A program made the translations under genes and the position numbers. From a bacterium (GTDB lineage: Bacteria; CLD3; SB21), in assembly GCA_013360215.1 (NCBI GenBank), contig JABWCP010000013.1, positions 1 through 64,000 of the forward strand: a DNA stretch of 64,000 bases. Direction: 5' to 3'. The first letter of the stretch is position 1. Each line of letters starts with the position of its first letter. The notes beneath the pieces are model-generated. The model was not told the DNA's origin and did not search any database. It saw nothing but the letters and a program-made list of their open reading frames with translations. Positions 1 through 64,000 of the stretch are shown here, piece by piece.

Positions 1-1330
1 TGGATAAAATAAAGGGCGCTTTGGGATTGAGTACGGAAAACGCTTCATATATAGAGGTATTCAGTTTGTTTTGTTTTTGGAGTGAAGCGGTTTTGGAGGC
101 CGCGATCGGTTTGTAAAAACTATAGATGTCCAAATCCGGATCGTGCAGCGGACGAAATCCCGATTCCGATTCAATCCGGCGATGCAATTCCTGTGCGGCC
201 AGAAAATTTTCCGTCAAAAGTCGTCCGTAGCCTTCTTCGTGCAAAGGCATCATACGGTGCGTGAGCCAGCAGCCTGCCGCGACGGCACCCGGGCGCGAAC
301 CTTCCAGCGTAAACATGCCGATATTGGGTTTGTCTTTGATGTGGTAAGTGTACGGCGCTGTATTGAGTATCGCCGATCGCAAGGCTTCGTTTTTGTAGAT
401 CACCGCGCCGCATCCGTATCCCAAAGCACCCTGTTTGTGCGGATCGATCGTGATCGAGTCGGCATCTTTCATGGCCCGCAGACTGAGGTAAACTTCCGGT
501 TTGACGACCAGCGCGACATCCGCATAGGGCTTGATACGACCGGATGCATCTAAAATAATCGAACGCGAATATCCGCCGTAGGCCGCGTCAAGATGCAGGT
601 GAAACCCGTAACGTTTTCGGAGTTGCAAAATACCTTCGATATCATCCACCGCGCCGACACCCGTCGTGCCGATATTGGCGACCACCATCATGGTTTTCTT
701 TTTTTTCAGTACAGACTCAAGCACATCGAGGTCCATGCGAAATTTGGAATCGGTGGGAATTTCCACACCGTCCTGTATGGCAAGGATGGAGCAAATGCGT
801 TTCCATGAATAGTGTGCCATATGTGAAAAAAGTACGGCGCCTGGTTTTTTATGTTTTTGTGTATATACGTCGCGTACCGCCCACATGGCTTCGGTATTGG
901 CAAGCGAACCGCCGCTGCACAGATGGCCCCAACCTTTTTTGAAACCGCAGAGGTTGAGCAAATCCTGTACGCATTCCATTTCAAGTTCGGTCGTGATCGG
1001 CCCGCCTTCATAGGCATGGTTATTGGGATTGGTAAGTATGGCGGCAAGATAACCCAGAGTGGAACTGAGCGCCGGATCTTTGAGCATCTGGGCCGCATAA
1101 CGCGGCGAAAAATACGGTGGCTGGTGACTGAGGCGCTCCAAAAGTACATCCAGATGTTTTTGCAAGGTATTGTCTGAAGGAGTCGCCGAGCGATCAAACA
1201 CCTCCGGATCGTTCGTAAAAAACGTACGCCGCCACGCGGCATGCCAGTCGAGAATTTTGATCAGCGATTCTTGCAAGGCTTCGGCGTTTTCCGCCTTGGG
1301 CCCGAGAAAATTATCGTGCAGTATGGACAT
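1..1330 (-). CDS. Group II PLP-dependent decarboxylase (tyrosine/glutamate decarboxylase-like), 3' end runs off the window
   Basis: Absent from the ORF track because there is no stop in the window. Manual translation from ATG 1330 gives MSILHDNFLGPKAEN...PYFSPRYAAQM...NPNNHAYEGGP...GHLCSGGSLANTEAMW...HYSWKR...GTTGVGAVD...HLDAAYGG...DSITIDPHKQG...TLEGSRPG. DPHK carries the PLP lysine. Confidence 0.9.
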   Translation of the reverse strand, partial: MSILHDNFLGPKAENAEALQESLIKILDWHAAWRRTFFTNDPEVFDRSATPSDNTLQKHLDVLLERLSHQPPYFSPRYAAQMLKDPALSSTLGYLAAILTNPNNHAYEGGPITTELEMECVQDLLNLCGFKKGWGHLCSGGSLANTEAMWAVRDVYTQKHKKPGAVLFSHMAHYSWKRICSILAIQDGVEIPTDSKFRMDLDVLESVLKKKKTMMVVANIGTTGVGAVDDIEGILQLRKRYGFHLHLDAAYGGYSRSIILDASGRIKPYADVALVVKPEVYLSLRAMKDADSITIDPHKQGALGYGCGAVIYKNEALRSAILNTAPYTYHIKDKPNIGMFTLEGSRPGAVAAGCWLTHRMMPLHEEGYGRLLTENFLAAQELHRRIESESGFRPLHDPDLDIYSFYKPIAASKTASLQKQNKLNTSIYEAFSVLNPKAPFILS

Positions 1331-1378
1331 GAAAAACCCCTCAAGCACGTGAAAAAAAGAGAACTGTATTAAAACAAA

Positions 1379-1600
1379 CTAATTCATATGACATCCGCAA
1401 CCCGCGCCGCATCCGCCGCCCATCATGGGCATACTTTCGCCGGAGCTTTTGCAGTCGGCGGCAAAAACGGAAAGTTTGCGGTTGGCTTCATGGGCACGGC
1501 ATTTGGGACACTCGACTTCCGATGCGTCAAACGTGCTGGAATGGAAAAGTTCAGAAAAATCCGTACCGCATTTTTTGCAGGTAAATTCATAGATCGGCAT
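1379..1600 (-). CDS. FmdB-family zinc-ribbon protein
   Basis: MPIYEFTCKKCG...CPKC with Gly/Cys-rich tail; AAGGA RBS upstream. Confidence 0.88.
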   Translation of the reverse strand: MPIYEFTCKKCGTDFSELFHSSTFDASEVECPKCRAHEANRKLSVFAADCKSSGESMPMMGGGCGAGCGCHMN

Positions 1601-1638
1601 ACACGATATTCCTTAGATGATGTTAACAATGAATAATG

Positions 1639-3372
1639 TTAGGGTTTGTCGGGCAAAATATCAACGGGGGCATCTTCGGTGATGACTTTATCTAATTTTT
1701 CCAGTAACGCAACATGCGGATGCCCATATTCGTGCGCCAGCTCGATGTTGGGTTTCAGATTCCATCCGGGCGAGCGCACACCGGATCGGATCAGCTTTAA
1801 TATCTCATCATAACAAGCATCGCCATATTGATTGTAGAAATTGGCAAACCGGTAAAACCAAAGTTCGAGATAAATTTGTTTTTCATCATGTGTTGGGAAT
1901 AGGAACGCTTCATAAATTTTAGTTTCTGCGTTAGGAAATTCACGCTTCCAAATTAACAATTGAGCGAAATTTCCAAAAATGATTGGGTTTATTGTTCCAA
2001 GATTTATGGCTTTAGAATAACATATTGCGGCTTCGTTATCATTTTGTCGTATAGTGTGGAGGAATATACCGTAATTTCCATAATTATCAGGGTTTTCGGG
2101 ATCAAGCTCTATCGCCTTTTTGTAATATTTTTCAGCGGCTTTATAATCTTTTTTTATTCGATTTAGGAAATTAGCGTAATTACCATTGATGTAAAAATGA
2201 TTTTGGTTTTTGCTTAAAGCTTTTTTATAAAAATTTTCAGCTTTATTGTAATCCTTAAGAAAATCTGTTAAGAAAACTGCATAACAAGCATATAAATCTA
2301 TGCTATCAGGAAATTCGTTAAGACCTTTTTTGTATATATTGTCTTTTTTATTCAAGTCTTCCTCGGTCTGTACTTCAAGCTCGACGCTCCACCACGTTCG
2401 GGGTGATTTTTCGTTTGCAAGCTCTATCGCTCTTGCAGTTTCGGAGGCAGGATTTTCTTTGTTGAGCTTTTCGATTTGTTCGCGGTATTTTTTTACGCGT
2501 TGTTCGGCTACATTTAAGATTTCTTGATCCTTTAATGGATATTCCATTTCTTCATTCAGGGCGATCATCATTTCATCAAAACCATCAATGGGAATAAGAA
2601 AACCTTTTTGATTGGTTAGCAATTTTTGTATGCGTTCGTTAGGTTTACCATCTGCATTCCTGTAACACCAAAACATACCATTGGAGAGGGTTTCGAGTTT
2701 CTCAAGATATTCCATCAGGCTACCGTCATTACCTCCATAGCCGATAAAAACCGGTGTATAGTAGCGGAATATCTGCGTCAGAGCATCAATCCAGCCTTTG
2801 GCCAATTGCGACGTTTCATCTGAATTACTTTTGGGGGCGAATAATAAATCACGGTGTATTTTGGCGATCACCGGGCGGTTGCTAGTGATGTTGATAAAAC
2901 TCGCAAGAGACTCATGCCCGCATACTAGGGGCTTTCGCCGCGTGTAGATAAACAAGGCATCTTCTGTCATGCTGTCAAAGTTGGTTGTAATAACCACGTT
3001 GTGAAACGGATCCGTCAAAAGCTGTGCTAATACGGAATAACCGATACTCGGCTCTTTGCCATCCATGATTTGCACAAGCTGTGCAAACCCTTCTTCGGGA
3101 TTAAGTTTAAAGCGTTTATCGTAGATAGCGGAGTAGTGGATCGCAGGATTTTGTTCATCGATATTTTTTTCGTTTTTCCACTGATCGTATTGCGAGCGAT
3201 ATAGATTTTTTATCCCATCCAACCAAATCTTGGCAAGTTCTCCGCCGGTAGGGATACCGGATTGTTTGGAGGCTCCGGCACCGAGAATAAAACAATACTT
3301 CCGCACAGACACCCGATCACGATGAAACTGTTTGATAAATGTCTGGAGTTCTATTTCTTCTGGTTGATCCAT
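1639..3372 (-). CDS. SIR2-like (SIR2_2, NADase-type) domain fused to TPR repeats and a C-terminal helical domain
   Basis: FILGAGASKQSGIP, VITTNFD, KIH and FIGYGG sirtuin-fold motifs; TPR-like repeats (KAENFYKKAL, AAEKYYKKAIELDP, EAAICYSKAI). Confidence 0.88.
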   Translation of the reverse strand: MDQPEEIELQTFIKQFHRDRVSVRKYCFILGAGASKQSGIPTGGELAKIWLDGIKNLYRSQYDQWKNEKNIDEQNPAIHYSAIYDKRFKLNPEEGFAQLVQIMDGKEPSIGYSVLAQLLTDPFHNVVITTNFDSMTEDALFIYTRRKPLVCGHESLASFINITSNRPVIAKIHRDLLFAPKSNSDETSQLAKGWIDALTQIFRYYTPVFIGYGGNDGSLMEYLEKLETLSNGMFWCYRNADGKPNERIQKLLTNQKGFLIPIDGFDEMMIALNEEMEYPLKDQEILNVAEQRVKKYREQIEKLNKENPASETARAIELANEKSPRTWWSVELEVQTEEDLNKKDNIYKKGLNEFPDSIDLYACYAVFLTDFLKDYNKAENFYKKALSKNQNHFYINGNYANFLNRIKKDYKAAEKYYKKAIELDPENPDNYGNYGIFLHTIRQNDNEAAICYSKAINLGTINPIIFGNFAQLLIWKREFPNAETKIYEAFLFPTHDEKQIYLELWFYRFANFYNQYGDACYDEILKLIRSGVRSPGWNLKPNIELAHEYGHPHVALLEKLDKVITEDAPVDILPDKP

Positions 3373-3491
3373 AGAGAGTATTTGTATTCAATTCCCTTAT
3401 TGATTCTTTAAACCGTTTTTTTTAGTTTGCAGGGCTTAAAGAAATTATAAATCAATCTAAAATAAAATGTTATCTCAATCAAGAGGATCGA

Positions 3492-4892
3492 ATGGAGACC
3501 AAAAATTTTGATGTAGTGGTATTGGGCGGAGGCCCCGGCGGTTATGTGGCAGCGATCAAAGCGGCACAACTCGGTTTCAAAACAGCGGTTGTCGAACGTG
3601 AAAAAATCGGCGGCGTCTGCGTTAATATCGGTTGTATCCCGACGAAAGCATTGCTGAAAAATGCCGAGATGTATGAACACATGAAACATGCCACTGAATG
3701 GGGTTATTCCTTTGACAACCTCAAGTATGACTACAAAGCCATCATCAAACGCAGTCGCGATGTGGCTGATGCCAATTCCAAAGGCGGCGATTTTTTGATG
3801 AAAAAAAATAAAATCGAAGTCATCAAAGGAACCGGCAAATTTCTTGATAAAAGTACACTCAGTGTGGCCGATGCGACCGGTAAAGAAATTGTTCAGGTCA
3901 AAGGTAAACATATCATCATTGCCACCGGTGCCCGCGCACGTATGCTGCCCAATCTGAAAGCCGACGGCAAACGCATTCTGACCAGCACGGAAGCGATGAC
4001 CAATACCGAACAGCCGAAGTCCATCGTTATCATCGGCGCCGGCGCGATCGGTATTGAGTTTGCCTATTTCTTCAATACCTTCGGCACGAAAGTAACTGTC
4101 GTAGAAATGATGCCGACGATTTTGCCCGTTGAAGATGAAGAAGTCTCCAACACGCTGCTCAAAGTGCTCCAGAAAAAAGGCATGGATATTCACACCGATA
4201 CCAAAGTCGAAAAAGTGGATGTCGGCGCCAATAATGTTACCGTAACCGTTTCCAGTAAAGGTAAAACACAGACGATCACGGCTGATCAATGCCTCGTCGC
4301 CATCGGCGTGCAGGGCAATACGGAAAATATAGGCCTTGAAAAAATCGGTGTTACCGTCGAAAAAGGTTGGATCAAAGTGGACGAGTATTACCGCACCAAT
4401 GTACAGGGTGTTTATGCGATCGGCGATATCATCGGCGCACCGTGGCTCGCTCACGTGGCCTCCCATGAAGGTATCGTCTGCGTCGAAAAAATTGCTGGAA
4501 AAGATACCCACCCGATTGATTATTCATCCATTCCCGGATGTACCTATTGCCAGCCGCAAGTCGGCAGCATCGGTCTGACGGAGAAAAAGGCGCGTGAAAA
4601 AGGGTATGATATCAAGGTCGGTAAATTTCCTTTTTCCGCCAGCGGCAAAGCCCGTGCGATCGGCGAACGTGACGGTTTCGTAAAAGTGATTTTTGATGCG
4701 AAGTACGGCGAATTGCTCGGCGCACATATCTTAGGTTCCGAAGCGACGGAAATGATCGCCGAATACGGCATCGCGAAGTCTTTGGAGTCCACATATAAAG
4801 AAATAGGCAATACGATTCACGCCCATCCGACGTTGTCTGAAGCGATGATGGAAGCGGCGCTGGATGCGTACAAAGAAGCCGTTCATATTTGA
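3492..4892 (+). CDS. lpdA: Dihydrolipoyl dehydrogenase (E3)
   Basis: GGGPGGY FAD site, CVNIGC redox disulfide, GAGAIG NAD site, HAHPTLSE. Confidence 0.97.
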   Translation: METKNFDVVVLGGGPGGYVAAIKAAQLGFKTAVVEREKIGGVCVNIGCIPTKALLKNAEMYEHMKHATEWGYSFDNLKYDYKAIIKRSRDVADANSKGGDFLMKKNKIEVIKGTGKFLDKSTLSVADATGKEIVQVKGKHIIIATGARARMLPNLKADGKRILTSTEAMTNTEQPKSIVIIGAGAIGIEFAYFFNTFGTKVTVVEMMPTILPVEDEEVSNTLLKVLQKKGMDIHTDTKVEKVDVGANNVTVTVSSKGKTQTITADQCLVAIGVQGNTENIGLEKIGVTVEKGWIKVDEYYRTNVQGVYAIGDIIGAPWLAHVASHEGIVCVEKIAGKDTHPIDYSSIPGCTYCQPQVGSIGLTEKKAREKGYDIKVGKFPFSASGKARAIGERDGFVKVIFDAKYGELLGAHILGSEATEMIAEYGIAKSLESTYKEIGNTIHAHPTLSEAMMEAALDAYKEAVHI

Positions 4893-4914
4893 TTTTTTTA
4901 CAATGAAGCTGAGA

Positions 4915-4949
4915 GCAACCGGAATGCGTTGATTCCGGTTGTTTTTTTT
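4915..4949 (+). terminator. Intrinsic terminator after lpdA
   Basis: CAACCGGAAT / ATTCCGGTTG stem followed by T-tract. Confidence 0.85.
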
Positions 4950-4988
4950 AGGGCAGATGGGTATACTACCGAAGCCCGACAGGAATGC

Positions 4989-5570
4989 ATGATCATTAAG
5001 TCCGTCGAATTCATAGCCAGCGTCTATAAACCGGAACAGGTACCCAAACCGCAGTTGCCGGAAATAGCATTTTTCGGGCGCTCTAATGTGGGCAAATCTA
5101 CCTTGCTCAATACGTTAACCGGCAAAAAAATGGCGCGCGTGAGTTCCACGCCCGGTAAGACGCAGTGCCTGAATTATTATAAAATAAATGATACGTTTTA
5201 TCTGATTGATGCGCCGGGTTATGGCTATGCCAAAGTCGAGCGGAAACTTAGAGAAGCCTGGCAACGTAATCTAGGCGCGTGGCTCACGGAAAACGACCGT
5301 ATCTGTCTGGCAGTACTTATCATTGATGCGCGTATCGAACCGCAGGCGTCGGATCTTCAGATGGCGGAATTCCTCAATTATTATCAAGTCCCGACTTTGA
5401 TCGCCGCCAATAAAGCCGATAAATTGAAAAACAGTGAGCGAAAACCGATACTCAAATCGCTCAACGAAGCCTACGGCACTTGGGAATGGCCGATTGATTT
5501 TACGTCCGGCGAAACCGGAGAAGGCAAAGTAGCTGTTTTGAAAACCATGGATTCGGCATTAACGCATTAA
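4989..5570 (+). CDS. engB: Ribosome biogenesis GTPase EngB/YihA/YsxC
   Basis: GRSNVGKS, PGKT, DAPGYGY, NKADK; start moved to ATG 4989 (AGGA RBS). Confidence 0.95.
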   Translation: MIIKSVEFIASVYKPEQVPKPQLPEIAFFGRSNVGKSTLLNTLTGKKMARVSSTPGKTQCLNYYKINDTFYLIDAPGYGYAKVERKLREAWQRNLGAWLTENDRICLAVLIIDARIEPQASDLQMAEFLNYYQVPTLIAANKADKLKNSERKPILKSLNEAYGTWEWPIDFTSGETGEGKVAVLKTMDSALTH

Positions 5571-5627
5571 ACGAAATTATATTAACCCCGGTCTAAGTCA
5601 GACCGGATCATTGTGTAAGGAGTTGGC

Positions 5628-7040
5628 ATGAAACATCGTATTCTCATCGTGTGTTGTGTGATGCTGTGGGCGAGCATGACGCAAGTTAATGCGCAAAAAG
5701 GTTCCGGCAATCAGAGTTCGGGGCGGTTGTCGTTTTATGTGGATTATGCGGCATTTAAAATGTTCAATCAAAAAAACGTTACTTACACGCAGTTGTATTT
5801 TTATATGTCCCGCAATCAGTTCAATTTTGTGAAAAAAGATACATCGTACTCGGCGGCATATACGGTGAGTTTGGAGTTTACCGATCTCAACGACAGTAAA
5901 AATGTTGTTCAAAACACATGGACAACCGTAATGGATGATCGCATTGCGGAAGCCGATACCGGCAAAGAAGTACCTTTGTTGTTTGAATATCCTTTATTGC
6001 TGAAGCCGTCAAAATATATTCTCAAAGCTACGATACAGGATAAAAATGATGCGTCGCGGAGCGGAAGCTATACCGAATCCATAGAGGTATATGATTTTGA
6101 TAGAAGTGAATTGATGATCAGCCAGATTCAGTTTGCGACACAAGCGCTCAAAGGCGGGAACAGCGGTGAAATGTTTGTAAAAAACGGATATACGGTTTAT
6201 CCCAATCCGACACGTTTTTACGGTTCCAATCTGCCTCGGTTATCTTTTTATTCGGAAGTGTACAATCTGAAACACACGCCGGATGATGCGATGACAAACA
6301 CGTATACGGCAGAATTTATCGTAACGGACGAAAACGGAAGCATCATCAAAGAGTACCCATCCAGACAGATCAATAAAGCCGGTGAAACATCCTTGCTTAT
6401 GCATAATGTGAATGTTATTTCGCTGCCAAGCGGTCGTTATGTTTTTATGGTACGCATTACGGACAATGCCAGTAAATCCGTCGCTATAAGCAAAAAATTA
6501 TTTGTGGTCTATCGCGAAGGTGAATCCATTTATGAAACTCAGGCGGACGATTCATTTTTCAAAGACTTGGACGAAGCCGGAGCCATCCGTGCAGGAAATA
6601 TCGTTTCGCTCATCGGTCGCGAAGATGAAAAAAAGATTTTTTCACAATTGGAATTTGAAGGTAAAAAGAAGTTTTTAGATCGTTTTTGGAAAGATCGCGA
6701 CCCTTCACCGGGTACCAAATCCAACGAAAAGCTGATGGATTATTACAAACGGTATGAAGAAGCTAATATGAAGTTTACAACGCCCAATGTGCAGGGATGG
6801 AAAACGGATATGGGGCGTGTCATGGTCGTGTATGGTATGCCCGCTCAAATCGAAAAACATGAATTTGAATCGGATATGAAGCCGTATCAAATTTGGTATT
6901 TTCTTCAATTAAAAGATCAACCGGCGCAGACTATTTTTGTATTTGCAGATATGGAAGATTCGGGGGTTTTGAGGTTAATACACTCGAATGCACGTGGCGA
7001 AATCGCCACAGCCAATTGGCAAACAATGATAAAAAAATAA
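5628..7040 (+). CDS. GWxTD domain-containing secreted protein
   Basis: Signal peptide; FWKDRDPSPGT..NE, GWKTDMGRVMVVYGMP, YQIWYF. Confidence 0.88.
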   Translation: MKHRILIVCCVMLWASMTQVNAQKGSGNQSSGRLSFYVDYAAFKMFNQKNVTYTQLYFYMSRNQFNFVKKDTSYSAAYTVSLEFTDLNDSKNVVQNTWTTVMDDRIAEADTGKEVPLLFEYPLLLKPSKYILKATIQDKNDASRSGSYTESIEVYDFDRSELMISQIQFATQALKGGNSGEMFVKNGYTVYPNPTRFYGSNLPRLSFYSEVYNLKHTPDDAMTNTYTAEFIVTDENGSIIKEYPSRQINKAGETSLLMHNVNVISLPSGRYVFMVRITDNASKSVAISKKLFVVYREGESIYETQADDSFFKDLDEAGAIRAGNIVSLIGREDEKKIFSQLEFEGKKKFLDRFWKDRDPSPGTKSNEKLMDYYKRYEEANMKFTTPNVQGWKTDMGRVMVVYGMPAQIEKHEFESDMKPYQIWYFLQLKDQPAQTIFVFADMEDSGVLRLIHSNARGEIATANWQTMIKK

Positions 7041-7078
7041 TTTAATTCATTTTTTAATATCTGATGAGAGAATGTGTT

Positions 7079-8383
7079 ATGCGTTCGCGTGTTTATATCG
7101 AAGATGTTTTTAAAGGTAAGTTTTCAGATGGTGAAGAAGTCACCATCAAAGGGTGGTTATATAACAAACGCTCCAGCGGCAAGTTGAATTTTTTGCTTGT
7201 GCGTGACGGAACCAATACGATACAGGCTACCGTGTATAAGCCTGGCGTTACCCCTGAATCGTGGGAGGCTGCGGATAGCGCTTCACAGGAATCAAGTTTG
7301 TCGGTTAAGGGGAAAGTGAAAAAAGATGAGCGCGCGCCCGGCGGATACGAATTGCAAGTGACCGAGGTGGTTTTATTGGGTTATGCCAAGGATTACCCGA
7401 TAAGCCCCAAAGAGCACGGAATTGATTTTCTGATGGATCACCGGCATTTGTGGTTGCGTTCTAAACAGCAGCATGCCGTCCTTCGCATTCGCCATACGAT
7501 TATCAAAGCCATTCGCGATTTTTTTGATGGTCGTGGTTTTACACTAGTAGATACGCCGATTTTCACTCCGGCGGCATGTGAAGGCACTTCGACTTTGTTT
7601 GAAACGGATTACTTCGATACCAAAGCATATTTGACGCAGAGCGGTCAGCTTTATGCAGAGGCCGGCGCTATGGCATTCGGAAAGGTGTATTGCTTCGGAC
7701 CGACATTTCGTGCAGAAAAGTCCAAAACACGCCGACACTTAACCGAATTTTGGATGGTGGAACCGGAAGTCGCGTTTAATGATCTGTATGACAACATGGA
7801 ATTGGCGGAGGATTTCCTAGAGTATATCGTACAAACTGTATTAAAAGATCGTATGGAGGAATTAAAAACTCTCGAACGCGATATCACGAAATTGGAATGT
7901 GTAAAGGCGCCGTTTCCGCGTGTGCATTATGACGAGGCTGTAAAAATACTGAAAGAAGCGAACCAACCATTTGAATACGGTAATGATTTTGGTGCGCCGG
8001 ACGAAGCGATCATTTCAGCAAAATATGATCGTCCCGTGATCGTGCATCATTATCCGTCGGCCGTAAAAGCATTTTACATGAAACGCGATCCCAATGAACC
8101 GGATAAAGCCTTAGCTATGGATATTCTGGCGCCAGAAGGATACGGCGAAATCGTCGGTGGCAGTCAACGTGAAGATGATTATGAAGCGCTATTGTCACGC
8201 ATTCAGGAACATAAGCTGCCGGTCGAAGCTTTTGATTGGTATTTGGATCTTCGGAAATATGGAACGGTTCCCCATGCTGGTTTTGGGCTTGGAGTTGAGC
8301 GCACGGTAACATGGATTTGCGGCATCCAGCATCTGCGTGAAACGATACCATTCCCACGCATGATTCATCGTTTGAAACCATAA
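7079..8383 (+). CDS. asnS: Asparagine--tRNA ligase
   Basis: OB-fold N-terminus, [45 protein letters not shown]; start 7064 also possible. Confidence 0.96.
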
Positions 8384-8403
8384 AAAAGTCAAAAGGAATA
8401 CAT

Positions 8404-9402
8404 ATGAAAAAATCTATCGTTTCGGTCTTATTGGCGGGACTGTTGGTGCTTAATGGATGTGATAAGAAAGATGATTATTTTGCACGTTTTGCGGACTTGA
8501 CAAAAGTTCATCCTGATCTTCTTTTCGTTTCGGAGTCTCCCGGTTCGCAGCATATTTATGCTGTTCATGATACGGCCAGAGGAGATGTATTGGATGTGAG
8601 TTATAACGATTTTGAACTTGATCCTACTTGGGAAAAATCAGGGCGGGTTTTTGCATATACCAATATTCACCTTTTTAATAGCTCAACAGGTCAACCAGCG
8701 CACTCTAATATTTATATACGGCATATGGATAGTTCATCCATAACACCGATCACCTATAGTAAATATTATCAGGACACGAATCGCGTAATCAAAGGGTTGA
8801 CTTTAAATTTACGCCCTGACTGGTCTCTCAATACGTCGGAGGTTGTTTTTTTATCAAATCGTGATTCCTTATTTAATATTTATAAAACGACGATTTCAGA
8901 TACGTTATACGGCGATACGTTACCTACGAAATTGACAGAAATAGATGATAAAATAAATATTTTTTGTCACCCCTCATGGTCACCCGACGGATCTAAAATA
9001 GTCTATACATCGTCCAAAACGGGGAATGAAGAAATCTGGATCATGAATGCAGATGGTACAGGAAAAACACAGTTAACGGATTTAAATGCTTCCATCGCGG
9101 CTCGTCCGCGTTTTTCACCGTCCGGAGATAAAATTGCATTTTACAGTTCGTATTTAAAAGACGGCAACGACAGTCTGAATATTTTCACAATGAATCCGAA
9201 TGGTACGGGTATACAAAAAGTTACCCAATCAGGGAACAATATTGATCCGGCATGGACTCCGGACGGTAACCGGATTGTGTATTCAAAACGTACATCAACT
9301 CGCGGTTATATTTATCTTATTAACCGGGATGGCACGGAGGAGAAAAAAATGATTTCCAAAGACAGCCGAGCTTATTATCCGATTTGGAGACCGGCCCATT
9401 AA
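8404..9402 (+). CDS. TolB-like beta-propeller lipoprotein (PD40 repeats)
   Basis: Lipobox LNGC; repeated PSWSPDG / PRFSPSG / PAWTPDG. Confidence 0.85.
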   Translation: MKKSIVSVLLAGLLVLNGCDKKDDYFARFADLTKVHPDLLFVSESPGSQHIYAVHDTARGDVLDVSYNDFELDPTWEKSGRVFAYTNIHLFNSSTGQPAHSNIYIRHMDSSSITPITYSKYYQDTNRVIKGLTLNLRPDWSLNTSEVVFLSNRDSLFNIYKTTISDTLYGDTLPTKLTEIDDKINIFCHPSWSPDGSKIVYTSSKTGNEEIWIMNADGTGKTQLTDLNASIAARPRFSPSGDKIAFYSSYLKDGNDSLNIFTMNPNGTGIQKVTQSGNNIDPAWTPDGNRIVYSKRTSTRGYIYLINRDGTEEKKMISKDSRAYYPIWRPAH

Positions 9403-9423
9403 TCAATATTATAAGTGATTAAG

Positions 9424-9454
9424 AAAAACCTTCAGATAATTCTGAAGGTTTTTT
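9424..9454 (+). terminator. Intrinsic terminator (possibly bidirectional)
   Basis: AAAAACCTTCAGA-taat-TCTGAAGGTTTTT. Confidence 0.8.
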
Positions 9455-9464
9455 CGTGTTAACT

Positions 9465-10013
9465 ATGACGACAACAAAACCTTCACTCAAACGCCAGATG
9501 GTCGGTATTCTTGACCAGTTTCTTCGTGGTGTTATTTCAGCGCGTGAACTGCGTTCGGCGGCCTTACCTCTTTTACAAATATCGGCGCACAAACGCGGTC
9601 GAAAAAATTATATCGAACGGTATCTCGTGGATATTTCCGGTAAAAAAGATTCGGAGTTAACGCGGGATTACATATATGAATTGCGTGATATGATCATTGG
9701 CGATGCCGTCACTTCAGAAAAAGATCGCGGAAGAGTTTTTAAACGTACATTAAGAAAACTGATCGAACGCTATTTTTATGAAGAAATCGAGGAGGCCTAT
9801 TATTTGTCGCTTCTATACGATTTGATGTTCGAGTTTGACTCGGAGGTTGAACGCGAACCGGTGGTGAAAAACTTTTTCGCACAAATTCAATCCGCTACAC
9901 CGATACATGATGACCAAATGACGGTAGTTGAAATCGCCGAAACGCAAGATGTGATCTATGATAAGACGATGGATTTTTATGAAGAATATTTCAAAAGCTT
10001 ATGGGATGACTAA
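9465..10013 (+). CDS. Hypothetical helical protein
   Basis: About 180-aa ORF filling the gap before the convergent mutS2; protein-like composition. Confidence 0.7.
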   Translation: MTTTKPSLKRQMVGILDQFLRGVISARELRSAALPLLQISAHKRGRKNYIERYLVDISGKKDSELTRDYIYELRDMIIGDAVTSEKDRGRVFKRTLRKLIERYFYEEIEEAYYLSLLYDLMFEFDSEVEREPVVKNFFAQIQSATPIHDDQMTVVEIAETQDVIYDKTMDFYEEYFKSLWDD

Positions 10014-10019
10014 GGCGAA

Positions 10020-12413
10020 TCAATCGTTTTTCAAAACGACCACGGTGACACCCGTATCCCCTTCGCCGTACTGCCCCAACCGATAGGAATCAATTCGGCG
10101 GTCTCGTTTTAAAAATTCATTAATACGATTTCTCAGTATGCCGGAGCCTTTGCCGTGGAGTAATGTCACTTCTCTGAACCCTAGTATTCCCGCATCGGTA
10201 AGATATTTATCTACTTCATACAGCGCTTCTTCGGCAGTCAAACCTCGTAAATCAAGTTCTTGCCCGATATCATCAGTATCCCATTGGATGGTCTGACGTG
10301 CGGGAGAAGAGTTTTTCTCACCGGCGTTTTGAGCAGGGGAAAGTTGGCGAGGGTCTATTTTAAGACGGATGGCTCCAACCGCGATAAGCGCCTGACCGCC
10401 GTTTCCGGGAGATTCGATGACCGTTCCTTCGATATCCATGTGCCGTATATAAACACGGTCGCCTTTTTTGACATGAAGCGGTTCAGATACGAATTCAGTT
10501 AAATTTTTTTCATCAGCTAAGGCTTGATCCGTGGCGAGCCGTTCGTTTTGTATGGAGGCTTTGGCAGATTTGATGGCTTCTTTGGAGGCCTCGGCTTTTT
10601 TGATTTCCAAAATCGCTGCTTCGATTTTTTTATTGGCTTCAGCCAGTACGCGTTGCTTCTCTTCTAAAATGGTCTGTTTAAGTGTGCGCTCCTTCTGCTT
10701 TAGTTCTTTGGACCGATCATTGTAAAACTTAACCATGCCTTCAAGCCCGGTTTTCTCGCGATTGATATCGGCCAGGTCGGTTTCATATTTTTTGACGCGG
10801 GATTGAAGATCATGTATCAGTGTTTCGAGTCGTAAGGCCTCGGTGCCGGATAAGCTTTTAGCGCGTTCGATGATATCAGGATGTAAACCGATACGCCTGG
10901 AAATTTCCATCGCATAGCTGCTGCCGGGAATACCCGGTCTGAAAACGTAGGTCGGTTCTAACGTAGCTTGATCAAATTCCATGGAGCCGTTTTCAACACC
11001 CGGCGTATTATGAGCAAACGCTTTCAATTCGCCGTGATGCGTCGTTACGATCGACACGGCGCGGTGAGTGTTAAAATATTCAAGCAACGCAATAGCAAGA
11101 GAAGCGCCTTCTTTGGGATCGGTCCCACTTCCCATTTCGTCAATAAGAATCAGTGTTTGATCATCCAGTTGGGAAGCCATTTCGGACAAATGCTGCATAT
11201 GCGAGGAGAAAGTGGAGAGATCGTTTTCGATGGACTGATCGTCGCCGATGTCGGCAAAAAGTCTGGTAAAAAGACTCAGTTCGCTGTCAAATCCGCACGG
11301 AATCAACAAACCGCATTGCGTCATCAATACGAAAAGTCCGACGGTCTTGAGGGCAACGGTTTTTCCACCGGCATTGGGACCGGAAATAATGAGTGTACGA
11401 AAATTTTTTCCGATCTCTATATCCAGCGGTATCACGGGACGCCTTTGATCCGGCATCTTCTGATTTTCTTTATGCAGCAGCAGCGGGTGAAATCCTTTTT
11501 TAATTCGAATGTATCCGCTGGTATTGAGTTTGGGTTTGATGCCTTGAAGCGCATTACAAAACCGTGCTTTGGCGTACAAAAATTCGATCATGGTTGCAAT
11601 GTCGATGTTTTCATTCAGCGCGTGACGGTCTGTGCGAATCGCATCGGCGATATCGATCAAAATGCGTTCGACTTCTCTTTGTTCGTCGATGAGTAAACGG
11701 CGCATTTCATTGTTGAGTTCGAGCCCCTCGGCCGGTTCAATGAAAACTGTTTGACCGCTGGACGACGTATCATGCACAAAACCGCGAACGGTATTCTTAT
11801 ATTCATCCTTAACAGGTATGACCATGCGCCCGTCGCGCATAGTTACGATAGCCTCCTGTGAATATCCGGCATCGGCAAATTGCCTGGCAAGAGATTCTAG
11901 TTTTTTTCGAAGACTGTGCGATTTGTTGTCAATATCGCGACGCAATTGGCGCAGCTTCGGACTGGCGTGATCTTTGATGTTGCCGTGATCGTCGATCGCA
12001 TGATGAATGGCATCTTCGATAGTTCGCAGATCGTGCAACGTATCCGTGTTGCGCGAAAGCAAAGGGTATTTTTCATGGCGATGGCGTACATAATTTTTTA
12101 TTTTGCGTGTCGTTTCGACAAATCGTGCTACAAGCAATAAATCGGATGAAGGTAAAAAAGTTCCGTGCGAATGGATGCGATCTAAAAGTTGACGTATATC
12201 GGTCAAGGTATCAATCGGAAATGTATCATCATAACGCAATAGGTCAGCCATTTCGACCAACATATCCAAACGTTTTTCGATCAAATCCGCATCCGTCATG
12301 GGTTTCATAGCCTGGACACAGGCGTCCGCCATAGGTGTGAGCACACATTGGCGAATCAATTCTTTGAGTTTATCAAACTCGAGCGGCTGTATATCAAAAT
12401 GTGTCGTCATCAC
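10020..12413 (-). CDS. mutS2: Endonuclease / ribosome-rescue factor MutS2
   Basis: GPNAGGKT Walker A, DIGDDQSIENDLSTFSSHM, DEMGSGTDP, coiled coil, C-terminal Smr domain (LDLRG...HGKGSG). Confidence 0.96.
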   Translation of the reverse strand: MMTTHFDIQPLEFDKLKELIRQCVLTPMADACVQAMKPMTDADLIEKRLDMLVEMADLLRYDDTFPIDTLTDIRQLLDRIHSHGTFLPSSDLLLVARFVETTRKIKNYVRHRHEKYPLLSRNTDTLHDLRTIEDAIHHAIDDHGNIKDHASPKLRQLRRDIDNKSHSLRKKLESLARQFADAGYSQEAIVTMRDGRMVIPVKDEYKNTVRGFVHDTSSSGQTVFIEPAEGLELNNEMRRLLIDEQREVERILIDIADAIRTDRHALNENIDIATMIEFLYAKARFCNALQGIKPKLNTSGYIRIKKGFHPLLLHKENQKMPDQRRPVIPLDIEIGKNFRTLIISGPNAGGKTVALKTVGLFVLMTQCGLLIPCGFDSELSLFTRLFADIGDDQSIENDLSTFSSHMQHLSEMASQLDDQTLILIDEMGSGTDPKEGASLAIALLEYFNTHRAVSIVTTHHGELKAFAHNTPGVENGSMEFDQATLEPTYVFRPGIPGSSYAMEISRRIGLHPDIIERAKSLSGTEALRLETLIHDLQSRVKKYETDLADINREKTGLEGMVKFYNDRSKELKQKERTLKQTILEEKQRVLAEANKKIEAAILEIKKAEASKEAIKSAKASIQNERLATDQALADEKNLTEFVSEPLHVKKGDRVYIRHMDIEGTVIESPGNGGQALIAVGAIRLKIDPRQLSPAQNAGEKNSSPARQTIQWDTDDIGQELDLRGLTAEEALYEVDKYLTDAGILGFREVTLLHGKGSGILRNRINEFLKRDRRIDSYRLGQYGEGDTGVTVVVLKND

Positions 12414-13652
12414 TCAAAGTATGGAAACGATTAATTGATGGAGGTGATCGCGATCCAACATGACGGCATCCACGGTGTCGTTTTTGTCTTTATCTCCGTC
12501 GTTTTCCGGTATATCGAGGAGCGCTTGTGCATAAGCCATATGCGAGAGAACGCCGGAACTTTGTTCGCCGGATAATGAAGCCTTGATCTGACCATCATCA
12601 ATATAAAGGCGCGCTCTCAAAAAATGCCGAAGCCCGGGTTTTTTGGAAACAGGGTGATCCAAACGGACCGGAATGCGCAAAATCGGCGACGGTTGACTTG
12701 CCATGCGGGCTATTGCTGGTGTCACATACAGTTCGAAGCATACAAGCGAACTCACCGGGTTTCCCGGTAATCCGAAAAACAATTTCCCCCCTTTTGATCC
12801 GAAAACCATAGGTTTTCCCGGTTTTTGCCGGATTTTCCAAAAATGGATTTTTATGCCCGCTTTTTCAACTGCTTGGCGCACATAATCTTTTTCGCCCATG
12901 GATACGCCGCCCGTTGTGATGATGACGTCTGCTTTTAATGCTTTTTGTATTTGAGCTGCGATGGCTTTGGGTGTATCGCGCGCAATTCCCAGATTGATTA
13001 CGGGGTAACCGGCTTTTTGTAATAAAGCGGTCAAGGCAAAATGTGTGCTGGCGCGTATCTTGCCGGGTTTTAGTTTTTCTTCAACGGATAACAATTCGTC
13101 ACCGGTCGCAAGCAATGCGATGGTCGGTTTGGTTTGAATACGAATTTTTGATTTTCCGATAGACGCTAAAACACCAAGATCATAAGGTCGTATGATGTGA
13201 TCGCGTGAAAAAACGATCTGGTTTTTCTGAATATCGGATCCGGCTTTACGGATGTGGTCACCTTCGTGGGCCGGTTTTTCTATATGAACCCATTGGCCGT
13301 CGCGACGCGTATGCTCTACCATGACGATAGCTGTCGTTCCTCGCGGAACAGGCGCACCGGTCATGATTTGAATAGCTGTTCCGGGGGTCAATTTTTTTGT
13401 TGATACATTGCCGGCATGAACTGTGTCCAAAACCTTTAGCATACACGGTTGTTTGGTTTTGCTTGTATCGGAAGCAATTACAGCGTAACCGTCAACACCA
13501 CTATTATCCCAAGGTGGTATCATTTCGCGGGACACGATATTTTCTGCGAGGGCATAACCGCAGGCATCCGTAAAAGGTGCCGTTCTGATCGCAAGCGGTT
13601 TAACTTTGGATAATATGGTGTCCAGCGCTTCATCAACGGATATCATAGTCAC
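12414..13652 (-). CDS. moeA: Molybdopterin molybdenumtransferase (gephyrin-like)
   Basis: PPWDNSGVDGYA, IMTGAPVP, TGDEL, TTGGVSMGEKD, KPGKP, GLPGNPVS. Confidence 0.95.
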   Translation of the reverse strand: MTMISVDEALDTILSKVKPLAIRTAPFTDACGYALAENIVSREMIPPWDNSGVDGYAVIASDTSKTKQPCMLKVLDTVHAGNVSTKKLTPGTAIQIMTGAPVPRGTTAIVMVEHTRRDGQWVHIEKPAHEGDHIRKAGSDIQKNQIVFSRDHIIRPYDLGVLASIGKSKIRIQTKPTIALLATGDELLSVEEKLKPGKIRASTHFALTALLQKAGYPVINLGIARDTPKAIAAQIQKALKADVIITTGGVSMGEKDYVRQAVEKAGIKIHFWKIRQKPGKPMVFGSKGGKLFFGLPGNPVSSLVCFELYVTPAIARMASQPSPILRIPVRLDHPVSKKPGLRHFLRARLYIDDGQIKASLSGEQSSGVLSHMAYAQALLDIPENDGDKDKNDTVDAVMLDRDHLHQLIVSIL

Positions 13653-14055
13653 TCCGGATAAATTGATAATTACTGATTTTCCCGCCGCTATCGTTTTTCA
13701 GTGTTATCCGAAACAAACTTTCCTGAAAACCGCCCGTAGCATCCCGATCAAGAAGTACTAAATCATAAATCATAGTACCGGTAGAGTCCGGTATTGAATC
13801 TTTAACATAAAACTCCGATATCGAAATGTCAGGCTCTTTCCATATATCGGGAAGCTGTCGTTCAAAAGAGGACGCATTAAGTATTTTAGAGCGAGCGGCA
13901 TCGGTACAATGAACAAGGGCGGCGTCCCATTTTCGATGAAAATAGGAGTGCGTAAATTGGCGGACTCGACGGGACGGTGAATCTTCGGTAGGTGGGGTAC
14001 AGGCCTTAATCAGCGAAAAAACTGCGATTAAAATAATTCCACAAAATCGTATCAC
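13633..14055 (-). CDS. Hypothetical lipoprotein
   Basis: Hydrophobic N-terminus ending in KAC; overlaps era and moeA as in a coupled operon. Confidence 0.7.
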   Translation of the reverse strand: MIRFCGIILIAVFSLIKACTPPTEDSPSRRVRQFTHSYFHRKWDAALVHCTDAARSKILNASSFERQLPDIWKEPDISISEFYVKDSIPDSTGTMIYDLVLLDRDATGGFQESLFRITLKNDSGGKISNYQFIRSDYDIR

Positions 14056-14978
14056 CGGTATCCCAAACTCCGGAGCATAGCATCGTTACTGCGCCATTCT
14101 TCTTTTACTTTCACCCACAATTCTAAAAAAACCTGACGATCAAGAAAGGTTTCAATATCTTTGCGTGCCGTTTCACCGATACGTTTGAGCGCTTCGCCTT
14201 TTTTTCCAATTAAAATTGCTTTTTGTGAATCACGCTCGACTATGATTATGGCTCGAATAAGATCTTTGCCGCGTTCTCTTTCTTTAAATTCTTCGATGAC
14301 CACTTCCGTCGAATAAGGAACCTCTTGTGTGTAATGGAGAAAAATTTTTTCACGAATTATCTCCGCTACAAAAAAGCGTTCGGGTTGTTCGGTCAACGCA
14401 TCAGGCGGATAAAATGGCGGGTTCAACGGCAGGTATTTGAAAAGCACTTGTTTCATTTGTTCCACACCGTCATTTTCGAGCGCCGATATAGGGATGACCT
14501 CTTTGAAAAATCCGGTCTTGATATACGCATCCATCATCGGAAGTAATTCCGGTTTGGCCATACGATCCACTTTGTTGATCGCCAAAATTTTGGGAATATC
14601 GGAATGTAGAAGTTTGGTTTTAAACAGTTCTTGTACAAAATCGGATTCGGCTTTTGAAGTTCCGTCGATCATGATAAGCAGCACATCGGCTGCTTCCATG
14701 GATTGGTCCGCTATTTTCATCATGGCCGTTTGTAGAGCGTATTGCGGTGCAATGAGCCCGGGGGTGTCCAAAAAAATGGCCTGTGTATCGGGTTCGTTGA
14801 GTATGCCAAGAACACGCTGGCGAGTCGTTTGAGGTTTGGGCGTGACAATGCTTAGTTTGACATGCAAAAGCTGATTCATCAGCGTGGACTTGCCGACATT
14901 GGGGCGACCGATAATCGCCACATATCCGCAGCGCATCATAGCGGATGGTTGCTCGCCTAGGTTGTTCGTTTCATTCAT
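14052..14978 (-). CDS. era: GTPase Era
   Basis: GRPNVGKST, QTTR, DTPG, NKVD, C-terminal KH (IGKKGEALKRIG). Confidence 0.97.
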   Translation of the reverse strand: MNETNNLGEQPSAMMRCGYVAIIGRPNVGKSTLMNQLLHVKLSIVTPKPQTTRQRVLGILNEPDTQAIFLDTPGLIAPQYALQTAMMKIADQSMEAADVLLIMIDGTSKAESDFVQELFKTKLLHSDIPKILAINKVDRMAKPELLPMMDAYIKTGFFKEVIPISALENDGVEQMKQVLFKYLPLNPPFYPPDALTEQPERFFVAEIIREKIFLHYTQEVPYSTEVVIEEFKERERGKDLIRAIIIVERDSQKAILIGKKGEALKRIGETARKDIETFLDRQVFLELWVKVKEEWRSNDAMLRSLGYR

Positions 14979-14982
14979 GATA

Positions 14983-16332
14983 TCAACGCCTCAGGTAGAG
15001 ATAACTTTCAAATTCTTGACGATTCATCAATTCATAGTCTCCGATCTGGTTGATATCCACAAATAACAATTTAAGGTTGGCCTGATAATAATACCAAATT
15101 TCGTAAGGTTTGTCGTTGTTATCAAAAGGGTGTCGCTCTATATCATCCGGAGCTTCCAAAATAATAAAAACCATGCCCCGATCCGTATCCCAACCCTCAC
15201 GGTATCCTGATGTAAAATATCGGTTGGCATAATCGACACGACGAAAATATTCTTCCATGATTTCGTTACGCTCAGTGCCGGGTGTAGGGTCTTTTGCCCG
15301 CCAGAAATTTTCAAAAAAATCGGCTTTTTCTTTCTGCGTTCCTTTGAGAATTTTATCGGTACTCAAGTTTCTCCCGACATGACGCATTTGTTTGATGGCG
15401 ACATCCAAATCAAAGGCTGTTGCCGATAACGACGGCGCGGTAAACGTTGATAGCCGCACGTCAAATATCGCTTTGGAGGTTGCGCGAACACCGTTTTTGC
15501 CGTATACCATCACGTCTAAAACATATTTGCCGAAGCTCACTTTATTTTTATCAATCTCGATCGAACTGAATGTCTGAAATTGATTGACCTCACGGACGGT
15601 GGAATCTTCCGTTACAATTTTTTGGTTTTTATCGAAGACACGATAGCGAATGCGAACCGGTTCATTTTCCTCCGGGAGATTTCCGGTGGAGTCGCGGTTT
15701 TTCCAGGCATATTTGGAATTGTAGATTTCAAAATACACGGCATATTTTTTAAATTCATTATCAAAGCTTTTGAATACATTTGGGAGAATATGTATGATAT
15801 CGTCCACACTGTCTTTTTGAATTTTATCGGCAAAAAGCAGATCACTTATGCCGATTGATTTTTCTCGAAAAGTGCGCACTGGGAGGCTTAGTTTACGCTG
15901 ACCGAATTTTTGTGTTTCTTTATCCGTGATAACAACGGTAAGAATGTATTCACCCGGATCGATATTGAGCGTCAGGCGGCTAAAATGGAATCGCAGATCG
16001 GAAAGTGTTTCTTCATAATGTTCGGTAACGATCTCTTTATCTTGTATCTCGCGAAGCACTACGTTGCCTTTTTTGTCGGCTAACGTATAATTGACTTCAT
16101 ACTGCGAACGGAAGAGTACCTGATTGTACCGTGCAAATAACAATTCGCTATAAGCGATTTTGATAAAAATTTCCACTCGTCCTTTGGTGGTGTCTTTGGC
16201 TGCTACATTGGCTGCATCCAAAAAGAAAAAAGGGCCGCCACCGGTTTTGCCCATGTTCGCTTGTCCCCGCAGCGCACAGCTACCTAAAAAGGTGAGCACG
16301 ATAAGGCTTAAAATTCGTTTCAAATTGACCAC
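14983..16332 (-). CDS. GWxTD domain-containing lipoprotein
   Basis: Lipobox LGSC; FWRAKDPTPGTERNE, GWDTDRGMVFI, YEIWYY. Confidence 0.88.
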   Translation of the reverse strand: MVNLKRILSLIVLTFLGSCALRGQANMGKTGGGPFFFLDAANVAAKDTTKGRVEIFIKIAYSELLFARYNQVLFRSQYEVNYTLADKKGNVVLREIQDKEIVTEHYEETLSDLRFHFSRLTLNIDPGEYILTVVITDKETQKFGQRKLSLPVRTFREKSIGISDLLFADKIQKDSVDDIIHILPNVFKSFDNEFKKYAVYFEIYNSKYAWKNRDSTGNLPEENEPVRIRYRVFDKNQKIVTEDSTVREVNQFQTFSSIEIDKNKVSFGKYVLDVMVYGKNGVRATSKAIFDVRLSTFTAPSLSATAFDLDVAIKQMRHVGRNLSTDKILKGTQKEKADFFENFWRAKDPTPGTERNEIMEEYFRRVDYANRYFTSGYREGWDTDRGMVFIILEAPDDIERHPFDNNDKPYEIWYYYQANLKLLFVDINQIGDYELMNRQEFESYLYLRR

Positions 16333-16401
16333 TCCTTGAGCTTAGATGAGGTTATGATATATGTCCCACAATACATATCGTTTAAAAGTTAACGCTAATC
16401 T

Positions 16402-17787
16402 CTATAACGCTTCAGCATACAAGTCGTATTCCGTCGCGTCGGTGATTTTTACATCAACGAATTGTCCCGGTTTTAATTTCCGGGATGAAGTAATAATTAC
16501 TTCATTGTCTATTTCCGGAGCGTCCGACATAGTCCGACCAATATAGTGCTCGTTGTTCTGGGTATCAATCATCACACGAAATGTTTTATCAATTTTTTCC
16601 ATGTTATGGGCGTGAGAAATTTCACGCTGTATTTCCATCAAACGATTAAAACGTTCTTTTTTTACGGGTTCTTCGACTTGAGGTTCCAAATCATACGCGT
16701 AGGTGCCTTCCTCTTGCGAATAAATAAATACACCAAGCCGATCGAACTGAAATTCGCGAACGAAATCACACAATTCTTCAAAGTCCGCTTCGGTTTCTCC
16801 GGGATAACCGACGATCATAGATGTGCGTAGGGCGACATCGGGCATGCGTGCTTTGATTTTATAAAGCAGGTCGGTGGTTTGTTTTTTTCCGGTATTACGA
16901 CGCATTGTTTTCAGTATGCGATCGGAAATATGCTGAACGGGCATGTCAATATATTTACAGATTTTGGGATGCGTTGCGATGGTTTCGATCAAGGCATCGG
17001 AAAATAAGGATGGATACAAATACATAACGCGTATCCATTCGATGCCGCGCACTTCACCCAAAGCATGCAATAGTTCGATCAGGTGTTTGTTCTGTCGGAG
17101 ATTAGGGGCACTGCGATCAAAATCATATCCGTAAGATGAGGTGTCTTGGGAAACGCAGATCAGTTCTTTAACGCCGAGCGAGGCTAATTTTTCGGCTTCA
17201 GCGACATTGTCAGTGATGGATTTGCTGTCGAGATTACCGCGAATCAGTGGGATATAACAAAACCCGCAACGCTGGTTACAACCTTCGGATATTTTGAGGT
17301 AGGCGTAGTGGCGCTGGTTGAGAAGAATGCGTTCGGTAAACAAAACTTGCTGATAATGCCCTTCAATGCGCTCGGTGATTTTGTCAAACTGGTGTACGCC
17401 GAAAAAAGCATCAACTTCCGGCATTTCGGCGGCTAATTCTTTCGGATAGCGCTCTGATAAACACCCGGCAACAATGATTTCTTTGGTAATTCCTTTTTTG
17501 GCGGCACGTTTTTTGAGTTCGATCGCTTCGAGTATAGTTTGAATAGATTCTTGTTTGGCGCTTTCGATGAAACCGCAGGTATTGATTACGATCGTATCGG
17601 CGTCCTCGGCTTTATCTACGATACGCGTATGCTTCAGGTTGCCCAAAATGACTTCGGAGTCCACTTGATTTTTGGGGCATCCAAGTGAAACGATATTCAC
17701 TTTTTTTTGTTTATTGGAACGTGGTGCGCGTTGCCTTGAAGCTTCGCCGAGTACCGGCAAAGTTATACGTTTTGATGTGGTTGACAT
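16402..17787 (-). CDS. rimO: Ribosomal protein uS12 methylthiotransferase RimO
   Basis: SLGCPKNQVDSE, NTCGFI, radical-SAM CNQRCGFC, APEID TRAM domain; start at ATG 17787 with GGAAAGG RBS. Confidence 0.95.
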   Translation of the reverse strand: MSTTSKRITLPVLGEASRQRAPRSNKQKKVNIVSLGCPKNQVDSEVILGNLKHTRIVDKAEDADTIVINTCGFIESAKQESIQTILEAIELKKRAAKKGITKEIIVAGCLSERYPKELAAEMPEVDAFFGVHQFDKITERIEGHYQQVLFTERILLNQRHYAYLKISEGCNQRCGFCYIPLIRGNLDSKSITDNVAEAEKLASLGVKELICVSQDTSSYGYDFDRSAPNLRQNKHLIELLHALGEVRGIEWIRVMYLYPSLFSDALIETIATHPKICKYIDMPVQHISDRILKTMRRNTGKKQTTDLLYKIKARMPDVALRTSMIVGYPGETEADFEELCDFVREFQFDRLGVFIYSQEEGTYAYDLEPQVEEPVKKERFNRLMEIQREISHAHNMEKIDKTFRVMIDTQNNEHYIGRTMSDAPEIDNEVIITSSRKLKPGQFVDVKITDATEYDLYAEAL

Positions 17788-18022
17788 GGGTTCCTTTCCG
17801 TCGGCCAACATAACCAAAACACCTCTGAAAGTCAACGAAGATGGGTTAAAGGAAAAACAAGAATCTCTTAGCTCCATCAGTCCCAAAAAATCATTCAATC
17901 GATCAAGTATCAACGCATTTATGTTTGGTTCCGTTTTAATTAAATCTTGAAATTCTTTACACGAAAATGGTTGAAATAAATAACTAAAAAGAGTGCTTTA
18001 GGCTCGTTTCAAAAAAATTACC

Positions 18023-18051
18023 TTGACAATGGATCGTTCTCGTATTATTTT
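18023..18051 (+). promoter_or_regulatory. Putative sigma70 promoter of the tetR gene
   Basis: TTGACA (18023) + 17 bp + TATTTT (18046). Confidence 0.6.
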
Positions 18052-18076
18052 AACAGTGTTTAGTAAACGATGTTTA
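18050..18076. promoter_or_regulatory. Tandem TetR operator-like palindromes
   Basis: TTAACAGTGTTTA and TAAACGATGTTTA, near-copies of the perfect TAAACAGTGTTTA at 18752. Confidence 0.7.
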
Positions 18077-18088
18077 ATTAATATTAAA

Positions 18089-18733
18089 ATGGCAAGACCA
18101 AAAGAAAGCGAAAGACAAGATATTAAAGCATTGGTGCTTAGGCATTCCAAAGCATTATTTCTGAAGCAAGGTTTTGCGAATGTTACTATGCGTGATATTG
18201 CGCGAGAAATTGGATACAGCCCGGCGGCTATTTATCTTTATTTCGACAACAAAGATCAAATTTATTACGAACTCTTCAACGAAGGTTTCCAAATTTTATA
18301 TAAACGTCAACTGGAAACCGCCCAACAAAGTTTCAATGATCCGATCGATGAATTGTACAGCATGGGCCAAGCGTACATACGTTTTGCGATGGATTTTCCC
18401 GAATATTACGATCTCATGTTTGTGATGCGGGAGCCGCGCAAATTTTTGGAACATTGTCTGAACGAAAACACCGGTGAACCGATAGGAACCGACTTTAGTG
18501 AAATGTCTTACAATCTGCTTCGTGCGACGATTAAAAAGTGTATTGATCAAGGCTATTTTAAAGGTTTTGATGTAGAGATCGCTTCGTTTACGACATGGGC
18601 CGCCGTACACGGTATGGCCACTTTGATTCTGCGTGGAATGCTCGTAGCTCCCGAAGAAATGAAGCCGATTATTTTTAATGGAGCGCATGAATGTTTGCAA
18701 GCTCTCATTAAAACAAGTAAACAAACAAAATAA
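18089..18733 (+). CDS. TetR/AcrR-family transcriptional regulator
   Basis: LFLKQGFANVTMRDIAREIGYSPAAIYLYFDNKD HTH; WAAVHG C-terminal motif. Confidence 0.95.
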   Translation: MARPKESERQDIKALVLRHSKALFLKQGFANVTMRDIAREIGYSPAAIYLYFDNKDQIYYELFNEGFQILYKRQLETAQQSFNDPIDELYSMGQAYIRFAMDFPEYYDLMFVMREPRKFLEHCLNENTGEPIGTDFSEMSYNLLRATIKKCIDQGYFKGFDVEIASFTTWAAVHGMATLILRGMLVAPEEMKPIIFNGAHECLQALIKTSKQTK

Positions 18734-18751
18734 AAATTTTTACCTCATAAC

Positions 18752-18764
18752 TAAACAGTGTTTA
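18752..18764. promoter_or_regulatory. TetR operator-like palindrome upstream of the TonB-dependent receptor
   Basis: Perfect TAAACA-G-TGTTTA. Confidence 0.7.
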
Positions 18765-18840
18765 TAAAAAATTAATAGACAAATCATTTTTTAATAGATA
18801 ATTACACATAAAAACTAAACATCATTCAGAAAGGGCTATT

Positions 18841-21207
18841 ATGAAACGTGTTATTCTCATTTTGAGCGTATTGTGTATTGCGCATTTGGGCGCGCAAGAA
18901 AAAGGTACCATAAAAGGTAAAGTGTTAGATGCTGTCGGTAAACAACCTTTAGCGGGCGTATCAGTGCGTATCGTGGGCAGCACAACGGGAGCCATCAGCG
19001 ATATCAATGGCGTTTATACTATTTCCGGGTTAAGTGAAAACGTGTATAAATTGCAATTGGACTACATTGGTTACCAATCGCACTTTGAAACCGATATTCG
19101 TGTCGTTCGGGGAAAAATCACGTATGTGCGCGAGATTGAAATGCAGGAGTCATCCATTGCCGGGGAAGAAATAACCGTCGAGGCCTCGGGGTTTGAGCAG
19201 GATAAATCGGCACCGGTATCCAATTATAATTATTCACGTGAAGAGATTCGGCGCAGTCCCGGAGCTACCGGAGACATTTTTCGTGCGATCGAAACCTTGC
19301 CCGGTGTGAGTTCGTCCGGTGGTGAGTTTTCAAGTTTCTCCGTTCGTGGCGGAAGCCCACGGGATAACATTGTTCTCGTAGATAACATTCCGTTTAGTAA
19401 AGTCTCTCATTTTGACGGGGGCACCGAAGAGCAGGAAGCGCAGGGCGGGCGATTTTCCATATTCACGCCGGGGTTGATCGAGTCGGCTAATTTTCAGGCC
19501 GGCGGGTTCGGCGCGCGTTATGGAGGTAAAAATGCTTCACTCGTTGATCTGCACATCAAAGAGGGAAATCGTGAAACGCCGACGGTCAATGGTACCTATG
19601 ACGCGATCGGTTGGGAAATCAATTATGACGGACCGTCGTATATTCATAAAAAAACGAGTCTTCTTCTGAGCGCACGTCATCAGGATTTTAATAATATTCT
19701 GAAATGGACCGGTCAAAAAGATCTCGGCCATCCGCGCTATACCGATATTATCGTAAAAACGACGACAGACATCGCATCGGCACATAAGTTGTCCTTTCTC
19801 GGCATTTATGCGGATGATTTATTTGATCGAAATCTGTCGCACGTATACGAAAGCAATAATCTGTATGGCAATGACTTAGCTGAAGGCGGTGAAACAAAAT
19901 ATCTGATCGGGCTCAACTGGCGCTGGCTTACCGGTAAAAAAAGTTTTATGGAATCGGTCGTTTATTACGGTCACAGGGAAAACCCGTTTAAAAGCGGAGT
20001 CGCCTATACCGACGCAACAAACGGAATCGCCCCTGCGCGGTCCGAAGTGAGAACGCGGGATAATATTTATGTGTATGATTTCAACGAACAACAGTTGGGT
20101 GCTAAATCGCAATTTACATACCAGGTTTTCACTCATCTTACAGCTATGACCGGCGTAGAAATCAACCGCTTTAGCATGGATAATACGCTCAAACAAAACG
20201 GTTGGGATACGACCTTTGTGTACGATAAAGATGATTACCGTTCAGATATATCCCAATTGTATCTTGTGCGTGACCCGGCAAGGACGAGTTATGCGAACAA
20301 ACAGACACGCTATCAGAGTGCAGGATTTTTAGAATTAAGTTATTCGCCGGACAAAAAAATTACACTCAATCCGGGGGTGCGGTATGAATACAGTACGTTC
20401 AATAGACGGCACGCCATTTCGCCGCGCGTGAGCATCAGTTATGTTTTGAGTGCGCGAACGACGCTCAATGGCGCTACGGGCTTGTATTATCAAGCGCCGG
20501 AGCTGGATGTTACGGGTAGTGATGCGCGAAATAAGAGTCTTAAAAATCAGAAAGCATTGCATCTCATTGCCGGTGGTACACGTTATCTCGGTAATGATGT
20601 CAAACTTACGATCGAAGGGTATTATAAAAAACTTGATCATCTTATCGTAAAACCGGATCGTACATCCAATCTGCGTACCAATCAGGGCGAAGGTTGGGCA
20701 CGCGGGGTGGACATCGGTCTTGTCAAACGGTTTGCACAACGGTGGTATGGCCAGATCAACTACTCACGTATGGCAAGCCGTCGCAATGACCACAACGGTG
20801 AAGGATGGTACAATTCGGATTTTTCTCAGCCCAACATCTTCAATGTTTTATTCGGGTACGAATTTAACAAAGAATGGTCATTTTCGACGAAATGGAAATA
20901 CGCGACGGGTCGCCCGAAGGACACGTATGTGATTCACGAAAATGTATTTAATGATACGGATCATATGCGTTACAGCAAAGAGATCATTCGTAACAACGGG
21001 GATCGTCTGGATGATTTTCACACATGGAATGTTCGTGTGGATTATCGGAAGCAAATCGGACGTTTTGCCGTGGTAAGCTTCGTGGATATTCTCAATATGT
21101 ACGGCCATCTCAATGTTAACGAGGAGTTTTTTCAGTATCAAAACGGAAAGTTGGACAAACGCGGATTTCGTGTCGCTCCGACGATGGGCGTAAAAATAGA
21201 AATGTAG
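18841..21207 (+). CDS. TonB-dependent receptor
   Basis: Signal peptide, CarboxypepD-reg-like N-domain, plug (LPGV...SVRGG), beta-barrel (PGVRYE, SPRVS, EGYYK). Confidence 0.93.
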   Translation: MKRVILILSVLCIAHLGAQEKGTIKGKVLDAVGKQPLAGVSVRIVGSTTGAISDINGVYTISGLSENVYKLQLDYIGYQSHFETDIRVVRGKITYVREIEMQESSIAGEEITVEASGFEQDKSAPVSNYNYSREEIRRSPGATGDIFRAIETLPGVSSSGGEFSSFSVRGGSPRDNIVLVDNIPFSKVSHFDGGTEEQEAQGGRFSIFTPGLIESANFQAGGFGARYGGKNASLVDLHIKEGNRETPTVNGTYDAIGWEINYDGPSYIHKKTSLLLSARHQDFNNILKWTGQKDLGHPRYTDIIVKTTTDIASAHKLSFLGIYADDLFDRNLSHVYESNNLYGNDLAEGGETKYLIGLNWRWLTGKKSFMESVVYYGHRENPFKSGVAYTDATNGIAPARSEVRTRDNIYVYDFNEQQLGAKSQFTYQVFTHLTAMTGVEINRFSMDNTLKQNGWDTTFVYDKDDYRSDISQLYLVRDPARTSYANKQTRYQSAGFLELSYSPDKKITLNPGVRYEYSTFNRRHAISPRVSISYVLSARTTLNGATGLYYQAPELDVTGSDARNKSLKNQKALHLIAGGTRYLGNDVKLTIEGYYKKLDHLIVKPDRTSNLRTNQGEGWARGVDIGLVKRFAQRWYGQINYSRMASRRNDHNGEGWYNSDFSQPNIFNVLFGYEFNKEWSFSTKWKYATGRPKDTYVIHENVFNDTDHMRYSKEIIRNNGDRLDDFHTWNVRVDYRKQIGRFAVVSFVDILNMYGHLNVNEEFFQYQNGKLDKRGFRVAPTMGVKIEM

Positions 21208-21234
21208 TTTTATATTTTATATGTTATAACGAAT

Positions 21235-21347
21235 AAAGATTGCCTCAAAAAAGTTTAGATGGATCTATTCATCATTGGACCCGAAAATTTGATGAATTGT
21301 TTGATGAGTAGATGTGTGTGTAACGGATTGAGGCAATCTTTTTTTTT
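21235..21347 (+). ncRNA. Long nested hairpin: candidate sRNA or extended terminator
   Basis: 14-bp outer inverted repeat, 12-bp inner stem, T-tract. Confidence 0.45.
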
Positions 21348-21350
21348 AAA

Positions 21351-22241
21351 TTACTTCTTATTCGCTTTCTTAAAACGTGTAATCAATTTTTTCATCTCTG
21401 CATCTTCCGTGATATTTTCACTCAATGTGTAAAACCGGTTAGTGTGGTTTATTATTTTACCGGATTTCAAATACAATGTAAGCTTTCCGACTTTAGTGCC
21501 ATTGCCGCCGGCTTGTACGATATACCTGTTTTCGTCGACGATAGGTTCTTCGATTTCAACCTGATCGTGTGCACCGACGATCATATCAATATCCGGAAAA
21601 TCCGATAAAATCAACTTGTCTTCTTCTGAACCGGCATGAGACAAAACAATAAGAATATCCACTCTTGAGCGAATATCTTTTATTACTGCATTCAAACGTT
21701 CTCTTTCATTGACAGAGTGTACTCCGGGTTGCTTGTTTTTCGGAAAATATCGAAACGCGGAAAATGGTGTATAACCGATGATTCCGATCTTATAGTTCTC
21801 TCTAGTTACGATCTGATAAGGTTGAGCAATGGGTCGGTTATCATGCCAAAGTGTAGATGAAGTCAATGGTAACTTAGATCGGGATACGATACGTTCAAAA
21901 AAATCGTATCCATTGGCAAACTCATTATCACCCGGATTTACAGCATCATAGGAAAGCAATTCGTATAATCGTATCGTCATAGAATCCTGCTGAGGAGAAA
22001 AACCAAATTGATTTAAAAAATCTCCGGCATCTACAAAAATAACCGCTCTCTCGTTTTTCCTTATGTTATCGAATATAAGCTTTCTTCGTGCAAGCCCACC
22101 CAAAGGTTCCTCTCCGCAATCGCATGCTTCGATATATCCGTTGGTATTATTGGTATAAACAAAAGAAACAGAATCCTGAGCCACTGCGCTATAAGATAAT
22201 AGTAACGGTGCGATGATATAAATCAGGATAAAAAAAACCAT
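21351..22241 (-). CDS. UshA/5'-nucleotidase-like metallophosphoesterase N-domain protein (CxC-GGLARR type), secreted
   Basis: NGYIEACDC...LGGLARR, VDAGD, GDNEF, LSHAG, VGAH; no C-terminal nucleotidase domain. Confidence 0.8.
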   Translation of the reverse strand: MVFFILIYIIAPLLLSYSAVAQDSVSFVYTNNTNGYIEACDCGEEPLGGLARRKLIFDNIRKNERAVIFVDAGDFLNQFGFSPQQDSMTIRLYELLSYDAVNPGDNEFANGYDFFERIVSRSKLPLTSSTLWHDNRPIAQPYQIVTRENYKIGIIGYTPFSAFRYFPKNKQPGVHSVNERERLNAVIKDIRSRVDILIVLSHAGSEEDKLILSDFPDIDMIVGAHDQVEIEEPIVDENRYIVQAGGNGTKVGKLTLYLKSGKIINHTNRFYTLSENITEDAEMKKLITRFKKANKK

Positions 22242-22353
22242 GTCGCAATAGCGCGACGGACTGATACAAGTGTATTGGTACATTTTTGCGACGCTTAATA
22301 TAATGTTACAATTGAAATCTATAATTTATAACACTTAAAAGTAAATCATTTTT

Positions 22354-22369
22354 TGGCATAAGACTTGAT
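22354..22369 (+). promoter_or_regulatory. Candidate sigma54 (-24/-12) promoter
   Basis: TGGCATAAGACTTGAT, GG-N10-GA spacing, about 100 nt upstream of the OMP gene. Confidence 0.45.
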
Positions 22370-22471
22370 ACATTTGATAAGTGTTATCGGTTCTTCACAT
22401 TTTAAAAATCACATAGTTACTTAAAAAAATCGGTTCTCTTTTTTATAATAAACTAAATGTAGGAGTTACAC

Positions 22472-22978
22472 ATGAAAAAATTAGTTGTTCTCGCTTTGTT
22501 AGTTATGCTAGCCACAGCGATTCAAACCAATGCACAAATGAAAGCCGGAAGTATGCGTCCCGCGTTGGAGTTGAATTTTGGAGGTCTTGGTCTTGGTTAT
22601 GGTGCCAGCTTCGAATATGGTATCACAGACAAAATCAGTGCACGCGCCAGCGCAAATATTTCAAGTTACAAAACCGGCGGTGATGAATGGTCATTGATCC
22701 CCATTGATGCGGTTGGTGTTTATAATGTTGATGATAGTAAGTATGCCATGCTGGGCGTTACGTGGACAACTTTCTCAGTTGATCCGAGCATTGGAAAAAA
22801 GGAAAGTTCTTCGTCGTTCGGCGTAGTTGCTGGTGGAGGTTATCGCTATAAACTCAATGATAAAATTTCAGTCAACGGAGAAGGAAAGTACCGTGTGATC
22901 ACACTTGAATCAGGTGCTTATAAACTTTCTGTAGCATGGTACACTGTCGGCGCAGGCTTCTCTTACGCTTTGAATTAA
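22472..22978 (+). CDS. Small outer-membrane beta-barrel protein
   Basis: AGGAG RBS, signal peptide, amphipathic strands, C-terminal VGAGFSY. Confidence 0.85.
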   Translation: MKKLVVLALLVMLATAIQTNAQMKAGSMRPALELNFGGLGLGYGASFEYGITDKISARASANISSYKTGGDEWSLIPIDAVGVYNVDDSKYAMLGVTWTTFSVDPSIGKKESSSSFGVVAGGGYRYKLNDKISVNGEGKYRVITLESGAYKLSVAWYTVGAGFSYALN

Positions 22979-23001
22979 CTTATCCAGACTTCAGGTATTT
23001 C

Positions 23002-23038
23002 AAGCCTCGCTGACTGTTGGCAGCGGGGCTTTTTTTTT
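23002..23038 (+). terminator. Intrinsic terminator
   Basis: AAGCCTCGCTG / CAGCGGGGCTT + T-tract. Confidence 0.85.
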
Positions 23039-23262
23039 AATATGTTCAAATCTACATAATTTTCGAAGCAAACATCGGTGTGGTGTAGATCAATGAAGAG
23101 ATTCTCCCTCTTCGAAATTATCTGGCAAAATATCATACCATGACAATAATCGGTTGAGGTAAAAATTCATGTTGTTTTTTAAACTAAAAACTAATAAATG
23201 TGTCGCGTATTTTTTATCTCTAATCTCATGGTGTGTCAATTTCCAAAAAAAAGGGAGTATTT

Positions 23263-23679
23263 ATGGTAGCAAAAGCATTGATTCCACTAATAGTGATAAC
23301 AGCGTTGATTGTGATTTCATGTTCGGAGGATGATTCGATCGGGGACGAGGGTTCTCTCACGGCACTTGATACGGTAAATGTGTCCATTTCCAAAGATTCG
23401 ACTTGTATTGTAGCATTAATAGTGAAAGCGACTGTAACCATTACGAGCAAAAAAACCGGAATACCGGTATCCGGATTTTCAGTTAATATAGAATCCAAAG
23501 CTTATTACCGTACAGCTTGCGGATCGCCGGGATCGCCTGATTTGGCTGATTATGCTAATGGTAGCGGAACTACTAATGCATCAGGTAAAGTAACGATTGA
23601 TTTGATTTTTGCTCCTTCAAGCTACGAAGGCGGTATCTATAAATATAAACATGTAGATTACGTCAGAGTAAAACCTTAA
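23263..23679 (+). CDS. Hypothetical lipoprotein
   Basis: GGGAG RBS, lipobox VISC, beta-rich body. Confidence 0.75.
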   Translation: MVAKALIPLIVITALIVISCSEDDSIGDEGSLTALDTVNVSISKDSTCIVALIVKATVTITSKKTGIPVSGFSVNIESKAYYRTACGSPGSPDLADYANGSGTTNASGKVTIDLIFAPSSYEGGIYKYKHVDYVRVKP

Positions 23680-23703
23680 ATGTCTTACTGCAAAGCAAAC
23701 TTT

Positions 23704-23743
23704 AAATTCCACTTGGAGAGGGTTTCACAAGTGGAATTTTTTT
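23704..23743 (+). terminator. Intrinsic terminator
   Basis: AAATTCCACTTG / CAAGTGGAATTT + T-tract. Confidence 0.8.
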
Positions 23744-23775
23744 ATTCAGAAAATCGAATTAAGAAAAGATGTTAC

Positions 23776-23967
23776 GGTCAAATAAATCGTCGCTTAAAGA
23801 TGATGGTGAGTAAATGCAGCGAAAGTAGTTTCTTGTGCTGATTTAAGACAACCGTCTCCCGTGAAGATAGAAAAGTTGCGATTTATCTCACACCCATCGT
23901 CATTATTTGGGCCTTTGTTCAAAAATCCTCGTTTTAAAGGAAGCTTATGAATTTCCTTTTTTAAACG
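23776..23967 (+). ncRNA. Candidate structured RNA / leader upstream of the frameshifted OMP gene
   Basis: Five nested helices with G-U wobbles on the + strand, then a terminator-like hairpin. Confidence 0.4.
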
Positions 23968-24071
23968 ATATTTCTATGGAGTCACGACTTTTAATAAAAG
24001 ATTGAAATTCTTTGCCATTTATCTTAATCTGTGGGTGCGTAGTTAAATCTCTAAAAAAAATGAGGAATTCC

Positions 24072-24749
24072 ATGAAACACTTACTTTCTTTTATCGCAAT
24101 TGTATTGATGTCTATGGGGCAAATAAGTTATGCACAAGACAAAGGTAATCTTTTGATTTCAGGTGCTTTCAGTTACAATGTTTCAGAAACTATACCCGAA
24201 GAACTTTCTTTTCTAGGAGAAAATTTTAGTGGGGGGGTATACCAATACGAGAATAGTTTTGATGCCGCGCGTAGGTGTTTTTATCACGCCGAACATGGCA
24301 TTAGGCATTGGTATCGGCTATCAAAACACAAAAGTTGAATTTGAATATGATACGGAAAAACAAACAACGTCAGATCCACGCATTGTAATCCAACCTTTTG
24401 TAACAAACTACCACCATTTAAACGACAACGCGAGTTTTTTTTCGACGCCTCAGTTTTTTATAATTTTGGAACCAGCAAGTTCACTTATACAGACGATGAT
24501 TATCCGGAAGACAATGAATCCGAAAAATTGAAGAACGTATCATACGGTATTAATTTGAGCCCCGGTATCGCTTACAAACTTACAAATAAAGTCGCGCTTG
24601 AGCTAACAATGGGACGTGTTTACTATAGTAAATCTGAAGTAAAACCTAAAGGAGCTCCCAGTTCGTTAGCGATCAAAAACAAAAATTACGGATTGAATCT
24701 TGATTTGAAACATGTCGAACTTGGTATTGAGCTTTATCTTTCACGCTAA
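24072..24749 (+). pseudogene. Outer-membrane beta-barrel gene interrupted by two compensating homopolymer frameshifts
   Basis: ORF-track fragments 24012-24338, 24229-24531 and 24528-24749 join into one 225-aa barrel if G7 (24231-24237) loses one base and T8 (24435-24442) gains one. Confidence 0.85.
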
Positions 24750-24785
24750 ATTGAATTATTGCTATTCGTTTGATACATACTACGC

Positions 24786-24807
24786 ACCCGGCTTAGCCGG
24801 GTTTTTT
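24786..24807 (+). terminator. Intrinsic terminator
   Basis: ACCCGGC-tta-GCCGGGT + T-tract. Confidence 0.8.
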
Positions 24808-24942
24808 ATTTGACCAACATTTTCCTTGCTTTCAGTGATAAAAAATATATATTTAGCCCATATTAGCTATTATCAGCTCTTATATTTTTAAGTTTATTAT
24901 TTACAATTACTTAATATAAAAAGCTAAACCAAAGGATACCTC

Positions 24943-25140
24943 ATGATCACCGTCCAAGTCGGCGAAAACGAACCTTTTGATAAAGCGCTCAAGCGTTTTA
25001 AACGTAAATGTTTACAATCCGGTCTTATGCGCACATTGCGCGATACAGCGCACTATGTGAAGCCGAGCGAACGCCGCAAAGCCGATCGTATGCGTGCTAT
25101 CCGTAAACAAAAACAGATTCAGGCCGAAGAAGGCAACTAG
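24943..25140 (+). CDS. rpsU: 30S ribosomal protein bS21
   Basis: V.VGENEPFDKALKRFKRK...YVKPSERRK. Confidence 0.95.
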   Translation: MITVQVGENEPFDKALKRFKRKCLQSGLMRTLRDTAHYVKPSERRKADRMRAIRKQKQIQAEEGN

Positions 25141-25161
25141 TCTGTTTGCGAAGTAGTTTTC

Positions 25162-25190
25162 AAAAACCATCCCTTTTCGGGATGGTTTTT
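25162..25190 (+). terminator. Intrinsic terminator after rpsU
   Basis: AAAAACCATCCC / GGGATGGTTTTT. Confidence 0.85.
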
Positions 25191-25216
25191 CTTTTTATAT
25201 GACGAAAGGAATGGTC

Positions 25217-26788
25217 ATGAAAAAAATGATGTTATTGTTCCTAGCGGCGAGCCTTACCGTTTCGGCTCAAACCACACGTCAGGTGCTAAAGCCTGTCAAA
25301 GTGGATATTTTTAAAAACGGGAACGGTTTTTTTGTCGCCGAAGGAAACCTCAGTATGAGTAGCAGTGAAGCGCAAATCACAGATGTGCCCCGGACCGCGT
25401 TTGGAACGCTGTGGGTAGGTGCTATGGACAAGAACATTCAAATATCCGGTTTACGTGCGATCGAAGAAAAATTTGCTAATCGCCGAGATCCTGCTTCATT
25501 GTATGAAATATTAATCTCCAATATCGGCAAACAGGTGATATTTCGCCAAAGCGGGGAAAAGGCAATTGAATACACAGGGATTTTAGAGCGTGTCATAGGC
25601 GAAGTATCGCAACCGGTTATTGTATTGCGTACGACCAAAGGGACGATGATATTAAATACGTGGTATGCGATGCATGCCGAGTTTCCGGAGTCTTTTCAGA
25701 GTACGTTTTCCGATACGACCAAAGCGATGGCGCTGCGCATAAAGACCAATAGTGCAGCAAATGCCGCACGATTTCAAATGGTCTATTTTCAAAACCAGAT
25801 CGGGTGGACGCCCAGTTACAAGATAGATCTCGTTGATGATAAAAACGCGCAAATCATCTTATCCGGCACGGTAGTCAATGATATCCAGGATATTGAAAAA
25901 GCCGATGTTAACCTGGTCGTAGGTTACCCGCATTTTGAATTTGCCAACACGTTATCACCGCTTACCACACCGATGCCGATCAGTGATTTCCTGTCTGCGT
26001 TAGGTTATGATGCACGTCGCCCTGATTTTGATAATTATGGTAATCGGATGATGGCCGCGCAAGTTGCTCGTTATGAGATGAGCGCAGGACAAGCCGATGC
26101 GGGCAATTTTACACCTGTCGGAGGTACGACTGTAGAAGACCTTTTCTTTTATAACTTACCTGATTTTTCACTGAAAAAAAATGAGCGCGCACAGATCAAT
26201 ATTTTCTCGGCTACGGTGCCTTATCAACATGTCTATGAAGTAACGCTCCCTAATGCATTTAATATACAAGAGGGGTATCTCTACGATAAAACCCCGGCAC
26301 GCAAAGAGCCTTACGAAGTGTGGCACTCCATTCGTTTAGAAAATAAAACAGCTATGCCGTGGACGACCGGTGCCGCGCTGACCATGCAAAACGGCAAAGC
26401 TTTGGGCCAGGATATTTTGCAGTACGCACCGGCCAAATCAACAACCCACGTCAAAATAACGACCTCGCCCGATATCTATGTTACGGAAGAGGAACGTGAA
26501 ACAGAGCGCAAAGAAGATCAGAAAAAAAAGGATGGGTATTCGTATGATCTTGTTACCATATCCGGCGAGATCAATCTGAACAACTACAAAGATAAAGACG
26601 TCAAACTCAAAATAACGCGCCCCATAACCGGTAAACTGCGCGAAGCAACGGCCGAACCCAAAAGTAAAGTCAACGTTAAGTCAGGAAGTGCGATCAATCC
26701 CGAAACAACATTGACTTGGGAGGTTAATCTGAAAAAAGGCGACGCCCGAAAGATCACGTATACTTACGAAGTGTATCTCAGACGATGA
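25217..26788 (+). CDS. DUF4139-like secreted protein
   Basis: Signal peptide; V.IFKNG.GF N-terminus, Y..QIGWTPSYKIDL, C-terminal LTWEVNLKKG...ITYTYEV. Confidence 0.75.
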   Translation: MKKMMLLFLAASLTVSAQTTRQVLKPVKVDIFKNGNGFFVAEGNLSMSSSEAQITDVPRTAFGTLWVGAMDKNIQISGLRAIEEKFANRRDPASLYEILISNIGKQVIFRQSGEKAIEYTGILERVIGEVSQPVIVLRTTKGTMILNTWYAMHAEFPESFQSTFSDTTKAMALRIKTNSAANAARFQMVYFQNQIGWTPSYKIDLVDDKNAQIILSGTVVNDIQDIEKADVNLVVGYPHFEFANTLSPLTTPMPISDFLSALGYDARRPDFDNYGNRMMAAQVARYEMSAGQADAGNFTPVGGTTVEDLFFYNLPDFSLKKNERAQINIFSATVPYQHVYEVTLPNAFNIQEGYLYDKTPARKEPYEVWHSIRLENKTAMPWTTGAALTMQNGKALGQDILQYAPAKSTTHVKITTSPDIYVTEEERETERKEDQKKKDGYSYDLVTISGEINLNNYKDKDVKLKITRPITGKLREATAEPKSKVNVKSGSAINPETTLTWEVNLKKGDARKITYTYEVYLRR

Positions 26789-26797
26789 TTTAAAAAA

Positions 26798-27808
26798 TCA
26801 GTTAACGGTAAAGTCCGTCGCGCGGAGCAATCGCCCTTGTGCGTCCACAATTTCAACCTTCCAGCTTCCTTTGCGTCCGCTGACGGTACGAAATGCATAA
26901 GTGCGCATGGATTGTGATCGGATGTCCAAGGGCACTTCACCGAGGGAGTTTCCATTGTGAATCCATCGCACTTTGACGGTTTTTCCCTGGCCTCCGTTGA
27001 CGCGCAGCCAGCAATAAATTTTTTCTGTAGTCGAGGAAGAGAAAGTATCTGCCACACCGGTAATTTCCATATTCGCTACGCCGGTTCCGATTCGCAAAGA
27101 TTCCACCAGCATACCGTCAATCGTATTGCCGCCGGCAGGCGTTGATTGGGTTTCAGATGGTGCTGCATTTTTATTAGTAGTTGCATTGCTGTTATTGGCT
27201 TTTACAGACGTATTATTGCCTGTATTCGAAACTGCATTTGTAACCGGGGCAACATTGGTACTTGTCACGGTTTTTGGTTTAGGGGTCGGTTTGTCTTCGC
27301 CTAATTTGGAGTTAGCGCGTGTGATACCATAGACACTGCGCAAATCGTAAGGCAGGTAACGTGCGGGTTGTTGCCGGTTTTCGCCGCCGTAACTCAGCAT
27401 CAAAGCCAGTTTGTTTTCTTTATCTATCCATTCTACAAAAATAGCACTGTGCTCAATATCTCCATAAGAATGATTGATATAATACAACCAGTCTCCGTTT
27501 TTGATTTTTTCAATATCAACAAAAGGGCCGGCTTTGACCGACTTGAAAACAGTTTCGCGTTTTCCCCACACATAACCCGCACGATCAAAAACCGCATTGG
27601 CATAATCCCAACAACTGCCCGGTAGTATTTCCGCATTGGTCAATGTCATCGTTCGGCCGGTCTCTAGTATTTTTTTTCCGTCCGCTGATGCAGTTTCTTC
27701 CGCTTGGGTCAGCATCGCCGTATAATCGCCCGTGTCGTAATAATCCTGTGAACAGATGGAGAGCGAAATACCCGTGAAAACAAAAAGATAGGGGATAATT
27801 TTAAACAT
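26798..27808 (-). CDS. Secreted protein: CHAP/NlpC-like Cys-His domain + Thr/Asn linker + DUF2914-like domain
   Basis: GSCWDY...GDW...HSAIF; low-complexity linker; IYCW...VRWIHNG...RTY...GSWKVEIVD. Confidence 0.7.
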   Translation of the reverse strand: MFKIIPYLFVFTGISLSICSQDYYDTGDYTAMLTQAEETASADGKKILETGRTMTLTNAEILPGSCWDYANAVFDRAGYVWGKRETVFKSVKAGPFVDIEKIKNGDWLYYINHSYGDIEHSAIFVEWIDKENKLALMLSYGGENRQQPARYLPYDLRSVYGITRANSKLGEDKPTPKPKTVTSTNVAPVTNAVSNTGNNTSVKANNSNATTNKNAAPSETQSTPAGGNTIDGMLVESLRIGTGVANMEITGVADTFSSSTTEKIYCWLRVNGGQGKTVKVRWIHNGNSLGEVPLDIRSQSMRTYAFRTVSGRKGSWKVEIVDAQGRLLRATDFTVN

Positions 27809-28005
27809 ACCGCTATTCCTGCGTTTAAGGTGTATGAAATGAAATTTAAAAAATGAGAAAATGGTGAACCGTAAAATAATACAGACAGGAAGATATAAGT
27901 CTGTCTTTAGGACACACGTAAGATAGGACGAATCGGCGTGATTCGCAATTTACAATTTAGAGATATGTACAGGCTTACTCAAATCGTCGGTAGCCGAGTG
28001 AATGC

Positions 28006-28440
28006 CTAATTAAACGTGTCTTTCACTCTTTCGGACTTCATCAAATATAAAGTCCATACGATGAACATCATCGCGCCTATTACAAATTCGGCCAAACGTA
28101 CCGATGAGGCATTATGATTTGTATCTGAACTCAACCACTGTGCTGATGTACCGACCAGACCGACGAAAACCAGATTGACCAGTAAAAGCATCATGATCAT
28201 TATTGGGGTGCGACGATCCATTCGGAAAAAATAAATCGGCACCATGATCGCATAAACAAGATAGCAGAGCGTAACGGTGACTTCTGCGTACGCAAGGTAG
28301 TTGGATGCCAAGACATTCGCAGCGGGTAATGACACTTGTTTGAGTGCGATCAATATACGAATCGGATTAATCAGCAGAAATAAACCTAATAACCATAACC
28401 ATCCTCCGATACGATGCGGATATTTGATAGTATGCTCCAT
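28006..28440 (-). CDS. DUF2569-like membrane protein
   Basis: IGGWLWL start, four TM segments, YLMKSERVKDTF end; GGAGG RBS. Confidence 0.8.
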   Translation of the reverse strand: MEHTIKYPHRIGGWLWLLGLFLLINPIRILIALKQVSLPAANVLASNYLAYAEVTVTLCYLVYAIMVPIYFFRMDRRTPIMIMMLLLVNLVFVGLVGTSAQWLSSDTNHNASSVRLAEFVIGAMMFIVWTLYLMKSERVKDTFN

Positions 28441-28595
28441 AAGACACCTCCTTCACAATCAAAGTACAGTGTAGCCTTTGGCGGAGCAATGACGGAGGTC
28501 AGTAGCGGCGTATTTTTTATCGACATGCGTATGGTTTCATTTATAGGATGGATTATAATTTTTGATTCCGTAAAAATTTCCATTATCTTATCCGT

Positions 28596-29342
28596 ATGCG
28601 TAAGACGTGGATAATTATAACTATAGCGATTTTAGCGTGTTCGCCGGAAAGTGGATCGCCGCCCAATGAATCGCCATTGGTGACGCGTATACTCGCACCT
28701 GCCGTCGTAGGGTTGACAGATACAGTAAAAATTTATACCTATGATGCCGATGAGAGCACGCTACAGATTGAAGCTAAAATCTTTGATGGTGACGGCCAAG
28801 TGCTATCGGATGTGTGGAAAACGAATTTGCATGACGACGGTCTTGCCGGAGATGTGAAGGCCAATGACGGCAACTATATCGGAGTGATCAAATCGCAAGC
28901 TCTTTTGGATCACAACAGCGGTTTTTTTGAATTGCAAGTCATCGTGACAGAAGCGAAGAGCGGAGCGACGGACAAGCAGTCGGTGTTTATAGAACAGAAT
29001 CCAAATCGCACGCATCCGCCTGAAGTTATCTTAGTGACGGCTCCCGATACGGTAAACCCAAGTCTGGTGAGTGAATTTTTAATAACCGTTACGGTTTCCG
29101 ATCCGGACGGTTTGGGTGATATAGCATCCGTGACGCGTACGACGCCAAGCAATCTGGTTTTAGCCTTACGTGATGATGGTGTGAACGGAGATGCGACGGC
29201 ACATGATGGTGTTTACTCAGAAAGAGTTTCGGTCAATCCTTCACCGCCAGCGGGGAGTTATACATTTACATTCAAAGCGACCGATCGGATCGGTCTTCAA
29301 AGCGCCGCGATCCCAAAAACGATAGTCATTATTTCAAATTAA
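28596..29342 (+). CDS. Lipoprotein with two choice-of-anchor-X-like (DDG..GD..A.DG.Y) domains
   Basis: Lipobox ILAC; LHDDGLAGDVKANDGNY and LRDDGVNGDATAHDGVY. Confidence 0.8.
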   Translation: MRKTWIIITIAILACSPESGSPPNESPLVTRILAPAVVGLTDTVKIYTYDADESTLQIEAKIFDGDGQVLSDVWKTNLHDDGLAGDVKANDGNYIGVIKSQALLDHNSGFFELQVIVTEAKSGATDKQSVFIEQNPNRTHPPEVILVTAPDTVNPSLVSEFLITVTVSDPDGLGDIASVTRTTPSNLVLALRDDGVNGDATAHDGVYSERVSVNPSPPAGSYTFTFKATDRIGLQSAAIPKTIVIISN

Positions 29343-29399
29343 AATCGCAGCCTCTGCCGTATAGTTTATCAAAACGTATCTAAAATCCACATCCTTACA

Positions 29400-29609
29400 T
29401 CAAAGCGTTACATCTTCAAAACAACTTCTTCCGTGCTGGCAAGTTTCCGGCGCGACGTAGGAGCCATCCGGCCCGGAAGTCAACATCGTTCGCAAACACC
29501 AGTACTGCGCTGTAGCTGAAGCATCCGTTCGCCATGCGTCATGATGATCCGGTTCCGTAACGTAAGCGGTTTTAGTGCGAATATGTTTACAATCTGATCG
29601 TGCGTTCAT
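29400..29609 (-). CDS. Small four-cysteine protein
   Basis: 69 aa with C7/C38/C57/C63; starts 5 bp after the upstream gene. Confidence 0.65.
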   Translation of the reverse strand: MNARSDCKHIRTKTAYVTEPDHHDAWRTDASATAQYWCLRTMLTSGPDGSYVAPETCQHGRSCFEDVTL

Positions 29610-29614
29610 TTTGA

Positions 29615-30043
29615 TTAAAAATTAAGTTCCTGATTTTTTTTGTTAACGGCGCGCTGTAAGGTGATATGACCAAGTAATGCGCAGGGCAGGTAGGTGATAA
29701 AATTGGCGACCCAATATTGAATAGGGTGACTGATCATGAGCATACCGATGACACCGAAAACCACATAAAATGCAGCGACAATGATCGCATTACGGTAACC
29801 GTTTTCCGGTGCAATCCAGGACGCTACGAGACCGCCCATAAAAGAACCCAGCGCCATACCCGCCACCGCAAAAAGAAATGCGCCTAAGGAAAGTGTTCGC
29901 AAGTGCGCTTCCAGCGTTTCAACGCTGTTAGGATTGAAATCGGCGGGGGGAGGATATATCGTGGCACCGACGTTTTGAACGATAGTCACCATTACGATCA
30001 CTGTGATGATACCGCCGATAACGGAAAAAATATTTTTAGCCAT
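29615..30043 (-). CDS. Hypothetical 4-TM membrane protein
   Basis: Hydrophobic segments; YPPP...; HP..YW motif. Confidence 0.8.
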   Translation of the reverse strand: MAKNIFSVIGGIITVIVMVTIVQNVGATIYPPPADFNPNSVETLEAHLRTLSLGAFLFAVAGMALGSFMGGLVASWIAPENGYRNAIIVAAFYVVFGVIGMLMISHPIQYWVANFITYLPCALLGHITLQRAVNKKNQELNF

Positions 30044-30083
30044 AAAACCTTTCGTGGTTGTTTGATGTAAAAACTAATACAGT

Positions 30084-31073
30084 TTATCGCAAAGGATCAA
30101 TACCGACCGCAAAACACAAAGCACGTCGGATCACGGTTTCCAATACGGAAATTTTGTACGCATTTTTGGATAGCGGCGTCGCGTTTGATAAAGCTTTTTT
30201 CGCGGCGCGCGCGGCAGACTCTTTGGTGATTGTCTGGCCGATGAGAAGGTTTTCAGCATCGGTGCAACGCCAGGGTATCGGAGCTGCTGCACCCAGCACG
30301 ATGCGCGCCGATCGGCAGATGTTGTTTTCGATAGCGAGTGCAACGGCAACTTCCGCGATCGGCCAATCAAACGATTGTTTTTCGTTTTGTCGAAGATAAA
30401 AACTGATCGTGCCTTTCGGCGGTTCGGGTATGTATATTTCCGTGTTGACTTCACCGGGTTGGAGCGCGTTCTCTTTTGTAATATCGTTCGCCGGAGTAAC
30501 AAAAAATTGATCCATTGCAAGTTCGCGTTCGCCTTTGGACGATTTTATTTTCAGGCGAGCATCCAACGCTGTCAAAGCCACGGCCGGCGACGAGGGATGA
30601 ACGATAACGCAGCCGTCGGTATTTCCAAAAATCGCGTGATACGTGTTTTCACCGTTCATCGCGTAACAGATTTTTCCGCCTTTGCGTGTACAATCAAATT
30701 CGTGACTTCTAAAGTACCAGCAGCGTGGTCTTTGGCAGAGATTGCCTCCGATCGTAGCGGTATGGCGGATTTGTGGTGTCGCCAAACTTGCACAAGCCTG
30801 AGCTAAAGCGCGAAACGGGCCGGAGTAAATATTATTTACGTTGGAAATATCCGCTATCGTAGTGCCGGCTCCGATGGATAGATCATCATCCAGGGAAATT
30901 TTTTGTAGTGCCGAGATTTGGCGCAAACTGACTAAGCGCGAAGGCGCTGTCAATCCTTCTTTCATCAAATCGATAATGTCCACGCCGCCGGCTTTTATCG
31001 TGGTGTTCGGTTCTTGAAGTACGGGCAAAAGTTTGTCTAAACTTGCACTCTGTAGGTATTCAAATTTATTCAT
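30084..31073 (-). CDS. Xanthine dehydrogenase-family FAD subunit (PaoB/YagS-like)
   Basis: AGGVD, TPQIRHTATIGGNLCQRPRCWYFR with the Cys-rich 4Fe-4S-type insert, HPS. Confidence 0.92.
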   Translation of the reverse strand: MNKFEYLQSASLDKLLPVLQEPNTTIKAGGVDIIDLMKEGLTAPSRLVSLRQISALQKISLDDDLSIGAGTTIADISNVNNIYSGPFRALAQACASLATPQIRHTATIGGNLCQRPRCWYFRSHEFDCTRKGGKICYAMNGENTYHAIFGNTDGCVIVHPSSPAVALTALDARLKIKSSKGERELAMDQFFVTPANDITKENALQPGEVNTEIYIPEPPKGTISFYLRQNEKQSFDWPIAEVAVALAIENNICRSARIVLGAAAPIPWRCTDAENLLIGQTITKESAARAAKKALSNATPLSKNAYKISVLETVIRRALCFAVGIDPLR

Positions 31074-31115
31074 ATGTACAAACCTTTTGATCTTGCTGAA
31101 GTGTCAGATGTTTCG

Positions 31116-33401
31116 TTACGACTGAAGCGCTTCCAGTACATGGGCGGCATGCATAGGGAGTTTGCGAATGCGTTTACCCGTTGCGTGAAAAAAGGCATTG
31201 GCTATAGCCGCCGCCGTCGGTATCGTAGCAGGTTCGCCGATCCCCATAGCGCCCGTAGCGGAAGCGCCGGTGTAGACATCCAGTATTTCCGTTTCAATGA
31301 CCGGTATATCTTTGGCTCCGGCAATTTTGTATTGATCAAAATTGGCGTTGACCATACGGCCGGTATACGTGTCTAAAATTCTATTTTCAAATAAAGCATA
31401 ACTCAATCCCTGTATCACGCCGCCGCGAATCTGGCTATCCAGTGTCAGCCGATTGATCACACGACCGCAATCGTGCACCGCGACGATACGATTAACCTTG
31501 ATAATGCCGGTTTCGGTGTCCACTTCGATATCTGCAAATTGTACACCGGCTATGTACGGCGGGCTGAGTGTAAGGTAATCGCGTGTGCGTTCACCGATAA
31601 CCGAAAATTTATCACCGCTGATTTTAGCGGCAACTTGTTTCCATGCGAGACTTTTAGACGCATCGCGGCGGGAAAAAATGCGGCCGTCGGCAACGGACAA
31701 ATCGTCCGATGGTACACCCAGCATAGGTGCGGCGATTTCAAACATTTTGAGTTTAGCAAGATAAGCGGCATGACGCGCTGCCGGGGTAATACCCGCCGTA
31801 GTCTGACTACCGCCGCTGGCAGGGCCGAGGCCGTACTGTGTATCGCCGATTTTGATGACGATGTCCTTCGTTTGCAATCCCAGTTCTTCCGCGACGACCA
31901 TTGCCAAAGCGGTGCGGATACCGCCGCCAATATCTTGTACGCCGTTGGTCATTTCGACGGAACCGTCGCTATGCACTTCGATGGTAGCTTGAAATCCGGT
32001 ACCGTAAATGTAATACCATACGGCGTTGGCCATTCCGAAACCGCGCTTAATCGGGCCTTTGTCGCTGGCGGGTTGGACGGCGCGCCGGTCCCAACCGAAA
32101 CGTTTCGCGCCAATGTCGTATTCAGCCAATCGAACGGTATCGGTTTTAGAATTGATTCGTCGTAGGGCAAGCGGGTCCATGTTGAGTTTGTATGCCAATT
32201 CATCTACGGATTGCTCCAGTGCAAATGTTCCCTGCGGATGACCCGGCGCTCTAAATGCGGCGCCTGCACCGGCATGGGTAAAGACATCGTACTGCTCGGA
32301 GTATTTATGAGGAACGGCAAAATACAAATTCATCGCCGGACCGTCGCATCCGGAGCCTGTACCAACGCCGGCCGTACCGTGCGCAATTAATTTGATGGCT
32401 TGGATTTCACCTCGCGCGTTAGCACCGACACGAAGTTTTTGCACCGCGCTGGGGCGATTGCCTGCAGCGATGTGTTCTTCCTTTCGGTCCAGCATAAGGC
32501 GTACAGGTGCACCGGCTATTTTGGCCAATTTAGCCGCAGCGATGCCGTATACTCCTGCACCGAACTTTGCACCAAATCCGCCGCCCATGTATTCCGTAAT
32601 AACGCGTACATGTGTTTTGGGTAACTGAAAAACATTGGCTAATTCATCCCGAACACTGAATGTGCCTTGTGTCGAAGCCCACACCGTAAGTTTGTCCGAG
32701 CTTTCCCAGAACGCCACGACACCATGCGTTTCCATTGCCGAATGGGTCTGCACTTGTGTTTCATAAACAGCATCTACGGTTACGGCGCTGGATGATAACG
32801 CGGCATCCACAGAAGCGGCGTTGCCTTTGACGGCGGGGCCGCGCAAGTTGCCTTTTTGCGTAACGGATCCGATGGATGTCGGTTCATCGCCTTCCGATTT
32901 TTGTTCTTCAACGGCCGTGTCAAAAATATGCGATGCACCCGGTTTCATTGCATCCTGAATGGTGGTAATAACCGCACGTTTTTCGTATTGAATTTCGATC
33001 AGTTTAAGTGCTTCGTTGGCGGCGTGTGATGAAGTCGCGGCTACGGCACAAATTTCCTGACCGGCAAATCGTACGAATTGTGGTATCGTGTCTTGTATAC
33101 GTATCACCGCGCGCACGCCGGGATATTTTTCGGCGCGGGAGGTGTCTATCTTGCGAATGACGGCTGAAGCGTGCGGTGAGCGCAAAATCCGAGCATATAA
33201 CATGTCCGGCAATTGAATGTCGAAGGTATACCGTGCAGAACCTGTTACTTTGGCCTGACCGTCCAGACGAGTTTGGCTTTTGCTAACCAATTGCAAACGG
33301 TCATCCGCATCCCATGGTTTCGGGACGTTATCGGGAAGGGAAACGTTTTTTTCCGTCCATACTCCGGAATGACCGGTTTTGAGCTTGATATTTTTAGGCA
33401 T
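31116..33401 (-). CDS. Xanthine dehydrogenase-family molybdopterin subunit (PaoC/YagR-like)
   Basis: KVTGSARYTFD, HSAMETH, MGGGFGAK, FRAPG, SGGS, GIGEP. Confidence 0.94.
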   Translation of the reverse strand: MPKNIKLKTGHSGVWTEKNVSLPDNVPKPWDADDRLQLVSKSQTRLDGQAKVTGSARYTFDIQLPDMLYARILRSPHASAVIRKIDTSRAEKYPGVRAVIRIQDTIPQFVRFAGQEICAVAATSSHAANEALKLIEIQYEKRAVITTIQDAMKPGASHIFDTAVEEQKSEGDEPTSIGSVTQKGNLRGPAVKGNAASVDAALSSSAVTVDAVYETQVQTHSAMETHGVVAFWESSDKLTVWASTQGTFSVRDELANVFQLPKTHVRVITEYMGGGFGAKFGAGVYGIAAAKLAKIAGAPVRLMLDRKEEHIAAGNRPSAVQKLRVGANARGEIQAIKLIAHGTAGVGTGSGCDGPAMNLYFAVPHKYSEQYDVFTHAGAGAAFRAPGHPQGTFALEQSVDELAYKLNMDPLALRRINSKTDTVRLAEYDIGAKRFGWDRRAVQPASDKGPIKRGFGMANAVWYYIYGTGFQATIEVHSDGSVEMTNGVQDIGGGIRTALAMVVAEELGLQTKDIVIKIGDTQYGLGPASGGSQTTAGITPAARHAAYLAKLKMFEIAAPMLGVPSDDLSVADGRIFSRRDASKSLAWKQVAAKISGDKFSVIGERTRDYLTLSPPYIAGVQFADIEVDTETGIIKVNRIVAVHDCGRVINRLTLDSQIRGGVIQGLSYALFENRILDTYTGRMVNANFDQYKIAGAKDIPVIETEILDVYTGASATGAMGIGEPATIPTAAAIANAFFHATGKRIRKLPMHAAHVLEALQS

Positions 33402-33419
33402 AAAAATTACTCAATTTTG

Positions 33420-34058
33420 TTATTTCATGTTTTTTGCGGCCGACTGTACGGCTTCAAAAACGTGATTGTATGTGCCGCATCGGCAAAGATTTCCGCTGAC
33501 CGCATCTTTTACGTCGTCGATGGACGGGTTTTTATTATCGCGAAGCAAGGCCGCACAACTCATCACCATACCCGGCGTACAAAATCCGCATTGTAACGCG
33601 TCATGTTCGATGAAAGCTTGCTGTAGCGGGTGCAGCGACGTACCATCCGAAAGTCCTTCGATGGTCGTAATCTCGGACCCGATCGCATCCACAGCCAAGG
33701 TGAGGCATGCGTTTATGGTTTTACCATTCATCCATACTGTACACGCACCGCAGGCTCCGCGTTCACATCCCGTTTTAGTGCCTGTAAGATGGAGATGATC
33801 GCGCAGCACTTCGGCCAATGTCCATCGTGGTTCGACACGCAAGGATTGTTTCTTGCCGTTGACGGATAATGTGATGTCCGTTGCGTCCGGGCCCAGTGTT
33901 TGGATATCCTGCGTCGGATTGGCACAGGAAGCTTGCAGTGCACCGATGATGCCGCCGTTAGCGGCGACAGCGCCCAGAGATGAGAGGCCGAAATCTTTGA
34001 GGAAAGCGCGGCGTGATGGATCCGGCAATTCACCGGCATCGTCTTGCGGTTCATTCAT
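33420..34058 (-). CDS. 2Fe-2S subunit with Tat signal (PaoA/YagT-like)
   Basis: SRRAFLK; GCERGACGAC, QCGFC, NLCRCG. Confidence 0.94.
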   Translation of the reverse strand: MNEPQDDAGELPDPSRRAFLKDFGLSSLGAVAANGGIIGALQASCANPTQDIQTLGPDATDITLSVNGKKQSLRVEPRWTLAEVLRDHLHLTGTKTGCERGACGACTVWMNGKTINACLTLAVDAIGSEITTIEGLSDGTSLHPLQQAFIEHDALQCGFCTPGMVMSCAALLRDNKNPSIDDVKDAVSGNLCRCGTYNHVFEAVQSAAKNMK

Positions 34059-34157
34059 AAGCTGCTCTTCAAAGTTGGTATAGTGTTCGATATGTTAAGT
34101 TTTATTAACGGAAAAATCAGGCCTAATGTTTCAGAGTTGCAAAGTTGTTGTGATCCA

Positions 34158-34622
34158 TCAACCCAAAACAAAATCCACTTCATACATTGCATAATGCGCT
34201 TCATTCATACCACAACGATGATATACATTCATGGCTTTGCGATTACTTTTGTCCACATATAGTCGTATGCCGCACACGTCTTTTTTATTGCGTGCCTGCT
34301 CAAGTACATATTGGTATAATTTGCGATATATACCCATGCCGCGAAATTCCGGGTCAACGTATACGCTTTGAATCCACCAGAAAACTCCGTTTCGCCAATC
34401 GCTCCATTCGTATGTGATCATGAGTTGTCCGACGACCGTGCCATCGGGCCGTTCGGCGAGTAAATAAAAACCAAATTGCGGCTGACGAAACAAATTGGTT
34501 ACGCCGTCGCGTAAAATATGGCGCGGTAATTCTTTATTTTCAGTTTCTTTGGCCATGGCGGCATTATTGTGAACAAGGATATCCGTGTCGGAAACAGATG
34601 CTAAGCGTATATGGATGGCCAT
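34158..34622 (-). CDS. GNAT-family N-acetyltransferase
   Basis: YEWSDWRNG, VYVDPEFRGMG, N..A..VY. Confidence 0.9.
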   Translation of the reverse strand: MAIHIRLASVSDTDILVHNNAAMAKETENKELPRHILRDGVTNLFRQPQFGFYLLAERPDGTVVGQLMITYEWSDWRNGVFWWIQSVYVDPEFRGMGIYRKLYQYVLEQARNKKDVCGIRLYVDKSNRKAMNVYHRCGMNEAHYAMYEVDFVLG

Positions 34623-34756
34623 AAAGTTAATGCAGTTATAATGAAGGGATTATAGCGCTATAATACGCTTTTCCTAATTTGGTTACAAATAGAGAATAAC
34701 CGGTGTACTTTGCAGACGCTTATTGCCTTAGTCGGTATCGGCACTTATATTTGCAG

Positions 34757-35521
34757 ATGACGATGAAAATCAGTGTGATCATACCCGCCTACAACGAAGC
34801 CTCGATTATTGGTGAAACGCTTTCGGCATTGATGAAAGCCGACCGTCCATCGAACCCGATAGAGTTTATCGTTGTCAATAACGCCAGCACGGATCGTACG
34901 GCGGAGATTGCCTCTTCGTTTCCCGACGTCCGAGTTGTTACAGAATCGGAAAAAGGCCTCACCAAAGCGCGTCAGTGCGGTAACGCCCATGCGCAAGGCG
35001 ATATCCTGATCTATATTGATGCGGATACGCGTATCCCCAAACATCTTTTACGAACGATCGAAGAGAAATTTATAGCCGATCCCAAACTTGTTGCGATGTC
35101 GGGTCCTTATAAGTATCACGACTGGACATGGTACGGGCGGTTGATCTTATGGCTTTATCACTGGACTTTGGTTCCGATGAACCAATTGGTAATCAATCGC
35201 ATACTCAATAAAGGCAGTGTTTTTTACGGTGGTAATTTTGCCGTGAGAAAAAAGGCGCTGGATAAAATAGGCGGCTTTGATACCGGGTTGGAATTTTGGA
35301 GTGAAGATACGCAGATCGGTCGCCGTATGAGTCGGGAAGGCCGTGTTCGTTTTTTTCATCGGGCGTATGTTTATACGTCGGCACGTCGTTATTATGCGGA
35401 GGGGTTTCTTCGCGTGCTCATGCGGTATATCATGAATTATTTTTGGGATATTATTTTTCATCGCCCTTTCACCAAAGGTTATCAGGACGTACGTTCTACC
35501 CCGCCGAAGCAAACGACTTAA
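34757..35521 (+). CDS. GT2-family glycosyltransferase
   Basis: SVIIPAYNE, NNASTD, DAD, GGFD, ED, TSARR. Confidence 0.92.
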   Translation: MTMKISVIIPAYNEASIIGETLSALMKADRPSNPIEFIVVNNASTDRTAEIASSFPDVRVVTESEKGLTKARQCGNAHAQGDILIYIDADTRIPKHLLRTIEEKFIADPKLVAMSGPYKYHDWTWYGRLILWLYHWTLVPMNQLVINRILNKGSVFYGGNFAVRKKALDKIGGFDTGLEFWSEDTQIGRRMSREGRVRFFHRAYVYTSARRYYAEGFLRVLMRYIMNYFWDIIFHRPFTKGYQDVRSTPPKQTT

Positions 35522-35534
35522 AATCTTCCAACGT

Positions 35535-36725
35535 TCACGGTGTAATTTTTTTTACAAAAACCGATCGTGCTTTTTCAGCCGGATTAGCGTCGGGATAGTC
35601 CAGAACCGCCGTATTGATGTATATCTGGTTGGTTATGGTTTTTTGGATCTCTTTACCTACCGCAAAAGCGTACAGCGCTGTATCGGCATCTGCTTCGATG
35701 GGAATGCTCCACTCGATGCGATCACCTCGTTTACGCGCGATGTAGTAACCATCTTTGTTGATATACACATGGCATGCGGTAGCTAATGTAGGATGCACTA
35801 GACGTGCGGTGCCGCGAAGAAACCATTTTTCTTTGCGGGCGATGGCGATGTCTTTGCGCTGCAAAAGAACGGGCGACGGACTGAGGGCCTGTGTGAGCGA
35901 TAGGACACTTTTGACGGTGTCCTGAAAAAACAAAGCATATTCTTTGGTTTGCTCGTTACTGGCGCGGGCTAGCGTAAGAATCATACCGGGTTCATAGGGG
36001 ATTTCGATATGTATAGGCACGCTGTTGCCGATCGCGTTGACAAACTGAACGCGCGGGCTGGCCGCAACAAGCATACTGCGATCCGATTGAAATTGCAGAT
36101 CTAACACGAGAAAATCATCGCTGCGCTTTTCGATAAATAAAGAATCCATCATAAGATCGCGTTCGCAAAAAACCTGCGTACCGTAATGACGTATCGTATA
36201 ACGCGCGAGTCGCGTTTTGGCGCCGCGGATCAGCGTATCTTTGATCACGCTGTCTTTGTAGGAAGCAATACCGATACCGATATGCGTAAATTCCGCTTTC
36301 AATATATTAGCGCGATGGCCGGGACTATTCATCCACTGTTTCATCAGTTGATCGGCGATGCTGCGATATCCGCCATCCACGCTATGCAAAGCAATATTTT
36401 CGCCGAGCGATGCGTCCGATGCCCCCGTGCGATATACGCGGTCGGATACGGTTTTTAGTGAAGCGGTAGGGGAAGTATGAGAAAAATAACCCAGTGCCAT
36501 CATTTCACGGGAATGTTGCCGGGCCGCTGAGCGCAAGGCTTTATCCCACACGAGAGGCGGAAGTTTAACTTTGGCGCGTTCGACATTCACCTGGTTCCAA
36601 ACTTCCATTTCGGCTAATGAGTCGCCCGGTAGCGCCGAAAATTCGTCATGCAGATATTGGATCTGTTGCCCCCAAATCGTTGTCGTCAGGCATAATGAAA
36701 CAAATATGAATAACTTTTTGATCAT
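35535..36725 (-). CDS. Secreted CAP/SCP-domain protein with unknown C-terminal region
   Basis: N.ER, HSREM..YFSH, GENIA, WMNSPGHRANIL. Confidence 0.88.
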   Translation of the reverse strand: MIKKLFIFVSLCLTTTIWGQQIQYLHDEFSALPGDSLAEMEVWNQVNVERAKVKLPPLVWDKALRSAARQHSREMMALGYFSHTSPTASLKTVSDRVYRTGASDASLGENIALHSVDGGYRSIADQLMKQWMNSPGHRANILKAEFTHIGIGIASYKDSVIKDTLIRGAKTRLARYTIRHYGTQVFCERDLMMDSLFIEKRSDDFLVLDLQFQSDRSMLVAASPRVQFVNAIGNSVPIHIEIPYEPGMILTLARASNEQTKEYALFFQDTVKSVLSLTQALSPSPVLLQRKDIAIARKEKWFLRGTARLVHPTLATACHVYINKDGYYIARKRGDRIEWSIPIEADADTALYAFAVGKEIQKTITNQIYINTAVLDYPDANPAEKARSVFVKKITP

Positions 36726-36731
36726 AACGAA

Positions 36732-37346
36732 TTATGCTCCTGTTGAGGCGAGGCGTAAAGCCTGTTTGATCATATCCTGCAGAGCAAACGGTTTATCACC
36801 GGATTCACGTAATAAGCGAGCGATAGCTTTTTCGGCGACGGGTTTGGAGTAGCCGAGAGAGATCAGTGCCATTAAGGCTTCATCGGCGACCTGCAGGTTG
36901 GCCGATGATGTGGTAAGCTTAGCGGTTGATGCGACGTCGCCCATTTTGGTGATTTTGTCTTTGAGTTCGACGACGATACGTTGCGCAGTTTTTTTGCCGA
37001 TACCCGGAATGGCCGTCAGCAATTGTACGTCTTCGTTGAGGACAGCGGCTTTAAAATCACGGATCGCGATGCCGGACATCATACTGATGCCGGACTTGGG
37101 GCCGATGCCGGAGACGGAAATCAAAAGTAAAAAAAACGAGCGCTCTTCAGCGCTTACAAAGCCGAACAACTGCATGATGTCTTCGCGCACATGCATATAC
37201 GTCAGTAGCTTGCAAGCCGCGCCTACGGCCGGGATTTTTTCGTAGGTGCTCACGGGTATAAAAAGTTCGTAGCCGATACCCTGTACGTCAATAACGGCGC
37301 GTGTCGGTTCTTTTTCGGCCACTAGGCCTTGGACAAATGTGATCAT
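36732..37346 (-). CDS. ruvA: Holliday junction branch migration protein RuvA
   Basis: GIGYE, VRED..LFGF, VSGIGPK, IPGIGKKTAQRI, ALISLGY. Confidence 0.97.
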   Translation of the reverse strand: MITFVQGLVAEKEPTRAVIDVQGIGYELFIPVSTYEKIPAVGAACKLLTYMHVREDIMQLFGFVSAEERSFFLLLISVSGIGPKSGISMMSGIAIRDFKAAVLNEDVQLLTAIPGIGKKTAQRIVVELKDKITKMGDVASTAKLTTSSANLQVADEALMALISLGYSKPVAEKAIARLLRESGDKPFALQDMIKQALRLASTGA

Positions 37347-37348
37347 GA

Positions 37349-38065
37349 TTAAAGATATCCTGATTTGGCTAAACTGGTATAGTGACGTCCCGCGATGATG
37401 ATATGATCGCGAACGGGGATACTCATAATAATGCCGGCTTCTTTGAGCTGTTCGGTGACCGCGATATCCTCCCGGCTCGGTTCCGGATTTCCGCTGGGAT
37501 GATTATGTACGAGGATAATACTTGCCGCCATATATTCGATCGCCGCTCGAAAAACTTCGCGGGGATGTACCAAACTGGCATTGAGTGTGCCTTCGGAGAT
37601 CGTGCAATCACGTATGATCTGATTGGCGCTGTCCAGCAATACCACCATAAAAATTTCCCGATTAAGATCGCGTAACCGTGGCATATAATGTTTGAATAAA
37701 TCCTCCGGCGCACGTACACGGATTTTTTTAGCATCGCTTTGAGCCTCGATGCGACGGGATAATTCGAAAGCCGCGGCCAATTTGATGGACTTCACTTTAC
37801 CGATGCCTTTAAAACGGCGCAATTCGTGCGTCGAACACCGCGCCAGTGCGGCAAGGCCTGAGAATTCCTTTTCGAGCGCACGCGCCAAATCAACGGCTGT
37901 AATATTACGCGTACCGCTGCCGATGAGTATAGCTATTAATTCGGCGGAACTCAATCGTGCGGCACCGAGTTGTTCTAATTTTTCCCGCGGTCGGTCTTGC
38001 GAAGACCAGTCTTTGATCTTGGCATGATAGAGCGAAGGTTCGGCTATTTTTTTTGGTTTCCCCAC
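37349..38065 (-). CDS. radC: RadC-family JAB-domain protein
   Basis: RPREKL, LS..ELIAIL, VHPREVF, HNHPSG, DHII. Confidence 0.95.
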   Translation of the reverse strand: MGKPKKIAEPSLYHAKIKDWSSQDRPREKLEQLGAARLSSAELIAILIGSGTRNITAVDLARALEKEFSGLAALARCSTHELRRFKGIGKVKSIKLAAAFELSRRIEAQSDAKKIRVRAPEDLFKHYMPRLRDLNREIFMVVLLDSANQIIRDCTISEGTLNASLVHPREVFRAAIEYMAASIILVHNHPSGNPEPSREDIAVTEQLKEAGIIMSIPVRDHIIIAGRHYTSLAKSGYL

Positions 38066-38080
38066 GATGGTTTTGGTTGC

Positions 38081-38854
38081 CTATACCTGCGCTGCGCCGC
38101 AATTGTCGCAAAAATTGGTTTCCGAGCGAAGTTGTTTTCCGCACGTCGTACAATATTTAACCGCGCCGGTAAAGGTAGGCGCATCATTGGCGGCTGCCGG
38201 ATTTACGCAATCTTCGTAGGCCACTGCGGCAAATGTAAACTGCAAGCCGATTGAAAAAACGATCGGTATATAGCACGCATATAAACCGACTTGTGCGATG
38301 ATTTGTGCAACCAAAGCAAAGAGTGTAAACATAAGCCAATCTTTTTTGGCTATGGAAAAACTTTTTTGAATAGCTTCCATAGGCCCCAGGCCTTCGTATA
38401 CAGCGATGGGTATGGCCAAATAAAAAAAACCGCCGACGATAAAAGCCGGAAAAACGCAAAAAACGAATCCGATGCACGCGGCGAAAACATATACAAGACA
38501 AATAACTAATACTGTGAAAAAATGGCCGCCACCACTAAAGGCATCCGATACGGAGATGGACTCCCCTTTTAATTGTTTACGCGCGGTGAGGTACATGCCC
38601 GGTAAAAGGAAAAGCATAAAAAGGCCGATTCCCAAAACGAGAAGGCCGAACATTACCATACCCGGCAAAGCCACATCCGGATCCATGTGTTTTCCGAGAA
38701 AGGGGAGTGCGAAAATGCTGGCATATAACATGATGATTGCGACGACTAGCGGGCCGAAATAAAGAGATCCCATTAGAGCCCACGTGCCCCAGTCTTTGCG
38801 CAGCAAATCAAATCCGCGCGAAATCCAATCGCCAAATTTTACCGTGTTTCCCAT
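38081..38854 (-). CDS. Membrane protein with C-terminal zinc ribbon (paralog 2)
   Basis: TM helices; CTTCG...FCDNCG; GGAGG RBS before ATG 38854. Confidence 0.85.
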   Translation of the reverse strand: MGNTVKFGDWISRGFDLLRKDWGTWALMGSLYFGPLVVAIIMLYASIFALPFLGKHMDPDVALPGMVMFGLLVLGIGLFMLFLLPGMYLTARKQLKGESISVSDAFSGGGHFFTVLVICLVYVFAACIGFVFCVFPAFIVGGFFYLAIPIAVYEGLGPMEAIQKSFSIAKKDWLMFTLFALVAQIIAQVGLYACYIPIVFSIGLQFTFAAVAYEDCVNPAAANDAPTFTGAVKYCTTCGKQLRSETNFCDNCGAAQV

Positions 38855-38868
38855 ACATCCTCCCTCTA

Positions 38869-39666
38869 TTATACTTGTGATGCGCCGCACTTATCGCAAA
38901 ACGATGCGCGGACATCTATGGAAGCTCCGCATCGAATACAGGACTTTGAGTATAATGCGTCCACGCGAGATATCGGTTCTTCCGTTTTGATTTCAAAACA
39001 GTCTCTGTATGCTGCGGCTGTCGTGGTCACTATCAAAGGGGCCGTAATAAAAATACCGATTCCGCACAATAGAATGCCAAGAAACGCCAGCACCTGCGTT
39101 ACGATCCAAAGGACGGTGTACATGACCCAATCGCTTTTGGTCGTTTCAAAACTTTTTTTCAAGGCTTCCAATGGCGGAAGATTTTCACGAACGACCATCG
39201 GTACGACGTAGTACAAAAGTCCTTGTGCGATCAAACCGGGAAATAGACACAACATGCTGCCGATCATGCTAAACAAACTGACTGAAAGCATTGCGACTAA
39301 TACCGATACATAAATATCCACACCGGAGAAAGCATCGCTAACGGAAATGGACTCGCCCTGAATTTGGCGAAATGCCGCCCGAAAAGCGCCGCCCATAAAA
39401 AAGGCGATAATAAATACCATAGCAAATTGCGTGAGCATATTGACGGCAAACGACGATTCCATGGAGCGAAGAAAATAATCCGTCAGGCTTTCGTTAGGGC
39501 CGATCTGTAGCGAACGGCCGATAAGCATTTGGATCATGATATAGACAAATCCGGCCGGAATAAAAGTCAATGCACTGATACCGGTCCATGCCGCCCACTC
39601 CTGACGCAGCATCGTCCAACCTTCACTCAGCCATTTACCCAAACGTACTTGATAATTCGGATTCAT
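38869..39666 (-). CDS. Membrane protein with C-terminal zinc ribbon (paralog 1)
   Basis: TM helices; CIRCG...FCDKCG. Confidence 0.85.
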   Translation of the reverse strand: MNPNYQVRLGKWLSEGWTMLRQEWAAWTGISALTFIPAGFVYIMIQMLIGRSLQIGPNESLTDYFLRSMESSFAVNMLTQFAMVFIIAFFMGGAFRAAFRQIQGESISVSDAFSGVDIYVSVLVAMLSVSLFSMIGSMLCLFPGLIAQGLLYYVVPMVVRENLPPLEALKKSFETTKSDWVMYTVLWIVTQVLAFLGILLCGIGIFITAPLIVTTTAAAYRDCFEIKTEEPISRVDALYSKSCIRCGASIDVRASFCDKCGASQV

Positions 39667-39682
39667 AGTTCCTCAAAAAAAT

Positions 39683-39710
39683 AAAAAGCGGGTTGCGATG
39701 AACAACCCGC
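39683..39710 (-). terminator. Intrinsic terminator after the transporter
   Basis: GCGGGTTG / CAACCCGC stem with minus-strand T-tract. Confidence 0.75.
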
Positions 39711-39755
39711 ATAATAATCATTTCCTACTTTTTACAAAAGCAAAAAACCAAACTA

Positions 39756-41144
39756 TCAGTGCGATGAAGTGCCGCCGGCACCGGGCATACAGCAAGACCC
39801 GGCTGGCGCTTGTTCGATCACTTGGGCGTGGGGTTTGGTCTCTTTGCCTTCCTTATGCGGTGCGTGCGGATGCCATCCGACCATATACAGCATTATAAAA
39901 AAGCCGATGATATAGGCTACGGCAACGTGCCAGCCGTCTTTTATCCAAAATACTACGGATTTGCCTTTGGGGAACATATTGGTCAATGCGACGCCGGCCG
40001 ACGATCCGAACCAAATCATGGAACCGCCGAAACCTACTGTAAATGCCAAAATACCCCAATCGTAGCCGCCTTGTGTCAGAGCCAATTTGGTCAGCGGAAT
40101 ATTATCAAATACAGCAGAAACAAAACCAAGGCTGAAGGCTGTTTCCCAGGAAGCCGGAGGCAGTTCCTCGACGGGCATCATCGAAGCGCACATCACCAAG
40201 GATAATAGGAAAATACTACCTTTCAAAGCACCGGGCAATTCATGCCATGCAGTTTTGCGAAATGTCGCGCCAATTAAAATCGCGATCCATACGCCGACGG
40301 CGGGGAAATCCAACATAAAGTTGGTTGTAATCGCACCGACGAGGATAAGGAAGACAACTAAAATTTTCCCCCAGTCAATGGCGATATCTTCGGCATGGGC
40401 CGCGACGATAGGTTGAAATTTATGTTGTTGTTTGGCGGCGATAAAACCAAATACTAAGAATGACGCGATCGCGCCAACAAAAGCGTGTGTGACATCCAAT
40501 GCGTTTACACCGTCTATCCACATCATCGTTGTCGTTGTATCGCCGACGACAGAGCCGGCACCTCCGGCATTGCTTGCAGCAACGATCGCCGCAAGAAATC
40601 CGATATGCACATTGCCTTTGAAAACGACCATCGCAATGGTACCGCCGATCATTGCCGCGGCGATATTATCCAAGAACGATGAGAGAATCATAACGATAAA
40701 CAGTAACACAAAACCGCCCATCCAGCCGGATGGCAGATATCTGGGAAGAATTTCGGGGATTTTGGATTCTTCAAAGTGTTTTGCCAAAAGTGCAAAACCA
40801 AGCAACAACCCGAGCAGATTGGTAAGGATTTCCCATTCGTGATGGATATGATTCATTAAATTAAAATTGGTAAATCCTAATTTGAAAGTTAAGATGGTAG
40901 CCAAGCCAATAAGCGCAACTTGCAAAACATAATGGTGAAAAAGCGCCACACCAAGCAGCGTCAAAGCAAAAAGGGTAAATTCGAAAGGAATACCGAAAAA
41001 CATAATTTGACTGTGACCAAGGGATTCAACCGTGGAAAACATGGGTTGACTGGAAAACAGCGACATCATGCCGATCACGGCCAAAACAAAAAGACCGATA
41101 ATAACCGGCGCGGTAAAAAAACCGCCTTTTTGTGTTTCACTCAT
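39756..41144 (-). CDS. Ion-transporter superfamily permease (NhaD / citrate transporter-like)
   Basis: LSSFLDN, ASNAGGAGSVVGDTTT, SAVFDNIP, GGSMIWFGSSAGVA. Confidence 0.88.
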   Translation of the reverse strand: MSETQKGGFFTAPVIIGLFVLAVIGMMSLFSSQPMFSTVESLGHSQIMFFGIPFEFTLFALTLLGVALFHHYVLQVALIGLATILTFKLGFTNFNLMNHIHHEWEILTNLLGLLLGFALLAKHFEESKIPEILPRYLPSGWMGGFVLLFIVMILSSFLDNIAAAMIGGTIAMVVFKGNVHIGFLAAIVAASNAGGAGSVVGDTTTTMMWIDGVNALDVTHAFVGAIASFLVFGFIAAKQQHKFQPIVAAHAEDIAIDWGKILVVFLILVGAITTNFMLDFPAVGVWIAILIGATFRKTAWHELPGALKGSIFLLSLVMCASMMPVEELPPASWETAFSLGFVSAVFDNIPLTKLALTQGGYDWGILAFTVGFGGSMIWFGSSAGVALTNMFPKGKSVVFWIKDGWHVAVAYIIGFFIMLYMVGWHPHAPHKEGKETKPHAQVIEQAPAGSCCMPGAGGTSSH

Positions 41145-41196
41145 AGACGCTCCTCCTGTGTAGGGTTAAACAATTTTTCGTTCGCAAAACGGTATA

Positions 41197-41748
41197 TTAC
41201 AATAACGATTTGTCTTTATGGTATTTGGATTTGCGATACTCGGCGGCAAATTCACAATATACTTCCCAATTGCGGCGTATCATCGCCAATGTTTGTTCAT
41301 CGGCTGTTTTTTTGACTTTGGCAGGCACACCCATGACAACCGAGTTGGGCGGAATAATCTGATTTTGCATGACGATCGCACCCGCCGCGACGATGCAGTT
41401 TTCACCGACTTCGGCACCGTTGAGTATCGTGGCATGCATGCCGATGATGCAGTTTTTGCGAATGGTTGCGCCGTGCACGATGGCGCTGTGACCTATGGAG
41501 ACGTTATCTTCGATAATGGCGGGAAAATGATCGTCCACATGCACGACGGCGTTATCCTGTATATTGCAGTTTTTTCCGATAATGATGGGGTCCATGTCGC
41601 AACGTAAAACGGCGCCAAACCAGATGCCGCAATTTTCGCCGATTTTTACGCCGCCGATGACAGAAGCGGTATTGGCGATAAAAACGCTGTCGTGAATTTC
41701 AGGCGGTTTAAGATCAGACAAACGAAAAGGTTTATGGATGGGTTCCAC
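41197..41748 (-). CDS. Gamma-carbonic-anhydrase family protein
   Basis: Hexapeptide repeats, NIQDNAVVH, IGHSAIVHG; likely GTG start at 41748 with GAGG RBS. Confidence 0.92.
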   Translation of the reverse strand: MEPIHKPFRLSDLKPPEIHDSVFIANTASVIGGVKIGENCGIWFGAVLRCDMDPIIIGKNCNIQDNAVVHVDDHFPAIIEDNVSIGHSAIVHGATIRKNCIIGMHATILNGAEVGENCIVAAGAIVMQNQIIPPNSVVMGVPAKVKKTADEQTLAMIRRNWEVYCEFAAEYRKSKYHKDKSLL

Positions 41749-41885
41749 GATGCCTCGGTGTACACAATGTTTAAACGGTGGTTGGGATGTTGATTCAGCG
41801 GCGGTAAGTTCTAAAAAAAAAGATTCAAAGTCAAATTGCATGCCTTAAGCGCTCTCGCACTTATCCGGGTATCTCGGAAGTTTTC

Positions 41886-41914
41886 TTGCACTTATCGGCA
41901 GCAGAGCGTATAAT
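41886..41914 (+). promoter_or_regulatory. Sigma70-type promoter of cdd
   Basis: TTGCAC + 17 bp + TATAAT. Confidence 0.7.
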
Positions 41915-41919
41915 CTGTT

Positions 41920-42327
41920 ATGAATGAGCGTGAAGAAATAGAAGCGCTGATCCAAGAAGCGATCCATGCGCGATCATTTGCCGTAGCGCCATATTCCAAA
42001 TTCCAGGTCGGCGCTTTGGTTGTGATGAAGTCCGGCAAACGATTCACCGGATGTAATGTCGAAGTGAGTTCTTACGGTCTCACGATCTGTGCCGAACGTA
42101 CGGCGATTTTCAAGTCGCTTTCAGAAGGCGAACGAGATGTACATACCGTCGTGGTTGTTGCCGATACGACCGGGCCGTGTTTTCCTTGCGGGGCGTGCCG
42201 ACAGGTGCTTTCCGATTTTGCACCCAATGCGCGGATAATTTGCAGTAATATCCATGGCGTGTATTCCGTTTTCAGCATGAAAGAACTTTTGCCTCACGCT
42301 TTTGATGCAAACGATCTCCACCCGTAA
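41920..42327 (+). CDS. cdd: Cytidine deaminase (tetrameric type)
   Basis: APYSKFQVGA, GCNVE, CAER, PCGACRQ. Confidence 0.95.
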   Translation: MNEREEIEALIQEAIHARSFAVAPYSKFQVGALVVMKSGKRFTGCNVEVSSYGLTICAERTAIFKSLSEGERDVHTVVVVADTTGPCFPCGACRQVLSDFAPNARIICSNIHGVYSVFSMKELLPHAFDANDLHP

Positions 42328-42371
42328 TTTCATTTAACACTTAAAAATTTCTACTAAGGGTCTGTTCAACG

Positions 42372-43460
42372 ATGGCAGAATGGTTTGGTGTATTTCAGGT
42401 CGAAGATCCGGTATGGCGGCATTTGATCCAAGCCGGGGTGATAATTGTCGGCGGGTACGTATTGGCTAAACTTTTGTATCGCTTGGTACACCTGATCGGA
42501 TACAAAATTTCTGCTAAAACAGAAACGGATCTCGACGATAAAATCGTTGCCATATTTGAAAAATCCGTGCAACGAATCGTCAATACGACGGCGCTTTATT
42601 TTGCTATCAATCGGTTGGAGCCTTTATTTCAAGGTACGTGGCTCAACTATGTGGATGGCGCTTTTTTTGTTGTGATGGTCATCCTCGCGACCATACTCCT
42701 GACCAACGTAACGAAAACAATCATCGAATGGTATGTGGCTACCATCGCGGTGAGGACAGAGAGTCCGGTGGATGAAGAAATACTTCCGCTGATTCGTCGT
42801 CTTCTTAATATGTTGCTTTATTCTATCGCACTGATGATCTGTCTTGATCATTTTCACATTGATATCAAAGCACTCGTCGTGTCGCTTGGTGTGGGTTCGT
42901 TTGCCATCGCGTTTGCGGCGCAGGAAACGTTGTCTAATATGATTGCAGGTTTTGTGATCATGGTGGATCGCCCGTTTCGCGTGGGGGATCGTATTCGTAT
43001 TACGGCCGGCAATATCACCGGTGATATCGTCAAAGTCGGTCTTCGCAGCACACAGATTCTTGATTTTGATTACAATATAGTCACGGTGCCCAACGCGCAG
43101 ATCGTCAAATCGGATATTATCAATTTTGCCTATCCGGATCCAACGATGCGGTTGCGTATCGAAGTGGGCATAGCCTATGGTAGCGACATCGAAAAGGCGA
43201 AAAAAATATTGCTGGAGGTATTGCAGAGTGATGAACGCATTCTCAAAGAACCGTTGCCTGAAGTGGCTGTGATAGGTTTTGGCGATTCGGCTGTGCAGCT
43301 GGTGGCGATCGGACGCGTTCGGCATTATAAAGAGCATTTCGAGACCGGCGATACGGTTCGGGACCGGATCCATTCATCATTTGCCCGCAACGGCATCGAG
43401 ATACCTTATCCGCATCGGGTGATTATTGCCCGTACCGATCAAAACGCAAAAAACGGCTGA
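42372..43460 (+). CDS. MscS-family mechanosensitive channel
   Basis: AFAAQETLSN, RPFRVGDRI, VGLRST, VPN, GIEIPYP. Confidence 0.93.
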   Translation: MAEWFGVFQVEDPVWRHLIQAGVIIVGGYVLAKLLYRLVHLIGYKISAKTETDLDDKIVAIFEKSVQRIVNTTALYFAINRLEPLFQGTWLNYVDGAFFVVMVILATILLTNVTKTIIEWYVATIAVRTESPVDEEILPLIRRLLNMLLYSIALMICLDHFHIDIKALVVSLGVGSFAIAFAAQETLSNMIAGFVIMVDRPFRVGDRIRITAGNITGDIVKVGLRSTQILDFDYNIVTVPNAQIVKSDIINFAYPDPTMRLRIEVGIAYGSDIEKAKKILLEVLQSDERILKEPLPEVAVIGFGDSAVQLVAIGRVRHYKEHFETGDTVRDRIHSSFARNGIEIPYPHRVIIARTDQNAKNG

Positions 43461-43622
43461 TTTTCCAGGGTATGATTTTATAAAAAAACGACTTTTTTTT
43501 GGATTGCTTAACTTGCTTTTTTAGGTGTACCTGTCTATATTCGCGGGCGTAACCCTGCGTTCAAATATCTGCATAATTGTGGTAACTTTCGATAGAGTAA
43601 AATGAATTTCCCGGAGAAAACA

Positions 43623-46600
43623 ATGCTCAAAGTACGTTTAACCGGTATTGCGGTTTGGGCCGCAGTGCTTCTGTCTTTTTTTGCACAAACGGCACACAGC
43701 CAATCCAATGCGCGCGGCATGTTCGAATTTGTGTCCCGCGTGGGAAATCCAGACGACGGCGCGACAGACCTCGTTTTGGACGGAAAAACGCTTTTTGTTG
43801 CCAATAAATTCAGCGGCCTTCAGATCATTGATATTTCCGATATCCGCCGCCCGATTATTCGCAGCCGTACCAAATCGGAAGGTCAAAATTTTGGTATTGC
43901 CAAAAAAGACAAGATGGTGTTTTTATCGGATAATAAAGCCGGTTTGGTTGTCTATGATGTTACCAGTTTGTCCAAACCTAAACTCGTGACATCCTTTGAA
44001 ACGCGCGGTGAAGCGTGGGACGTCCAGATCAAAGATAATTATGCTTTCGTAGCGGCCGGTCTTGCCGGTCTTCTCGTTATTGACATTACAGATCCCAAAG
44101 CGCCTAAAGAAGTCGGTTCTCTGCGTTTTGATAAAGATTGGGACTTTGCGCGTCAGCTTTTGATTCGTGAAAACCGTTTGTACCTTGCTGATCGTAAAGC
44201 CGGCGTACATATCATCAATATCGAAAACCCTCTTGCGCCCAAAGAGATCAAACGTTTTCCTACGCAGTTTGCCGAAGGTTTGGATGTGTGGGATAACTAC
44301 ATCTGTGTGGCAGACGGGCCGAGCGGTTTTGTGATTTTGGATATCACCAATCCCGAAAAAATCAGACAAATTGCATCGCAAACATTACCCGGCCATGCGA
44401 ATCGTATCTTCAAAGAAGGGCCGTACGTCTATATCGGTGTTGACGATGCGGGTATTCGCGCCTATGATGTGAGCAATCCGGCAAAACCGTTTTTTGATGC
44501 GCGCTACGATACGCCGGGTCAAACATTCGGTATGATCAAATATGATATTTTCCTTGTTGCGGCAGATTTGAATGCGGTTCTTTTTCTCACGCATAACAAA
44601 CCTCCGGTCATTACACGTTCCGGCGATAAGGTCATAGCCGAAAACCAGACGTTGCGTTTTAAAATCAAAGGTATGGATCCGGATAACAATCCGATCGGTT
44701 TTTCTGCCAATTTTATTCCTCAAGGCGCATCGTTTGATATCAAAGATACGGTTTTTTCGTGGACACCTTCTTTCGAACAATCCGGCGTATATGAGGGAGT
44801 AGTATTCTCCGCGACAGAAAAAACACAATCCGCATTATTTTCGCGTGATACGATCAAAATCACCGTAAATAATGTCAATCGCGCCCCGGCGCTTCCTTCC
44901 ACGGGAAATTACACGGTAGATGAAAATAAAGAATTGGCTTTTACGATCAATAAACCGACCGATCCGGATATCGAAGATACGACAAGCCTCAAAGTCGAAT
45001 TGACTAATCCGCCAACCGGTGCAACGTTTGACAGTAAGACGCTGGCTTTCAAGTGGGTTCCCGCTTACGATCAATCCGGTGTATACACATTGTCTTTTGT
45101 GGTGACGGACGGCAGTGGTGCAACGGATACCAAACAAACAACGTTGACGGTTAAAAACATCAATCGCCCTCCTATGTTTGATGCGCTTGCGGCATCGTTC
45201 ACGACGGACGAAAACAAGCCGGTATCATTTACGGTCGTCGCCAGCGATTTGGATAAAGAAGACGCCGGTAAGTTGGAGTTGGGTGGATTCAATATTCCTC
45301 CCGGCGCAACGTTTGACCGCAGCAGCGGTGTTTTAACGTGGACACCTTCGTATGACCAATCGGGCAAATACGACGGGATTTATTTTATCGTGCGTGATGC
45401 CGAAGGATTGAGCGACACCGTCAATACATCAATCACCGTAAACCACGTCAATCGTCCACCTTTCTTTGCTACCGTGGATGCGCAAAAGATTGATGAAGTG
45501 AAACCGTTATCATTCAAAATAGCGGCGGCGGATGCCGATGCCGAAGACGACGGCAAGCTGACAATCAAAGCGACGACCGTACCCCAAGGTGCAATATATA
45601 ATGAAATAACCCGCACCTTGACATGGACGCCGACCTATGATCAATCCGGCGACTATACGGCTGTATTCAAAGTAACCGATCCGGCCGGTGCCAGCGATGA
45701 AATGACCGTACCTGTCCAAGTCGTGAATATCAATCGCGCGCCAAGTATCGCTGCAGTTCCTGCGCAAAATGCGGATGAAAATAAAGCCTATACGTTGGTC
45801 GTAACGGAAGGAACGGATCCGGATAAAGAAGACGTAGGCAAGCTTACTTACAAAGCTGAAAATCTACCGCAAGGTGCGACTTTCGATCCGGCGACGCGTA
45901 CGATCGCATGGACACCGACGTACGATCAATCCGGCGTATATGAAGGTGTCAAAGTAACCGTTACCGATGCACTTGGACTTACAGCTACGACGACATTTCG
46001 TTTCACGGTCAAAAATATCAATCGTCCTCCGGTAATGGAAGTGATTGCAGCGCAAACTTCGGATGAGCAGAAACCGTTGGCTTTCCAGGTCAAATTTTCC
46101 GATCCGGATAAAGAAGATGCGAATCGTTTGACGGTAGCTGCGGCCGGAATGCCGCTAGGCGCTTCGTTTGCCGGCGGTAATTTTACGTGGACACCGACGT
46201 TTGATCAAGCGGGTAACTATACGGTTAAATTTACGGTAACTGATTTTGAAAAATTATCGGACACCAAAGAAGCGGTCATAACGATTAATAACGTCAATCG
46301 TCCGCCGGTATTGGCTGCGATCCTTGCGCAAGCCGCGACAGAAAACACTCCTTTCACATTTACCGTTCCTGCAGCGAACGACCCGGACAAAGAAGATGCC
46401 GGCAAGCTCACGTATAAAGCAGAAGGATTGCCGGAAGGTGCAAATTTTGATGCGGCAACACGTGTCGTCAAGTGGACACCGACGTATGATCAATCCGGCG
46501 ATCACAATATACGTATTACGGTTACGGATGTATTGGGCGTCGCGGATAACAAAGAACTCGTAATCAAAGTTAAGAATGTAAACCGCACCCCTGTTGTAGC

Positions 46601-47420
46601 GGATGTGGCCGCGCAAAACGGCGATGAAAATGCGAAGATGGAGTTTCGCATTGAAACCAGTGATCCGGATAAAGAAGATGCGGACAAACTGAAAGTAGTG
46701 GCGGAGCAAATGCCACAAGGCGCTACGTTTGCCAATAACACATTTAGCTGGACACCGACGTACGATCAAGCCGGGACCTATCGCGTAACTTTCCGCGCAA
46801 CGGATGTTGCCGGAGGATTTGCCGTCAAAACGGCCGTGATCACCATCAAAAATGTAAACCGCAATCCTGCCCTCGGTGCGATCAATAATCAGACAGCCGA
46901 CGAAAATAAATTTATGACATTTACAGTGTCAGCCAGCGATCCGGATAAAGAAGATCAAATTCGCTTAAATGTTACGGCTTCGGACCTTCCGAAAGGCGCG
47001 ACGTATGCGGCGGGTAAATTCTCATGGATGCCCGGATATGATCAAGCCGGAGATTATACGGTGAAGTTTACAGCTAAGGATCCAAGCGGCGGTGAAGATG
47101 TAAAATCTGTTTCCATCAAAGTGAATAATACTAATCGTGCACCGAAAATGAATGCTGTTGGGACAAAAAATGGCAAAGAAGGATCTGAAATTTCATTCAG
47201 TGCATCAGCCAGTGATCCGGACAATGATAATCTGTCGTTCAGCCTCGTTGGCGGCCCTTCGGGTGCAACTATGAGCAGTGATGGGAAATTTACGTGGACA
47301 CCGCAAACCGGTCAGTCGGGCACATTTAACTTTACAGTCAAAGTAAGTGATGGTACGGCCGAAGCGTCTGCTCCGGTTACCGTAATTGTTGCCAAAGCAC
47401 CACAAGGCGGCGGTCAATAA
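43623..47420 (+). CDS. Large secreted protein: LVIVD beta-propeller + 10 tandem Ig/cadherin-like repeats
   Basis: Signal peptide; LVIVD repeats (GLQIIDISD, GLLVIDITD); 10 units starting N(R/K)xP with DPD(KED) and WTP.YDQ.G.Y. Confidence 0.9.
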   Translation: MLKVRLTGIAVWAAVLLSFFAQTAHSQSNARGMFEFVSRVGNPDDGATDLVLDGKTLFVANKFSGLQIIDISDIRRPIIRSRTKSEGQNFGIAKKDKMVFLSDNKAGLVVYDVTSLSKPKLVTSFETRGEAWDVQIKDNYAFVAAGLAGLLVIDITDPKAPKEVGSLRFDKDWDFARQLLIRENRLYLADRKAGVHIINIENPLAPKEIKRFPTQFAEGLDVWDNYICVADGPSGFVILDITNPEKIRQIASQTLPGHANRIFKEGPYVYIGVDDAGIRAYDVSNPAKPFFDARYDTPGQTFGMIKYDIFLVAADLNAVLFLTHNKPPVITRSGDKVIAENQTLRFKIKGMDPDNNPIGFSANFIPQGASFDIKDTVFSWTPSFEQSGVYEGVVFSATEKTQSALFSRDTIKITVNNVNRAPALPSTGNYTVDENKELAFTINKPTDPDIEDTTSLKVELTNPPTGATFDSKTLAFKWVPAYDQSGVYTLSFVVTDGSGATDTKQTTLTVKNINRPPMFDALAASFTTDENKPVSFTVVASDLDKEDAGKLELGGFNIPPGATFDRSSGVLTWTPSYDQSGKYDGIYFIVRDAEGLSDTVNTSITVNHVNRPPFFATVDAQKIDEVKPLSFKIAAADADAEDDGKLTIKATTVPQGAIYNEITRTLTWTPTYDQSGDYTAVFKVTDPAGASDEMTVPVQVVNINRAPSIAAVPAQNADENKAYTLVVTEGTDPDKEDVGKLTYKAENLPQGATFDPATRTIAWTPTYDQSGVYEGVKVTVTDALGLTATTTFRFTVKNINRPPVMEVIAAQTSDEQKPLAFQVKFSDPDKEDANRLTVAAAGMPLGASFAGGNFTWTPTFDQAGNYTVKFTVTDFEKLSDTKEAVITINNVNRPPVLAAILAQAATENTPFTFTVPAANDPDKEDAGKLTYKAEGLPEGANFDAATRVVKWTPTYDQSGDHNIRITVTDVLGVADNKELVIKVKNVNRTPVVADVAAQNGDENAKMEFRIETSDPDKEDADKLKVVAEQMPQGATFANNTFSWTPTYDQAGTYRVTFRATDVAGGFAVKTAVITIKNVNRNPALGAINNQTADENKFMTFTVSASDPDKEDQIRLNVTASDLPKGATYAAGKFSWMPGYDQAGDYTVKFTAKDPSGGEDVKSVSIKVNNTNRAPKMNAVGTKNGKEGSEISFSASASDPDNDNLSFSLVGGPSGATMSSDGKFTWTPQTGQSGTFNFTVKVSDGTAEASAPVTVIVAKAPQGGGQ
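44592..47390 (+). repeat. Intragenic tandem domain repeats (about 280-300 nt units)
   Basis: Recurrent tggacaccgacgtaYgatcaa and gatccggataaagaaga. Confidence 0.85.
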
Positions 47421-47444
47421 GTTTTAATAATGATCTGAAAAAAT

Positions 47445-47480
47445 CAAAGCCCTTTGGTAAAACAAAGGGCTTTGTTGTTT
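47445..47480 (+). terminator. Intrinsic terminator
   Basis: CAAAGCCCTTTG / CAAAGGGCTTTG + T-rich tail. Confidence 0.8.
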
Positions 47481-47661
47481 TATGCAATGATCCGCATGAA
47501 GATAAAAATGATCGAATAGAAAGTATTCTGATGTCGAATTCGAGGGCGAGAGCTACACCTGAATGTGACGAATGTGAATAGAATAGTCATTATATATAAG
47601 CTTATGGCTTATACCATGCTCTGACGTTTCGTAATAAGTATCATTACTGTTGGTACAAATG

Positions 47662-47693
47662 AAAAACCCGCTAAAGGTATTAGCGGGTTTTTT
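47662..47693. terminator. Bidirectional intrinsic terminator
   Basis: AAAAACCCGCTAA / TTAGCGGGTTTTT. Confidence 0.85.
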
Positions 47694-47723
47694 ATGATCA
47701 AACAAATAGAATGTAATTCCTAA

Positions 47724-48206
47724 TTAATTGGCGCGACTCCAATACGAAGTACGTCCGATCAATGAAAATCCTATGAATCCGCGGATTTTCAATTTATTCT
47801 GTTCCATGAGCTGCATATAGCATTTATAATCAGAGCCTTTTTTGGGATCATAGATCATACCGTTGCTCCATTCACCTTCAGCAGAATCATACGTGAAGTC
47901 CCGCAAAATCACCAAACCGATGATTTTTTGTGAGCGACGACCAGAATCGGGGTTTTTGAAATCTACTTTTTCGGCGCCAAGTTTGACTAAGGGTTCGCCT
48001 TCATTATCGCTTACATCATTGGCGTTATACGTAGGTTCTTTGAGCCATACGATTTTGCCAAAATACTGTGAACCTTGTTTGTAAATTTCGATCTGTGCCG
48101 TGCCTTCTTCATTGTACCACTTACCGATGATGGCATCCGGATCGCCCGCAAATGCGGCTGACAAACCGACTACCATAAGTAAACCGAGGATCATAAAACG
48201 CTTCAT
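47724..48206 (-). CDS. DUF2147-domain secreted protein
   Basis: IIGKW, GKIVWL, D.KNPD, IYDPKKG..Y, IRGFIG..LIGRT..W. Confidence 0.9.
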   Translation of the reverse strand: MKRFMILGLLMVVGLSAAFAGDPDAIIGKWYNEEGTAQIEIYKQGSQYFGKIVWLKEPTYNANDVSDNEGEPLVKLGAEKVDFKNPDSGRRSQKIIGLVILRDFTYDSAEGEWSNGMIYDPKKGSDYKCYMQLMEQNKLKIRGFIGFSLIGRTSYWSRAN

Positions 48207-48230
48207 ACAGCGCCTCCTTTGAATGATGAA

Positions 48231-49949
48231 TTAAGAAGAATGATCTTTCTTATATGTTCGTGATTTACGAAACGGGGAATCCTCTTTTGTGTGAGTTGAT
48301 CGTTTGGCGAAGGGCATACGCGGTGCGCCGCCGGAGCGTCCATCGGTTCGCTCGACGACGGCTTTTTTTCCGCCGATGGTAATGCCTGTGAGGGAACGGA
48401 TCACACGATCCACGGATTCGGCATCCACGCGGAACACGGAATGATCTTCATTGATAAATACTTTGCCTACTTGCCGTCCTTCAAGGCGCGCCAGATTACA
48501 TATTTTTCCGACAAGTGTGCCGGTTTGCAGATTGTGCTGTGCACCGACATTGATACGCAGTTCGGTCATCTCTGCACGCGGCGCATAGCTGCGGTCACGC
48601 ATTCCGCTACGCTGTCCGAAATTATCCGGTACATTAAGTTCTTTGTCGTCTTCGTATTTTTCCAAAAATTCACGGCAAAGCAAGGTTACCAAACCGCGCA
48701 TGATTTCTTCGGTTTCATATTTTTTGAGTATGGGTTTCCACCGGTCAAAATAACGATCAAACCCGGTCGGATTTTTCAACGCCTCTTCAAATTCTGTAAT
48801 CGTCCGGTCAATGTTGGCTTCCATGATTTCTTGTATGCCGGGAATCGTGGATTTGGTAATACGTTTACGTGTATTACCTTCAAGCCGACGAAGCTTATAA
48901 TTTTCCGACGGGGTTACCAGGGTAATGGCAATTCCTGTTTTGCCGGCACGTCCGGTACGACCGATGCGGTGAATATAGCTTTCAGATTCCATCGGCAGCG
49001 AATAATTGATGACGTGCGTAAGATCATTGACGTCAATGCCACGCGCAGCAACGTCCGTCGCGATCAACAGCCGTACGCCTTTAGCTTTAAATTTACGCAT
49101 TACATGCTCGCGTTGGGCCTGATTCATGTCGCCGTGCAAAGCCTCGGCTTTAAATCCTTTGAGTACCAAGCGCTCGGCGACTTCGGCGCATTGAGCTTTG
49201 GTTTGACAGAAAACGATCGCGTACATTTCTTTGGCGTGATCAATAAGCCGGCATAACGCTTCAAATTTATTATGTTCCTGTACGGCGTAATAAATCTCTT
49301 CCGTGTTTTCCGTCGTGGCCGTGTTTTTTTGAATTTTCACTTCACGCGGCTCGGTCATAAATCGTTTGGCAATACCGCGAATTTGACTGCTGAGTGTGGC
49401 CGAAAAAAGCCAGATGCTGCGTTCGGTGCCCGCATGCGTAAGAATTTCTTCGATTTCCTCCAGAAAACCCATGTCGAGCATTTCGTCGGCTTCATCGAGG
49501 ACAAAGTGTTTGATCTGCGAAAGCTGTAATGTGCCGCGATGCAAGTGATCTACAACGCGACCGGGCGTACCGACGACGATCTGCACGCCTTGGCGCAACG
49601 CACGGAGCTGTACGCCGATATCTTGACCGCCGTAAATCGGAAGAATGCGCAAGCGTTTATGTTTACTTAATTTTTTTAATTCCTCGCTGATTTGCACGGC
49701 TAATTCGCGTGTCGGGGAAAGAATAATAGCTTGTACCGTTTTAGCGGAGGGATCAATTTTTTCGATGAGCGGGATGCCAAAAGCCGCGGTTTTACCGGTA
49801 CCGGTTTGTGCCTGGCCTACAAAATCGCCATGGTGTGATAAAAGCAGAGGAATGGCTTTTGCTTGAATTTCAGACGGTGTGACAAAACCCATTTCTTCGA
49901 TGGCTTTTTGCACTTCGGGACTAAGAGAATACTCTTTGAATGTGGACAT
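48231..49949 (-). CDS. DEAD-box RNA helicase with DbpA-type C-terminal RNA-binding domain (DeaD/CshA-like)
   Basis: AQTGTGKT, PTRELA, DEAD, SAT, HRIGRTGRAG; start 49973 also possible. Confidence 0.95.
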   Translation of the reverse strand: MSTFKEYSLSPEVQKAIEEMGFVTPSEIQAKAIPLLLSHHGDFVGQAQTGTGKTAAFGIPLIEKIDPSAKTVQAIILSPTRELAVQISEELKKLSKHKRLRILPIYGGQDIGVQLRALRQGVQIVVGTPGRVVDHLHRGTLQLSQIKHFVLDEADEMLDMGFLEEIEEILTHAGTERSIWLFSATLSSQIRGIAKRFMTEPREVKIQKNTATTENTEEIYYAVQEHNKFEALCRLIDHAKEMYAIVFCQTKAQCAEVAERLVLKGFKAEALHGDMNQAQREHVMRKFKAKGVRLLIATDVAARGIDVNDLTHVINYSLPMESESYIHRIGRTGRAGKTGIAITLVTPSENYKLRRLEGNTRKRITKSTIPGIQEIMEANIDRTITEFEEALKNPTGFDRYFDRWKPILKKYETEEIMRGLVTLLCREFLEKYEDDKELNVPDNFGQRSGMRDRSYAPRAEMTELRINVGAQHNLQTGTLVGKICNLARLEGRQVGKVFINEDHSVFRVDAESVDRVIRSLTGITIGGKKAVVERTDGRSGGAPRMPFAKRSTHTKEDSPFRKSRTYKKDHSS

Positions 49950-50047
49950 ACTTTCCTTGGGAAACGCTGACATGAGAAATCAATAAATTATGACTATGAC
50001 GTTTTATGAAATATCAGCGGTCTTCATAAAAATCATAAAAGACAGGT

Positions 50048-51010
50048 TTATAAAATTTGGACGCTGTCGCGGCGAACAAAAGAATCGGCCACCACATCGG
50101 TCTGTTCATCGGCGTGATACGAACTCCGTACCAGCGGTCCGGACTCGACCACACGAAAACCCATAGCCAGGCCTTTTTCGCGGAACATGGCAAAATCATC
50201 GGGATGAACAAAACGATCCACGGGGATATGTTCTTTGGTAGGCTGGAGATATTGGCCGAGTGTGAGTATGTCCAAATCCACTTTTCGCAGATCGTCCATG
50301 ACGGCAAGTACTTCATCGTTTTTTTCGCCAAGACCGAGCATGAGTCCGCTTTTGGTGATCATGCCGTTTTTCTTGGAGCGATCGAGTACCTCCAACGTTT
50401 GTGCATAGTTGGCTTGAGGGCGTACGACCTGATACAAACGCGGAACAGTTTCCGTATTGTGATTGAGTATATCAGGGTGCGCATCAATGACGTTTTTGAG
50501 ATTTTCAAAATTGCCCTTAAAATCAGGGATCAGTACTTCGATGCGGCATGTGGGAATGGCTTTACGAATTGCGCGAATCGTTTCGGCAAAAATCATAGAA
50601 CCGCCATCTTGCAATTCATCCCGATTGACGGACGTGATTACGGCATGGCGAAGATTCATCGTTCGCACGGACTCGGCAACGCGCCGGGGTTCATCTTTAT
50701 CGAGCCATGTCGGTTTACCTGTTTTGACCGCACAAAAACCGCAACTGCGGGTACAGGTATCGCCGAGTATCATAAACGTGGCCGTGCCGCGATTCCAACA
50801 TTCGGACAGATTAGGGCAACGGGCTTCTTCGCAGACGGTATGCAGTTTTTTGGAACCGACAAGGTTTTTGATTTCCGAAAATTTTTCACCGATCGGAATT
50901 TTGACTTTGAGCCATTCGGGGCGCTTGAGCGGTTCTTTTTCCTGAACTTCTTCGGTTTTCTTTTTGATGTAGTCAACCTGTACGGAAGTCATCGGATATT
51001 GACGGGACAT
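50048..51010 (-). CDS. lipA: Lipoyl synthase
   Basis: [26 protein letters not shown]. Confidence 0.97.
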
Positions 51011-51126
51011 AGCGAACTTTCTTACTCCTCAGTTTCGAGACGTTATATCAAATCCCGACGCCAAAAGCAAAGGGAAAATGAATCATTTTAATCTCGGGTA
51101 TTCCTGCATTATTCGTCGTTGTTAAC

Positions 51127-51738
51127 TCATTTGACGTACACGATATCACCGGCGGCGATAAACTTGATCCGCCCTTCATTTTCTTTGGTAAAACCGACGG
51201 TTTTATCGGTTTCGCGGTCTTTCCATTCAGTCAGAACCTCTACGGTGCGAGCGCTCCATACTTCGATGCGGAGATTGTGCGTACCCTCAGGCAATTCGTC
51301 AAAGCAGCGCTGCAAATCACTTGGAAGTTCCATAAGCCAAGATGACCAATCTGATTCCGGTAGGGCATCACCGCGCGATTCGATTTCATAAATGCGTTTA
51401 CCGTTTTCGATGACGCGGTATTCGATCACTTCCGGCATTCCCCCCGGCAGGCCGCCCATGTGTACGGGGCTATATACGCGCCCAAAAAAAGTGTCGCCGT
51501 GATTAAATTGAGTTTGCAATAAGGGTTGTACCTCTGCGGTTTTACCGAGACGCGGGATTTCTTCTTTGGAAAAAACCACGGCGCCGGCACCCCACCATTC
51601 CTGCCCTTTTGTCTTACGGCGTTCATCATCCGTTTTTTTAATAATATGTTTGTGGAACTCACCTTGCGGCTGCTGTGCTGTGACCATTGCCACTCCTATG
51701 AAAGTAAATAGGATGCAAAACATGGTAAAAAGTTTCAT
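51127..51738 (-). CDS. Hypothetical secreted protein
   Basis: Signal peptide, GGAG RBS, beta-sandwich-like body. Confidence 0.75.
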   Translation of the reverse strand: MKLFTMFCILFTFIGVAMVTAQQPQGEFHKHIIKKTDDERRKTKGQEWWGAGAVVFSKEEIPRLGKTAEVQPLLQTQFNHGDTFFGRVYSPVHMGGLPGGMPEVIEYRVIENGKRIYEIESRGDALPESDWSSWLMELPSDLQRCFDELPEGTHNLRIEVWSARTVEVLTEWKDRETDKTVGFTKENEGRIKFIAAGDIVYVK

Positions 51739-51789
51739 ACGGATGCTCCGTTTTTTTTATTTAACGCATAAGCAGAAAGGACAAAAGAA

Positions 51790-52134
51790 TCAGGCAGGGT
51801 TCCAACCCATCGGTTTGCCGCCAAGGATATGCAAATGAAGATGAAAAACTTCTTGGCCGGCGTATTTACCGTTATTTACGACGACACGAAAACCATTGTC
51901 TTTGATGCCGGCCGCTTCGGCGACTTTGCCTACGGCAAGTAATAATTTTCCGCCGAGCTTCGAATCATCGCCCGTCATGTCGGATAATTTTTCGATATGT
52001 TTTTTGGGTATCAATAAAATATGAGTAGGCGCTTTAGGATGCAGATCATCAAACGCGATAACATCGCTGTCTTCATATACAGGTTTGGACGGGATACGGT
52101 GATCGGCGATTTTGCAAAAAATACAATCATTCAT
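51790..52134 (-). CDS. Histidine triad nucleotide-binding protein (HinT-like)
   Basis: CIFCKI, HLHLH. Confidence 0.95.
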   Translation of the reverse strand: MNDCIFCKIADHRIPSKPVYEDSDVIAFDDLHPKAPTHILLIPKKHIEKLSDMTGDDSKLGGKLLLAVGKVAEAAGIKDNGFRVVVNNGKYAGQEVFHLHLHILGGKPMGWNPA

Positions 52135-52143
52135 AAAAAACTC

Positions 52144-53064
52144 CTACGCTATCGGTTTTTGCAAGTGCGGCAATTCGTAATAATTCATCAAGCCGTTAAA
52201 AGAGCGGCGAAGGAATCCCGGAAGTATGGCTTTGTACGTACGCAAAAGTTTATTAGGATTGAGAACAGATTGGATAAATTCTTCATACGCTTTATCACCC
52301 AACACTTCGATGATGTGTGATTTTTCGTCCGGATCGGTAAACCGCATTAAAATGGCACTCTTTTCAGCCTCGGGATGAAATTGTACGGACTCCATTTCAT
52401 CCGAATAGCGAATACCTGTGATCGCTTTACCGGCATGCGATTCCGATCCTTCAAAGGACAAAATGAGGGCATTCATGTTTTTTAGCCGCTGCGCATCGGG
52501 TTCGGTTACTTGCCAGTCGCGATTATCAAAAGCATAAAACTTGTCCTGAAGTCCTTCGAATAAATAATCCTGCCGACCTTCTTCGGAGCGAAAAATGGGA
52601 ACGATGCCCAGGTTACGTTTATCGCGCTGACTGATATATCCTACTTCAAATTTTTTGGCCATGAGTTGAAACGAATGGCAAATACCGAAAAAGTACTGCT
52701 TGTTTTCGTGCGAAAGGTTGTGCTCTAATATTTGATCTAAAAGTTTCGAAAACTTTTCTTCCCAGTCGGTTGTCGTCTCTTCGAGAGGGCTTCCCGGGCC
52801 GCCGCTGGAAATATAAATGTCGTACCCGTTTTCGGGCACTTCATTGCGATCGCGCACATGAAAATGATCAATCTGAAAATCGACCGCATAACCGTTGACC
52901 CGGACGTAATACGTAAAATTATCAATAATACGTTTGATATTGCGAATGCCTAGATTGCGCAGGCCGTTATTCATATCTAAAATAGCAATGCGTATCGTGA
53001 CCGAAGCGTGCCAGTCCAGATGCTGTTCCTGATTGAGAGAGCGTGCGAGTGAATCTGAGATCAT
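52144..53064 (-). CDS. Class I glutamine amidotransferase-like protein
   Basis: SGGPGSP, GICHSFQ, QFHPE catalytic triad. Confidence 0.88.
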   Translation of the reverse strand: MISDSLARSLNQEQHLDWHASVTIRIAILDMNNGLRNLGIRNIKRIIDNFTYYVRVNGYAVDFQIDHFHVRDRNEVPENGYDIYISSGGPGSPLEETTTDWEEKFSKLLDQILEHNLSHENKQYFFGICHSFQLMAKKFEVGYISQRDKRNLGIVPIFRSEEGRQDYLFEGLQDKFYAFDNRDWQVTEPDAQRLKNMNALILSFEGSESHAGKAITGIRYSDEMESVQFHPEAEKSAILMRFTDPDEKSHIIEVLGDKAYEEFIQSVLNPNKLLRTYKAILPGFLRRSFNGLMNYYELPHLQKPIA

Positions 53065-53068
53065 ACGT

Positions 53069-53872
53069 TTATCCGGCGGAGGGTTGTGGTGGTTTGGCAG
53101 AAGCTTGAAAGCGCGCGCTGATTTTTAACGCATAATACAAAATCGCTACAGCGGTAATGACCCACAGAATGGACCACACTATGGCCGGTAAAAAAAACAA
53201 TTGCGCCACGGTGTCCGCATCCGAATGGCCGAGACTATAGCGGCTTCGTGTCGCTCCCATAGACAGACGTACCAGAGTCAATGCGTCGCTGACGGCGTTA
53301 AGCGCACATTGTACGGCGAGAAAATTAATCACAATATAGTTGAGCCATGTACCGCCTTTGAAAGCGAGTAACAGCAAGACAACGCATAGGCCACCGCTAA
53401 CAGCTAATGTAAAAAAATCACGCACATAAAAAATAATGGCTACGGCAAACCCGATACCGATCACGGCTAAAATAACCCGCGCCAGATTTCGCCGACCACT
53501 CATGATGATCAAAATGCCTGCGAATAATGCTGCGCCCAGATAACCCGCACTCGCGATGAAGCCTTGCGCTAATCTACCGCCGGAAACGGTGTGTTGCATA
53601 TAACCGCTGGTATCAGGATTGATGACAATGCGACTGACCGATTCGCCCATGATCAGGCTGGCGATGGCGTGACCGCTTTCGTGAACGAATGTGGTGAAAA
53701 ACTCAAACGGCAGAAGGATCATGCCGGTAAACGGGAAAAAATCTAGAGCGATAGATACCGCGACAAGAGCAAGGATTAAACCGTTGCTGCGAAAAAACCC
53801 TCTACCGTTAGGTGAAGATTGGGATGGACCGGCGGGGCCGGTTTCGGTTGTATGTGATGTGGTTTCTTCCAA
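53069..53872 (-). CDS. M50B-like intramembrane metallopeptidase
   Basis: HESGH, SAGY.G, SDA, multiple TM segments. Confidence 0.88.
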   Translation of the reverse strand: MEETTSHTTETGPAGPSQSSPNGRGFFRSNGLILALVAVSIALDFFPFTGMILLPFEFFTTFVHESGHAIASLIMGESVSRIVINPDTSGYMQHTVSGGRLAQGFIASAGYLGAALFAGILIIMSGRRNLARVILAVIGIGFAVAIIFYVRDFFTLAVSGGLCVVLLLLAFKGGTWLNYIVINFLAVQCALNAVSDALTLVRLSMGATRSRYSLGHSDADTVAQLFFLPAIVWSILWVITAVAILYYALKISARFQASAKPPQPSAG

Positions 53873-53990
53873 AACACAGGAAACTTACATTTTTTTTAAG
53901 TGGCGTGCAAATGAATGTTGAAAGCAAATCGTATTTAGAGGCCGGTGGAAACAAATATATAGAAACACAATGATGGACAAATATTAACGG

Positions 53991-54374
53991 TTACTCTTCA
54001 TCCGGGCAAGCATCAATAATACGCGTTGGACGCGATCGGAGTAGTCGTATTGCTTCGTCGCCCGAGCGAATCCACAACGTGTCAGCTTGACCAAAAAAAT
54101 CATACACCAAACGGTTATCCAATCGGTCTATCATGATAAGTTCATCCGAAGAAATATGATATTGACCGCACATAAAAACGTGTACGACCGAGTCTTGCCG
54201 TCCATACTGAAAAGCACCGTTTTTTTCAAATATCCAACATGTTTTACGTTGGGTATCCGACCAAAAACCTTCGATGTTTTTTAAAGCAGGATACGTTGTG
54301 CTCAAAGACTCGGTATGTTTGCAAGCGATACACATCAATACTATCATTGCTATCAGCAGGGTGTAGTTTTTCAT
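53991..54374 (-). CDS. Hypothetical lipoprotein
   Basis: Lipobox IAC; IEGFW lipocalin-like start. Confidence 0.7.
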   Translation of the reverse strand: MKNYTLLIAMIVLMCIACKHTESLSTTYPALKNIEGFWSDTQRKTCWIFEKNGAFQYGRQDSVVHVFMCGQYHISSDELIMIDRLDNRLVYDFFGQADTLWIRSGDEAIRLLRSRPTRIIDACPDEE

Positions 54375-55033
54375 AAAGCGTTGACCTTAGCCCATGTTTT
54401 ATCGTCCCAAGCGTCTAATGAAGCAAGTTGAATATCGGCAATACACCACTGCGGTTTGCCCGCTGCCGCGGTATCCGGTACGCATGCGGCCAACATACGG
54501 GCCGCTTTAGCAGCGATCACGCCACTAAGTGAATCTTCGATGACGAGGCATTCTGTCGGGTTGACGTTGAGCCGCTCCGCTGTCGTGATAAAAATTCCCG
54601 GATGCGGTTTACCGTAGGGTTCATATTCTGCGGAGTGGATAACTTCAAAACGATCTTTGATTTTTAGATGAGTAAGAACGGCCTGGATAATGCGCATAGC
54701 GGACGATGAAGCTAAAGCCAATTTGCCGACGTGTTTTGTAAAAAAATCCAAAGCATGATATACACCTGGCATAACTTTGCCGTGCGTTGTGGATAGGGCT
54801 ATGACGCGGTCCACCACGCGCTGCTCTACGGTATAAAGATCAACACCGCTCCACGGTTTACGTTTATACCAATAGTGAACGACTTCATCAAACCGCCAAC
54901 CCATCGTGCGTTCGCAGTCCGCATCCGTTAGAGCGATGCCCAAATCAGCGAATACTTCACGTTCGGCTTGCCTCCAAAAGGGTTCTGAATTGATCAAAAG
55001 CCCGTCCATATCAAAAATAACCGATTTTATCAT
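54371..55033 (-). CDS. HAD-family sugar phosphatase (HxpB/YniC-like)
   Basis: IFDMDGLLINSEPFW, ASSS, KPHP, IEDS. Confidence 0.9.
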   Translation of the reverse strand: MIKSVIFDMDGLLINSEPFWRQAEREVFADLGIALTDADCERTMGWRFDEVVHYWYKRKPWSGVDLYTVEQRVVDRVIALSTTHGKVMPGVYHALDFFTKHVGKLALASSSAMRIIQAVLTHLKIKDRFEVIHSAEYEPYGKPHPGIFITTAERLNVNPTECLVIEDSLSGVIAAKAARMLAACVPDTAAAGKPQWCIADIQLASLDAWDDKTWAKVNAL

Positions 55034-55044
55034 AACGGAGTTTC

Positions 55045-55713
55045 CTACAAACGGCTTTTTTTAAATTTATCTTGCAGTTTTTTATCGGTTAATATTTTCA
55101 ATGCATCGGGTGCATCCGTATGATCGAGCACGACCGGCCCGATTTGTGTCACCGCAAAAAGCGCTTCTTTATTGAGCCGTGGAGATATTTGGCCGATAGC
55201 GATGACGGCTTTATTCATGGCTTCACGAGCAAAATTGGGCGATTCGTGAATATCACGTACGATATTCCACAAATAAGCCATGCAATCGGCTTCACTAATG
55301 GCTGGTCCGGATAGTGCCAAAATCGTATAACCGCACCGACGCACCATTTCTTTTGGGGATGAAGTCCAGCGATCAATCCATTGTTTTCGATCGGTTAAGT
55401 CGGGAGTGATGCTTTCGATTAACGCATCCGCAACATGAGGGTGCTGTACAGTCTCTATACGGTGCTTTAGAAGATTAATATCGGGTGAAGTATGGCGTGA
55501 GGTCATTGCAACCAAAATTTGTGCTTCAGGTATATTGGTGTTCCATAAGTTTTCCAACAAAGCCGCGTCGTTAGATATTTTCTTTTGAATTTTTTTGAGT
55601 AATGCGAGCTTGATTCGCGATTGGATCAAATCGGGGGGTACGTGCGCAAGTGGTTGGTGTGCCTCGTTTTCGTGAGCCTGGCATAACAAAGTTATAACTT
55701 CATCCGGGGTCAT
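55045..55713 (-). CDS. DNA alkylation repair (AlkD-like HEAT-repeat) family protein
   Basis: LW.T...EA.IL, W..S.KE...RCGY, IH.SPN..REAMN.AVIAIG. Confidence 0.7.
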   Translation of the reverse strand: MTPDEVITLLCQAHENEAHQPLAHVPPDLIQSRIKLALLKKIQKKISNDAALLENLWNTNIPEAQILVAMTSRHTSPDINLLKHRIETVQHPHVADALIESITPDLTDRKQWIDRWTSSPKEMVRRCGYTILALSGPAISEADCMAYLWNIVRDIHESPNFAREAMNKAVIAIGQISPRLNKEALFAVTQIGPVVLDHTDAPDALKILTDKKLQDKFKKSRL

Positions 55714-55758
55714 GTGGTCTTCTTAATCATAAAATTCTATGTGATCAGACGTTTGGGA

Positions 55759-58700
55759 TTATACGTTATAACGAGGCAGTTCGATGATGAAAACGGCACC
55801 TTCACCGGGTGTGCTTTCGACTGAAATTTGGCCATCATGCAATTCAACAAGTTGTTTTACGATCGCCAATCCAAGACCGGTGGATGATTCACGGCCGGTT
55901 GGTTTGGCCGAAAGGCGCTGAAATTTACCGAACAATTTTCGTCTATCTTCTAATGTAAGGCCCGGCCCGCGATCACGTACAGAGAAGCGAATAATTGAAT
56001 CCGTAGCTTCTACCTTGATATCTATTTCTGAATCGCGCGGGCTGTACTTTATCGCATTATTGACAATATTTTCAAACGACTCCCTCAAACGAATCGCATC
56101 CCCCCATACATACGAATCAGCATGCGGATGAAAGTGAATGCGTTGCGCTTTTTTTTCGGCATGGATCAGGTTGTCTTGTATAACCAAAGCGGTTATTTCT
56201 GAAACGTCGGTTTTTTCTTTGTTCAGTTTAAGCTTACCGGATTCGATGCTCATGGTCTCAAGTAATCCGTTTATAAGATGAAGCATCTGTGAAGACGATC
56301 GCTGAATCTGATCAAGGTCTTTATTGGCTTTTTCGGGATTGTTCAGTTCGACGCGAACCAGATCAGTATAACCGACAATTCCTTGAAGTGGGTTGCGTAG
56401 ATCGTGTGCAGCGATTCCCAATAACTGCGATTTGGTTTCGCTTGCTTGTTGAGCGATTTCCCGTTCTCTTTCGGCAACACGCCGTGCGGATTCGGCCATT
56501 TGCAATGCGTTTTCTGTTCTTTCTTTTTCTTCTTCGAGTTTACGCGTACGCATTTGTACCAACGCGGCCAGTTGTTGTTCGCGGGCGATCAGCTGACGTA
56601 CGTTGTATCGGTATGCACCCAACACAACAAAAACAACTCCGGTCAAACACAAAAGTACAAACCACCATGTTTGGTAAAAAAATGGTTGTTGCACAAAATC
56701 CAGGCTTGCGCCCTGTGTATTCCAAATTCCGCTGGCATTGGCGGCAATGACTTGAAAACGGTACGTACCGGGCGGGATATTGGTATAAACAGCCGTTCTC
56801 CGGTAACCTGCATCAATCCAGTCATTGTCATAACCATCTAACTTAAATTTGAAACGAATTTTACCGGGTGCACTATAACTCAAACCGGTATAATAAAATT
56901 CAATGCGATCGTGCCCCGCAGGAATGAATATAGTCGAATCCAATCTGATATTTTGTTGACCGTCGGCAAATCGAGTAATGACAACGTAAGGAGGATCAAA
57001 ATTTTTTACAATTTTGGAAGGATCAACCACAGATACGCCATTAATGGTAGCAAACCACAACCGGCCTGATTTATCTTTTATCCCGCCGTATTGTGCTCCG
57101 CCATTGCATTCATTGGTTTTCATGCCGTCATCAATCCCGTAAGCATGGCTTTCCAGTTTCGTTATAATACGACGGTCTAATTGTTCAAATTGATGTTTAT
57201 TGATTCTGAAAATGCCGCGATTGCAACTCATCCAAAAATTGGCACTGTCATCTTCTAATATAGAAAACACGACGTCATCAAATAATCCGTCACGACTGGA
57301 GTAGCGCTTAAAATGCCCGTCATGATAACGAATAATCCCCCCGCCGTGTGTACCAATCCACATATCACCGCTTTCTTCTTCGTAAAAAGTCATAACCGAG
57401 TGGCTCACCGTCTCGTCCGGCGACTTAAAAGATTCAAATTTACTGTTGCGGAGAATATTGACGCCGCTACCGGTGCCTATCCAGAGCCCTCCCTTGCGAT
57501 CTTCGTGAAGAGCGCGCACAATATCATGATTCAAACCGTTAAACGTCGTGTAAACGGAAATATTATTATGATGTAACGCGTGCAGGCCGCCTTTGGTGCC
57601 AATCCACACGATTCCCGAACGGTCTTTCAATACAACGTTGATAAAGTTATTGGTCAAACCGTTAGTTTTATTATATAACTTATATTTTCCGTCGGACCAT
57701 CGGGTCAATCCACCCCCGTCTGTTCCGATCCACATCGCACCCTCGGGGTCTTCATATAATGCATGTATGGGAAAGTTTGGTAACCCATTGGTTCCCAAAT
57801 GAAGTGATGTATGCCTTGTGTTTTGATTGCCGAAGTCAAGCATGCTTACACCAAGGTCGGTACCAAGCCATACCCGATTTTTTCGATCCACAAATAAACA
57901 TTGGATTACGTTATCCAAAATGCCTTCTTCGTTGCCATACGTAATAAAAAGCGCATCTTTGAAACAACTTAAGCCTCCGGATTCCGAACCAAACCAAAAA
58001 ATACCCTCGCGGTCTTCATAAAGTGAAATTATCGTATTATTCATCAATCCTTCTTTGGCGCTGATGAGTTCCAGGTGTTTTTGATTCCATCGGAATAACC
58101 CTAATGAAGATCCGAGCCATAGATTGCCGTGACGATCATACCGGATTGCATATATCTGAGTGTTGTTTGGAATATCAAATTCGGAATAACTTTTTAAACC
58201 ATAAGATTGATCGGTTTGTTCAACCCCAAAAAAACCGTTGTTTGTTCCGACTAAAATGCGATTGTCTTTGTTTATGGATAAAGCGTGGATGGCGCTTTTG
58301 TTTGAGATATTCTTGTTTATGGAATCCACAATAATGATTTTTTTAGAAATGGAGTTAATCATGTATAACCCATCGTGCGAACCAACCCAAATGTTTCCGT
58401 TTAGATCACATTGAAGTGCATGAATGATAGATTCGGATGAATTATACGGTAAAAAAACGCGTGATAACGAATCGCCATTGGTATGGTACAAGCCTCTGTC
58501 TGTTGCAATCCAAATACGTTTATCGTGGTCCATGGTGATGGCGTTGACAAACCGTTCGCTCAAAGGGGAAAACGAAGCGGCACTATAAAAACGATTGTTC
58601 TTGTGTATGACAATACCGCCGCCGCCCGTTCCAATCCATAACGAGCTGTCGGGCATTACGGTTAAGCTTATAATGCTGTGGGATATAAATACAGGTTCGG

Positions 58701-58956
58701 TGGTTTTATTGAATACTTCAAACTGGATTCCGTCAAATCTAACGAGGCCTTCGAATGTTCCTATCCATAAGTACCCGTCCGAAGTTTGTACGATTGATGT
58801 TACCGTTGACTGGGGTAAACCTTCTTTCAAGTGCCAATTGGTATGCGCGTATTGAGTCAATCGGCGCGCAGGATCAAGAGCATAAGAAAAATCTAATCCT
58901 ACAAAAACACATACGAAGAAAAAAAGATGTACAGATTTAACAAGAAGTGCATTCAT
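55759..58956 (-). CDS. Sensor histidine kinase with two-component-regulator propeller repeats and Y_Y_Y domain
   Basis: Repeated D..G.LWIGT..GL, YTNIPPGTY, TM, HDLRNPL, NAIKY, DRGPG, GLGL. Confidence 0.93.
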   Translation of the reverse strand: MNALLVKSVHLFFFVCVFVGLDFSYALDPARRLTQYAHTNWHLKEGLPQSTVTSIVQTSDGYLWIGTFEGLVRFDGIQFEVFNKTTEPVFISHSIISLTVMPDSSLWIGTGGGGIVIHKNNRFYSAASFSPLSERFVNAITMDHDKRIWIATDRGLYHTNGDSLSRVFLPYNSSESIIHALQCDLNGNIWVGSHDGLYMINSISKKIIIVDSINKNISNKSAIHALSINKDNRILVGTNNGFFGVEQTDQSYGLKSYSEFDIPNNTQIYAIRYDRHGNLWLGSSLGLFRWNQKHLELISAKEGLMNNTIISLYEDREGIFWFGSESGGLSCFKDALFITYGNEEGILDNVIQCLFVDRKNRVWLGTDLGVSMLDFGNQNTRHTSLHLGTNGLPNFPIHALYEDPEGAMWIGTDGGGLTRWSDGKYKLYNKTNGLTNNFINVVLKDRSGIVWIGTKGGLHALHHNNISVYTTFNGLNHDIVRALHEDRKGGLWIGTGSGVNILRNSKFESFKSPDETVSHSVMTFYEEESGDMWIGTHGGGIIRYHDGHFKRYSSRDGLFDDVVFSILEDDSANFWMSCNRGIFRINKHQFEQLDRRIITKLESHAYGIDDGMKTNECNGGAQYGGIKDKSGRLWFATINGVSVVDPSKIVKNFDPPYVVITRFADGQQNIRLDSTIFIPAGHDRIEFYYTGLSYSAPGKIRFKFKLDGYDNDWIDAGYRRTAVYTNIPPGTYRFQVIAANASGIWNTQGASLDFVQQPFFYQTWWFVLLCLTGVVFVVLGAYRYNVRQLIAREQQLAALVQMRTRKLEEEKERTENALQMAESARRVAEREREIAQQASETKSQLLGIAAHDLRNPLQGIVGYTDLVRVELNNPEKANKDLDQIQRSSSQMLHLINGLLETMSIESGKLKLNKEKTDVSEITALVIQDNLIHAEKKAQRIHFHPHADSYVWGDAIRLRESFENIVNNAIKYSPRDSEIDIKVEATDSIIRFSVRDRGPGLTLEDRRKLFGKFQRLSAKPTGRESSTGLGLAIVKQLVELHDGQISVESTPGEGAVFIIELPRYNV

Positions 58957-59100
58957 ATGTCAAAGGGTGTGAGGGCAACAGAACTGAAAATTGCGGTTAG
59001 CAAGTTAAACGCTGATCCAAATTAGAAGTATTTCTACAATTATTCAAATACTTAGAAGTAATTTTTTGCATTTGCATGTCGAGCATGATAGATTGGTGCC

Positions 59101-60444
59101 ATGTCATTATTTGAAATAGACAAATCAGGATTTGAACAACACACAGCACGCATACCGCTTGCAGAACGCATCAGGCCGCGTACGCTAAGTATGGTTATCG
59201 GGCAAGAGCATTTGCTTGGGCATGGGAAAGCTTTGCGTACCCAGATCGAACAAGGTAATGTCGTATCTATGATTTTCTGGGGTCCGCCGGGTACCGGCAA
59301 AACTACTTTGGCGCGCGTGATCGCCGCAGAGACGCGGTCCAAGTTTGTTTCGCTGAGTGCCGTGGAGGCGGGTGTAGCGGATGTACGTCGGGTCATTCAG
59401 GATGCCCAGGCGCTCAAACGGCAGACCGGGGAACGAATGATGTTGTTTATTGATGAAATTCACCGGTTTAACAAGTCACAACAAGATGCCTTGCTGCATA
59501 GTGTTGAAGAAGGAACTATCACGTTGATCGGCGCGACGACAGAGAACCCTTCGTTTGAGGTTATCAATGCTTTACAATCCCGATGTAAAATATACAAGCT
59601 GGAATCTTTGACGGATGCACATCTTGAAAAGATTTTGGATCAAGCGTTAAAAACGGATGATCTTTTAAAAACTCTGACTGTCGAAATCGCCGATCTTCAC
59701 AGTTTGATTTTTTACGCCGCCGGCGATGCCCGTAATTTACTCAACACGTTGGAATTAGCCATACAGATCACCCGACCAGATACGAACGGGAAACACATTG
59801 TTACTCGGGAGATCGTTGAAGAGGCTTATCAGCAGCGTAATATTCATTACGATCGGGCCGGCGAATATCATTATGACACGATCAGCGCTTTTATTAAAAG
59901 CGTCCGCGGGAGCGATCCGGATGCGGCATTGTATTGGATGGCACGTATGCTCGAAGGCGGAGAAGATCCTAAGTTCATTGCTCGACGATTGATTGTTTTG
60001 GCGTCGGAAGATATCGGCAACGCTGATCCCTACGCGCTTACACTGGCGGTTTCGACGTTTACAGCCGTAGATTACATAGGCATGCCGGAGGGTCGCATCG
60101 TCCTTGCGCAGTGTGTTACGTATCTCGCCTCTTGTCCTAAAAGTAACGCATCCTATCTGGCTGTTGACGCTGCTATCCATGATGTACGCTCAGAAAAAGC
60201 ACATCCTGTACCGCTGCATCTTCGTAATGCGCCTACCAAACTGATGGAAAAAATGGATTATAGTAAGGGCTATAAATATGCGCATGATTTTTCAGATCAG
60301 GGGGAGCCGCACTTTGTTGAACAAATATATTTACCGGATGATTTGAAAGCGCGCATTTATTATCAGCCCACAGCCAACGGCGGAGAAAAGCGGTTAAAAG
60401 ATCGGTTGGAAAAAATCTCGAAAAAACGAAATAAAAAGGATTGA
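59101..60444 (+). CDS. rarA: Replication-associated recombination protein A
   Basis: PLAERIRP, GPPGTGKT, DEIHRFNKSQQD, SAFIKSVRGSDPD, VPLHLRNA. Confidence 0.97.
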   Translation: MSLFEIDKSGFEQHTARIPLAERIRPRTLSMVIGQEHLLGHGKALRTQIEQGNVVSMIFWGPPGTGKTTLARVIAAETRSKFVSLSAVEAGVADVRRVIQDAQALKRQTGERMMLFIDEIHRFNKSQQDALLHSVEEGTITLIGATTENPSFEVINALQSRCKIYKLESLTDAHLEKILDQALKTDDLLKTLTVEIADLHSLIFYAAGDARNLLNTLELAIQITRPDTNGKHIVTREIVEEAYQQRNIHYDRAGEYHYDTISAFIKSVRGSDPDAALYWMARMLEGGEDPKFIARRLIVLASEDIGNADPYALTLAVSTFTAVDYIGMPEGRIVLAQCVTYLASCPKSNASYLAVDAAIHDVRSEKAHPVPLHLRNAPTKLMEKMDYSKGYKYAHDFSDQGEPHFVEQIYLPDDLKARIYYQPTANGGEKRLKDRLEKISKKRNKKD

Positions 60445-60447
60445 GTT

Positions 60448-60879
60448 ATGCCTGTTGTTAAAATTCAAAAACTTCATCCGGATGCCAAACTTCCTTCGTA
60501 TGCGCACCCCGGCGATGCAGGTTTGGATATTTGTTCAGTCGAGAGGGTAGAAATATTACCCCATGCTTCAGCTTTGATCAAAACAGGTTTTTGCATGCAG
60601 CTTCCCGACGGCACAGAAGCACAAGTGCGACCTCGAAGCGGTCTTGCTCTCAAACATCAAATCACCGTACTCAATTCACCCGGTACGATTGATCACGGTT
60701 ATCGGGGTGAGGTGGGTATCATTCTTATCAATCACGGGTCAACTCCTTTTATAGTAGAACCCGGTATGAAAATCGCACAAATGGTCATCGCAGAAGTGCT
60801 GCACGCACATGTGGAGGAGGCGACGGAGCTCACGGATAGTTCGCGCGGTCAGGGCGGGTTTGGCAGTACGGGGCGGTAG
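60448..60879 (+). CDS. dut: dUTP diphosphatase
   Basis: [29 protein letters not shown]. Confidence 0.97.
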
Positions 60880-60881
60880 AT

Positions 60882-61577
60882 ATGTCAAATTTATTTCAAA
60901 TACATCGTTTGGGTTTGGCGGATTACCAAGCCGCTTGGGATCTACAAAAACAACTTTTTGATGATTGTTTAAGTGGTCGAAATGGTGATGCGATTATTAT
61001 TTGCGAGCATCCTCATACATATACAGTTGGTAAAAACGGTGTTGAGAGCGTTGGAAAACATTTATTGCTTAATCAGGAACAGCTCCGGGAAAACGGAATT
61101 CGGGTTTTTGAAATCGATCGTGGCGGCGATATCACATATCATGGTCCGGGACAAATCGTAGGCTATCCGATTCTCAACCTAAACCGTTATTATCGCGATG
61201 TGCACCGATATTTGCGTGATATCGAAGAAGTAATTATTCGTACGATTCGTCATTATAATATTGTAGGAAAACGAATTGAAAAGGTTACCGGGGTATGGGT
61301 TGATACACCGCGCGGACCTGAAAAAATCTGTGCGATCGGCGTTAAAGTAACCCGATGGGTCACGATGCACGGCTTTGCAATGAATGTGAATACAAATCTC
61401 GATTTTTTTAACGGAATCGTACCCTGCGGTATCACGGACAAGGGCGTAACATCCATAGCAAAGTTGCTTAATAAAGAACAAGATATCAGAGAAATAGAAA
61501 ACGTGATCATCCATGAGTTTCAGTCCGTATTTAAACCTGCCGAAATGCCAATAATGGAAAATCAAGGAGCGATATGA
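60882..61577 (+). CDS. lipB: Lipoyl(octanoyl) transferase
   Basis: EHPHTYT.G, RGGDITYHGPGQ, KICAIG, HGFAMN, IVPCG. Confidence 0.96.
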   Translation: MSNLFQIHRLGLADYQAAWDLQKQLFDDCLSGRNGDAIIICEHPHTYTVGKNGVESVGKHLLLNQEQLRENGIRVFEIDRGGDITYHGPGQIVGYPILNLNRYYRDVHRYLRDIEEVIIRTIRHYNIVGKRIEKVTGVWVDTPRGPEKICAIGVKVTRWVTMHGFAMNVNTNLDFFNGIVPCGITDKGVTSIAKLLNKEQDIREIENVIIHEFQSVFKPAEMPIMENQGAI

Positions 61578-62458
61578 AAAAATATATCTTTTGTTATGTG
61601 GTAATAATATCTGAAGTGTTGGGTCGGTGGGGCCTGGCACAAAATCCGGATCAAGCCAAATTCTGGTATGATAAAGGACGATCCGCGTATCTTCGTTTTA
61701 TGTCAGAAGACTACAAGACGGCGTTGTCTTATTATGAAAGGTCGACTGCTGCGGATTCCAACTACGCACCGGCTTTTGCCGGAAAAGCGGAGGCGTTGAC
61801 GCTTTTAGCTTTGGAAAAAGAACAAAATGGTTTGGCAGCAGAAGTTGATTTTACCCATGCGTTACGATCAGCCCAACAAGCGATAGCTAAAAAACCAGAC
61901 CAAAACTTAGGTTACCGTGCTCTTGCACAAGCATATCTGAATATGGACCCCAAAACATACGGCGAAAAAGCGCATGATGCGTTACAGCGTGCCATAGAGT
62001 TGGATTCAACCGATGCGGAAAGTTATTTTTTATTGTGGCTTCTGACCGAAAACGACAAACCAAACAGCCCGTTTTTGCGATTATCATTGAAGTTAGATCC
62101 TAATTCGTTTCAAACTCACTATGCTTTAGGCCAATACTGGTCTCGTAATAAACAGCCGGATAAAGCGATAGACGAGTACAAGTTATGTATACGGATTAAT
62201 CCGGACAATTACCGCTCTTATTATTCACTTGGCAATGTATACTCACAAATCAAACGCTACGATATGGCCGTGGAAGAATACGAGAAAGCTATTGCAATAA
62301 ATAAAAACCTGTACGAAGCGTATTTTTATGTCGGTGTAGCGTATTATTATTTAGATAAAAACAAAAAAGCACAACAACGACTCTCTCAATATATAGAGAT
62401 GCAACCTAATCCTAAATATAAGCCACAGGCCGAACAGCTTCTCATGGATATGAAATAA
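61574..62458 (+). CDS. Secreted TPR protein
   Basis: Signal-like N-terminus; multiple TPR repeats. Confidence 0.85.
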   Translation: MKKYIFCYVVIISEVLGRWGLAQNPDQAKFWYDKGRSAYLRFMSEDYKTALSYYERSTAADSNYAPAFAGKAEALTLLALEKEQNGLAAEVDFTHALRSAQQAIAKKPDQNLGYRALAQAYLNMDPKTYGEKAHDALQRAIELDSTDAESYFLLWLLTENDKPNSPFLRLSLKLDPNSFQTHYALGQYWSRNKQPDKAIDEYKLCIRINPDNYRSYYSLGNVYSQIKRYDMAVEEYEKAIAINKNLYEAYFYVGVAYYYLDKNKKAQQRLSQYIEMQPNPKYKPQAEQLLMDMK

Positions 62459-62528
62459 AACGCTTTGAGCGCGAAAGTAACGCGGCATCCTAAAATAGGG
62501 CATGGCCATATTTGGAGTGCATATGGTA

Positions 62529-63014
62529 TTATACTTTCCAACGATATTGATACGCTAGCGGGCCTGGCTTCTTACATTCTACTATGTTACTGTTTCCAAA
62601 ATGAAGTTTATTTAGGTGAATTATGATATGATATCCATCTTTCGATATTATCCATAGATTGGGTTTTAGTTTATAAGGTTTTAAACTATAATCAGGATCA
62701 AGGAATACCCCTGTTTTCTTTCTTAACTCCTTAAGTGTAATGTCAATATTATAATTATTTTGAATCGAACTCGATACAAAAGCTCTACCGTTGGAAAGAT
62801 AGAGAAAATGATGATAAAACTCTGTGAATGAATCGCCATCAGGGTTGCCGTGCTTTCGGTGAGTCAAAACATGTAGTCCCTGCTGGTGTTTATCAAAATA
62901 AACGCACTCAAGGCTCGTTGGGTATTTAAATACTAATAAGTAGAATATCCAAAATGGAACGATCAAAATAGATATTACAAAAAAAACTCCAGCGTCCATA
63001 GGTGTCGTATCCAT
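62529..63014 (-). CDS. Hypothetical membrane-anchored protein (low GC)
   Basis: N-terminal TM helix; coupled to the upstream ORF. Confidence 0.6.
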   Translation of the reverse strand: MDTTPMDAGVFFVISILIVPFWIFYLLVFKYPTSLECVYFDKHQQGLHVLTHRKHGNPDGDSFTEFYHHFLYLSNGRAFVSSSIQNNYNIDITLKELRKKTGVFLDPDYSLKPYKLKPNLWIISKDGYHIIIHLNKLHFGNSNIVECKKPGPLAYQYRWKV

Positions 63015-63016
63015 TT

Positions 63017-63385
63017 CTATTTTACTTCAATCTGTCCACAACCGCTTAGCTCGGATTCGTCGTTTACAACTATCGCAGCCGTAAATACACCACTTTCCGC
63101 CACTTCTATAAACGTTGTAAAATAATCTAATTGATCTGCTTGTATTTCGGAGATTTTATACTTCAAATTGTTTTTATACCATTGTACTTTTAACGGTATA
63201 AAATCACTGCATCTTTTCTCAAAGTGCGCATACAATTTGACGGTATCCTTTTTATCAATATCAAAAAAAGAACAATAATCGCTATTTCGAATTTGCTGAT
63301 ATGGCGTAACGAACAGATGGGTGCAGTCGCTCATGGAAGTAAATTGCTGTGCACATAAAATCGAAGCGTATATTATAATAATCAA
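63017..63385 (-). CDS. Hypothetical secreted Ig-like protein (low GC)
   Basis: Pattern V.W..N...G.F...IV resembles the DUF2914-like domain at 26798. Confidence 0.55.
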   Translation of the reverse strand: MIIIIYASILCAQQFTSMSDCTHLFVTPYQQIRNSDYCSFFDIDKKDTVKLYAHFEKRCSDFIPLKVQWYKNNLKYKISEIQADQLDYFTTFIEVAESGVFTAAIVVNDESELSGCGQIEVK

Positions 63386-63394
63386 TTTATTATC

Positions 63395-64000
63395 TCATTT
63401 TGAGATAGGGCCGATATACTTTTTAGCAATTACCAAATGATCAAAGAATATAGAGCCGATGTGATTAGCATTATTATTATCATTAAAATTTTTCAACCAA
63501 ATATAATTTAAGTTTAACGCGGGGTCATTTCGCCACTGAAATCCCTCGAACGGTATGCCTGAACCCTCTGTAAAAAATGCTTCACTCCAAGTCCCAACAG
63601 GAAACATGTAGCCCAGATGAAATATTTGAACACCATCAACCCACAGTTTCAGTTCGCCATTAGAAGCCGAAACCGGACTATTTAATTTAATCATCATTTC
63701 GATGCAGTGCCACGAGGTCAAACTAATATTATTGGCGGTCGAGTTATTAATAAACTCATTTCCATAATAGGATCCAGCATTCGGCCCGGTAGTGTAGGGG
63801 TGCATGCCCATCCAATAATTATAAAATCCAAATTTCGAATAGTCGGCGGGATTTTGTCTTGCAGCACCTGTTATTTCTGTACCTACGTGAAATTCTACAT
63901 TGCCAAGCGGTTTGACGCCGGACTTTTGTCCGGCTGTTGGCGATGGTGGATTTTTGCCGCCGACATAAACACCGGAATGGTGATATGCAGTGGTATTGTC
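63395..64000 (-). CDS. Polysaccharide-lyase/LamG-like beta-sandwich protein, 5' end outside the window
   Basis: Frame is open to the window edge (DNTTAYHHSGVYVGG...YNYWMGMHP); WHCIEMMIKLNS...NGELKLWVDG, FFDHLVIAKKYIGP. Confidence 0.7.
   Translation of the reverse strand, partial: DNTTAYHHSGVYVGGKNPPSPTAGQKSGVKPLGNVEFHVGTEITGAARQNPADYSKFGFYNYWMGMHPYTTGPNAGSYYGNEFINNSTANNISLTSWHCIEMMIKLNSPVSASNGELKLWVDGVQIFHLGYMFPVGTWSEAFFTEGSGIPFEGFQWRNDPALNLNYIWLKNFNDNNNANHIGSIFFDHLVIAKKYIGPISK

Follow-up and report, generated by a model that had tools for sequence, protein, structure and literature searches.

A SIR2-TPR gene with a conserved C-terminal cap as a candidate single-gene NAD+-depleting defence system

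Introduction

SIR2 domains occur in several described defence systems that differ in the parts with which the domain is combined. DSR2 of Bacillus subtilis is a single polypeptide of about 1000 aa in which an N-terminal zinc-less SIR2 NADase is joined to an all-helical repeat sensor, a HEAT-like solenoid, with neither an NTPase nor a partner; PMC11850899 names the phage tail tube protein as its trigger. Avs5 (AVAST type 5), as described in PMC12931631, is likewise a single protein that has a SIR2 effector and, at the C terminus, a TPR sensor, but with a STAND NTPase at its centre. In the other systems a second gene is involved. ThsA contains a SLOG domain and is encoded next to a TIR gene (ThsB), SIR2-HerA includes an adjacent HerA helicase gene, and the Sir2-APAZ gene of SPARSA adjoins a short pAgo gene. 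PADLOC further lists a single-gene SIR2 candidate, PDC-S65, with profiles of 592 and 503 positions.

STAND proteins that carry repeats and TIR, SIR2 or nuclease heads, as well as unspecified SIR2 systems in P4/P2 hotspots, appear in the main text of Rousset et al. 2022. That text holds no STAND-less SIR2-TPR protein, of which its supplementary tables could hold one. The text of Kaur et al. 2020 (eLife 52696) contains neither SIR2 nor sirtuin.

Here we analyse a gene for a 577-aa protein (P0001) located in a bacterial DNA stretch of 64,000 nt, referred to below as the window. A sequence-only reading of the window had proposed that this gene is a lone accessory unit in which a zinc-less SIR2 domain is fused directly to TPRs, and that it matches no named system. 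A literature search yielded no experiment on any member of the protein family to which it belongs.

Results

The gene occupies positions 1639..3372 on the minus strand, starts with ATG and is open throughout, in agreement with the earlier reading. All motifs named there were located in the translation: GAGAS at residues 31-35, TTNFD at 129-133, KIH at 171-173 and IGYGG at 210-214, followed near the C terminus by ELWFYRFA (503-510) and RSPGWNLKPNI (533-543). In an AlphaFold2 model (mean pLDDT 86.9) the N-domain has a Rossmann-type alpha/beta fold. It is followed by linker helices between residues 282 and 336, by nine helices of the repeats (340-491) and by a C-terminal unit, again helical, at 498-564. 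Our analysis confirmed that the protein consists of an immune-type zinc-less SIR2_2 domain, a helical linker, about four to five TPR-like repeats and a conserved five-helix cap. The linker (2356..2547, minus strand; residues 276-339) is modelled as helices 282-305, 310-322 and 327-336 and is conserved in the family. Two family alignments were used, A1 with 25 and A5 with 29 sequences. A1 aligns the 577-aa protein with 24 homologues, full-length or nearly so, across all four parts. No variation occurs in either alignment at G31, G33, S35, N131, F132, D133, H173 or G211-D216, and the SIR2 motifs are therefore not chance occurrences.

The SIR2_2 domain, a predicted NADase effector, covers 2548..3372 on the minus strand (residues 1-275) and was recognised by Pfam, PADLOC, profile search and Foldseek. 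Pfam SIR2_2 (PF13289) scored 36.3 bits against a cut-off of 24.5 over residues 126-247, which is the sole PF13289 match in the whole genome. When the family profile was compared with SPARSA Sir2 (8jkz, 8in8), an E value of 2.5e-25 was obtained over profile positions 8-272, i.e. approximately the whole domain, with the motifs GAGxS, TTNFD, KIHxD and GY(G/S)GxD lining up. SPARSA was also the best Foldseek match (E 3.5e-9), ahead of DSR2 (3.3e-7) and ThsA (4.6e-7), and the best PADLOC models were those of short-pAgo-associated SIR2 proteins (E 2e-31, residues 7-305 only). The entire protein is devoid of a CxxC motif, with cysteines solely at positions 27, 151, 236, 363, 451 and 520. The assignment to the zinc-less immune type is thus borne out by the missing CxxC and by the nearest matches, namely SPARSA Sir2-APAZ, DSR2 and ThsA. 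Judged by this homology, the domain shares the lineage of the SPARSA sirtuins and is probably an NAD+ glycohydrolase.

The predicted catalytic residues N131, D133 and H173 all belong to the invariant set. Asn131 of the TTNFD motif (codon 2980..2982, minus strand) and His173 of the KIH motif (codon 2854..2856, minus strand) are invariant in A1 and A5, and they align with TTNFD and KIHGD, respectively, of SPARSA Sir2. By analogy with other defence sirtuins, Asn131 is predicted to be catalytic. Titles of PDB entries among the Foldseek matches mention an H171A mutant of DSR2. Membership in the CobB/Sir2 deacylases was considered and rejected; NCBIfam NF001753 gave 15.8 bits against a cut-off of 243, and the two-CxxC zinc module is absent.

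Peptides and proteins are the usual ligands of TPR arrays. The TPRs of the 577-aa protein might accordingly recruit a client for a protein-modifying sirtuin, a deacylase or ADP-ribosyltransferase acting as target-specific regulator or toxin and not as bulk NADase. The catalytic Asn/His set is common to all these chemistries, and certain SIR2-superfamily conflict proteins ADP-ribosylate their targets according to PMC9503650. Nevertheless, we regard such a function as improbable: the zinc module is missing, the deacylase score lies far under its cut-off, and the nearest relatives in both sequence and fold are NADases.

In keeping with the earlier reading, no named PADLOC system matches the protein over its full length. 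SPARSA Sir2-APAZ is the closest homologue of the SIR2 domain by sequence profile, Foldseek and PADLOC. However, the PADLOC alignments end at about residue 305-339, from which we conclude that the protein has no APAZ region; the Aga_SIR2 models are aligned up to about profile positions 320-355 of 524-1030, and the C-terminal half of the 577-aa protein is made of TPRs. Moreover, its gene is flanked by fmdB and lpdA instead of a short pAgo gene. The fold of the SIR2 NADase of ThsA is similar (Foldseek E 4.6e-7; profile E 4.7e-3), but neither a SLOG domain (Pfam) nor a neighbouring TIR gene (flanks) is present. A HerA helicase gene, which characterizes SIR2-HerA, is found neither among the flanking genes nor as a conserved neighbour in 80 homologue loci. 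PDC-S65, which is of comparable length, matches residues 106-297 (E 2.5e-19). Since the SIR2 core alone aligns and not the TPRs and the cap, PDC-S65 represents a parallel SIR2 fusion of another family.

By analogy, the way in which the 577-aa protein would work is best modelled by DSR2, with which it shares the organization in one polypeptide, the N-terminal zinc-less SIR2 domain, an all-helical repeat region as putative sensor and the lack of an NTPase or partner. It differs from DSR2 in size and in having 35-residue TPRs plus a cap instead of a HEAT-like solenoid. Only the SIR2 fold is common to both: no DSR model is among the PADLOC matches at E<=1, and the SIR2 sequence is nearer to SPARSA than to DSR2. 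The tail tube trigger of DSR2 cannot be assumed for the 577-aa protein. In comparison with Avs5, neither a STAND nor any other P-loop domain is present between SIR2 and TPRs, and ATP-dependent oligomerisation therefore cannot be the switch. The direct SIR2-TPR fusion without NTPase that had been claimed was corroborated by Pfam, which reported no NTPase family at E<=1. Furthermore, TPR sensors of Avs proteins are idiosyncratic, whereas the TPRs of the family described here are unusually uniform.

The TPR-like array is encoded at 1897..2355 on the minus strand (residues 340-492). It comprises four detected repeats with a 35-residue period (anchors spaced 35, 35, 35) and nine AF2 helices, and the Pfam families TPR_17, TPR_1, TPR_8, TPR_2, TPR_19 and TPR_14 score above cut-off at about residues 336-458. 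The literature retrieved for another Pfam name, 'TPR_TmcB', consisted of unrelated papers only. Within the family, repeat number reaches 13 and the mean identity of adjacent repeats is 0.68 (up to 1.0). Repeats as alike as these are better suited to a scaffold or ruler than to a binding pocket of defined shape. With four repeats and an adjacent-repeat identity of 0.32, the array of the 577-aa protein is among the shortest and most diverged, for which reason the protein could be a weakened member. One step further, the window's copy might be a decaying, non-functional remnant with a minimal diverged array, retained as a passenger after an old insertion, and the protein is indeed among the shortest full-length members. 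We consider this highly improbable because the frame is open with every invariant SIR2 and cap residue intact, because other full-length members comprise 541-609 aa (P0019, P0022, P0081, P0083), because an identical protein is present on 15 contigs, and because parts of the gene are covered by contigs from RNA libraries. These RNA-library contigs (1653-1896, 1628-1818 and 2369-2551) are compatible with transcription of the gene but do not prove it, and the uncovered stretches are no evidence of silence.

The conserved cap (1642..1896, minus strand; residues 493-577) has the consensus ELWFYRYA...G.RS.GW...GHP...IT, with E503, W505, Y507, A510, L527, S534, W537 and H551 unchanged throughout A1. 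No Pfam family extends beyond about residue 508 of the protein. Folded in isolation, the cap yielded five helices (pLDDT 94.2, pTM 0.85). Foldseek with the isolated cap returned nothing at E<=1e-3, a result that is no proof of a new fold. No specific solved relative emerged either; the best VIA match (Z 5.8) was to designed or generic helical repeats. An Atlas feature search with SIR2_2 clusters excluded produced no usable match, its structure-based half alone being informative. A word-based search with residues 478-577 (19 candidates, 2 matches) was superseded by a search with a cap profile whose first row is the window protein. With E<=1e-3 as threshold, the representative clusters matching this profile numbered at least 821. 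The C-terminal domain had been described as unrecognised. This description can be refined: the domain is a conserved helical cap that always accompanies TPR arrays of this type and also occurs behind other N-terminal domains.

Among the best 150 cap-profile matches, 61 carry a SIR2 domain of the family type and 32 are long proteins without SIR2, seven of which were covered by a Pfam scan. P0214 combines TIR_2 (25.1 bits, just below cut-off) with nSTAND1 (above cut-off). P0158 and P0204 match AAA_22 with 27.1 and 24.0 bits at a cut-off of 27, together with other STAND-like families below their cut-offs. P0186 has a ParA/MinD-type AAA_31 domain, and P0213 has DACNH and DAC. In P0235 no N-terminal family was found, only TPR families from residue 260 on, and P0253 gave no Pfam match at all. 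In further proteins, TPRs and cap follow signal peptides or membrane N-termini recognised by eye. The TPR and cap unit is thus modular and is joined to SIR2, TIR-STAND, STAND-like NTPases, ParA-type ATPases and a DAC cyclase. Such a variety of N-terminal partners suggests that the unit senses ligands in general and is not specific to phage.

The SIR2_2 domain, linker, 35-residue TPR array and ELWFYRYA/RSxGW/GHP cap together define a large unnamed family. Of 8000 scored candidates, 2175 were homologues of the 577-aa protein at E<=1e-3, and 289 relatives are present in reference genomes from many phyla. Several lie on mobile elements. Plasmid-borne relatives were found in Photobacterium (on a 32-kb plasmid), Methylobacterium and Rhizobium, the last one adjoining FRG, S8-peptidase and NERD-kinase genes. 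In Haloferax, a relative lies between a wHTH regulator/integrase and dcm, in the accessory end of the integrated pleolipovirus Halfgib1, and a Vibrio relative sits beside the integrase of an integrated Vinavirales element.

Inspection of six genes on either side of 80 homologue loci (742 genes) revealed no conserved neighbour, the largest cluster being present in 5 of 80 loci, as expected from the claim that the gene has no partner. Most neighbours are housekeeping genes. For half of the loci, and among the matches listed, roughly 13-15 of 131 immediate neighbours matched PADLOC at E<=1e-10, as did roughly 6-10 of 130 distal control genes among the matches listed; with counts this approximate, the difference is weak and not convincing. 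The proximal matches include SoFic, PDC-S04, PDC-S24, pAgo/SIR2 models, Cas8c, Cas7c, a type I REase, SspH, TIR-TM and PDC-M candidates.

In the window the gene lies within a strain-variable cassette of 1857 bp (1601..3457), supported by contig junctions, by the loci of relatives and by GC content. On one side it is bordered by a gene for an FmdB-type zinc-ribbon protein (1379..1600, minus strand; Pfam Zn_ribbon_8, 50.4 bits), which is followed by a gene for a PLP-dependent decarboxylase (2..1348, minus strand; Pfam). The other border is formed by lpdA (3492..4892, plus strand), a core gene of the dihydrolipoyl-dehydrogenase type (Pfam Pyr_redox_2 and Pyr_redox_dim) that is 78-89% identical across 13 full-length loci of relatives and has a match in 14 of 14 family genomes. 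In all 13 relatives of the same family fmdB lies 110-214 bp from lpdA with no SIR2-TPR-cap gene between them, which makes fmdB an ancestral neighbour and not a partner. A search in 40 relatives gave weak matches to the TPR part only; the SIR2 part matched the window's own genome alone.

Metagenome contigs show that cassette-free strains co-occur and break at the same boundaries as the cassette. In one DNA run (X6) one contig passes directly from 1600 to 3458 while contigs of higher depth stop exactly at 1600 and 3458, and in a second run (X19) contigs break at these two positions with loose ends of unlike sequence. Together with the absence of the gene from 13 of 13 relatives, these strains substantiate the earlier claim of a lone accessory unit. 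The cassette has a GC content of 0.39, compared with 0.449 in the remainder of the window, and in 43 of 46 family loci the gene has a lower GC content than its flanks. Low GC may partly reflect repeats rich in Lys, Asn and Tyr. No target-site duplication or terminal inverted repeat was detected at 1600/3458, tRNA genes and Rfam families were found nowhere in the window, and a 40-nt element that flanks the gene in one relative locus (L020) and precedes it in another (L012) has no copy in the window. A promoter-like site (ATAACA-18-TATAAT, 10/12) is located upstream of the gene at 3444..3473 on the minus strand. It is a consensus match only and constitutes weak evidence, because the region contains as many such sites as expected from shuffling.

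Discussion

We favour, with slightly more than even confidence, a role of the SIR2-TPR-cap protein as a ligand-triggered, NAD+-depleting single-gene defence that works in a DSR2-like manner. The N-terminal SIR2_2 domain would act as effector by cleaving NAD+. Linker, TPR array and cap would together form the sensor and hold the enzyme off until they bind a trigger, for which a protein or peptide of phage origin is the likeliest candidate. Binding may then relieve the inhibition, drive self-association of the SIR2 domain, or both. As a consequence of NAD+ depletion the infected cell would no longer support replication, i.e. abortive infection would ensue. Horizontal transfer probably brought the gene in on a self-contained cassette of 1.86 kb, which only some strains possess.

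Alternatively, the protein could be a ligand-gated NAD+-consuming switch that serves the physiology of its own host in stress, dormancy or metabolic control, with TPRs and cap sensing an endogenous peptide, protein or metabolite. Such a role would agree with the occurrence of the TPR and cap unit on non-immune domains (the DAC cyclase with its DACNH sensor, the ParA/MinD ATPase) and on the signal-peptide or TM N-termini recognised by eye, with the largely housekeeping neighbourhoods and weak defence enrichment, and with the presence of a homologue in many strains of Porphyromonas gingivalis. The literature retrieved on Porphyromonas, SIR2 and TPR dealt with unrelated genes only, in an array study of Treponema denticola. 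We nevertheless judge a host-serving switch possible but unlikely. The gene is missing from all 13 family relatives and from co-occurring strains, the family is rare and scattered over phyla, and relatives reside on plasmids or beside integrases of integrated viruses. In addition, the SIR2 lineage is that of SPARSA, DSR2 and ThsA, and the TPR and cap unit is also found on TIR-STAND.

It is tempting to speculate, albeit with considerable doubt, that the TPR array and its five-helix cap constitute an NTPase-free pattern-recognition module with many outputs, among them SIR2, TIR-STAND, STAND NTPases, DAC cyclase, ParA-type ATPases and membrane anchors. The homogenised repeats of variable copy number would then provide a stackable scaffold or ruler and no pocket. 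Capture of a ligand at the cap could lead to side-by-side packing of arrays and thereby to an active SIR2 NADase oligomer or filament, an NLR-like logic without a nucleotide switch. The fact that SIR2, TIR-STAND, DAC and ParA proteins share TPRs and cap may mean that they respond to one common trigger, in which case identifying the ligand of one of them could account for several architectures.

If the gene encodes a defence system as we propose, the SIR2-TPR-cap family adds a widespread single-gene NAD+-depletion system present in many phyla. Its short, regular and easily engineered TPR sensor would then be a simple test case for the switching of a SIR2 NADase without a STAND ATPase. Inventories of defence genes miss or misname the family because current annotations call its members simply 'tetratricopeptide repeat protein' or, wrongly, SIR2-APAZ. 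Automatic pipelines can give the latter label to stand-alone SIR2-TPR-cap proteins, an example being the stand-alone relative on the Vibrio element, which carries the depositors' label 'pAgo__SIR2APAZ'.

Domain structure and fold of the SIR2-TPR protein

The gene at 1639–3372 (minus strand) is an intact open reading frame with an ATG start that encodes 577 amino acids, and every motif quoted in the sequence-only reading was found where expected in the translation. The SIR2 domain had been described as devoid of CxxC zinc pairs, and none is indeed present in the 577 residues, cysteines occurring only at positions 27, 151, 236, 363, 451 and 520. In Pfam, SIR2_2 matched residues 126–247 (36.3 bits; cut-off 24.5) and several TPR families exceeded their cut-offs at residues ~336–458; the final ~70 residues, previously called an unrecognised domain, were likewise assigned no family. 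In an AlphaFold2 model derived from 25 family sequences (mean pLDDT 86.9), an alpha/beta SIR2 domain is followed by linker helices (residues 282–336), nine repeat helices (340–491) and a C-terminal unit that is also helical.

A profile of the SIR2 part, built from 29 sequences, matched SPARSA Sir2-APAZ (8jkz, 8jl0, 8in8) at E 2.5e-25 over profile positions 8–272 with all four SIR2 motifs aligned, the next matches being KomC (4e-4) and ThsA (4.7e-3). With the whole model, Foldseek ranked SPARSA (E 3.5e-9) before DSR2 (3.3e-7) and ThsA (4.6e-7), and the repeat half resembled designed consensus TPRs, OGT and PilF. The top PADLOC models were those of pAgo-associated SIR2 proteins (E 2e-31), which span residues 7–339 only; the single-gene candidate PDC-S65 matched residues 106–297, and the DSR, Avs, Thoeris and HerA models did not match the protein. 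Its score with the NCBIfam deacylase model was far below the cut-off. On these results together, the effector part is an immune-type, zinc-less SIR2 domain.

The protein does not display the defining features of any named SIR2 system against which it was compared, which agrees with the proposal that it fits none of them. Full-text literature searches turned up no account of a SIR2-TPR system lacking STAND; supplementary tables of the papers may list the architecture. The Extended Data Fig. 2 legend of the FAM118 sirtuin paper includes TPR in its list of additional domains found with SIR2_2, passages of Rousset et al. deal with STAND plus repeat proteins carrying TIR, SIR2 or nuclease heads, and Avs5 is the published SIR2-STAND-TPR system. 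By analogy with DSR2, a one-protein sensor-effector, the SIR2 NADase would be held in check by the helical repeat domain, which would recognize a trigger. Overall we lean slightly towards ligand-triggered NAD+-depletion defence as the predicted role.

Family, conserved residues and repeat array

A search of 5.8 billion proteins (8000 candidates scored) yielded 2175 matches at E≤1e-3, the best 120 homologues being 36–53% identical and 502–952 amino acids long. Homologues originate from Porphyromonas and other Bacteroidota, Gemmatimonadota, Sulfurimonas, Desulfobacteraceae and others; where named, they are called 'tetratricopeptide repeat protein' or 'hypothetical protein', or carry pipeline labels (PilF, O-mannosyl-transferase). 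An alignment of 25 members comprises four parts: a conserved SIR2 domain, a conserved helical linker, very regular repeats in variable number, and a conserved C-terminal cap. Invariant are G31, G33, S35, N131, F132, D133, H173 and G211–D216 of the SIR2 part and E503, W505, Y507, A510, L527, S534, W537 and H551 of the cap, whose conserved signature is ELWFYRYA, G.RS.GW, GHP, IT. Folded alone, the cap is predicted to form a five-helix unit (pLDDT 94.2, pTM 0.85) for which structure comparisons retrieved no specific solved relative.

Across 121 proteins the repeats recur every 35 residues, with 886 spacings of that length versus 54 in the next seven classes, and the 2 to 13 copies detected per protein increase with its length (r 0.93). 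Mean identity between neighbouring repeats of a protein is 68%, with values of up to 100%. This remarkable uniformity argues against a simple defence reading and points to a scaffold or ruler more than to a shaped pocket. Beside such repeats a targeted protein modifier may be considered; with the deacylase score on the other side, we regard this role as improbable. The window's protein lies towards the short, diverged end, having 4 repeats that are 32% identical, and its minimal array likewise speaks against simple defence. One might take so short an array for decay of this copy; the uninterrupted reading frame with its expected motifs is the opposing evidence, and decay appears very unlikely.

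Porphyromonas gingivalis homologues of 836, 871 and 906 amino acids differ in length by steps of 35, the family repeat period, consistent with a change in TPR copy number within this species. In a Pyrinomonadaceae locus (L038:8846-10711) a second SIR2 paralogue of 621 amino acids (family SIR2 HMM, E 1.2e-94) lies two genes downstream of the first.

The TPR+cap unit in other proteins

A profile of the cap only (32 sequences), scored against 1.84 billion representatives, matched 821 clusters at E≤1e-3, of which 422 reach E≤1e-10; in nearly all of them the cap forms the very C-terminal end. The best 150 matches include 61 with the family SIR2, 57 shorter than 300 amino acids and 32 long proteins without the family SIR2. 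Of the 57 short proteins 41 start with Met; a large share is probably fragmentary, while a few may be complete stand-alone proteins. In an Atlas structure search the fold of repeats plus cap recurred (TM ~0.8) in clusters of 172, 275, 589 and 701 amino acids without SIR2_2 annotation.

N-terminal parts of seven of the 32 long SIR2-free proteins were scanned with Pfam. P0214 carries TIR_2 (25.1 bits, just below cut-off) and nSTAND1 (35.4 bits, above cut-off); P0158 and P0204 match AAA_22 (27.1 and 24.0 bits; cut-off 27), with other STAND-like families below cut-off. This sharing of the TPR+cap unit with TIR-STAND and STAND proteins favours a conflict role. P0186 has a ParA/MinD-type AAA_31 domain (46 bits), and P0213 (666 amino acids) combines a DACNH sensor and a DAC diadenylate cyclase with a TPR+cap C-terminus, a fusion that would put c-di-AMP synthesis under a putative TPR+cap sensor. 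P0253 had no Pfam match, and P0235 showed no N-terminal family, only TPR families from residue 260. Several other long cap proteins start, as judged by eye, with signal-peptide-like or membrane-like segments. Fusion of the unit to DAC, ParA and membrane anchors argues against a simple defence reading. A physiological NAD+ switch would be at home in such company and less so beside the TIR-STAND protein; we consider it a clearly weaker candidate than defence.

Genomic neighbourhood and mobile relatives

Two family peptide patterns, run against the genomes of 185,579 species, picked out 413 stretches, 289 of which encode relatives; the best 80 of these loci belong to Nitrospirota, Chloroflexota, Acidobacteriota, Bacteroidota, Campylobacterota, Planctomycetota, Latescibacterota, several proteobacterial classes and more. 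Clustering of the 742 neighbours called within ±6 genes of the best 80 loci gave no conserved partner: the largest cluster reaches 5 of 80 loci, as anticipated for a gene said to have no partner, and clusters present in four loci come chiefly from Latescibacterota.

Neighbours at ±1 and ±2 were scanned for every second locus (131 proteins; the other loci account for 139 more). They contain 151 Pfam families, none in more than two members, in which housekeeping genes (ThiC, TrpA, RNase E/G, Fpg, GDH) occur alongside Fic, Schlafen/AlbA_2, PLD-type restriction enzymes and type I-C Cas proteins. At E≤1e-10 this proximal set matched 41 PADLOC families, with ~13–15 proteins among the matches listed (25 families). 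As a control, 130 genes of the same loci lying 6.5 kb or more from the SIR2-TPR gene matched 122 families in approximately 6–10 proteins. Most of these families were redundant type I R-M models that hit a single locus; the others were four look-alikes of sigma-54 activators of a generic kind, MADS components and one PDC hit. The proximal excess is at most two-fold on approximate counts and not a convincing one; so weak a defence-island signal counts against a simple defence reading.

By contrast, the carriage of relatives by plasmids and integrated viruses favours a conflict role. They were detected by tblastn in 32 plasmid records, including a 32-kb plasmid of Photobacterium toruni (716-amino-acid 'tetratricopeptide repeat protein'; 33.5% identity, 80% coverage), a Methylobacterium plasmid whose full-length matches, cap included, lie between IS elements, and a conjugative Rhizobium plasmid whose full-length match adjoins FRG-domain, S8 peptidase and NERD-kinase genes. 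Four phage records contained a match. The integrated Haloferax pleolipovirus Halfgib1 encodes a 555-amino-acid 'tetratricopeptide repeat protein' with the family SIR2 between a wHTH regulator/integrase and a dcm methylase, and in an integrated Vibrio Vinavirales element (PQ189367; L109:1354-3228) a stand-alone 624-amino-acid relative directly adjoins the integrase.

The depositors labelled the latter protein 'pAgo__SIR2APAZ'; the 7.2 kb shown contain no Argonaute gene, and automatic defence annotation apparently gives wrong names to stand-alone members of this SIR2 lineage. On Rhizobium phaseoli pRphaR630c (L110:1-17836) FRG-domain, S8 peptidase, DUF3616, NERD-domain kinase and large ATP-binding genes form a run on one strand with the full-length SIR2 relative, a region that looks like an uncharacterised conflict island. 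In an Ignavibacteriaceae MAG three direct copies of a partly palindromic 40-nt element surround the SIR2-TPR gene (L020:9770-9806, 12112-12151, 12709-12748), and a MAG from another lineage has a copy, 95% identical, immediately ahead of its homologous gene (L012:9899-9938). This suggests that the gene is able to move together with non-coding elements at its sides; the 40-nt element is absent from the window.

Insertion site, strain variation and expression

The gene is flanked by genes for a PLP-dependent decarboxylase, a Zn_ribbon_8 (FmdB-type) protein, a dihydrolipoyl-dehydrogenase-type protein (lpdA) and a GTPase. Among 40 relatives, 14 of them of the same family, the SIR2 part matched the window's own genome only, and the TPR part gave weak matches (best E 4.7e-8), none of which begins before query residue 310. 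The lpdA-type gene belongs to the core, being matched in all 14 other family genomes (13 full-length at 78–89% identity). At each of the relatives' loci (13 of 13) the FmdB-type gene is divergent from it across a gap of 110–214 bp, versus 1891 bp occupied by the SIR2-TPR gene here, so that its description as a lone accessory unit beside lpdA and fmdB stands.

Contig breakpoints in two metagenome DNA runs bound the cassette at 1601–3457; it runs from the base beside the fmdB start codon and ends 34 bp short of the start of lpdA. In the independent run X6 one contig joins 1600 to 3458, omitting 1857 bp, with other sequence possibly lying between the two sides. Contigs of higher depth in X6 stop exactly at 1600 and 3458, with the gene at lower depth than its flanks, and in X19 contigs of a 97–99% identical strain halt at the same positions and then run into unlike sequence. 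Neither a target-site duplication nor inverted ends were found at the cassette ends. Its nature as a strain-variable single-gene cassette is a further point in favour of a conflict role.

The GC content is 0.39 in the cassette versus 0.449 in the rest of the window, and the gene is lower in GC than its flanks in 43 of 46 family loci with long flanks (mean difference -0.069); Lys/Asn/Tyr-rich repeats may contribute. Two other low-GC stretches, 22001–24000 (0.376) and 62001–64000 (0.373), encode small secreted or hypothetical proteins of no obvious defence or mobile character.

RNA contigs from two libraries of one sample cover 1653–1896, 1628–1818 and 2369–2551 at 100% identity; they are compatible with transcription of the gene but may also stem from DNA carry-over. 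Since the cassette begins beside the fmdB start codon, the native promoter region of fmdB and the decarboxylase gene is replaced. The 38 bp between the SIR2-TPR stop codon and the fmdB start contain no terminator-like site, and a promoter-like site (TTGATA-17-TAACAT, 1664–1636, minus strand) lies inside the 3' end of the SIR2-TPR gene. Transcription of fmdB may now start within the cassette or result from read-through; one RNA-library contig extends from fmdB to position 1610, 10 nt into the cassette.
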